Program-made: the position numbers and the translations under genes | The notes under the pieces: generated by a model | Told to the model about the DNA's origin: nothing | Databases searched by the model: none | Seen by the model: only the letters and a program-made list of their open reading frames with translations | Origin: Thermoplasmatota archaeon | GTDB taxonomy: Archaea > Thermoplasmatota > E2 > DHVEG-1 > B18-G2 | DNA length: 33,084 nt | Assembly: GCA_029259115.1 (NCBI GenBank) | Contig: JAPDJO010000092.1 | Coordinates: forward strand, 1 to 33,084 | Direction: 5' to 3' | In this document: piece by piece, positions 1 to 33,084 of the stretch | How positions within the stretch are numbered: the stretch's first letter is position 1 | How the letters are laid out: the number at the start of each line of letters is the position of its first letter

Positions 1-163
1 TCCATATGAGGCGACTGCTGTTGCAATGAAGGCAATAGAGCAGGGAGTTGCAAGGAGAAAGCTGAGCAGACAAGAAATATATGAAATGGCTGAAGAAACA
101 ATAAAGTCAGCAAGAGAACAAACACAGATCTTGATGAAAGAAGGTCTCGTAAAGATGCCATGA
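1..163 (+). CDS. 3' end of probable NAD(P)-dependent malic enzyme (partial)
   Basis: Frame from nt 2 reads PYEATAVAMKAIEQGVARRKLSRQEIYEMAEETIKSAREQTQILMKEGLVKMP*. The AVA-x-KA-x-EQGVAR tail resembles archaeal malic enzymes. Stop overlaps the next ATG (ATGA). Confidence 0.6.
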   Translation, partial: PYEATAVAMKAIEQGVARRKLSRQEIYEMAEETIKSAREQTQILMKEGLVKMP

Positions 164-453
164 TTGAAGATGCGTTGGAGGAAAGAGGAAGAGGATGCGT
201 TATTCACGTTAGAGTAAAAATAGGGAATAAGCGTCACTTTCCGGCTGGCTATGATGGGTGGAGAAAAAGGATATATCTGGAAATAGATGAAGAGCCAATA
301 AAAGGAAAAGCTAACAGAGCGATTGTGGAACTTCTGTCAGAGTATTTCGGTGTTAAAGAGGAGGATGTGGAGATAATCTATGGTGGGAAGAGCAGAGAGA
401 AAGGGATACTGATAAAAAGGAGCAAAACATACATTTTATCCAAGTTGAAATGA
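160..453 (+). CDS. DUF167/UPF0235 (YggU-like) protein
   Basis: 97 aa with EEPIKGKAN and GGKSREK motifs typical of DUF167. Confidence 0.85.
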   Translation: MIEDALEERGRGCVIHVRVKIGNKRHFPAGYDGWRKRIYLEIDEEPIKGKANRAIVELLSEYFGVKEEDVEIIYGGKSREKGILIKRSKTYILSKLK

Positions 454-857
454 ATTTCGAGGAATCCCTCGAAATGATAGAGAAAGCAATAGGAGATTTG
501 AGAGAGATAAACAGAGATGTGCCTGTGGTCGTTGAAGGAGAAAAAGATGAAACTGCTCTCAGAAAACTTGGTCTGGAAGGCACGATCATTGTAATCCAAC
601 GCGGAAAAAGGATTTCTGCACTCTGCGATTTTATCGCAGAGAATTATAAAGAGATCATCATACTAACGGATTGGGATAGAAAAGGGTGGCAACTTTACAG
701 GAAGATGGAAAAGAATCTGAAGGGTAGGACGAGATGTATAAATGATTATAGGTTGATACTTGCCAAATATTCTACGGTTAAAGACGTAGAAAGTATACCG
801 AGTTTTATTATGAGTATAAAAGAAAGGCTGGGCAGAAAGCTTGATCTTTCACCATAG
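450..857 (+). CDS. Small stand-alone TOPRIM-domain protein (RNase M5/primase-like)
   Basis: VVVEGEKD and ILTDWDRKG (E and DxD TOPRIM motifs); ATGA overlap with the upstream gene. Confidence 0.85.
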   Translation: MNFEESLEMIEKAIGDLREINRDVPVVVEGEKDETALRKLGLEGTIIVIQRGKRISALCDFIAENYKEIIILTDWDRKGWQLYRKMEKNLKGRTRCINDYRLILAKYSTVKDVESIPSFIMSIKERLGRKLDLSP

Positions 858-1508
858 CTTTGTTTGCTGATGAGATAGTCTCTTGACAGTTTTCCAAGAT
901 CTCCTAATATGTGGTGGCAAACTACCAAACCTTCTCTTCCACTCCTTAATAAACTTTATAGTAATTGGATCTGATGGATACCCACTACCTAGAGGAAGGT
1001 CCAGTTTCTCTCTCAACTCCTTTTCAATTTCTCTTACGAGTCTATCCCTCGTAGTTTTTGCAATTATTGATGCAGATGCAACTACCAAAAATTTTTCCTC
1101 AGCCTTGTGAGAGGATATTATTTTTGCATCAAAATCTATGCGTTTCTCCAGCTCTTTAGCAAATCTGTCTTCATTAACATCTGCAGAATCCACATAATAT
1201 ACATCAGATTTGAGGGATTTCATCACTTTACAGAAAGCCTCTACCTCTATCTCGTTTAACGTCATCCTGCTTCTAAGATTATCTATCTCTTCCGGGTGCA
1301 ATACCACAAGATTTATAGCTTTCGCTCTGCTCTTTATCATCTCTGCTAACCTTTCTCTTCTCTCTGGGGTGCATTTTTTCGAATCTTTTACCCCGATACC
1401 TTCCAGAACTTTCTCATCATCTACTTGAACACCAGCAACTACCAAAGGACCTATGACCGGTCCTCTTCCTGCTTCATCTATGCCACATATCATCCTGTTT
1501 CTATACAA
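849..1508 (-). CDS. rnhB: Ribonuclease HII
   Basis: GIDEAGRGPVIGP, DSKK, ASASIIAK and GSGYPSDP motifs; C-terminal QQTKLW resembles a PIP box. TTG start follows GAGGTG; alternative ATG at 1493. Confidence 0.97.
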   Translation of the reverse strand: MYRNRMICGIDEAGRGPVIGPLVVAGVQVDDEKVLEGIGVKDSKKCTPERRERLAEMIKSRAKAINLVVLHPEEIDNLRSRMTLNEIEVEAFCKVMKSLKSDVYYVDSADVNEDRFAKELEKRIDFDAKIISSHKAEEKFLVVASASIIAKTTRDRLVREIEKELREKLDLPLGSGYPSDPITIKFIKEWKRRFGSLPPHIRRSWKTVKRLSHQQTKLW

Positions 1509-1538
1509 GTTTACACCTCAAATTATCAAGATGGGTCT

Positions 1539-2033
1539 TCAAATATCTACATGACATTTCAATCCTTCTATTTCCAAAAGTTTCCTCTTCACTTCTTTCC
1601 CTAGAGGATAAAATCCCATTAGCGAGCCACTTTTAGTGAGTAGACGATGACAAGGTATCAAAACTTGGAAAGGATTTCTCATCAATGTTATCAGAAGATC
1701 GGTGTATTTAACTCTAGCTATCTTTGCAATTTGGGAGTAAGTTGTTGTACTCCCTTTAGGGATATCCATGATCTTCTCGTAAACCTTCCTGTTCTTGTAC
1801 TCAAAATCAGGCAAAGTAAACCTCTTTCCCTCAATGACAACTTTTTTAATTTTCCTCTCAAGCCACTTTTCAAGTCTCGAACTCATTTTCATCTCTCCTT
1901 TCAAACCATGAAAATCTACGATTTTTTCCATGTGTCTTCTAGCTTTGTCTTCTGTGTAGTGCCAGGAGTAGGCTAGTATTTCTTCATCCGAGACCAGGAA
2001 CACTACCTTTATCTCGAAACCAAACAGGTTCAT
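1539..2033 (-). CDS. ogt: Methylated-DNA--protein-cysteine methyltransferase-like protein (atypical)
   Basis: IPKGSTTTY, NP..IPCHR and KRKLLEIEG motifs. Start uncertain (2033, 2054 or 2081). Confidence 0.8.
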   Translation of the reverse strand: MNLFGFEIKVVFLVSDEEILAYSWHYTEDKARRHMEKIVDFHGLKGEMKMSSRLEKWLERKIKKVVIEGKRFTLPDFEYKNRKVYEKIMDIPKGSTTTYSQIAKIARVKYTDLLITLMRNPFQVLIPCHRLLTKSGSLMGFYPLGKEVKRKLLEIEGLKCHVDI

Positions 2034-2105
2034 GTTCTCACTCAGGGAAGTCATTAGATAAATGATAGAACCTTTTATCAATCTATCAATCCCTAACAGA
2101 TTGCA

Positions 2106-2525
2106 ATGAAGATAGATATAGTGTGTGTAGGGAAAGTTAGAGAGAAATTTTTCAGGGATGCAGTCGAAGAATATCTAACTAGATTAAGAAGATTTGTTCA
2201 AATAGATGTATCAGAAACGGATGATGCGAGCAAAATCGAGGGGTTGCTTGAAGGAAAAGATTTTGTCATAATTCTGGATGAAAAGGGGAAGGAAATGGAT
2301 TCTTTCCAATTTGCAGAACTAATGAGAAATCTTTCTCTATCAAAGAAGAATGTTTGCTTTGTTTTAGGAGGTTGGAAAGGTCTGGATGATGAGATTAAAA
2401 AGAAAGCAAACCTAGTGTGGTCTTTATCAAAACTTACCTTTCCCTATCAGCTGGCCAGGCTATTGCTGCTGGAACAGATCTATAGAGCATTTACCATTAT
2501 CAAAGGGATAGACTATCATAAGTGA
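2106..2525 (+). CDS. rlmH: 23S rRNA (pseudouridine1915-N3)-methyltransferase RlmH (SPOUT)
   Basis: MKIDIVCVGK, LDEKGK, FVLGG..GL, SLSKLTFP, LLEQIYRAFTI..G..YHK. Confidence 0.93.
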   Translation: MKIDIVCVGKVREKFFRDAVEEYLTRLRRFVQIDVSETDDASKIEGLLEGKDFVIILDEKGKEMDSFQFAELMRNLSLSKKNVCFVLGGWKGLDDEIKKKANLVWSLSKLTFPYQLARLLLLEQIYRAFTIIKGIDYHK

Positions 2526-2593
2526 TTTAAATATGCTGATAAATTTCCTACCGGGGGATGATTAAATGAGAAAAAATACCGTTCCTAGCTATA

Positions 2594-3037
2594 GTGTTGA
2601 TAATGAGTGTAGCTTTACCCATAACACATGGAAAAATTTCTCAAAAAATCTCATTTAACAATCCACCAAATCCACCAGAGATTAGTGGTCCAACAGAATG
2701 CGAGATATGGAGGTCCTACACATACACCATAACAATAACGGATCCTGATGACAATCCTATGACCAAACTGAAAGTGGGCTTTGGAGACGGTACCGAAGTT
2801 TTACTTTTGGCAAGCAGTTGTTGTCCATGGCCATCGGGCACGGAACTATCAGTTTCTCATAGATGGAAAAGGTTGGGTGATTTCACTGTAAGAGCTAAAG
2901 TTATGGATGTTGTAGGAGAGTGGAGTGACTGGGGATATCTAAATATACACGTAGCAAAAGTAAAACAGCCCATCCTTAAATTCAAAACAGAGAGGCTCTT
3001 GTCTCCTCTGTTCAGCCATCTATTTTCATTTTTCTAA
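2594..3037 (+). CDS. Secreted single PKD/Ig-like domain protein; the true start (ATG 2566) appears frameshifted
   Basis: NPPNPPEISGP...TDPDD...FGDGT...SHRW...G.FTVRAKVMD..G.WSDW module, hydrophobic N-terminus and amphipathic C-tail. Confidence 0.75.
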   Translation: MLIMSVALPITHGKISQKISFNNPPNPPEISGPTECEIWRSYTYTITITDPDDNPMTKLKVGFGDGTEVLLLASSCCPWPSGTELSVSHRWKRLGDFTVRAKVMDVVGEWSDWGYLNIHVAKVKQPILKFKTERLLSPLFSHLFSFF

Positions 3038-3060
3038 TCTTTTGGAAATCTGCTTTAAAC

Positions 3061-3078
3061 CAAAACTAATTTATACAC
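3061..3078 (+). promoter_or_regulatory. Putative BRE/TATA box of tRNA-Thr
   Basis: CAAAACTAATTTATACA about 28-35 nt upstream of the tRNA 5' end. Confidence 0.5.
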
Positions 3079-3104
3079 TTCAAATCGTAGTTATTTATAA
3101 GCTT

Positions 3105-3177
3105 GCCGGCGTAGCTCAGCTGGTAGAGCGGGTGACTCGTAATCACCAGGTCGAGGGTTCAAATCCCTCCGCCGGCT
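3105..3177 (+). tRNA. tRNA-Thr (anticodon CGT)
   Basis: Acceptor stem GCCGGCG/CGCCGGC, anticodon arm GGTGA-CT-CGT-AA-TCACC, T-arm GAGGG-TTCAAAT-CCCTC; no intron, CCA not encoded. Confidence 0.97.
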
Positions 3178-3179
3178 TA

Positions 3180-3845
3180 ATGAAATTAGAACTAGAGAAC
3201 CTGCTTGGGTTTGCGGAAAATGTGGGAAAGGAGATTTATGCCTTTGCCATGAATTATTTTTATTTCCTCGTAATAGTTGTAATTCTAATATTAGCAATAT
3301 ACACAGCCAAAAAAATTAGAAGAATCTTGCTGGTGAAGGTTCTTGAAAGAGCATGTATCAAAAAGAAAGGAACCGTCAGTTCGAAAAAAGAGATCTACAT
3401 GACCTATAACTATGGGAAGGTTCCCATAAAGGTATGTTTCTATAAGAGAGGGAGACATCAGCCTACAAGAACAGAGATAACTTGTGAACTGAAATTGAAA
3501 AAGAATGTTCTATTTATGATCAAAAGGAGAGGATTTAGAACCACGATAGATTATAGAAAACTTGAACCGATTCACTGGAAGGGGATTGATGAACTTTATG
3601 AGGTTAGAGGAAATGATGAATATTTTATGGTGAAACTACTCGATGATAACCTAAAGGGTAAGATCTTCATGCTAAGAGATAAGATAATGCAGATTAGTTT
3701 AACAGGCAGTGTGTATGATAAGCATGAATTGAAGATCATAGTTAGAGGCATAATAAAAAGAGAGGAGGAATTTAAGAGGATTTTTGATTTGGTTGAATTT
3801 TTGATAAATAGAGTTAGGGAGCCCAGCTTAATTCCTATAGGTTAG
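3180..3845 (+). CDS. Hypothetical single-pass membrane protein
   Basis: ATG 2 nt after the tRNA; one TM segment (YFYFLVIVVILILAIYTA) followed by a basic soluble domain. The ORF-track extension to 3042 runs through the tRNA and is rejected. Confidence 0.75.
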   Translation: MKLELENLLGFAENVGKEIYAFAMNYFYFLVIVVILILAIYTAKKIRRILLVKVLERACIKKKGTVSSKKEIYMTYNYGKVPIKVCFYKRGRHQPTRTEITCELKLKKNVLFMIKRRGFRTTIDYRKLEPIHWKGIDELYEVRGNDEYFMVKLLDDNLKGKIFMLRDKIMQISLTGSVYDKHELKIIVRGIIKREEEFKRIFDLVEFLINRVREPSLIPIG

Positions 3846-4222
3846 GAGTATTTTGTTACACTTATTCGGTATGCAACTCCTATGATTACTGTCTTTCCAG
3901 TTGCTTTTACAGGGAATATCAGACCTATGAAATATCCTCTAGATGTCGATCCTCTAATTTCTCCTCTATACCTACATATTCCGGCTCTTCCTATACAAAA
4001 ACATGTGCCCGGATTGAAATGAAAGCTTATCTTGTCGTAGGTCATGGGTAGTCCTCTCTTGTTTGCATGAGCGTAATCAACGCTTACGCTACCTTTTCCT
4101 CTTGCTATAACAATACAGTTCATACTTTCGAAGTGTTGATCCTTTGCTTGAATATTGCTAGCTATCTGCAAAAATGGTGTTGATAGCATGAGTAGAGAGA
4201 GTAATATGGCCACATGCCTCAT
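3842..4222 (-). CDS. Small secreted beta-rich hypothetical protein
   Basis: Signal peptide MRHVAILLSLLMLSTPFLQIA; Gly/aromatic-rich mature part. Confidence 0.7.
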   Translation of the reverse strand: MRHVAILLSLLMLSTPFLQIASNIQAKDQHFESMNCIVIARGKGSVSVDYAHANKRGLPMTYDKISFHFNPGTCFCIGRAGICRYRGEIRGSTSRGYFIGLIFPVKATGKTVIIGVAYRISVTKYS

Positions 4223-4268
4223 ACAAATCCCCAACTATAAATAGTCAAAAGACTTTTATTCCTTTCCT

Positions 4269-5444
4269 ATGAAAATTAACGAAATGAACAGCATCGTGGA
4301 TAAAATTGTAAATTTGATAAGAAGAGGTTACAGTAGGGGTAAAATTGTATCAGAAATGATTGAGGATGTTGGAATTTTTAGCAAGGAGAAGTTATTCGAG
4401 ATAGCGAAGTGCAGAATAAAAGCTAAAGAAAAGTTTGGTGATCTTTCAAATAAACTTTTCTTTGATGAAGAAGGATTGAGATACTCGACGCCGCCAGTTA
4501 TAGCCAAATATAGAGCCGAAAGGTTGCAGGCAAAGGTTATCGCTGATGTTAGTTGTGGCGTTGGTATCCAAGCTCTCTACTTTGCTATGATGAGCGAGAA
4601 GGTAATAGCTGTAGAAAAGGATCTGGTTAGACTGGAATTGGCTAAACTAAATGCCGAGAGCCTAGGTATAGAGAATATAGAGTTTATACACGGAGATGCT
4701 CTATCGAAAGGTGTTATAAACAGAGTAAAAGCAGATGTTATCTTCTCTGATCCAGCCAGAAAACCAGAAGAACCAGTGAGAACATTAGAGACTCTCGAAC
4801 CTTCCCCAGTGAAGATATACCAAATTTATAGAAAGATTACAGATGAGATAGCTTTTGAGTTACCTCCGCAGATTTCAAGAGAAAATATCATTATTGATGG
4901 AGAGAAAGAATACACCTCTCTAGATTTTAGATTGAATAGATTAGCTCTATACACTGGTCCTTTGAAATCTTGCGATGTATCTGCAATATCTCTTCCCAGT
5001 AAAGAAAGGATAAGCAATGATATCGAAAAGATCAGTTTGGAAACGAGAGAAACCCCTCTTAGATACATATACGAGGTCGATCCAACTATAGCAAAAGCTG
5101 ATCTTCTGGAGAATTTAGCCGGAAAGATCAACTTTAAAGGATTTATTCTTAATAAGGATAAAAGGAGGACATTGCTTACATCTAGAGAGAAATACATTTC
5201 TAGCTTTCTTAGATGCTACAACCTTCTGGATTTTTGTAAATTCGATTTGGCAGAGATAAAATCGAACCTAAAATATCTCGATGCAGGCAAAGTTACTCTT
5301 AGGGTAGAGATAGATCCTAAGAAATACTGGAATGTTAGGAAGGAAATAGAAAGAGATCTGTCTGGAGATAGGAAGGTCATGCTTTTCAAAGTGGGAGATT
5401 ATGCAATCATTGTTGAGAAAACAGATTTATATAATTCAACTTAA
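4269..5444 (+). CDS. Class I SAM-dependent RNA methyltransferase-like protein with probable C-terminal THUMP-like domain
   Basis: ADVSCGVG (motif I), AVEKD, HGDAL and FSDPAR motifs; upstream RYSTPPVIAKYRAERL resembles Tgs1-like methyltransferases. Confidence 0.75.
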   Translation: MKINEMNSIVDKIVNLIRRGYSRGKIVSEMIEDVGIFSKEKLFEIAKCRIKAKEKFGDLSNKLFFDEEGLRYSTPPVIAKYRAERLQAKVIADVSCGVGIQALYFAMMSEKVIAVEKDLVRLELAKLNAESLGIENIEFIHGDALSKGVINRVKADVIFSDPARKPEEPVRTLETLEPSPVKIYQIYRKITDEIAFELPPQISRENIIIDGEKEYTSLDFRLNRLALYTGPLKSCDVSAISLPSKERISNDIEKISLETRETPLRYIYEVDPTIAKADLLENLAGKINFKGFILNKDKRRTLLTSREKYISSFLRCYNLLDFCKFDLAEIKSNLKYLDAGKVTLRVEIDPKKYWNVRKEIERDLSGDRKVMLFKVGDYAIIVEKTDLYNST

Positions 5445-5454
5445 TATTTAATCC

Positions 5455-7362
5455 GTGAAAGGATTGCTAACTCTCTTGGCGTTACTCTTGCTTTTACCGT
5501 TACCTGTTCAACAGATCGATACCGAAAATGTTATTACAGCTCATTGCAAAATAGATATCTCAAGTGAAGTTTTTCTGTCCCCTGTAGGAAGAGACAGAAT
5601 AATACTTGCGCCTGGCGTGCACAAGGAGCATATCTGTGTAAATAGATCTGTTGAGATCATCGGAAATAACTCAATAATAGATGGTTCATTTAACTCCACA
5701 GTTCTAGAAATAAACTCGAATAATGTAGTTATTAGGAATTTGACTATAACAAATGCAGGCGGAAAGAAAAACGATGCCTTGGTAAAAATAAACTCAGATA
5801 ATGTCATCCTTGACAATTGTACTATCTTTAACGCTAGAAATGGAGTGATAATAAATGGAAGAAATGTGAAAATAAAAAATTGTCTTTTCTACAGACTGGG
5901 TATAGGTGTAAGGATAAATAGTTCTGGTAGTATAGTATCTGGTTCTTTTTTCAGGAATTGTGGCATCTCCATTTATGTATCGAATAGCGAAGCAAATAGA
6001 ATATACAACTGCTCTTTCCTGTTCAATGGGATATCAGTGCTTTTAGAGAAATCAAGATTCAATATCCTTGAAAATCTAACAATACGTTGTAGCAACGAGA
6101 ATCAAGGAGGGATTTTATTAGATAGGTCCATCGATAACAAAATCCTGAATACTTCTTTGATATCAAACGGCTTTGCCCTTAGGCTGTATAGGTCTCATAG
6201 AAATCTCATCGAAAATGTGTACTTCAAACTAAACAAACAGGCTCTAGATCTGATCTTGTCTAATTTTAACAAGATAGAAAAATGCAATTTTACCAAGAAC
6301 AATCTAGCTGTGCTTATAGATAAAGCTTTCTTTAATTCTCTACACTACTCAAATTTCATAGGGCAGAAAAGTAATAACATTTTAGGGAGAAAAAGCGGGA
6401 TATTGGATGCAAGATTCAACTTTTGGAAAGAAAAGAAGGTAAAGAGTTTGGTGATTTTGAGCTATATTACCTTCTTCCCTTGGTTAAAACATCCTGTACA
6501 TCTTCCAAGATTTAAGGATAATTTGACATCTCCAGAGATTCCAAATCTTATAATTAACTTCACTTTTTCCAACGATACAGATGGGGATGGATGTAAAGAT
6601 GATTGGGAAGTAAGATGGGGCTATGATCCCCAGAGACGGGATGATCACTACGATCTAGATCCCGATGGAGATGGTTTATCGAATGTAGAAGAGTGCATAG
6701 CTGAAAAATGGGGAGCAAATCCTTTCAGGAAAGATATCTTCATAGAGATGGATTGGATGAAAGATGACTATAAATTGAAGGAGAGATACAAAAAGAAGTT
6801 ATTGGAGGTCTTCGATAATCACAATATAACGTTACACATAGATGATGGTTGTATGGGTGGAGGGGAGAAAGTAGAAATGAAGAAGATTCTCTCCTATCCA
6901 GATCTCATAGACATCTACTGGGATCATTTTCTAAACAATAACCCAAACAACCAGAGGAAAGGGATATTTAGATATGTCTTGCTCTGTCATGATATGCCCG
7001 GAAAGATAGCTGGCGGCTTCTGCTTTGTCGGTTGGAATACTATAGATAGCTATACGGTAGCGGTTGGATATAACAGGAGACAGCTTCCCAGATTCTGGGC
7101 AGACTTTGTGACAGCTACAGTTATCATGCATGAACTGGGACATACCATGGGTTTATTTTATCGTAAGTTTGAAGGTATAGACAACTATAGTTGTCAGAAT
7201 CTTTTGCCAGGAACTTGGAAGTTTAGAAACTATAAGAGTTGTATGAATTATTTCTACACTTGGTTCTTGCTTGATTATTCAAATGGAAAAAATGGCAGGA
7301 AGGATTTTGATGACTGGAGCAACTTAGATCTTTCTTACTTTAAAGATGAGGATTTTTGCTAA
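5455..7362 (+). CDS. Secreted NosD-like parallel beta-helix + DxDGDG Ca-binding repeats + zinc metallopeptidase
   Basis: Signal peptide; Asn/Ile-rich repeats (NCTIFNARNGV, NCSFLFNGISV); DTDGDG and DPDGDG; HELGH zinc motif; SCMNY Met-turn. Confidence 0.8.
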   Translation: MKGLLTLLALLLLLPLPVQQIDTENVITAHCKIDISSEVFLSPVGRDRIILAPGVHKEHICVNRSVEIIGNNSIIDGSFNSTVLEINSNNVVIRNLTITNAGGKKNDALVKINSDNVILDNCTIFNARNGVIINGRNVKIKNCLFYRLGIGVRINSSGSIVSGSFFRNCGISIYVSNSEANRIYNCSFLFNGISVLLEKSRFNILENLTIRCSNENQGGILLDRSIDNKILNTSLISNGFALRLYRSHRNLIENVYFKLNKQALDLILSNFNKIEKCNFTKNNLAVLIDKAFFNSLHYSNFIGQKSNNILGRKSGILDARFNFWKEKKVKSLVILSYITFFPWLKHPVHLPRFKDNLTSPEIPNLIINFTFSNDTDGDGCKDDWEVRWGYDPQRRDDHYDLDPDGDGLSNVEECIAEKWGANPFRKDIFIEMDWMKDDYKLKERYKKKLLEVFDNHNITLHIDDGCMGGGEKVEMKKILSYPDLIDIYWDHFLNNNPNNQRKGIFRYVLLCHDMPGKIAGGFCFVGWNTIDSYTVAVGYNRRQLPRFWADFVTATVIMHELGHTMGLFYRKFEGIDNYSCQNLLPGTWKFRNYKSCMNYFYTWFLLDYSNGKNGRKDFDDWSNLDLSYFKDEDFC

Positions 7363-8243
7363 GATGCATATTTGCAGTTTTTGATGATTAGATGATTACC
7401 ACTTACCTCTATGGGTCTGTATGCTCCATGATGGAAACAGGCATCTGTTTCGACTATTAACGGAGGGACTGTATAACAATCTACAGGGGTAGAATAACCT
7501 CTGCCATAAATGTCTCTTACTTTAGATCTATGAGTATGACCGCATATTATAGCCTCTACATTATATTTCTTGCACAGGCTAATCAGTTTATTTTTGTTCT
7601 TTGTCAGAGAGCTAATTGGATGATGCATGGCTATTATCTTTATCTTGTCTGGGAAATTCTTCAGGTTTGTCTCTATCCAGTGGATATCGCTATTTGATAA
7701 TCCGCTAGCCTTCAGCTTGCCTCCCTTTATCACGTCTTTACCGGAGTTTAGACACAAGATAACTATGTTTCTGTATATTATCAGATATCTGTCAAACGAG
7801 GATATATATCTGTGATAATTTGAGAGAGAGCTTTGGGGTCTATAATCATGGTTACCGGGTATCGTGTATATTCTTCTGCCACCATCAAAGTATAAATTGT
7901 TCTTCTTACCTCTTACGCATTTCAGGAATTCTCGATAATTTTTCGCTCCAAAATATCCTGATCCACCAAATTCTACTAGATCTCCTGTTAATACAACAAA
8001 TGCTGGTTTATCAGGTAAGCTTTCAAGCTTTTTTATAACTTTTTTCAGATATTTCTCAGCATTTGGAGGATAGCCAAAGATACTCACGTGAGTATCTGTG
8101 AGATGGACAAAGTAAAAGTTGCTGTACCCTAGTGAATTTCTATTATTGTAGCTTTTAGATCGAAGATCCACAATGTAACCAGTTGATGCAGGTATCAGAA
8201 ATACGACTGTAAAGAGGATTGCTAAAACCTTCAATCCTCTCAT
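7359..8243 (-). CDS. Secreted calcineurin-like metallophosphoesterase
   Basis: DTH, TGDLV, GNHD, MHHP and GHTH motifs; signal peptide MRGLKVLAILFTVVFLIPASTG. Confidence 0.88.
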   Translation of the reverse strand: MRGLKVLAILFTVVFLIPASTGYIVDLRSKSYNNRNSLGYSNFYFVHLTDTHVSIFGYPPNAEKYLKKVIKKLESLPDKPAFVVLTGDLVEFGGSGYFGAKNYREFLKCVRGKKNNLYFDGGRRIYTIPGNHDYRPQSSLSNYHRYISSFDRYLIIYRNIVILCLNSGKDVIKGGKLKASGLSNSDIHWIETNLKNFPDKIKIIAMHHPISSLTKNKNKLISLCKKYNVEAIICGHTHRSKVRDIYGRGYSTPVDCYTVPPLIVETDACFHHGAYRPIEVSGNHLIIKNCKYAS

Positions 8244-8316
8244 ATATGTCGCATAAGATTTAAGATATTTAACGCTTGCCAAAACTATTTTATATCATCT
8301 CTCTATCCAACAAGAG

Positions 8317-9063
8317 ATGAAGGTTATCGATTACATAATGAGAGAACTAGAGAAATATCCTCTCCATTTCTCTCTGATAGATCCCGAAAAGCAATCTCCA
8401 GAGGAAGCAGGGGAGATGGCAGAGATAGCGGAGAAGGTTGGAAGCACAGCTATAATGGTTGGAGGCTCTACGATTCCTGAACAAAAGTTGGTTGATGATA
8501 CCGTAAAAGAGATAAAGTCCTTCTCATCCTTACCTGTTATTCTATTCCCGTGTGGAGCAGGCTTTCTTAGTAGATATGCAGATGCCGTGTTTTTCATGAG
8601 TTTGCTAAACTCTAGAAACCCCAAGTACATTGTTAGAGAACAGGCTGAAGGTTCTTTGATAGTCAGGGAGTTTGGTATAGAGCCTATACCAATGGGATAT
8701 ATAGTAGTTGAACCTGGTATGAGGGCTGGAGAGGTAGGAGAAGCTGATTTGATAAAGAGAAATGATTTTCTCACAGCAACAAAATATGCTCTCGCAGCAC
8801 AATACATGGGAATGAAATTTGTTTATCTCGAGGCAGGATCTGGAGCTAAAGAATCTGTACCAAATGAGATGATTGTTCATGTCAAGAAGAATATAGATAT
8901 ACCTCTCATAGTCGGCGGAGGTATAAGAGATCCAGCGACCGCAAGAGAAAAGGTAATGGCAGGTGCAGATATAATTGTTACTGGAACAGCTCTTGAAGAG
9001 ATATTCTTTGAAAGGAGATTATCAAGCATCGTGAAGACTATAAAAGGTTGCAAGAGAGTATGA
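8317..9063 (+). CDS. Geranylgeranylglyceryl phosphate synthase (group II GGGPS)
   Basis: LIDPEK, IMVGGST, FMSLLNS, YLEAGSGA, IVGGGIR and AGADIIVTG motifs. Confidence 0.95.
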   Translation: MKVIDYIMRELEKYPLHFSLIDPEKQSPEEAGEMAEIAEKVGSTAIMVGGSTIPEQKLVDDTVKEIKSFSSLPVILFPCGAGFLSRYADAVFFMSLLNSRNPKYIVREQAEGSLIVREFGIEPIPMGYIVVEPGMRAGEVGEADLIKRNDFLTATKYALAAQYMGMKFVYLEAGSGAKESVPNEMIVHVKKNIDIPLIVGGGIRDPATAREKVMAGADIIVTGTALEEIFFERRLSSIVKTIKGCKRV

Positions 9064-9614
9064 GAGTTGTAGTCGGAATAACTGGAGCATCCGGAGCAAT
9101 CTACGGTTTGAGGGTTTTAGAGGAATTAAAGAAGAGGAAAGCAGAGATTCACCTGATTATCTCAAAGAATGCAGCTTTCATAATAAAAGGGGAATGCGGA
9201 AAGGACTTGGAAGAAGTGAAAAGATTAGCCGATAGGTTTTATGAGAATCATGATTTTTCATCCCCTCTGGCAAGTGGCTCCTTCAAGATCGATGCCATGA
9301 TTGTTGTACCATGCAGCGTAAAGACTTTGTCAGCTATAGCAAATAGTTATGCAGACACTCTTATATCCAGATCTGCCATCAACTGTTTAAAAGAGGGGCG
9401 AAAACTTATTCTGGTTCCAAGGGAAACTCCTCTAGACATAGTTACTATAGAAAACCTGTTCAAAGCAAAGCAAGCAGGCGCAATTATATTGCCAGCAATG
9501 CCGGCATTTTATCATCAACCGAGAGATATAGATGATCTAATCGATTTTGTAGTCGGAAAGATACTGGATCAACTTGGTATAGAACACAATCTGTTTAAAA
9601 GATGGATGGAGTAA
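9060..9614 (+). CDS. ubiX: Flavin prenyltransferase UbiX
   Basis: VGITGASGAIYG, ASGS, VPCSVKTLS, LVPRETP and PAMPAFYHQP motifs; ATGA overlap with the GGGPS stop. Confidence 0.95.
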   Translation: MRVVVGITGASGAIYGLRVLEELKKRKAEIHLIISKNAAFIIKGECGKDLEEVKRLADRFYENHDFSSPLASGSFKIDAMIVVPCSVKTLSAIANSYADTLISRSAINCLKEGRKLILVPRETPLDIVTIENLFKAKQAGAIILPAMPAFYHQPRDIDDLIDFVVGKILDQLGIEHNLFKRWME

Positions 9615-9616
9615 AG

Positions 9617-10201
9617 CTATCTATTTTCCTCACAGATCTTTATAAAATTCTTGAAAATCTCTACCCCGAACTCAGTATGCTCAACCTCTGGATGAAACTG
9701 TAATCCGATTATAGGTTTATTTTTATGTGCCATCGCTTCAACCTCACAACCTTCTGAATGAGCGAGGACATCAAAATCTTTTGGAACTATCGTAACCTCA
9801 TCATTATGTGATGCCCATGCTGTGCTTCTCTTTGGAATTCCCTCAAATATCTCATGATCCTTATCTATTATAAGCTCTATTCTACCAAACTCTGGTACAA
9901 CCGCAGGTTCTACTTTTCCTCCAAAGAATCTTGCTATGAATTGATGACCTGCACATATGCCTAGGATGGGAAAATCTGCTTTTTCGAGATACTCTCCACA
10001 TCTTCCCAATTGCTCACTCAGTCCTATCCTTGGTGCTCCTCCCGATAAAACCAAGCCATCTGCACCTTTCTCAACCAATTCTTCAAATGGAGTAGTGTTT
10101 GGGAAAATGTGGGTTTGCACACCTAAGTACTTCAATACCCTCCACTCTCTATGGGTCCATTGTCCACCGTTATCTATAACGAATATCTTAACTTTGCTCA
10201 T
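9617..10201 (-). CDS. guaAA: GMP synthase subunit A (glutamine amidotransferase)
   Basis: DNGGQWTHR, LGICAGHQ (catalytic Cys), QFHPEV. Confidence 0.95.
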   Translation of the reverse strand: MSKVKIFVIDNGGQWTHREWRVLKYLGVQTHIFPNTTPFEELVEKGADGLVLSGGAPRIGLSEQLGRCGEYLEKADFPILGICAGHQFIARFFGGKVEPAVVPEFGRIELIIDKDHEIFEGIPKRSTAWASHNDEVTIVPKDFDVLAHSEGCEVEAMAHKNKPIIGLQFHPEVEHTEFGVEIFKNFIKICEENR

Positions 10202-10203
10202 CT

Positions 10204-11151
10204 CTACTCCCATTCTATGGTTGCGGGAGGTTTATTTGTTATATCATAAACTACTCTTGTAACTTTATCTCCTATCTCATTTGATATCCTAGTAGCTATT
10301 TTGTCCAAGACATCATGTGGTATTCTGCTGAAAGATCCCGTCATCGCGTCTACACTATCTATGGCTCTAACAGCTATAGTATACCCATAGGCTCTCTTAT
10401 CTCCATGAACACCAACTGTTCTGACTGGTAGAAGAACTGCAAAATACTGCCAAGGTAAGGGCATCTTCCCATCTTTGCTAGCTTTTTCTATCTCTTCTTC
10501 AACGATGGCACATGCCTCTCTGACTATCTCTATCTTTTCTTTCGTAACTTCTCCGATTACTCTTACAGCAAGACCTGGACCTGGAAAAGGCTGTTTTTCT
10601 GATACGGGTATATCAAGAAATCTAGCAACCTTTCTCACCTCATCCTTGTAAAGGTCTCTGAGAGGTTCTACCACCTTGAGTTTTATATCCTTGGGCAAAC
10701 CTCCGACATTATGATGAGTTTTTATTGTATCTCTCAATTGGTCTCCAGACTCTATCCAGTCAGGGGCTATCGTCCCCTGAATTAGATATTCTATATCTTT
10801 TTCTTCAGCAAATTCTTCGAATATCCTTATGAAAAGCTCCCCTATGATCTTTCTCTTCTCCTCAGGATCCTTTATGCCTTTCAGCTTTTCGAAAAATCTT
10901 TCGCTTGCATCTATGTAGTTGAGATGAATACCCAATCTCTGGAAGAGATTTCTAACCTGCTCAGACTCATTTTTCCTTAACAAACCTGTGTTAACATGGA
11001 GAGCATATAGCTTTTCTCCTATAGCTTTATATGCCAAAACGGCAGCAACTGTAGAGTCTACACCTCCAGAGCAGGCTATCAATGCCTTCCCCTTTATTTC
11101 CTCTCTCAACTTCTTTATCGCATCATCGACAAATTCCTTAGGATCGAACAT
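10204..11151 (-). CDS. guaAB: GMP synthase subunit B (ATP pyrophosphatase)
   Basis: [34 protein letters not shown]; GGTGA SD before ATG 11151. Confidence 0.96.
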
Positions 11152-11599
11152 TCTGTTCACCAATGATCTTTCTTTTCATCTCCTCTCTATACTCCCTTAA
11201 CTTCTCTTTCAATTCTTCATATTTCAAAGATAAGATTTCTATGGCAAGGAGAGCTGCGTTTTCCCCTCTATCTAAGCCAACAGCAGCAACAGGTATACCA
11301 GGGGGCATTTGGACTATAGACAATATCGCATCAAGATTAACTTTTCCACTGACAGGGACACCTATTACAGGTTTTGTTGTGTGAGAAGCCATAACACCTG
11401 GTAGAGCAGCGGAGAGTCCAGCAACTCCTATGAAAACATCGGCATCGCTATTCTCTACGAGTTCTTTTACTCTTTCTGGAGTTCTATGCGCTGAAGCTAT
11501 ATCTAACCTATAGTCTACTCCAAACTTCTCTAGAGTGTCTATTATCTTTTCACCAACATGCTGATCTGATTTGGATCCCATTATTATGTGAACTTTCAT
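11138..11599 (-). CDS. purE: N5-CAIR mutase / AIR carboxylase PurE
   Basis: [35 protein letters not shown]. Confidence 0.96.
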
Positions 11600-11719
11600 G
11601 AGCGAGAAATAAGAATTGAGATATTAATTATTATCGAAAGAAGTTCAAGGAAATATGGACTAAATCTTAAAAACTAACTAACGAAAAGGTTAAGAAGTTA
11701 TCTGCCGTTCCAAGTCACC

Positions 11720-12184
11720 ATGAAAGTGGCAAAAATTCTCTCGGTAGGTTTCACGATTGGGTTATTGTGTCTTACTGGTTGTATGCAGAAGGAAACTAAA
11801 TTGACACAAACAAGCGAATATGAAACCTTTCTGGATGACTTTCTGAAGATGTTAACAGATGGTCAATTCGAAGAAGCTGCTAACCTTGTAATAAATTCGT
11901 CTGGAGAGCAGTTAAGTGAGAATAAGAAGGATAAGCTAATTTCCATGTGGAATAGTACATTCAGCAGAGAGCTATCTTATGAGATACTGAACTCTACCAA
12001 AATAGACGATAATACGCTAGCAGGTACACCTTTTGATGAAGGGAGAATGTTTACAGTAAGACTTATAACCAATGGAAGTGAATCTTCGACAGCATATTTC
12101 GTCGTTAGATACAACAATAAATTGTGGATTTGGCTACCACCTATGATGGAAGAACTCTTAGAAATGGCGCCGTGGGAGGAATAA
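11720..12184 (+). CDS. Putative lipoprotein
   Basis: Basic N-terminus, hydrophobic core and lipobox LTGC; small alpha/beta domain. Confidence 0.7.
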   Translation: MKVAKILSVGFTIGLLCLTGCMQKETKLTQTSEYETFLDDFLKMLTDGQFEEAANLVINSSGEQLSENKKDKLISMWNSTFSRELSYEILNSTKIDDNTLAGTPFDEGRMFTVRLITNGSESSTAYFVVRYNNKLWIWLPPMMEELLEMAPWEE

Positions 12185-12218
12185 CTTAATATCCAGTTAT
12201 CAACTTAACCATCAGATA

Positions 12219-14198
12219 ATGAAGCTTGTGATATGCGAGAAGCAGATCGCTGCCAAGAGGATAGCAAACATATTGTCTAAAGGTAAATTTAAGAGAAATA
12301 GCATAGGGAAAATTCCTTTTTACTCATTCAAAAGAGATAACGAAGAATGGGCTGTTGTCGGATTAAAAGGGCATATAATAACCATAGACTTCCCAAAAGA
12401 ACTAAACCGATGGCGTTCTGTTCCTCTGGAGAAGTTAGTCTGGTCTCAACCTGTTAAGATAGTGTCAAACAAAGAAATAGAGAAAGTATTGAAGAGCTTC
12501 TCGAAACATGATCTAGATATTATAGTTGCAACAGATTTCGACAGAGAAGGAGAACTTATCGGTCTGGAGACGGTCGAATTATTAAAAAAATATGGTAAAA
12601 ACATAAAGAGTATCAAGAGGGCTAGATTTAGCACATTAACTAAAGATGAGATCGAAAAAGCCTTCTCCAATCTGGTTGACATTGACTACAACCTAGCTAG
12701 ATCCGCAGAAGCGAGACAGATTATAGATCTAGTATGGGGAGCCACTCTAACGAGATTCATATCTCTATCAGCAAACAGACATGGCAAGGATTTCCTATCT
12801 ATAGGGAGAGTTCAATCTCCAACCTTAGCTATGATTGTCGAAAGAGAGAGAGAAATAAGAGACTTTGTTCCAAAACCATACTGGCAGATCTTAGCCATTC
12901 TCAAAAAAGGTGAGGAGTTTTTTGCTGTGCATTCGAAGGGAAACATTTTTGATGAAGATATAGCCAAGAGAATCTATGAAAGGGTCAAGGGAGAAAAGGT
13001 AGCTATAGTTAGAGAGTATAGCGAGAGAAGAAAGAAAGAGTCACCACCACCTCCTTTTGACACTACCTCTTTTCTTGCTGCGGCGTCTAACTTTTTAAAG
13101 ATATCTGCTCCAAGAGCTATGGAGATAGCTGAAAATCTCTATATGAATGGTTGGATATCTTATCCAAGAACCGATAATACAGTGTATCCAAAATCTATAC
13201 CCATACCTAAGATACTAAATAATCTATCAAAAGCGTATCCTGATGAGGTTAATTTTGTGAAGTCTAAGATGGGGAGCGTGCCAAGTAGAGGAAAAAAGAG
13301 ATCCACAGATCATCCACCTATTCATCCTGTTGATGTACCTCCTATAGATAAGCTCAGCAAGGACCAAAAAAGGATATATGATCTAGTAGTTAGAAGGTTT
13401 TTGGCAACACTAACTGAAGATTCACTGGTTGAATTCAGGAGAGGTATTTTAGAGATAAATGGTGAGAAGTTTGTAGCAGAGGGGAAAGTGACTATCGAGA
13501 AAAATTGGAAAGAAATATATCCCATCAGAGAAGATGAAAGAAAGATACCGAAACTCGAAAATGGAGAAAATGTGAAGATTGTTGCTATTAAATTGGTAAG
13601 AAAGGAAACAAAACCACCAAAAAGGTTCACGCAGGGAACACTGATATCTGAAATGGAAAAGCTTGGATTGGGTACAAAATCTACGAGACACGAAATAATA
13701 AAAAAGCTTTACAGTAGAAAGTATGTGGTTGGTTCAAATCTTATACCAACCGAAAGTGCTTTTGCAGTTATAGATACAATCAAACCCTATGATATATCAA
13801 AGCCAGATATGACTGCTCATCTTGAGAAAGAGATGGATAAGATCGCTGAGGGTTCAAAAGATAGAGATGAGGTTATCAAAGAATCAAGAGAAATGCTTAG
13901 CAAGGTTCTTGAGTCTCTCAGAAAAGAAGAAGATAGCATAAAGAAAAGTTTAAAGACAGCTATTAGAACACAGTCTAGAATAGGAAGATGCCCAAAATGT
14001 GGCAGGGATCTTGTAATAAGGTATTCCTCTAGCAGGAAAAGGTTCGTAGGTTGCACAGGTTATCCTAACTGTAAAGTTACTTACCCTCTCCCCCAGAAGG
14101 GTCGTATAGAGAGAACCAATAAGACTTGCAAGTGTGGTGCACCGATTGTAAAGATTAATGGTAGAGAGATTTGTCTTGATCCGAATTGTGAAAGATAA
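12219..14198 (+). CDS. topA: DNA topoisomerase type IA
   Basis: ICEK, ATDFDREGELIG, SIGRVQSPTL, ISYPRTD (catalytic Tyr), GLGTKSTR; C-terminal C4 Zn ribbons. Confidence 0.96.
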   Translation: MKLVICEKQIAAKRIANILSKGKFKRNSIGKIPFYSFKRDNEEWAVVGLKGHIITIDFPKELNRWRSVPLEKLVWSQPVKIVSNKEIEKVLKSFSKHDLDIIVATDFDREGELIGLETVELLKKYGKNIKSIKRARFSTLTKDEIEKAFSNLVDIDYNLARSAEARQIIDLVWGATLTRFISLSANRHGKDFLSIGRVQSPTLAMIVEREREIRDFVPKPYWQILAILKKGEEFFAVHSKGNIFDEDIAKRIYERVKGEKVAIVREYSERRKKESPPPPFDTTSFLAAASNFLKISAPRAMEIAENLYMNGWISYPRTDNTVYPKSIPIPKILNNLSKAYPDEVNFVKSKMGSVPSRGKKRSTDHPPIHPVDVPPIDKLSKDQKRIYDLVVRRFLATLTEDSLVEFRRGILEINGEKFVAEGKVTIEKNWKEIYPIREDERKIPKLENGENVKIVAIKLVRKETKPPKRFTQGTLISEMEKLGLGTKSTRHEIIKKLYSRKYVVGSNLIPTESAFAVIDTIKPYDISKPDMTAHLEKEMDKIAEGSKDRDEVIKESREMLSKVLESLRKEEDSIKKSLKTAIRTQSRIGRCPKCGRDLVIRYSSSRKRFVGCTGYPNCKVTYPLPQKGRIERTNKTCKCGAPIVKINGREICLDPNCER

Positions 14199-14247
14199 TT
14201 CTTATACAAGAAAGTATTTATACAAATTTTATCATAAAATTATAGCG

Positions 14248-16122
14248 ATGGAATTATCTAAATCATCTCTAGCAATACTTATCTCAGTTGTAGTCATAGC
14301 CTCCATCATTATCATCCCAACCAATTCCATATTCTCCAAGCATGATGTGGATATCGGTATTGATGACTTGAATGACTTTAAGTTAGGAAAGGATAAAAGT
14401 CACTTTAGGATTTTAAAAGGTTTAGAGAAAAAGTATGATGAAATGGTGCTAGATAAGGTAGAAATGGTTCATAGTTTGTCTTCTTTTGATACTGATCTTA
14501 TTTCACAACTTCCAGGTATAAATCCCGATGTTGTAACTTATAGAGATAAGATACTTATCGTATACGAGCATGTTGGAGAATATAAAAACATAACAATGCA
14601 ATATTCAAGAGATCATGGAAGAACTTGGTCAGATGCTCTGTTTTCCAGAGGGCCCGAACTCTTTAACTATCCTTTCGAAAGATCAAACCAGACTGATCCT
14701 GATATCGCTATAAAGCCAAATGGTTACGCCATATGTGTATTCGAATCTGATGATAACAATTCGAGACTGTACATGCTAGAGTTTCCAGATATAACAGATT
14801 CTTCAAGCTGGAAGGTTTCGTGGATAGACCTTTACTATCTAGAAGGAAAGTTGTACTCATATAGAATAAGTAACCTTCATGATCTAGCTATAGACATAGC
14901 GGATAACAATAGGATACTCATAGCTGGTGTTGGGGATATAACAAATCTTTCCTCAGGTATCACACTACATCAGGCTCCGGTGATATTCTATAGTAATGAT
15001 GGTGGCGATAAATTCACTATAATATTCTCAGAGGATACTCCTTACAGAAATTTACAGAAGACCAGCGTATCCTTTGATGTGGGGGCATTTGTTACATATC
15101 AAATAGCGAATGAGGGTATCCTCTGTCTATACTTCCCTGATGGAGATTTTGATAAAGATTGGGAAGAATTTGATTTAGAAGATAGAGATCTTACTCGTTA
15201 CAGGAATCCTTCGGTTTACACATGGGAAAGTAATGTTGTTATTATACTCGAGAGTATAAGTTACAACAATAGCGATATAGCATATTTTTACTCACAAGAT
15301 CTTGGAAGTAATTGGTCACCAGGAACTATCGATGTTGCTTGTTCATCTGAGAACGAAAAGTATCCTTGCATAATTTATCAGCAGGACAAATTTATGATTT
15401 CTTTTGAAAAAGATGGAAATCTGTACATAACAAATTCTACCGATTTTGAGACATGGAGTGATCCTGAAAAAGTAAATGAAATGGATGGATCGATATACCC
15501 TTACTTCGGTTTTTCAGAATTTGGAAATGAATATGGTATAGTTTGGAGTGAAATAGAAGAAGATATACCTGTCGTCAAATTTTCTGATATGAGAAAAGAG
15601 GCAGATGAAAATGAAGATTACGTGGATCTCAGAATTACAGGTAATATCACTTTCAAAAGTAGTGGAGAAAGAATCGTAAAGAATATGAAAAATGTTCTAT
15701 CCATAGAAATTGAAAATACAGGCTCGATAGATTCTGATTCGTTTTTAGTTACAGCATATATCAAGTACAAGAATAAGGAAAGGCTTAATCCGATAGCTGT
15801 AAAGAATGTAGGTGGTTTGAAGAAAGGAGAAAGGGTAGAGGTAAACTTAACTCTATTCTATCCAAGCTTAAGGGATGTTGTTAAAGCCCTTGTTTCTTTC
15901 GTAAATGTGGACTCTATCGTGATAAAAGTTGATTCAGATGATTCCATCGCTGAAAAGGATGAGAGCAACAACAATATTACTATCGATGTTAGCTATGGAA
16001 CTTTCTTCCCGAAATTAGTTTGGGTCGAAGACATGATACTGAGAATAGTAGAGGGTAGAAATCTAAATTCTGAAAGTGTTGAGGAACTTGTTGTTAATAT
16101 GCTCTCTGATGAGCTTTCATAA
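14248..16122 (+). CDS. Membrane-anchored BNR/Asp-box (sialidase-fold beta-propeller) protein with C-terminal CARDB domain
   Basis: N-terminal TM; Asp-boxes YSRDHGRTWS, YSNDGGDKF, YSQDLGSNWS, NSTDFETWS; CARDB motifs DLRI..IENTG..VDSDDSIAEKDESNN. Confidence 0.8.
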   Translation: MELSKSSLAILISVVVIASIIIIPTNSIFSKHDVDIGIDDLNDFKLGKDKSHFRILKGLEKKYDEMVLDKVEMVHSLSSFDTDLISQLPGINPDVVTYRDKILIVYEHVGEYKNITMQYSRDHGRTWSDALFSRGPELFNYPFERSNQTDPDIAIKPNGYAICVFESDDNNSRLYMLEFPDITDSSSWKVSWIDLYYLEGKLYSYRISNLHDLAIDIADNNRILIAGVGDITNLSSGITLHQAPVIFYSNDGGDKFTIIFSEDTPYRNLQKTSVSFDVGAFVTYQIANEGILCLYFPDGDFDKDWEEFDLEDRDLTRYRNPSVYTWESNVVIILESISYNNSDIAYFYSQDLGSNWSPGTIDVACSSENEKYPCIIYQQDKFMISFEKDGNLYITNSTDFETWSDPEKVNEMDGSIYPYFGFSEFGNEYGIVWSEIEEDIPVVKFSDMRKEADENEDYVDLRITGNITFKSSGERIVKNMKNVLSIEIENTGSIDSDSFLVTAYIKYKNKERLNPIAVKNVGGLKKGERVEVNLTLFYPSLRDVVKALVSFVNVDSIVIKVDSDDSIAEKDESNNNITIDVSYGTFFPKLVWVEDMILRIVEGRNLNSESVEELVVNMLSDELS

Positions 16123-17092
16123 CTACATCTATCTCATTTGGCTTAAACACACCGAATTCTGTTATGAAAGCTGTCACATATTTCGAAGGTGTGACATCGA
16201 ATGCTGGATTTTTAACATTCATCCATTCTGGAACTATTTCTACATCTCTTATCTTTCTAACTTCTTCGCCTTTCCTCTCCTCTATAACTATATCATCTCC
16301 ACTTTCGATTTTGTTGTCAAAAGTAGAAATAGGCGCAGCAACGTAGAATGGAATATCATTCTCTCTAGCTAAAACGGCCTTTTCGTATGTTCCTATCTTA
16401 TTTGCAAAATCCCCATTTTTAGCAATTCTATCGGCACCAACGATGACAAGGTCTATTTCTCCTTTCTCCATATAATAGCCTGCTGCATTATCTGGTATAA
16501 CAACATAATCTATACCTTCTTGCTCTAACTCCCAAGCAGTGATCAAGCCTTGTAATCTCGGTCTTGTTTCATCGACAAAAACAAAAGTATTCTTTCCCTT
16601 CTCCTTAGCTATCCTGATGGGTGACAAGGCTGTCCCATAATCTACAGTAGCTAATGCTCCGGCATTACAATGCGTTAGTATTCTAGCATCGTTTGGTATA
16701 AGCTTCTCTCCATACTCGCCTATCTTCTTACACTTCTCTATTATCATATCTGTATACTCATTGGCTGCATCCAATGAATCTTTACCATTCTCGATTTGTT
16801 TTTTCATATAATCTAAAGCATAAAAAAGATCATGAGCTGTTGGTCTTGTACTACTCAGTTTTCTTATTGCTGTATCCAGTTCTTTTCTATCTACCAAAAC
16901 CAAACCATACGCGGCAGCACATCCTATAGCTGGAGCACCTCTAACCACCATTTCCTTTATCGCGAAAACGACATCATCTAGGGTTCTCGCCTCATAGAAT
17001 GAGAGTTCGAAAGGTAATTTCCTTTGATCTATCATTATCAGTTTTCCATCTTCAAACCATAAAGATCTGTAATCTTTTCCGTTAATCTTCAT
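16094..17092 (-). CDS. mtnA: S-methyl-5-thioribose-1-phosphate isomerase
   Basis: IDQRKLP, MVVRGAPAIG, TRPTA, THCNAGALAT, DETRPRLQG, GADRI, NKIGTY, NPAFDVTP. Confidence 0.93.
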   Translation of the reverse strand: MKINGKDYRSLWFEDGKLIMIDQRKLPFELSFYEARTLDDVVFAIKEMVVRGAPAIGCAAAYGLVLVDRKELDTAIRKLSSTRPTAHDLFYALDYMKKQIENGKDSLDAANEYTDMIIEKCKKIGEYGEKLIPNDARILTHCNAGALATVDYGTALSPIRIAKEKGKNTFVFVDETRPRLQGLITAWELEQEGIDYVVIPDNAAGYYMEKGEIDLVIVGADRIAKNGDFANKIGTYEKAVLARENDIPFYVAAPISTFDNKIESGDDIVIEERKGEEVRKIRDVEIVPEWMNVKNPAFDVTPSKYVTAFITEFGVFKPNEIDVVMKAHQRAY

Positions 17093-17154
17093 GGATTTTG
17101 AAAACGATAACTCCAACATAAACTTTCTTAACAGTTTTTCATTTCTATCTGCAA

Positions 17155-19413
17155 ATGGCTTACTTGATATATGTAAAGGGCATAGTGCAGGGAGTGGGAT
17201 TTCGACCCTTTGTATACAGATTAGCAAGGGGTTTGGGATTAAAGGGTTACGTTAAAAACCTTGGAGATGCCGGCGTTAAGATAGTCATCGATGGTGAAAA
17301 GAAAAGTATAGAAAAGTTTATCAGGGATCTGAAGGAAAAAGCTCCTCCAGTAAGCAATGTATCAGATGTAGATATAAGAGAGATTGATGCTGAATTTGAA
17401 AATGATTTCATTATTTTGGAAAGTGATCTTTCAAAGGAAAGTGAATTTTCTCTAATACCTCCAGATATAGGAATATGTGAAGATTGTAAAAGAGAGCTAT
17501 TAGATCCAAGGAATAGAAGATACCTTCATTTCTTCATAACCTGCACGAACTGCGGACCAAGATTTACCACTATCTACTCTCTACCATATGATAGAGAAAG
17601 GACAAGCATGAAAGATTTCGAGATGTGCAAAAGATGCAAAAATGAATACACTGATCCCATGGACAGAAGATTTCATGCACAAACTATTGCTTGCAACAAT
17701 TGCGGTCCTCGAGTTTTTCTGTCAGATGGAAAAAAAATCCTCCTTGAAGGAATTGAAGCTGTAAATCGTGCCAGCGAATTGCTAGGAGAAGACAAAATAA
17801 TAGCTGTCAAAGGGTATGGAGGTTTTCATATAGCATGTTCTGCTGAGAATGATGAAATGGTTTTAAAACTAAGAGAACTCCTTGGAAGGAAGCAACAGCC
17901 TTTCGCGATAATGGTTAGAGATTTGGAAAGCCTAAGGAAAATTGTTGAATTTGATGAAAGAGCAGAAGAACTGCTGAAATCGTATGTTAGACCAATAGTG
18001 ATACTGAAAAGGAAGGGAAATGCTGTATCCGAGCATGTCGCTCCTGGATTGCATACTTTAGGCGTAATGCTTCCATACTCAGCGCTTCACTTGCTTCTTT
18101 TTAGAAAAAACAGGCTCAAAGCGTTAGTTATGACCAGTGCAAATAAGCCTGGTTACCCTATGATTATAGATGAGAAGGATGCATTTGAAAAACTCAAAGG
18201 GATCGTCGATTACTTTTTGTTTCACAATAGAAAAATCGTACAGAGATGTGATGATTCAGTAATAGGATTTGTGGGAGGAAAAGAAACCAAATTTAGAAGA
18301 TCGAGGGGTTTTGTTCCTTTACCTGTAGAGGTGAAATATACCAAAGATAAAACTATCCTCTCAACGGGTGCAGATACTGATGTAACGTTCTGCATACTTA
18401 AAAAGGGAAAAGCCTTTTTATCTCAGCATATAGGAGATACAAGTAAACATGAAACCATGGATTTCTTCAAAGAATCTCTACAGCATTTTATAGATTTATT
18501 TGATTTTGATGTAAATGCAATCGCAAGCGACTTACATCCAAAATTTTCAACAACTCTTTTTGCAAAGGAATACAGCGAATCTAGAGGTATTCCACATATA
18601 AAGGTTCAGCATCATCATGCCCATATGGCTTCTCTGATGGTTGAACATAACATGGATGAAATGGTATGCATAACAGCTGATGGTTTTGGATATGGAATAG
18701 ATGGTACAGCTTGGGGAGGAGAGGTTTTATATGGAGATTTTAATGATTTCAAAAGACCAGCTCATCTTGAAACTCAACCAATGGTTGGTGGGGATCTAGC
18801 TACACTCTATCCCCTAAGAATGGCAGCCGGAATAGTAAAAAATGAAGAGATTTACGATTTTCTTATGTCAAGGAAAGACAAGTTTCCACATGGAGAAAAA
18901 GAGATAGAGATTATTTTTAAACAGTTAAAAAGCAAAAACTATCAGATAACAACAAGTTGTGGAAGAATCTTAGATGCTGCGGCTGCGATTTTAGATATAT
19001 GTCACAAGAGAACCTATGAGGGAGAACCTGCAAGAAAACTGGAGGCTATCGCTATAGGTGGAAAATATGTTATTGACCTAGAACCTGACATAAAGGGAAA
19101 GATTCTAAGAACTTCTCCATTGCTGGAAGAAATCTTCGAACACAGGGACAAATTTCCCATAAAGGACCTCGCCTATTCAGTAGAAGAATATATAGCAAGA
19201 GGGTTTGCCGAGTTAGCTATAGAAATTGCTGAAGAGGAGGGAGTAAAATACATAGGTTTCTCAGGAGGATGTGCCTACAATAATCATCTCTTATCAACGA
19301 TAAAAAGGATCGTAGAAAAGAGAAAGTTCATCTTCCTGCAACATGAAAAGGTCCCACCTGGAGATGGTGGCATATCTCTAGGTCAAGTAGTAATAGCTGC
19401 TAGCAGTATCTAG
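17155..19413 (+). CDS. hypF: [NiFe]-hydrogenase maturation carbamoyltransferase HypF
   Basis: Acylphosphatase motif GIVQGVGFRPF, two CxxC..CxxC Zn fingers, QHHHAH, DGFGYG, PGDGGISLGQ. Confidence 0.97.
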   Translation: MAYLIYVKGIVQGVGFRPFVYRLARGLGLKGYVKNLGDAGVKIVIDGEKKSIEKFIRDLKEKAPPVSNVSDVDIREIDAEFENDFIILESDLSKESEFSLIPPDIGICEDCKRELLDPRNRRYLHFFITCTNCGPRFTTIYSLPYDRERTSMKDFEMCKRCKNEYTDPMDRRFHAQTIACNNCGPRVFLSDGKKILLEGIEAVNRASELLGEDKIIAVKGYGGFHIACSAENDEMVLKLRELLGRKQQPFAIMVRDLESLRKIVEFDERAEELLKSYVRPIVILKRKGNAVSEHVAPGLHTLGVMLPYSALHLLLFRKNRLKALVMTSANKPGYPMIIDEKDAFEKLKGIVDYFLFHNRKIVQRCDDSVIGFVGGKETKFRRSRGFVPLPVEVKYTKDKTILSTGADTDVTFCILKKGKAFLSQHIGDTSKHETMDFFKESLQHFIDLFDFDVNAIASDLHPKFSTTLFAKEYSESRGIPHIKVQHHHAHMASLMVEHNMDEMVCITADGFGYGIDGTAWGGEVLYGDFNDFKRPAHLETQPMVGGDLATLYPLRMAAGIVKNEEIYDFLMSRKDKFPHGEKEIEIIFKQLKSKNYQITTSCGRILDAAAAILDICHKRTYEGEPARKLEAIAIGGKYVIDLEPDIKGKILRTSPLLEEIFEHRDKFPIKDLAYSVEEYIARGFAELAIEIAEEEGVKYIGFSGGCAYNNHLLSTIKRIVEKRKFIFLQHEKVPPGDGGISLGQVVIAASSI

Positions 19414-19482
19414 ATAAAGTGATAGATTCTATGATTTGGAAAAGAAAATACTTTTTAGAGAGAAAAAGCATCAGAATCCGAT

Positions 19483-20796
19483 ATGAAATCAAATGATGAT
19501 ACTAACATTGTGAAAGCATCTCCAGGCTACTACAACGAATATCCTATACCAAGGACTCTAGTAAAATCATTTTTCATAAGATTGTTGGCTTTGGTTACAT
19601 ATTATGTGTCGTTTGTAGCACTAATGGCAATCGTGATTTTCTCTCTAATGTGTTATTTTAATATCAAAACTCCATCAGGCAAAATTACAGATTTGATTAT
19701 AGTATCTTTTCTGCTTGCTTTGATAATCAGTGTTATACCTTGCCAAGATATCCTCTCACCTTCTCTTCCTGGGAAGGTGTTTATGGCAATTTACAGACGA
19801 TTTGGTGTTACAGACAAATATCTGGATTTAAATGGCTCACTTACGTTTGCGGTGTTACCAATCGTCAAATGGATCGAGAAAAATGTCAGATGCCCAAACT
19901 GTGGAAGAAAAATAAAGGAAGTGAAATATTATTTTTGGACAAAATCCCTATTTAAATTCGATATCTGGTGTGAGAGATGCGGCTATAAGGAATTAAAGAC
20001 AGGAACCTTTGATACTGTGTTGAAATTTTCTATTCCTGCATACAGACTACCTAGCCTGTCGAAGCCCTCACATTTTGGTATACTCGATGCGATATGCGAC
20101 GGAAGGATCACAGAAGGTGACATATGGAGAGAAATCTCGGAAGATGAAATCTCTTCTGAGCTAAGAAAGATGGTGGAGGAGGTAAAGAAACAATTCATAG
20201 TTACTCAGGTAACTTACAGGTATAAAAATAAAAAATTTGAAGAAATTTTCTATCCTCCTCTCTCAATATACCCCTTTTTCGTATATGGGGATAAATTTGC
20301 TATCTGTAAGATAGATGATACCCTGATCAATGAGATACTGGTTTCGAGGAAAGAGATCTTGTTTCTGAACTACAATTACACCGGAGAATACATTTTTCTT
20401 GAATATTCTCCTCGTTCAAAGAGGTTTATCGATCTACGTTCGGAAGAGTTAGATGGGACGAAGGTAACAGACACAACAAGAAGGTTATATGTAATGTTGA
20501 ATAATGACAGAGAGTTGCGTGAAAAGTTGAAAAGTTACATGAAGGATAATCTATTTATAGGAAGCAGGAAAAGAAGGTTGTGTTTCGAGGAGTTGAGAGA
20601 ATATCTATTAAGATACAGACCAGAATACAGTTTGGCTGAGGCGGATTTCTTCGAAAAAGAAAAGGAGGCGATAGTAGGTGTACATATATCTACAGCCTAT
20701 TCGCTTGCTCGTGACAGGATAAAACTGCGACCCGAATATTTTGACATAGCAAGAAGAATTCTAGAATATGTGCTTTCAGATCAGCAGAAATCATGA
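19483..20796 (+). CDS. Orphan membrane protein with Zn-ribbon
   Basis: Two N-terminal hydrophobic helices, CPNC-x19-CERC, then a long soluble domain I do not recognise. Confidence 0.75.
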   Translation: MKSNDDTNIVKASPGYYNEYPIPRTLVKSFFIRLLALVTYYVSFVALMAIVIFSLMCYFNIKTPSGKITDLIIVSFLLALIISVIPCQDILSPSLPGKVFMAIYRRFGVTDKYLDLNGSLTFAVLPIVKWIEKNVRCPNCGRKIKEVKYYFWTKSLFKFDIWCERCGYKELKTGTFDTVLKFSIPAYRLPSLSKPSHFGILDAICDGRITEGDIWREISEDEISSELRKMVEEVKKQFIVTQVTYRYKNKKFEEIFYPPLSIYPFFVYGDKFAICKIDDTLINEILVSRKEILFLNYNYTGEYIFLEYSPRSKRFIDLRSEELDGTKVTDTTRRLYVMLNNDRELREKLKSYMKDNLFIGSRKRRLCFEELREYLLRYRPEYSLAEADFFEKEKEAIVGVHISTAYSLARDRIKLRPEYFDIARRILEYVLSDQQKS

Positions 20797-20860
20797 GTCA
20801 TCTTTTTGCTTAATGTGATATCAATCTGGAATCAAATGACGGCTTTACTTCATAAGCACC

Positions 20861-21038
20861 AAGGAGGTTAAATGTATAGGCTTTTCTCGGGGGATGTGCC
20901 TATAATAATCACATTTTATCAAGAATAAAGAAAATTGTGGAGGAGAGAGGTTTTATATTTTTGCAGCATGAGAAAGTACCCCCGGGAGATGGTGGCATAT
21001 CTTTGGGACAGGCATTGATAGTCGCTAGTAGACTATGA
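20861..21038 (+). pseudogene. hypF: Frameshifted remnant of a hypF 3' end
   Basis: KEVKCIGF, then one extra nt, then GGCAYNNHILSRIKKIVEERGFIFLQHEKVPPGDGGISLGQALIVASRL*; 39/49 aa identical (hand count) to the end of hypF at 19264-19413. Confidence 0.9.
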
Positions 21039-21052
21039 TAAAAGTGTTTAAG

Positions 21053-21138
21053 CGCCGAGGGGGAGATTTGAACTCCCGAGGGCAGAATTGCCCACAGGCT
21101 CTCCAGGCCTGCGCCTTACCGGACTAGGCTACCTCGGC
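21053..21138 (-). tRNA. tRNA-Ser (anticodon GGA)
   Basis: Acceptor stem GCCGAGG/CCTCGGC, discriminator G, anticodon arm CAGGC-CT-GGA-GA-GCCTG, long variable arm GGGCA-ATTC-TGCCC. Confidence 0.97.
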
Positions 21139-21166
21139 AGGGGCAAAGGAAAATGGAATAGAGGTT

Positions 21167-22162
21167 TTAACCTTTTTTCCAGAGAGCTGGATATATACCT
21201 CTATCCATTATGACTCTCTCTGGTATCACACAAACTCCTTTATCTCTCTGCAACATCTCTTCTGTACTCATGTTTGCTCTGCCTACCATAACAGCTTCTC
21301 CTTTTAGAGTTAAGACAGCAACCGTATCTCCCCTCTTTATATCTGAGTCTACTTCCAAAACACCTGGTAGGGTTAGACTTGCACCATGACAGAGAGCATC
21401 TACAGCTGAATCCCTAACCACTACCTTTGGTAGATGATCTAACATTCTCTCTATAGGTTTTATGCATCTTCTTATCTCTTCCTCATAGCCATCTTCCCTC
21501 CACATCTCGTAAGCATCTTTCAGGTCTTGGAGTATTATACTCTCTTTCTCGTCTATGGTACCTACCTTTGTTCTCCTTAACTCTTGTAGGTGGGCGCCAA
21601 CTCCTAACTTTTTGCCTATATCTACGCATAACGTTCTTATATAAGTTCCAGCCTCGCAACCAACGCGGAATAAAACCTCTCTGCCCTCGATCTCCAAGAT
21701 ATCGAGATAATATACTCTTCTTTTTCTTCTAACCCTTTTGACGGCAGACTTTACCGGAGGTACTTGATAGATATCTCCCACAAATCTTTTGAATGTTGAT
21801 CTAAGGAGATTCTCACTAACATCTCTGTGCAATCTCATTATACCAACATACTCTTTACCAGCGGTTAATAATACTTTCAATACCTTTGTTCCTCTATTCA
21901 CAGCAACAGGTAATACCCCTGTAACTCTTGGATCTAAGGTTCCCCCATGACCTACCCTATTTGCATTAAGTATATCTCTAACCCATGAGACAACTTGGTG
22001 AGATGTTGGTCCAGATGGTTTATCGAGGTTTATCATTCCCATATCTAACAATTCTTCAACGCTTCTCTCTTCTGGTCTTTTACCGTAAAGTGGATTTGTC
22101 TTTCCAAAGGCTCTAACTAATCTTCTTCTCCTCCTACAAGATGGTAAAATCCTATCCTCCAT
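21167..22162 (-). CDS. cbf5: H/ACA RNA-guided pseudouridine synthase Cbf5 (TruB family)
   Basis: DKPSGPTSHQV, GHGGTLDP (catalytic Asp), GTYIRTLC, LQELRRT; C-terminal PUA domain. Confidence 0.96.
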   Translation of the reverse strand: MEDRILPSCRRRRRLVRAFGKTNPLYGKRPEERSVEELLDMGMINLDKPSGPTSHQVVSWVRDILNANRVGHGGTLDPRVTGVLPVAVNRGTKVLKVLLTAGKEYVGIMRLHRDVSENLLRSTFKRFVGDIYQVPPVKSAVKRVRRKRRVYYLDILEIEGREVLFRVGCEAGTYIRTLCVDIGKKLGVGAHLQELRRTKVGTIDEKESIILQDLKDAYEMWREDGYEEEIRRCIKPIERMLDHLPKVVVRDSAVDALCHGASLTLPGVLEVDSDIKRGDTVAVLTLKGEAVMVGRANMSTEEMLQRDKGVCVIPERVIMDRGIYPALWKKG

Positions 22163-22691
22163 GCTCCCCCTTCAAGGAACTTAGTATGATGTTAACTATC
22201 TCATCAGGACTTTTATCACTCGTATCTATAACCAAATCGTATATTGATTCATCGTCTATATCAATACCATAGTATTCTCTGTACCTCTTAGCCTCACTCT
22301 TTTCTCTCTCTACCATCTCTTTTCGTCTCTTCTCTCTATCTCCACCTTCTCTTTTGATTATTCTATCCAATCTTGTTTCTCTATCAGCTTTAAGTAAAAT
22401 CTTGAATGCAGATATATTATTAAGATGAGCTAACCATCCAGATAATCTACCCTCGAGGATTACATTGCCTTTCCTGAGAATTTCTACCTGATAATTATCC
22501 AGTTCCTTGTCTATCTCTGGATGCTTTTCACAATACCTACTAAAATCAGAAAGTGACATACCTCTCTTTTCAGCTTCTTTCCTAAATATCTCGCCAGCAT
22601 AAATGTGGGGAAGCTTCAATTTCTCACTAAGTAGTTTTGATATAGTCGTAGTACCAGATCCCGGTGGACCACTTACGGTTATGGTTAACAT
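22152..22691 (-). CDS. cmk: Archaeal cytidylate kinase
   Basis: SGPPGSGTTT, AGEIFR, EGRLSGW, RYREYYGIDI; conserved gene position. Confidence 0.93.
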   Translation of the reverse strand: MLTITVSGPPGSGTTTISKLLSEKLKLPHIYAGEIFRKEAEKRGMSLSDFSRYCEKHPEIDKELDNYQVEILRKGNVILEGRLSGWLAHLNNISAFKILLKADRETRLDRIIKREGGDREKRRKEMVEREKSEAKRYREYYGIDIDDESIYDLVIDTSDKSPDEIVNIILSSLKGEHGG

Positions 22692-23354
22692 TCAACTTGT
22701 AGAAACTTTCCCCATTTTTATCCTTTGCCACTTGCCTGAAACTTTCAGGTATTTTAAAACCTGCCTAATAACTTGTCCAACAACCGTGGAGAATATTATG
22801 TAAAACAAAAACCAGTTTGATATTATCACAAAACTCCTACCAGTAAAAGGCACATAGTCAGCCCATGGCGTTGTAAAGTATAGATATGGAGCTCTTTGTA
22901 AAAAATACATCAACCATATAAATATGGGTGCTATGAATATCATAACGAATATCATCTGTTTGCTCATACCTGCGCTCGATTGACTTTGTAACTGCAGTAT
23001 CTTTGGTTGAAGTTTCATAAGCTGTTTTATTCTCTCGCTATCATTGTTCTTTCTAGCTTTCCTGAGTTCCTCTTGGTAGTATTTAGCTACCTCCTGAGCT
23101 CTCGCTAAAGACTTCCAGTCCATAAACATGTTTGTAAAGATTGAGCTCAAGGTTATCATGATGATACCTGCTATTGCTATCGTTAGAATAGGATAGCTAG
23201 CATTGAAACCAATAATAGGATAAAATATAGAATCTACGCCTAGAGCTATAGCCATTCTTATTCCCGGATTTGCTATTATTATCATTACCATGAATAATAT
23301 TAAAAATGGCAGCATGAAGCCGGTAGTGCTTGGCTGTTGAGTTTTAGCTTTCAT
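22692..23354 (-). CDS. DUF106 / EMC3-TMCO1 (Oxa1 superfamily) membrane insertase
   Basis: TM-coiled coil-TM-TM layout, terminal W..FYIIFS; conserved position between adk and cmk. Confidence 0.88.
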   Translation of the reverse strand: MKAKTQQPSTTGFMLPFLILFMVMIIIANPGIRMAIALGVDSIFYPIIGFNASYPILTIAIAGIIMITLSSIFTNMFMDWKSLARAQEVAKYYQEELRKARKNNDSERIKQLMKLQPKILQLQSQSSAGMSKQMIFVMIFIAPIFIWLMYFLQRAPYLYFTTPWADYVPFTGRSFVIISNWFLFYIIFSTVVGQVIRQVLKYLKVSGKWQRIKMGKVSTS

Positions 23355-23907
23355 ACAAACCCTTCAGAACAGGTTCCGCCTGCTTAACAGCTTCATCTAA
23401 GGCGTTATCATGATTGTAAACTATCTTTACAGTGGCTCCAGTTAAAGCTGCGTAGGCCATTGCTATAGCTCTGTTTATCTGTTGATGCTCGGCTATCTCC
23501 TCTATGCTATCTGGATCTCTCTTTCTTGTTTTGTCTTTCTCTCTTCTCCTATAGATCTCCTCGGGATCAGCTTCGACTATAACTATAGTCCTTGGTTTTA
23601 ATCTGGTTATAACCCACTCTGGTAAGCCAGGCATGTATCCCTGGGGAGTCTTTATTGTACAGTGGGTATCAACTATAACATTTCCCATCTTTGCCACTTC
23701 CTCGGCTGTCTTTATCTGAAGTTCCCTTTGCTTCTCTAAAGGTAGCTTCCTCATTTCATCTCTATCATTTGCCCATCCTAGTCTCCTGGCTATCTCTATC
23801 ATTACGGTGCCAAAAGTTACAAATTTGATATCCATTCCTTCTGCAGCTTTTTGCATAACCGTAGTTTTTCCTACACCTGGTATACCCGTAACCACAATCA
23901 CTCCCAT
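23344..23907 (-). CDS. adkA: Archaeal adenylate kinase
   Basis: TGIPGVGKTT, RDEMRKL, VDTH, GYMPGLP. Confidence 0.96.
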   Translation of the reverse strand: MGVIVVTGIPGVGKTTVMQKAAEGMDIKFVTFGTVMIEIARRLGWANDRDEMRKLPLEKQRELQIKTAEEVAKMGNVIVDTHCTIKTPQGYMPGLPEWVITRLKPRTIVIVEADPEEIYRRREKDKTRKRDPDSIEEIAEHQQINRAIAMAYAALTGATVKIVYNHDNALDEAVKQAEPVLKGLYES

Positions 23908-23915
23908 CTTATCAC

Positions 23916-25448
23916 CTATCCTTTACCAAAGAACTGTCTTAATACCGGATGCATATCCATTGCCTGTTCTCTTGCTATATCTTCGTATAATCTTATGAGA
24001 ATACCAACCATTAGCAAAACTCCAGTACCAGATGTTCTACCTATGGTACCTATTGCATCAGCAAAAGCTGCCAAAGCTCCTACTGTAGCACCACCTATCA
24101 CAGTAACAGCTGGAATGTATCTTTCTAGGATTTTCCTCAGGATCCTTGGATCTCTCCTGAATCCAGGTATGTGCATATCTGATTGCTGAATCTGTCTAGC
24201 AATGGCTGCAGGGCCCATATCTGTGGTTTCTATCCAGAATTTCGCAAACAAGATAGATCCAAAGATGTAAAGAGATAAATAAATGATGAAATGCAGAGCG
24301 TGCTGCCAAGGAGCATGGGTGTCACCAGCTATTCTGAATCCTAACATCGGTAAAAGCCAGCCGGTTACGCCATTGAGAGGAGATAAGTACCAAACAGCGC
24401 CCATGGTAGGTCTTGAATGTCCAGGAGGATATGTTCCCAGCCACCATTTTCCACCTAGAAGAGGTATATCTGGATGAGTGTAAAATATCAAGGCAAACAT
24501 GTTTATGTTTGCGAGAAGAGCAGACATTAGAATCACTGGAATGTTGGATGCATATATCAACCTTATAGGATATCTACCTCTTGCCCCTCTTGCTAAACCA
24601 TGAGCTAAAGGTAGCTCTATCCTGCTAGACTCAGCGTAGACTACAAAGAAGAATATAATGAGAGTACCTAGTAGAGCAACTATAGAATTGGCATGGAATA
24701 TGAATATATCTCCAAATCCTTTACTAACCAATCCTCCCACAGTATAATGAGATGCTATATAGTATGCTCCAGGTATCAGGCCCGCTGGGGGATTTCTCAT
24801 GCTCAAAGGCAAGTTTGGATTTACAGGTAACCAGTTCAGAAGACCTGTAACTATAGCTTCTGAAACTCCAGCTGCTATAAAGAGAGAAACCCCGGAACCT
24901 ATCCCCCACTTTGATATCAACTCATCCATAAGATAGACTATCAAAGCACCCATGAAAAGTTGCAAAACTATAAGAGCTCTAGCTGTAAACTCACCTCCAA
25001 CCATATCTATGAATCTATCACTAGGGGATAGGTAACCAAAGACTTGGGGTATTGCCTCAACGAATATCATGATAATGATCAGGATTTTTTGAAATCCTTG
25101 ATATATCATCTTATCTTCGCTCTTTGTCAGGTCTAAATTAATTATCTTTGCACCAACGAATAATTGTAGTATAATGGATGCTGTGACTATAGGTCCAATA
25201 CCTAAGTGAACCAAACTACCGCTTGCTCCAGCCATCACTGCTCTGAAGCCTGCAAACATATCTACGGTTGTTGGCGATAGACCATATATCGTGATCTGGG
25301 TGAGGATGTAGTATATTATGAGGCATAAAATTGTCCAAAATAGTTTTGTCTTAAAAGGAACATAACCCTCGGGTCTAGCTACGGCTGGCCATCTTTCTAT
25401 AATGGGTTTGAGGACAAAGAGTTTACTTTTTCCTCTTTCCTCTGCCAT
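23916..25448 (-). CDS. secY: Preprotein translocase SecY
   Basis: LGIGPIVTASII, KWGIGSGVSLFI, YASNIPVIL, IPGFRR, SGTGVLL. Confidence 0.98.
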   Translation of the reverse strand: MAEERGKSKLFVLKPIIERWPAVARPEGYVPFKTKLFWTILCLIIYYILTQITIYGLSPTTVDMFAGFRAVMAGASGSLVHLGIGPIVTASIILQLFVGAKIINLDLTKSEDKMIYQGFQKILIIIMIFVEAIPQVFGYLSPSDRFIDMVGGEFTARALIVLQLFMGALIVYLMDELISKWGIGSGVSLFIAAGVSEAIVTGLLNWLPVNPNLPLSMRNPPAGLIPGAYYIASHYTVGGLVSKGFGDIFIFHANSIVALLGTLIIFFFVVYAESSRIELPLAHGLARGARGRYPIRLIYASNIPVILMSALLANINMFALIFYTHPDIPLLGGKWWLGTYPPGHSRPTMGAVWYLSPLNGVTGWLLPMLGFRIAGDTHAPWQHALHFIIYLSLYIFGSILFAKFWIETTDMGPAAIARQIQQSDMHIPGFRRDPRILRKILERYIPAVTVIGGATVGALAAFADAIGTIGRTSGTGVLLMVGILIRLYEDIAREQAMDMHPVLRQFFGKG

Positions 25449-25452
25449 GCGA

Positions 25453-25845
25453 TCACTCTATAATTACAACCTCTCCTCCTTTTTCTTCAATTTTTCTTAT
25501 AGCTCTATCAGTAGCCTTTGGAACTATGATTTTGACTTTGGTCTTTATCTCTCCTTTTCCGAGTAACTTATCGAAACCCTCCTCTTTCAAATTTATTTCT
25601 TTCCTATCGGGGAACAATCTCTCTATATCTCCAACATTTATAGCTTTTACCTCTTTTTTATCAAACGATCTTTTAAACCCTCTTCTGCCGAAATGATCTC
25701 TCATGTATTTCAAAACATGCATATATTTGTGTTTGTGCAGTCCAGCGTTTCCTCTTCCTCCTCTTAATCCAGCTCCCCTTCCTGCCTTTTTTCCTCTCCC
25801 ATGCGTTCTTGATCCTCTTCGTTTCTTTGTCTTATCGCGAACCAT
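25453..25845 (-). CDS. rpl15: 50S ribosomal protein uL15
   Basis: RGSRTHGRG, RGAGLRGGRGNAG, INVG, KLLGKG, KIEEKGG; AGGTGA SD. Confidence 0.96.
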   Translation of the reverse strand: MVRDKTKKRRGSRTHGRGKKAGRGAGLRGGRGNAGLHKHKYMHVLKYMRDHFGRRGFKRSFDKKEVKAINVGDIERLFPDRKEINLKEEGFDKLLGKGEIKTKVKIIVPKATDRAIRKIEEKGGEVVIIE

Positions 25846-25909
25846 GATTTCACCTTTTTAGAGTAAAAACCGAGAAAGCAGATACAGTTATATATTATTA
25901 TCTTTTCGA

Positions 25910-26077
25910 TTACGGCTCTACAAATCCAATGGTTTTGCTTATTGTAACAACTCTGTTTGTTTTTTCGGCAGCCTTTTCTGCTTCTTTTCTTGCCTCATCT
26001 AGGGTTCCTCTTATGTACATTATATTTTCCCCATCGTCTAGGATATACTCCTCTTCTTTGCTCTTTACGTATCTCAT
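25910..26077 (-). CDS. 55-aa small protein absent from the ORF track
   Basis: MRYVKSKEEEYILDDGENIMYIRGTLDEARKEAEKAAEKTNRVVTISKTIGFVEP*; fills the gap, host-like codons, TTTAAAA box about 25-30 nt upstream of the ATG. Confidence 0.7.
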   Translation of the reverse strand: MRYVKSKEEEYILDDGENIMYIRGTLDEARKEAEKAAEKTNRVVTISKTIGFVEP

Positions 26078-26162
26078 ACAGGATTATGAAATCCTACAGA
26101 AGTTTTAAAGATTATCTTTTATCAAAAATTTAAATATTGGTAACTATTTTATCACTTCTCAC

Positions 26163-26234
26163 GGGCTCGTAGATCAGCGGTAGATCGCCCCCTTGGCATG
26201 GGGGAGGCCTGGGGTTCGAATCCCCACGAGTCCA
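26163..26234 (+). tRNA. tRNA-Ala (anticodon GGC)
   Basis: Acceptor stem GGGCTCG/CGAGTCC with G3:U70, anticodon arm CCCCC-TT-GGC-AT-GGGGG; TTTAAATA box upstream. Confidence 0.97.
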
Positions 26235-26237
26235 TCT

Positions 26238-28208
26238 CTATCTTTTCAACTCTCTTAAAGGTATGTAGGCCAACAGTAACGCTATGTAGCCAAATATCAA
26301 AAGACCAGGCCAGATTGGAGGTGAAGAGAACATAGAGAGATTTATACCTAGCACAACAAGTGTGGCAACGGCAACTCCCGTTAGTGCCTCTCCTGCTACA
26401 AATCCAGCGCTTAGTAAAAGCCCTGTCCTTATCACTTTTTCCTTCGGTTTTATTTCTGTCTGTTTTATAGCTAACTCCCAATCGCTTATCTCTTCTTCTG
26501 TACTTCCAAATTTTTTCTCTATGATTTTATCAGTAATAAATCGTATGATACCGCCTATGAATATAGGGACGGAAAGAGTGAATGGGAGATATATTCCTAT
26601 TGCCACAGGGAGAATAGGTATATCAAGCAATATCAAGACAAATGCGAGAATTGCACCTACGATAACATATGGCCAAATCATACCCCCTCCTATCACTCCT
26701 TTTACAATACCAGCCATCAGGAAGGCTTGTGGAGCAGGCAGCTCCTGACTTCCTATCGTAAAAGCCTTATGAAGGACACTTATAACTCCACCAACAACTA
26801 AACTTATAGCTATAACACCTAGTGTCATAGATATCTGCAATTTCTTTGGTGTCGCTCCTAACATGTAACCTGATGCCATTGCCTGCAGTAAATCTCCAGA
26901 TATGGAACCACCGACACATATTACAGCAGATATAAAAACAACAATAGCCATTCCCGCGGTTCCGGTAGCACCTAATCCAAACATCATCAGACTAACTATA
27001 AGCAATATGGTAACTGTCACACCGGAGATAGGACAGTTGGAAGAACCAACAAGGCCGGTTAGGTAACCTGCCAATGCACTGGCTATAAATGCAAAAAATA
27101 TAGTTGCAATTGCCATAATAAGAGAGATTCCAAACATATTTGATAACCACTCATACAAGAGAAAGATAGGAATTACCATTAATCCTATCGAGATAAATAC
27201 AAGTTTTAAACTGATATCTTGCTCTGTTCTCTTCTTCTCTTTTTCCTTTCCGCTTTTCAGCCCAAGAATTGCCTCCCTGATGCTATCTATTAGATTGTTT
27301 CTTATGAGCCATACAGCCCATAAGCCACCAACGAGCATCGCTCCTACTCCAATATACCTTATTTGATTACTCCATATGTAATATACTCCCTCGAGCGGAT
27401 TAACGATACTTGACGGCCACCCACCAACCAGAACAGCTATTGGAAGAATTATCGCCCATCCAATCAAACCTCCAACTAAGACAAACGAAGCAATCCTAGG
27501 TCCTATGATCCATCCCACAGCTAAAAGGGCAGGTGATGTTGCTAAACCACCATACATCCATCCTTCTCTGTCTGCACCATCTATGTTATATCTCCCTATG
27601 TGTACAACTCCTTCAAAAAGTCCCCTGAATACTTTAAGAGAGGACTGACCAAATTTGTACAATGCAGATATAAAAGCTCCAATAGCTAGCCACATTCCAC
27701 TTTTTTCTCCTTTTGAAGATATTTCTTCCCCTCCAACAGTTGTAGTTAAAACGGCAGCTACTGCTATACCTTCGGGAAATGGAAGATCGGTTTTAACTAC
27801 AAGAGCTCTTCTCAATGGAACCATCCAAAGAACACCCAGCATCCCACCAAATAAGGCAATGAGAGTAGTCTGTACATAATTTATATCAGACCATACACCA
27901 AGTATAAGAAGTGCAGGTATAGTAAATATGACACCTGCCGCAACACACTCTCCTGCGGATGCACCCATCGTTGCTACATTAACCTCGAGTATGGTTCCCT
28001 TAAATGGTCTCAAGATTGCCAGTGCCATGACTGCACCAGGTATTATAGCAGAAACTGTCATTCCTGCATATAGCCCAAGATAGGCATTTGCAGCACCGAG
28101 AAAAACGGCAAGGAATATTCCAATAAGTGTTGCTCTTAATGTTAACTCTGGGATGGTTTTTTCTGCTGGTATAAGAGGTTTAAAATCTTCCCTTGTCATT
28201 CTCAACAC
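26238..28208 (-). CDS. OPT-family oligopeptide transporter
   Basis: PELTLRA, ANAYLGLYAG, GVIFTIPAL, LPFPEG, GSSNCPISG, LPAPQA, SAGFVAGEAL; many TMs. Start at 28208 (GTG) or 28199 (ATG). Confidence 0.93.
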   Translation of the reverse strand: MLRMTREDFKPLIPAEKTIPELTLRATLIGIFLAVFLGAANAYLGLYAGMTVSAIIPGAVMALAILRPFKGTILEVNVATMGASAGECVAAGVIFTIPALLILGVWSDINYVQTTLIALFGGMLGVLWMVPLRRALVVKTDLPFPEGIAVAAVLTTTVGGEEISSKGEKSGMWLAIGAFISALYKFGQSSLKVFRGLFEGVVHIGRYNIDGADREGWMYGGLATSPALLAVGWIIGPRIASFVLVGGLIGWAIILPIAVLVGGWPSSIVNPLEGVYYIWSNQIRYIGVGAMLVGGLWAVWLIRNNLIDSIREAILGLKSGKEKEKKRTEQDISLKLVFISIGLMVIPIFLLYEWLSNMFGISLIMAIATIFFAFIASALAGYLTGLVGSSNCPISGVTVTILLIVSLMMFGLGATGTAGMAIVVFISAVICVGGSISGDLLQAMASGYMLGATPKKLQISMTLGVIAISLVVGGVISVLHKAFTIGSQELPAPQAFLMAGIVKGVIGGGMIWPYVIVGAILAFVLILLDIPILPVAIGIYLPFTLSVPIFIGGIIRFITDKIIEKKFGSTEEEISDWELAIKQTEIKPKEKVIRTGLLLSAGFVAGEALTGVAVATLVVLGINLSMFSSPPIWPGLLIFGYIALLLAYIPLRELKR

Positions 28209-28331
28209 TTAGATAACATGTTACAACAATATAAAATAAAAATTTTACTATAATTTTAAGCTTGAGAGTGAAAGCATGACAATTTATATATAAGGATTTG
28301 ATTTACACCTACCGGTCTAGAAGTGATGTAA

Positions 28332-30230
28332 ATGGAAGAGCATTATGTTCGTATCTTAAAAGAGAGATTAGACACAGAGAATTACAACAAGTTGATGGCC
28401 ATAAGAAATTCCTATCTCCACAAGTTCATTGCAAAGTACATAGATCTATGTAACCCTGACAGTGTATTCGTGTCTGATGGATCTGAAAGGGATCAAAGAT
28501 ACATAAGGGAAGCAGCGATAAAGAATGGAGAGGAAATTCCCTTAGCAATAGAAGGGCATACTGTCCACTTTGATGGATACTATGATCAAGCAAGAGATAG
28601 AGAAAATACAAAGATTCTGGTGCCAAAGGGAGTCTATCTTGGTGAAAATATAAGAACAATGGATAGAGAAGAGGGGTTAAGAGAGATACATGAGATAATG
28701 AAAGATATAATGAAAGGACATGAATGCTATATCTGTTTTTATACGCTAGGTCCTGAAAATTCTGTATTCACAATACCTTGCCTTCAGATTACTGATTCAA
28801 GCTATGTTGCACACAGTGAAAACATCTTATATCGACAGGGGTACAAGGAGTTTATCAGAAGAGGAGAAACAAGTGATTTTTTCAAATTCGTTCATTCGGA
28901 AGGAGAATTGGATGAAAGAAAGACATCAAAGAATATAGAAAAGAGAAGAATATACATAGATCTTGAAGGAGACACTGTTTATTCCGCAAACACCCAATAT
29001 GGAGGGAACACCATAGGGTTGAAAAAACTCGCAATGAGGCTAGCTATAAACCATGCAGCAAAAGAAGGATGGCTGACAGAACACATGCTCATAATGGGTA
29101 TCCATGGTCCGAACGGTAGGGTTACATACTTCACCGGCGCCTTTCCATCGATGTGTGGAAAAACATCTACAGCGATGCTCGAGGGAGAAACCATCGTAGG
29201 AGATGACATTGCCTATATTAGAAGTATAGATGGGATAGCAAAAGCCGTGAATGTTGAAAAAGGTGTCTTTGGCATAATAAAGGGGATAAATAAGAAAGAT
29301 GATCCCATACAATGGAAAGTTCTTCACTCTCCAAACGAGATAATCTTTTCAAATGTTCTCGTAGACGAGAAAGGGAAGGTTTACTGGTCTGGGATGGGTG
29401 AAGATATACCTGATAGGGGCTATAATCACTCTGGAGAATGGTGGAGAGGGAAAAGAGATAAGGAGGGAAAAGAGATTCCTCCATCTCATCCAAACGCAAG
29501 ATTCACAGTTTCTCTAGAGGCTTTTGAAAATCTTGATCCAAGATGGGATGATCCTAAAGGAGTAGAGATAGGAGCCATAGTATATGGCGGAAGAGATTCA
29601 GATACTTGGGTTCCAGTTCAAGAGGCTTTCGATTGGGATCATGGAATCGTAGCAAAAGGTGCCTCTCTAGAATCTGAAAGAACAGCTGCTGTTCTCGGAA
29701 AGGAAGGAGTAAGAGAGTTTAATCCTATGTCAAACCTTGATTTTCTATCCATCCCTATCGGAAGGTACATAGAGATAAATCTAGAGTTTGGGAAAAAGTT
29801 GAGAAGGAAACCGAAAATATTTGCTGTTAATTACTTCATCAGAGATAAAGAAACAGGAGAGTATCTAACAGATAAGGTGGATAAGAAAGTGTGGTATAAA
29901 TGGATGGAGCTTAGAGTTCATGATGATATCGAGGCAATATGGTCTCCAACGGGATATATACCAAAGTATGAGGATCTGAAATCTCTTTTTGATAAAGTTC
30001 TGTCAAAAGATTATCCAGAATCTCTCTACATAAAGCAATTTACGATAAGGATACCAGAGAATTTATCTAAAATAAAGAGGATAAGAAATATCTATAGCAA
30101 GATCAAGAATACCCCAAAAGAGCTGTTTAAGATTCTAGATGAAGAGGAAAAGAGGTTAAAAGAAGTAAGGGAGAAACTTGGAGATTATGTATCCCCAAGG
30201 GATCTAGAAAAGTTAGTACAGAAGCCCTAA
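28332..30230 (+). CDS. pckG: GTP-dependent phosphoenolpyruvate carboxykinase
   Basis: YGGN..GLKK, WLTEHM, GAFPSMCGKTS, VGDDIAY, SHPNARFT, YGGRD, NPMSNLDF. Confidence 0.96.
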   Translation: MEEHYVRILKERLDTENYNKLMAIRNSYLHKFIAKYIDLCNPDSVFVSDGSERDQRYIREAAIKNGEEIPLAIEGHTVHFDGYYDQARDRENTKILVPKGVYLGENIRTMDREEGLREIHEIMKDIMKGHECYICFYTLGPENSVFTIPCLQITDSSYVAHSENILYRQGYKEFIRRGETSDFFKFVHSEGELDERKTSKNIEKRRIYIDLEGDTVYSANTQYGGNTIGLKKLAMRLAINHAAKEGWLTEHMLIMGIHGPNGRVTYFTGAFPSMCGKTSTAMLEGETIVGDDIAYIRSIDGIAKAVNVEKGVFGIIKGINKKDDPIQWKVLHSPNEIIFSNVLVDEKGKVYWSGMGEDIPDRGYNHSGEWWRGKRDKEGKEIPPSHPNARFTVSLEAFENLDPRWDDPKGVEIGAIVYGGRDSDTWVPVQEAFDWDHGIVAKGASLESERTAAVLGKEGVREFNPMSNLDFLSIPIGRYIEINLEFGKKLRRKPKIFAVNYFIRDKETGEYLTDKVDKKVWYKWMELRVHDDIEAIWSPTGYIPKYEDLKSLFDKVLSKDYPESLYIKQFTIRIPENLSKIKRIRNIYSKIKNTPKELFKILDEEEKRLKEVREKLGDYVSPRDLEKLVQKP

Positions 30231-30761
30231 AGATGAGAGTTCTGCTGCTAACTTTTCTACAGCCCTTGATACATCCTCTATCTTCCTTGCTCCGGTGCAG
30301 ACTATCTTTCCAGATCCAAATAGGAGCATAGCAACTCTTGGTTCTTTTAATCTGTAAACTAATCCTGGGAATTGTTCTGGTTCATACTCTACATTTTCCA
30401 AACCTAATCCCATAGCTACGTCATTCAGATTCAGCTCTGTTTCTAGATCAGAGATTGCCACAATATTCTGTATCACAATCTCTGGATTCTCATAAACCTC
30501 TATGCCTAATTCCTTAAGCTTATTCTTTATTATCTCTACGGTTCTCTTCACATCCTCTATGGTTTTTGCACCGGTACAGTTTGCTTTACCGCTTCTGAAT
30601 AAAAGAGTTGCTGTCTTTGGTTCTTTTAATCTATAGACTAATCCTGGGAATTGTTCTGGTTCATACTCTGCTCCTTCTAACTCTTGCGCTATCAGATCAA
30701 GATCTAGCCTGTCGGCAAACGCAGTGGAAGCTACAATATTCTCTACCTCTACTTTTGGCAT
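30213..30761 (-). CDS. tbp: TATA-box binding protein (canonical)
   Basis: Two repeats of NIVA...EYEPEQFPGLVYRL.EP...LLF.SGK..CTGA; all four intercalating Phe present. Confidence 0.98.
   Translation of the reverse strand: MPKVEVENIVASTAFADRLDLDLIAQELEGAEYEPEQFPGLVYRLKEPKTATLLFRSGKANCTGAKTIEDVKRTVEIIKNKLKELGIEVYENPEIVIQNIVAISDLETELNLNDVAMGLGLENVEYEPEQFPGLVYRLKEPRVAMLLFGSGKIVCTGARKIEDVSRAVEKLAAELSSLGLLY
30338..30669. repeat. 53-bp direct repeat inside tbp (30338-30390 and 30617-30669)
   Basis: TTGGTTCTTTTAATCTrTArACTAATCCTGGGAATTGTTCTGGTTCATACTCT; 51/53 identical. Confidence 0.95.
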
Positions 30762-30763
30762 AT

Positions 30764-31288
30764 CTATCCAACCTCCCTTGCTCTTTCAACAACCTCCTCC
30801 AAAAATTTTTCTAAAATACCCCTATCATTTGATCCTGTACAGACTATCTTTCCATTATCAAAAACTAAAGCTATCAACCCGTCTTTACCTCTATAGATAG
30901 CTCCAGGGAACTCATCAGGATTGTAATCTACATTGTCAAGACCGAATGCTAGTCTTTTGATGTCTATCCACTTTCTAGTATCTTTAGATATTATCAGATT
31001 TTTAACCTCGATTTTTGTCCTTTTTCTTGCTTTGATTCCTTTTTCTCTTAGCATGTCAACGATTTTTGCCAGTACTTCTTTAGCCTCGTCCATAGTTTTT
31101 GTACCTGTGCAGATAAACTTACCTTCCTTTGTGAGTATTGTTGAGACTCCTGGAAAATTGATTATCACTCCTGGAAAATTATCAGGGTTATACTTGGCAT
31201 CAACCAATTTTTCAGCTATCATATCTAAGTTAAACTCATTAGCAATCTTTGCTTCAACAATAATGTTCTCTGTAATTACATCCTCCAT
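30764..31288 (-). CDS. Divergent TBP-family paralogue
   Basis: Two TBP repeats: ENII..YNPDNFPG..GKFICTG and KNLI..YNPDEFPGAIYR..LVFDNGKIVCTG. Confidence 0.9.
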   Translation of the reverse strand: MEDVITENIIVEAKIANEFNLDMIAEKLVDAKYNPDNFPGVIINFPGVSTILTKEGKFICTGTKTMDEAKEVLAKIVDMLREKGIKARKRTKIEVKNLIISKDTRKWIDIKRLAFGLDNVDYNPDEFPGAIYRGKDGLIALVFDNGKIVCTGSNDRGILEKFLEEVVERAREVG

Positions 31289-31306
31289 AGAATAGCCCTC
31301 ATGGAG

Positions 31307-31335
31307 TATATAAATACCTTTTATAAAGGTTTTTC
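31307..31335 (-). promoter_or_regulatory. Putative promoter of the TBP pair with two TATA-like boxes
   Basis: Minus strand GAAAAACC-TTTATAAA-AGGTA-TTTATATA upstream of ATG 31288. Confidence 0.55.
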
Positions 31336-31336
31336 C

Positions 31337-32029
31337 TTACCAAACCTTATCGATGTCAAGATCGATATCTTTTTTCAATTTCTTTTTTCTCCTATTCCTC
31401 TCTCTTTCAACCTCATCCAAGAAGCCTCTGAACTCTTCTATTTTATCCTGTATTCTCTTTTCGCAGCTCGCAACAGCAAGCTCACTTTTCGTTTTCTCTA
31501 TCAGGGATCTAGCTATGTCTTGCTTTCTTTTTAGGGCTGGAGGATAATCAAAATTCATAATAGAAGCATATATCTTTTCCATCATATCCAGATATCTATT
31601 TGCCTTGCCAACATCTCCATCTTTCATGGCATCTAAAGAAAATCTTCTTAGCTCTCCTATCGTATCGCATAGTCCTAATAGAAAAGTGACATAAGATATT
31701 TTCATATCATCGGGATCTGGAAGGGGCTTATTCCTCTCTAGATTGTACACGCACTTTGCCTCAACATATTCTTGGGCTGCATTTTCTACATATCCGGCAT
31801 TCTGAAGCTCAGAATGATTCTCTATGAGCTTGTATAGGCTTCTAAGTTTCCTATTGGCTGAATTCAGAGATTTTCTTGCCGATTCGAAATCTCTGTTATG
31901 AATAGACTGGATACATTTTCTACATGATAGGATTATATCTCTGGAAAGAGAAAGGGATTTTTCTCTGATTGAATCTAGCTCATGCATACGGTTTCCTATT
32001 TTATTTAGAATTTCGTCCATTCCTTTCAT
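31337..32029 (-). CDS. Translin/Trax (C3PO) family endoribonuclease
   Basis: QEYVEA and LLGLCDTIGELRR (ExxE and DxxGE acidic motifs), LKRKQDIAR; ATGA overlap with the upstream gene. Confidence 0.9.
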   Translation of the reverse strand: MKGMDEILNKIGNRMHELDSIREKSLSLSRDIILSCRKCIQSIHNRDFESARKSLNSANRKLRSLYKLIENHSELQNAGYVENAAQEYVEAKCVYNLERNKPLPDPDDMKISYVTFLLGLCDTIGELRRFSLDAMKDGDVGKANRYLDMMEKIYASIMNFDYPPALKRKQDIARSLIEKTKSELAVASCEKRIQDKIEEFRGFLDEVERERNRRKKKLKKDIDLDIDKVW

Positions 32030-32973
32030 TCTCTGTTTACCCAATAATCTGGTTCCTCTCCCCTCAGTACCTTCATCACCTGCTCAGCGCATATCGTTCC
32101 TGCTCTGATTTGGGCTTCCTTAGTATTTGCTCCAATATGCGGAGTTAGCACAACGTTATCGAGTTCCAATAATTTGCTTCCCTTTGGAGGTTCTTCCTCA
32201 AATACATCTATCGCTGCACCAGCTATCTTTCCTTCCTTGAGAAATTCATAAAGTGCATCCTCATCAACAACTCCTCCTCTCGCGCAGTTTATTAGATAAG
32301 CTGTTGGTTTCATTAGAGATAGCTTTTCTTTATCTATGAGATGATATGTCTCCTCTGTTTTTGGTATGTGAAGAGATACAAAATCTGATTCTCTCAAAAC
32401 CTCTTCTAAGGTTGCACGCCTGGCGCCCATCTTCTCAGCTTTTTCATCTGTACAGTGAGGAGAGTATACAAGTACATTCATGCCTAGGCCTTTTGCTATC
32501 TTTGCAACATGCTGGGCTATTCTTCCGGAGCCTATTAAACCGAGGGTTTTACCATGCAGTTCTATTCCTTTCAGTTGTTTCTTTAGCCATTCTCCTCTTT
32601 TCATGGAGCTATCTGCTTTTGGTATGAATCTTGCAAGAGCTAACATGTGAGCAATGGCAAGCTCGGCTACGCTAATGGTAGAGCCTGTAGGTGCATTTAC
32701 AACCTTAATTCCAAGCTCTGTTGCTTTCTTCACATCTATGTTGTCTACTCCAATTCCTGCTCTCCCTATGACTTTTAGCTTTCCAGATGCCCCTTTTTCT
32801 ATTATATCTGCTGTGACTTTTGTTCTGCTTCTTACTATCAGAGCATCATAGTCTGCTATCTCATTTAATAGACCATCGTGATCTAGCTCTTCATACTTAA
32901 CTTCAAAACCGTTATTTTTCAGCATCTCTATGGCTTCATCTGCGAGCTTGTCCGTAACTAACACCTTCATCAT
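32026..32973 (-). CDS. D-2-hydroxyacid dehydrogenase, D-3-phosphoglycerate dehydrogenase-like (no ACT domain)
   Basis: IVRSRTKV, GRAGIGVDNID, SVAELA, GSGRIA, NCARGGVVDE, DVFEEEP, TPHIGANT. Confidence 0.88.
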   Translation of the reverse strand: MMKVLVTDKLADEAIEMLKNNGFEVKYEELDHDGLLNEIADYDALIVRSRTKVTADIIEKGASGKLKVIGRAGIGVDNIDVKKATELGIKVVNAPTGSTISVAELAIAHMLALARFIPKADSSMKRGEWLKKQLKGIELHGKTLGLIGSGRIAQHVAKIAKGLGMNVLVYSPHCTDEKAEKMGARRATLEEVLRESDFVSLHIPKTEETYHLIDKEKLSLMKPTAYLINCARGGVVDEDALYEFLKEGKIAGAAIDVFEEEPPKGSKLLELDNVVLTPHIGANTKEAQIRAGTICAEQVMKVLRGEEPDYWVNRE

Positions 32974-32993
32974 AAATCACCCCATTTCCGTAT

Positions 32994-33084
32994 TTAAAAG
33001 GAGGTAGAAAATGATTGTGATTGTTCGGTTAATTCTAGGAAGAGCAACGTCATGGTTATATTGTATATAGGTCCCATTATAAGT
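32994..33084 (-). CDS. 3' end of probable membrane protein (partial)
   Basis: Open frame LIMGPIYNITMTLLFLELTEQSQSFSTSF*, co-directional with the downstream genes. Confidence 0.5.
   Translation of the reverse strand, partial: LIMGPIYNITMTLLFLELTEQSQSFSTSF

Follow-up and report, generated by a model that had tools for sequence, protein, structure and literature searches.

The window analyzed here is a 33,084-nt stretch (positions 1 to 33,084) of contig JAPDJO010000092.1, from the assembly GCA_029259115.1 of an uncultured Thermoplasmatota archaeon. It contains a canonical TBP gene (TBP1) preceded in tandem by a divergent paralog (TBP2). TBP2 is most likely an auxiliary TBP that is co-expressed with TBP1 and has degenerated asymmetrically; it belongs to a family of upstream TBP paralogs that spans the order.

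Gene arrangement and expression signals

TBP2 (30764..31288, minus strand; ORF of 174 aa, stop codon included) and TBP1 (30213..30761, minus strand; ORF of 182 aa, stop codon included) are separated only by bases 30762-30763 and share 37% identity in pairwise alignment (59/158, E 7e-38). A search of the genome with PF00352 returned four domain matches, all within TBP1 and TBP2, and no third TBP gene was found by this search (assembly 98.7% complete). The ORFs, PF00352 matches, and spacer bear out an earlier sequence-only reading of two TBP-fold genes 2 nt apart. Immediately upstream of TBP2 lies a Translin-family gene (31337..32044, minus strand; PF01997, 38.5 bits), and Translin homologs occur upstream of the TBP pair in most loci of the order; this gene is a conserved neighbor outside the pair and serves as context only.

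The region before TBP2 contains a BRE-like purine run, GGAAAAACC (31336-31328, minus strand; part of an element at 31319..31336), followed directly by a first TATA box, TTTATAAAA (31327-31319, minus strand), that is conserved order-wide. A second TATA box, TTTATATA (31307..31314, minus strand), lies 4 nt after the first and 18 nt before the TBP2 ATG. The match to this two-box pattern spans 31307-31327; the pattern is present in 27 of the 31 usable loci of the order and has just two matches in the 1.4-Mb genome, the other one (C17:21566) having no obvious gene downstream. The conserved promoter is found upstream of the first gene only. A GAGGG Shine-Dalgarno-like motif (31296..31300, minus strand) lies 7 nt before the TBP2 ATG (31288), and most loci have a GGAGGG motif at the matching place before the upstream gene. 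Within the element comprising the spacer and the end of TBP2 (30762..30777, minus strand), a GGGAGG Shine-Dalgarno motif (30772-30777) lies 10 nt before the TBP1 ATG; a motif of the GGAGG type precedes the downstream start in nearly all 35 tandem loci. The position of this motif inside the end of TBP2, together with the 2-nt spacer, suggests translational coupling of TBP2 and TBP1 within one operon. Metatranscriptome contigs bridge the TBP2/TBP1 junction (30640-31423 and 30715-31741); this RNA evidence is weak, consisting of assembled contigs from two runs of one sample from which transcript, ends, and level are not readable, and stretches of TBP1 without contig cover carry no meaning. From the intergenic gaps, Shine-Dalgarno motifs, and promoter position, we infer that each upstream paralog is co-transcribed with the canonical tbp from an ancestral two-TATA tbp promoter.

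Fold and contact residues of TBP2

Both proteins match Pfam PF00352 over two repeats (cut-off 22.9), TBP2 with 106.8 bits (E 5.2e-31) and TBP1 with 199.7 bits (E 5.4e-60). TBP2 falls below the cut-off in all 10 NCBIfam TBP models (equivalog/subfamily), its best scores being 150.7 against a cut-off of 255 (NF001597) and 131 against 181 (NF001593), while TBP1 clears these two models (273.4 and 213.8, respectively). The AF2 model of TBP2 (pLDDT 94.9, pTM 0.84) is a pseudo-symmetric saddle in which S1-H1-S2-S3-S4-S5-H2 occurs twice. The top Foldseek matches to this model are archaeal TBPs (TM 0.84-0.88; E 1.6e-16 for 1mp9 and 2z8u), archaeal and eukaryotic TBPs both appear among the matches (TM 0.8-0.88), and the best PDB sequence matches of TBP2 are likewise archaeal TBPs. 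TBP2 is thus confidently predicted to be a TBP saddle with the complete fold kept.

Every motif difference between the two proteins quoted in the sequence-only reading is present in the sequences and their pairwise alignment. The intercalating stretch of the N-lobe reads TLLFRSGK in TBP1 and TILTKEGK in TBP2, so that Thr replaces Phe at N.L5.1, the second intercalating position of this lobe, and TBP2 retains three of the four intercalating Phe residues as compared with four of four in TBP1. The phosphate-contact Arg is replaced by Asn (GLVYRL in TBP1, GVIINF in TBP2), and the stirrups change from YEPEQF/YEPEQF to YNPDNF/YNPDEF. The TFB-contact pair of the C-stirrup (C.L3.2/C.L3.4) is Asn/Asp in TBP2 versus Glu/Glu in TBP1 and in 35/35 downstream copies across the order. 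The linker of TBP2 reads REKGIKARKRTKIEV; among aligned upstream copies, a basic linker is restricted to the window's genus. Both C-lobe Phe residues are retained, as had been claimed (DEFPG, LVFDNGK), and the C-lobe DNA face is nearly intact, including the intercalating Phe pair, Leu, the basic residue, and Val.

The significance of these changes is uneven. The TBP of Pyrococcus woesei (1ais/1d3u), which is canonical and TATA-binding, has a YNPEEF N-stirrup, an IICHL stretch without the Arg, and the basic linker VKFKRAPQ. Because all three features occur in this protein, the YNP stirrup, loss of Arg, and basic linker of TBP2 represent normal TBP variation. By this comparison, what is unusual in TBP2 is Thr at N.L5.1 and Asn at C.L3.2. 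Work reported in PMC7221094 bears on both positions: Phe occupies L5.1 in >90% of TBP lobes, the F116A substitution at N.L5.1 of yeast TBP reduces DNA binding, and Glu residues at C.L3.2 and C.L3.4 contact Arg/Thr of TFB.

Distribution and evolution of the upstream copies

Of 41 genomes from the same order, 35 carry the tandem pair (three families, 22 genera), which makes TBP2 anything but strain-specific. Among 80 named Thermoplasmata/Thermoplasmatota loci, the pair is present at 22; the search for related loci used TBP1 as its single query. The divergent copy is always first (35/35 loci), and intergenic distances lie between -20 and +51 nt (median 16). TBP1 orthologs aligned from the order are 70-95% identical. 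The upstream copy has been lost at the syntenic site in three cases (G014, G032, and L085) and is therefore dispensable, while G026 keeps an upstream-type copy at the site without the downstream gene. Genomes retaining the upstream copy, across the three families, are small (0.6-2.9 Mb).

The 35 upstream copies and two solo divergent ones form one clade (SH-aLRT 99), and an AU test rejects the grouping of family f1's own upstream and downstream copies as one clade (p 0.0024). In a haloarchaeal-inclusive quick tree of 53 rows, the upstream clade branches outside a group that unites the downstream and solo TBPs with those of Thermoplasmatales and DHVE2 (SH-aLRT 96), a placement that may reflect long-branch attraction, an older duplication, or transfer.

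Estimates of dN/dS (NG86; 13 pairs with a value) range from 0.08 to 0.38 for upstream copies versus 0.005 to 0.08 for TBP1, with the contrast drawn on the nine pairs with dS < ~1.1; the upstream values are well under 1, as the sequence-only reading had envisaged for a conserved paralog. Amino acid substitution is nonetheless ~10-40x faster in the upstream copy than in the adjacent canonical copy (dN, same genome pairs), and end branches measure 0.2-1.5 for upstream copies versus ~0.01-0.08. Both lobes of the upstream copies are constrained (dN/dS 0.05-0.44), with no consistent dN/dS difference between N- and C-lobe among them. The C-lobe only slightly exceeds the N-lobe in overall identity to the partner copy (0.41 vs. 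0.36; C>N in 26/32), although the window's own TBP2 is reversed in this respect (0.39 in the N-lobe vs. 0.31 in the C-lobe). Because overall dN/dS and identity differ little by lobe, the lobe asymmetry is confined to specific contact residues.

Across the 35 upstream copies, retention of DNA-contact residues in the N-lobe is 14/35 for F38, 14/35 for F55, and 7/35 for a basic residue at R44; in the C-lobe it is 29/35 for F131, 35/35 for F148, 33/35 for L146, 33/35 for a basic residue at K152, and 32/35 for V154. The central N8 is kept in 35/35. Phe losses have occurred repeatedly and independently on the tree, with at least eight changes at F55 and at least five at F38. Position N.L5.1 is Phe in 14/35 copies and otherwise L, T, S, A, I, or M. 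The sequence-only reading had raised conservation of the exact F-to-T change, which proves to be limited to the window's sublineage: it is common only to TBP2 and its closest ortholog (G004), other members of the same genus having F, or L together with other losses. Six of the 35 copies, which are basal and slow, have the canonical residue at every one of the six signature positions. No conserved residue specific to the upstream family was found, all conserved ones being also present in canonical TBP, and there is therefore no sign of a new specific surface; nor does pI separate upstream and downstream copies (medians 5.0 and 4.8).

An acidic pair at both TFB-contact positions is kept in only 8/35 upstream copies, and Lys/Arg occupies one of these positions in 13/35. 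Since the main TFB is conserved (86-99% identical across the order) while these acids are rarely kept, canonical TFB recruitment by the upstream copies looks unlikely in many lineages.

Possible functions

A plausible though still tentative reading is that TBP2 is an auxiliary general factor acting alongside TBP1, docking via its C-lobe with weak kinking and weak TFB engagement. Constraint on its N-lobe appears relaxed, judging from the Thr at N.L5.1 and the missing phosphate-contact Arg. TBP2 would dock through the C-lobe in the minor groove of TATA-like DNA, at the BRE-proximal half, would be poor at kinking and holding the 3′ half, and would engage TFB more weakly than TBP1 does. Such properties would make TBP2 an auxiliary factor that works at, or sits on, weak or partial TATA promoters together with TBP1, and not an independently regulated switch.

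TBP2 may also be a modulator or antagonist of TBP1 instead of an initiation factor, which we consider possible but rather unlikely. By one route, TBP2 would form a heterodimer with TBP1, encoded in the same operon, via the conserved C-lobe concave face and act as a storage or masking partner; by another, it would compete for TATA boxes or for TFB and build complexes that are unproductive. Feedback on the two-TATA tbp promoter would be conceivable by both routes; within the genome, this promoter is peculiar to the operon (two pattern matches in 1.4 Mb). The co-transcription, which appears obligatory, and the likely translational coupling, both judged from gaps and motifs, are consistent with such a partner, as are the retention of just the C-lobe concave residues and the fact that the TFB-contact pair is often lost or reversed in charge although TFB is conserved. 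Constant co-transcription and TFB-contact loss appear roughly equally compatible with a modulator and with an alternative initiation factor. However, slow evolution would be expected of a protein partnering the near-invariant TBP1 surface, and upstream copies are only ~34-38% identical to one another; moreover, the fully canonical signature of the basal, slow members (6/35) suggests ordinary TBP activity at the start. A narrower form of this idea, in which TBP2 is a co-translated TBP-fold regulator that masks or competes with TBP1 via the C-lobe concave face and autoregulates at the second TATA box, is doubtful. If true, such a regulator would be a functional counterpart of the devices that mask TBP in eukaryotes (TBP dimers, TAF1-TAND, and NC2/Mot1); we know of no TBP-directed regulator of this masking type in archaea.

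Some observations also run against an auxiliary factor: a fixed-ratio operon would be an unexpected arrangement for a factor conferring alternative promoter selectivity, and the erosion of TFB contacts, lack of family-specific residues, and dispensability of the upstream copy point in the same direction.

It is improbable that TBP2 is a slowly decaying redundant duplicate, constrained mainly against misfolding and staying open as the leading cistron because its breakage would disturb expression of the essential TBP1. Its very fast evolution, the repeated and independent loss of functional residues, the lack of family-specific conserved residues, and outright loss in a few lineages would all be expected of such a duplicate. 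Yet dN/dS in the upstream copies is far from neutral with both lobes constrained, the gene is kept across three families in small genomes, C-lobe DNA-contact residues are selectively preserved (as with the invariant F148), the AF2 fold is confident, and G026 keeps the upstream-type copy without its downstream gene.

A pairing of TBP2 with a dedicated TFB paralog, the two serving a promoter class of their own as an orthogonal TBP/TFB pair, is very improbable: the genome does hold a second, 54%-identical TFB gene (TFB-b, on contig C48), many f2 genomes hold 2-5, and specific TBP-TFB pairs described for Halobacterium provide a precedent (PMC5501381), but the other six f1 genomes (70-96% complete) show at most one TFB with the query used and yet keep the upstream TBP, the extra TFBs of f2 adjoin canonical-like solo TBPs and not the tandem, and the TBP-contact region of TFB-b is unreadable because the contig ends at residue 188.

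Whichever role applies, the upstream copies form a natural series from fully canonical to those missing both Phe residues of the N-lobe, one Phe of the C-lobe, and the charges at the TFB-contact positions. This series amounts to a mutational ladder for asking what portion of the TBP saddle promoter recognition, bending, and TFB recruitment require, and it bears on the existence of TBP-directed regulation in archaea. Judging from the conserved two-TATA promoter of tbp, TBP autoregulation is testable as well.

Comparison with known systems

Like canonical archaeal TBPs (P. woesei 1AIS/1D3U, Methanocaldococcus jannaschii 2Z8U, and Sulfolobus acidocaldarius 1MP9), TBP2 has a two-repeat saddle, belongs to the ~180-aa length class without extensions, and has retained the central Asn residues together with three of the four intercalating Phe residues, among them the C-lobe pair; it shares the YNP-type N-stirrup and basic linker with P. 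woesei TBP in particular. It differs from them in the Thr at N.L5.1 and Asn at C.L3.2, its NCBIfam scores below cut-off, its faster evolution, and its place as first cistron of the tbp operon.

The closest functional analogy for a TBP with weakened TATA recognition would be metazoan TBPL1/TRF2. Unlike TBPL1, which is separately regulated, TBP2 is operonic with TBP; it is not orthologous to TBPL1 but groups with upstream copies of its own archaeal order, and the N.L5.1 substitution is not fixed in the upstream family. To our knowledge, the TFIIA/TFIIB and TAF-type partners of TBPL1 are absent in archaea. The parallel drawn in the sequence-only reading is apt at the residue level: both proteins keep the TBP fold with a non-Phe residue at N.L5.1 (yeast F116), Thr in TBP2 and Trp in TBPL1 (PMC7221094), and TRF2 is described in PMC4422821 as not binding TATA-box promoters.

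Literature searches found no description of an upstream-tandem divergent TBP arrangement. In the account given by PMC5501381, the extra TBPs of Halobacterium (TbpA-F) and Methanosarcina (TBP1-3) are thought to partition or tune transcription, with roles largely unresolved and no distinct TATA consensus established. TBP2 resembles these as a lineage-specific extra TBP gene in Euryarchaeota; in contrast to them, the extra copy here directly precedes the main tbp in the same orientation throughout the order, is far more divergent than its partner, and displays a lobe-asymmetric erosion of DNA- and TFB-contact residues.

Distribution of the tandem pair

TBP genes were identified in all 41 surveyed genomes of the window's order (22 genera in 3 families: f1, the window's own, f2, and f3). 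ORFs extracted from the loci form a tandem pair in 35 of the 41, so the divergent paralogue (TBP2 in the window) is not strain-specific. The divergent copy is the upstream gene in 35/35 tandems, at 60–220 bits against the canonical TBP of the window (TBP1); the downstream gene is canonical in every case, scoring >277 bits against TBP1 for the 33 complete copies and 216 and 268 bits for two cut by contig ends. Among tandem-less genomes, G023, G025, and G027 have the locus interrupted by a contig end, and G026 carries an upstream-type gene alone at the syntenic site; in G014 and G032 the canonical gene immediately follows the conserved upstream neighbor, indicating loss of the upstream copy. Across the order, the pair is preceded in a conserved arrangement by a 2-hydroxyacid dehydrogenase gene and then a translin-family gene (window 31337–32973, minus strand). 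The translin-family gene matches PF01997 at 38.5 bits and falls below the cut-offs of NCBIfam PRK14562-type models; in the window's family, a GTP-type PEP carboxykinase gene is convergent with the pair.

TBP1 retrieved 80 named public loci, of which 22 include an upstream copy, all from MAGs labelled as Thermoplasmata, Thermoplasmatota, Thermoplasmatales, Methanobacteriota, or Euryarchaeota archaeon; none of the same 80 labelled Acidiplasma, Ferroplasma, Thermoplasmataceae, or DHVE2 does. In 151 genomes sampled across the class, a single TBP gene is the usual state in f4 and f6, the two largest of the remaining families, and no adjacent pair was observed in ten multi-TBP genomes outside the order. 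Of 41 database matches to TBP2, four show 66–99% identity and the next best 36%.

The gene pair and its promoter

TBP2 (31288..30764, minus strand, 174 aa) and TBP1 (30761..30213, minus strand, 182 aa) are adjacent, the TBP1 ATG following the TBP2 stop after two bases. Both are two-repeat proteins by PF00352 (106.8 and 199.7 bits, respectively; cut-off 22.9), with 37% identity to each other. TBP2 falls under the cut-off of all ten curated NCBIfam TBP models (best 150.7 vs 255 and 131 vs 181); TBP1 exceeds two of the ten. AlphaFold2, given 34 aligned upstream copies, models TBP2 as a saddle with high confidence (pLDDT 94.9, pTM 0.84), and the best Foldseek matches of the model are the solved archaeal TBPs 1mp9 and 2z8u (TM 0.84–0.88). 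No third TBP gene was found in the window's genome (1.40 Mb, 94 contigs, 98.7% complete, 5.48% contamination). The TBP1 lobes share 72% DNA identity over 146 nt (30256–30401 vs 30535–30680) and encode identical EYEPEQFPGLVYRLKEP segments; this internal repeat is a break point of public short-read contigs.

The pair is very probably co-transcribed. Across tandems, the upstream stop and the downstream ATG lie −20 to +51 nt apart (median 16), with a GGAGG-type motif ahead of the second start codon (GGGAGG at 30772–30777 in the window). TBP2 is covered, and both of its junctions are bridged, by metatranscriptome contigs from two runs of a single sample (30640–31423 and 30715–31741), though as assembled contigs, with DNA carry-over possible, they are no proof of a transcript.

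The stretch before the first gene is strongly conserved: a BRE-like purine run, TATA1 (TTTATAAA), 3–5 nt, TATA2 (TTTATATA), then GGAGGG. In the window (31307–31336, minus strand), the purine run is followed by TTTATAAAA, 4 nt, and TTTATATA. The strict two-TATA pattern occurs in 27 of 31 usable loci, with near-variants in the other four; four further loci had short or N-filled flanks and were left out. It appears at one of 22 solo TBP genes, itself upstream-type, and has only two matches genome-wide. Counterparts lie at the matching place in loci L005–L052 and L117–L137, and within the order this non-coding motif is better preserved than TBP2 is at the protein level. Because single-copy tbp genes in Thermoplasmatales- and DHVE2-labelled records also have two TATA-like boxes ahead of them, this promoter seems to be the ancestral one of tbp, and the extra copy lies between it and the canonical gene; the two boxes may be a sign of TBP autoregulation.

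Phylogeny and selection

In a quick ML tree of 103 rows (two downstream copies <150 aa left out), the 35 upstream copies and two solo divergent copies form one clade (SH-aLRT 99), within which f3, f1, and f2 split as they do among downstream copies. End branches are 0.2–1.5 changes per site for upstream copies versus about 0.01–0.08 for downstream copies. Adding haloarchaeal TBPs puts the upstream clade outside one that unites downstream, solo, Thermoplasmatales, and DHVE2 TBPs (SH-aLRT 96). A grouping of f1 upstream with f1 downstream copies, chosen post hoc after inspection of the tree, was rejected by the AU test (delta lnL 41.4, p 0.0024).

The expectation from the sequence-only reading that dN/dS would lie below 1 was borne out. 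NG86 estimates for sixteen genome pairs picked for closeness, several saturated in dS, give 0.08–0.38 at unsaturated dS for the upstream gene, far from 1, and 0.005–0.08 for the downstream gene (0.081 vs 0.014 for G002–G003; 0.168 vs 0.028 for G017–G038; 0.229 vs 0.005 for G010–G015). For the window's own pair (G000–G004), the upstream value is 0.143 at a dS of 1.5, near saturation. Constraint on the upstream copy is present in both lobes. These data show that the pair is real and ancient, inherited order-wide, and under purifying selection.

Residue erosion in the upstream copies

The motifs quoted in the sequence-only reading were all found in TBP2 and TBP1, and its Phe-to-Thr change is unusual; the YNP N-stirrup, missing Arg, and basic linker listed alongside are ordinary, since canonical Pyrococcus woesei TBP (1ais/1d3u), aligned to TBP2, has all three (YNPEEF, IICHL without Arg, basic linker). 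Two TBP2 features are out of the ordinary: Thr at N.L5.1, the second N-lobe intercalating Phe position (F55 in TBP1; yeast F116), and the C-stirrup TFB-contact pair C.L3.2/C.L3.4, which is Asn and Asp. According to Ravarani et al. (PMC7221094), L5.1 is Phe in >90% of TBP lobes, F116A reduces DNA binding, and C.L3.2/C.L3.4 correspond to human E284/E286, whose contacts in TFIIB/TFB are one Arg and one Thr.

In the upstream copies the fold persists, as does the DNA face of the C-lobe, while N-lobe intercalating residues and TFB-contact charges have been lost repeatedly. Of the 35 upstream copies (TBP1 numbering), 14 retain N-lobe F38, 14 retain F55, 19 retain K59, and 7 are basic at R44; in the C-lobe, 29 retain F131, 35 F148, 33 L146, and 32 V154, and 33 are basic at K152. 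All 35 have the central N8, and 23 have N99. Across the counted positions, downstream copies vary only by Lys at R137 in two and Ala at T156 in three. Eight of the 37 clade proteins keep all four Phe, six (including TBP2) lack F55 only, six lack F38 only, ten lack both, six lack F131 as well, and one lacks all four; on the tree, at least eight changes at F55 and at least five at F38 are required. Conservation of the Thr itself did not hold: the closest orthologue of TBP2 (G004, 66% identical) has it and the rest of the genus lacks it (I and F in G001; Y, L, L in G002/G003), and upstream copies of three f2 genomes (G018, G021, G035) gained it independently. Acidic residues occupy both TFB-contact positions in 8/35, and a basic residue occupies one of them in 13/35; main TFB identity across the order is 86–99%. 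No conserved residue specific to the upstream family and without counterpart in canonical TBPs was found.

DNA-facing TBP1 residue 61 (GKANCTG; about 30579–30581, minus strand) is Asn in all canonical TBPs of the order and in Thermoplasmatales/DHVE2 outgroup TBPs; upstream copies have V, I, M, or L, never this Thermoplasmata-typical Asn, and the P. woesei equivalent is Val (via its alignment to TBP2).

TFB paralogues

A second TFB gene in the window's genome (G000:C48:3688–4248; locus L146 1135–1698) shares 54% identity with the main TFB and ends with its contig at residue 188, leaving the cyclin repeats unreadable. In f2, extra canonical-like solo TBP genes often adjoin an extra TFB paralogue (G029:C93 3082–4625; G037:C20 9301–11533; G020:C54 19724–21353; G017:C64 8078–9704; G021:C7 86691–88313), which suggests TBP–TFB cassettes separate from the tandem pair.

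Possible roles of TBP2

Our preferred reading, held tentatively, is that TBP2 is an auxiliary general factor: its C-lobe would still dock on TATA-like DNA, the 3' half would be kinked poorly, and the grip on TFB would be weaker. Nearly as likely, if itself doubtful, is a modulator or heterodimer partner of TBP1, favoured by an operon of fixed ratio and by the lost TFB-contact charges; against it, the upstream copies evolve fast and basal members are canonical. A decaying leader cistron is improbable given the dN/dS values and the selective retention of C-lobe residues. Slimmer still is the chance of a dedicated pair with a second TFB, as the query used recovers one TFB each from the remaining f1 genomes.

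Full-text literature searches turned up no account of an operonic, lobe-asymmetric divergent TBP, nor of such a pair in Thermoplasmatota. Multiple TBPs are well known in archaea (PMC5501381). At N.L5.1, where TBP2 has Thr, TBPL1 has Trp (PMC7221094).
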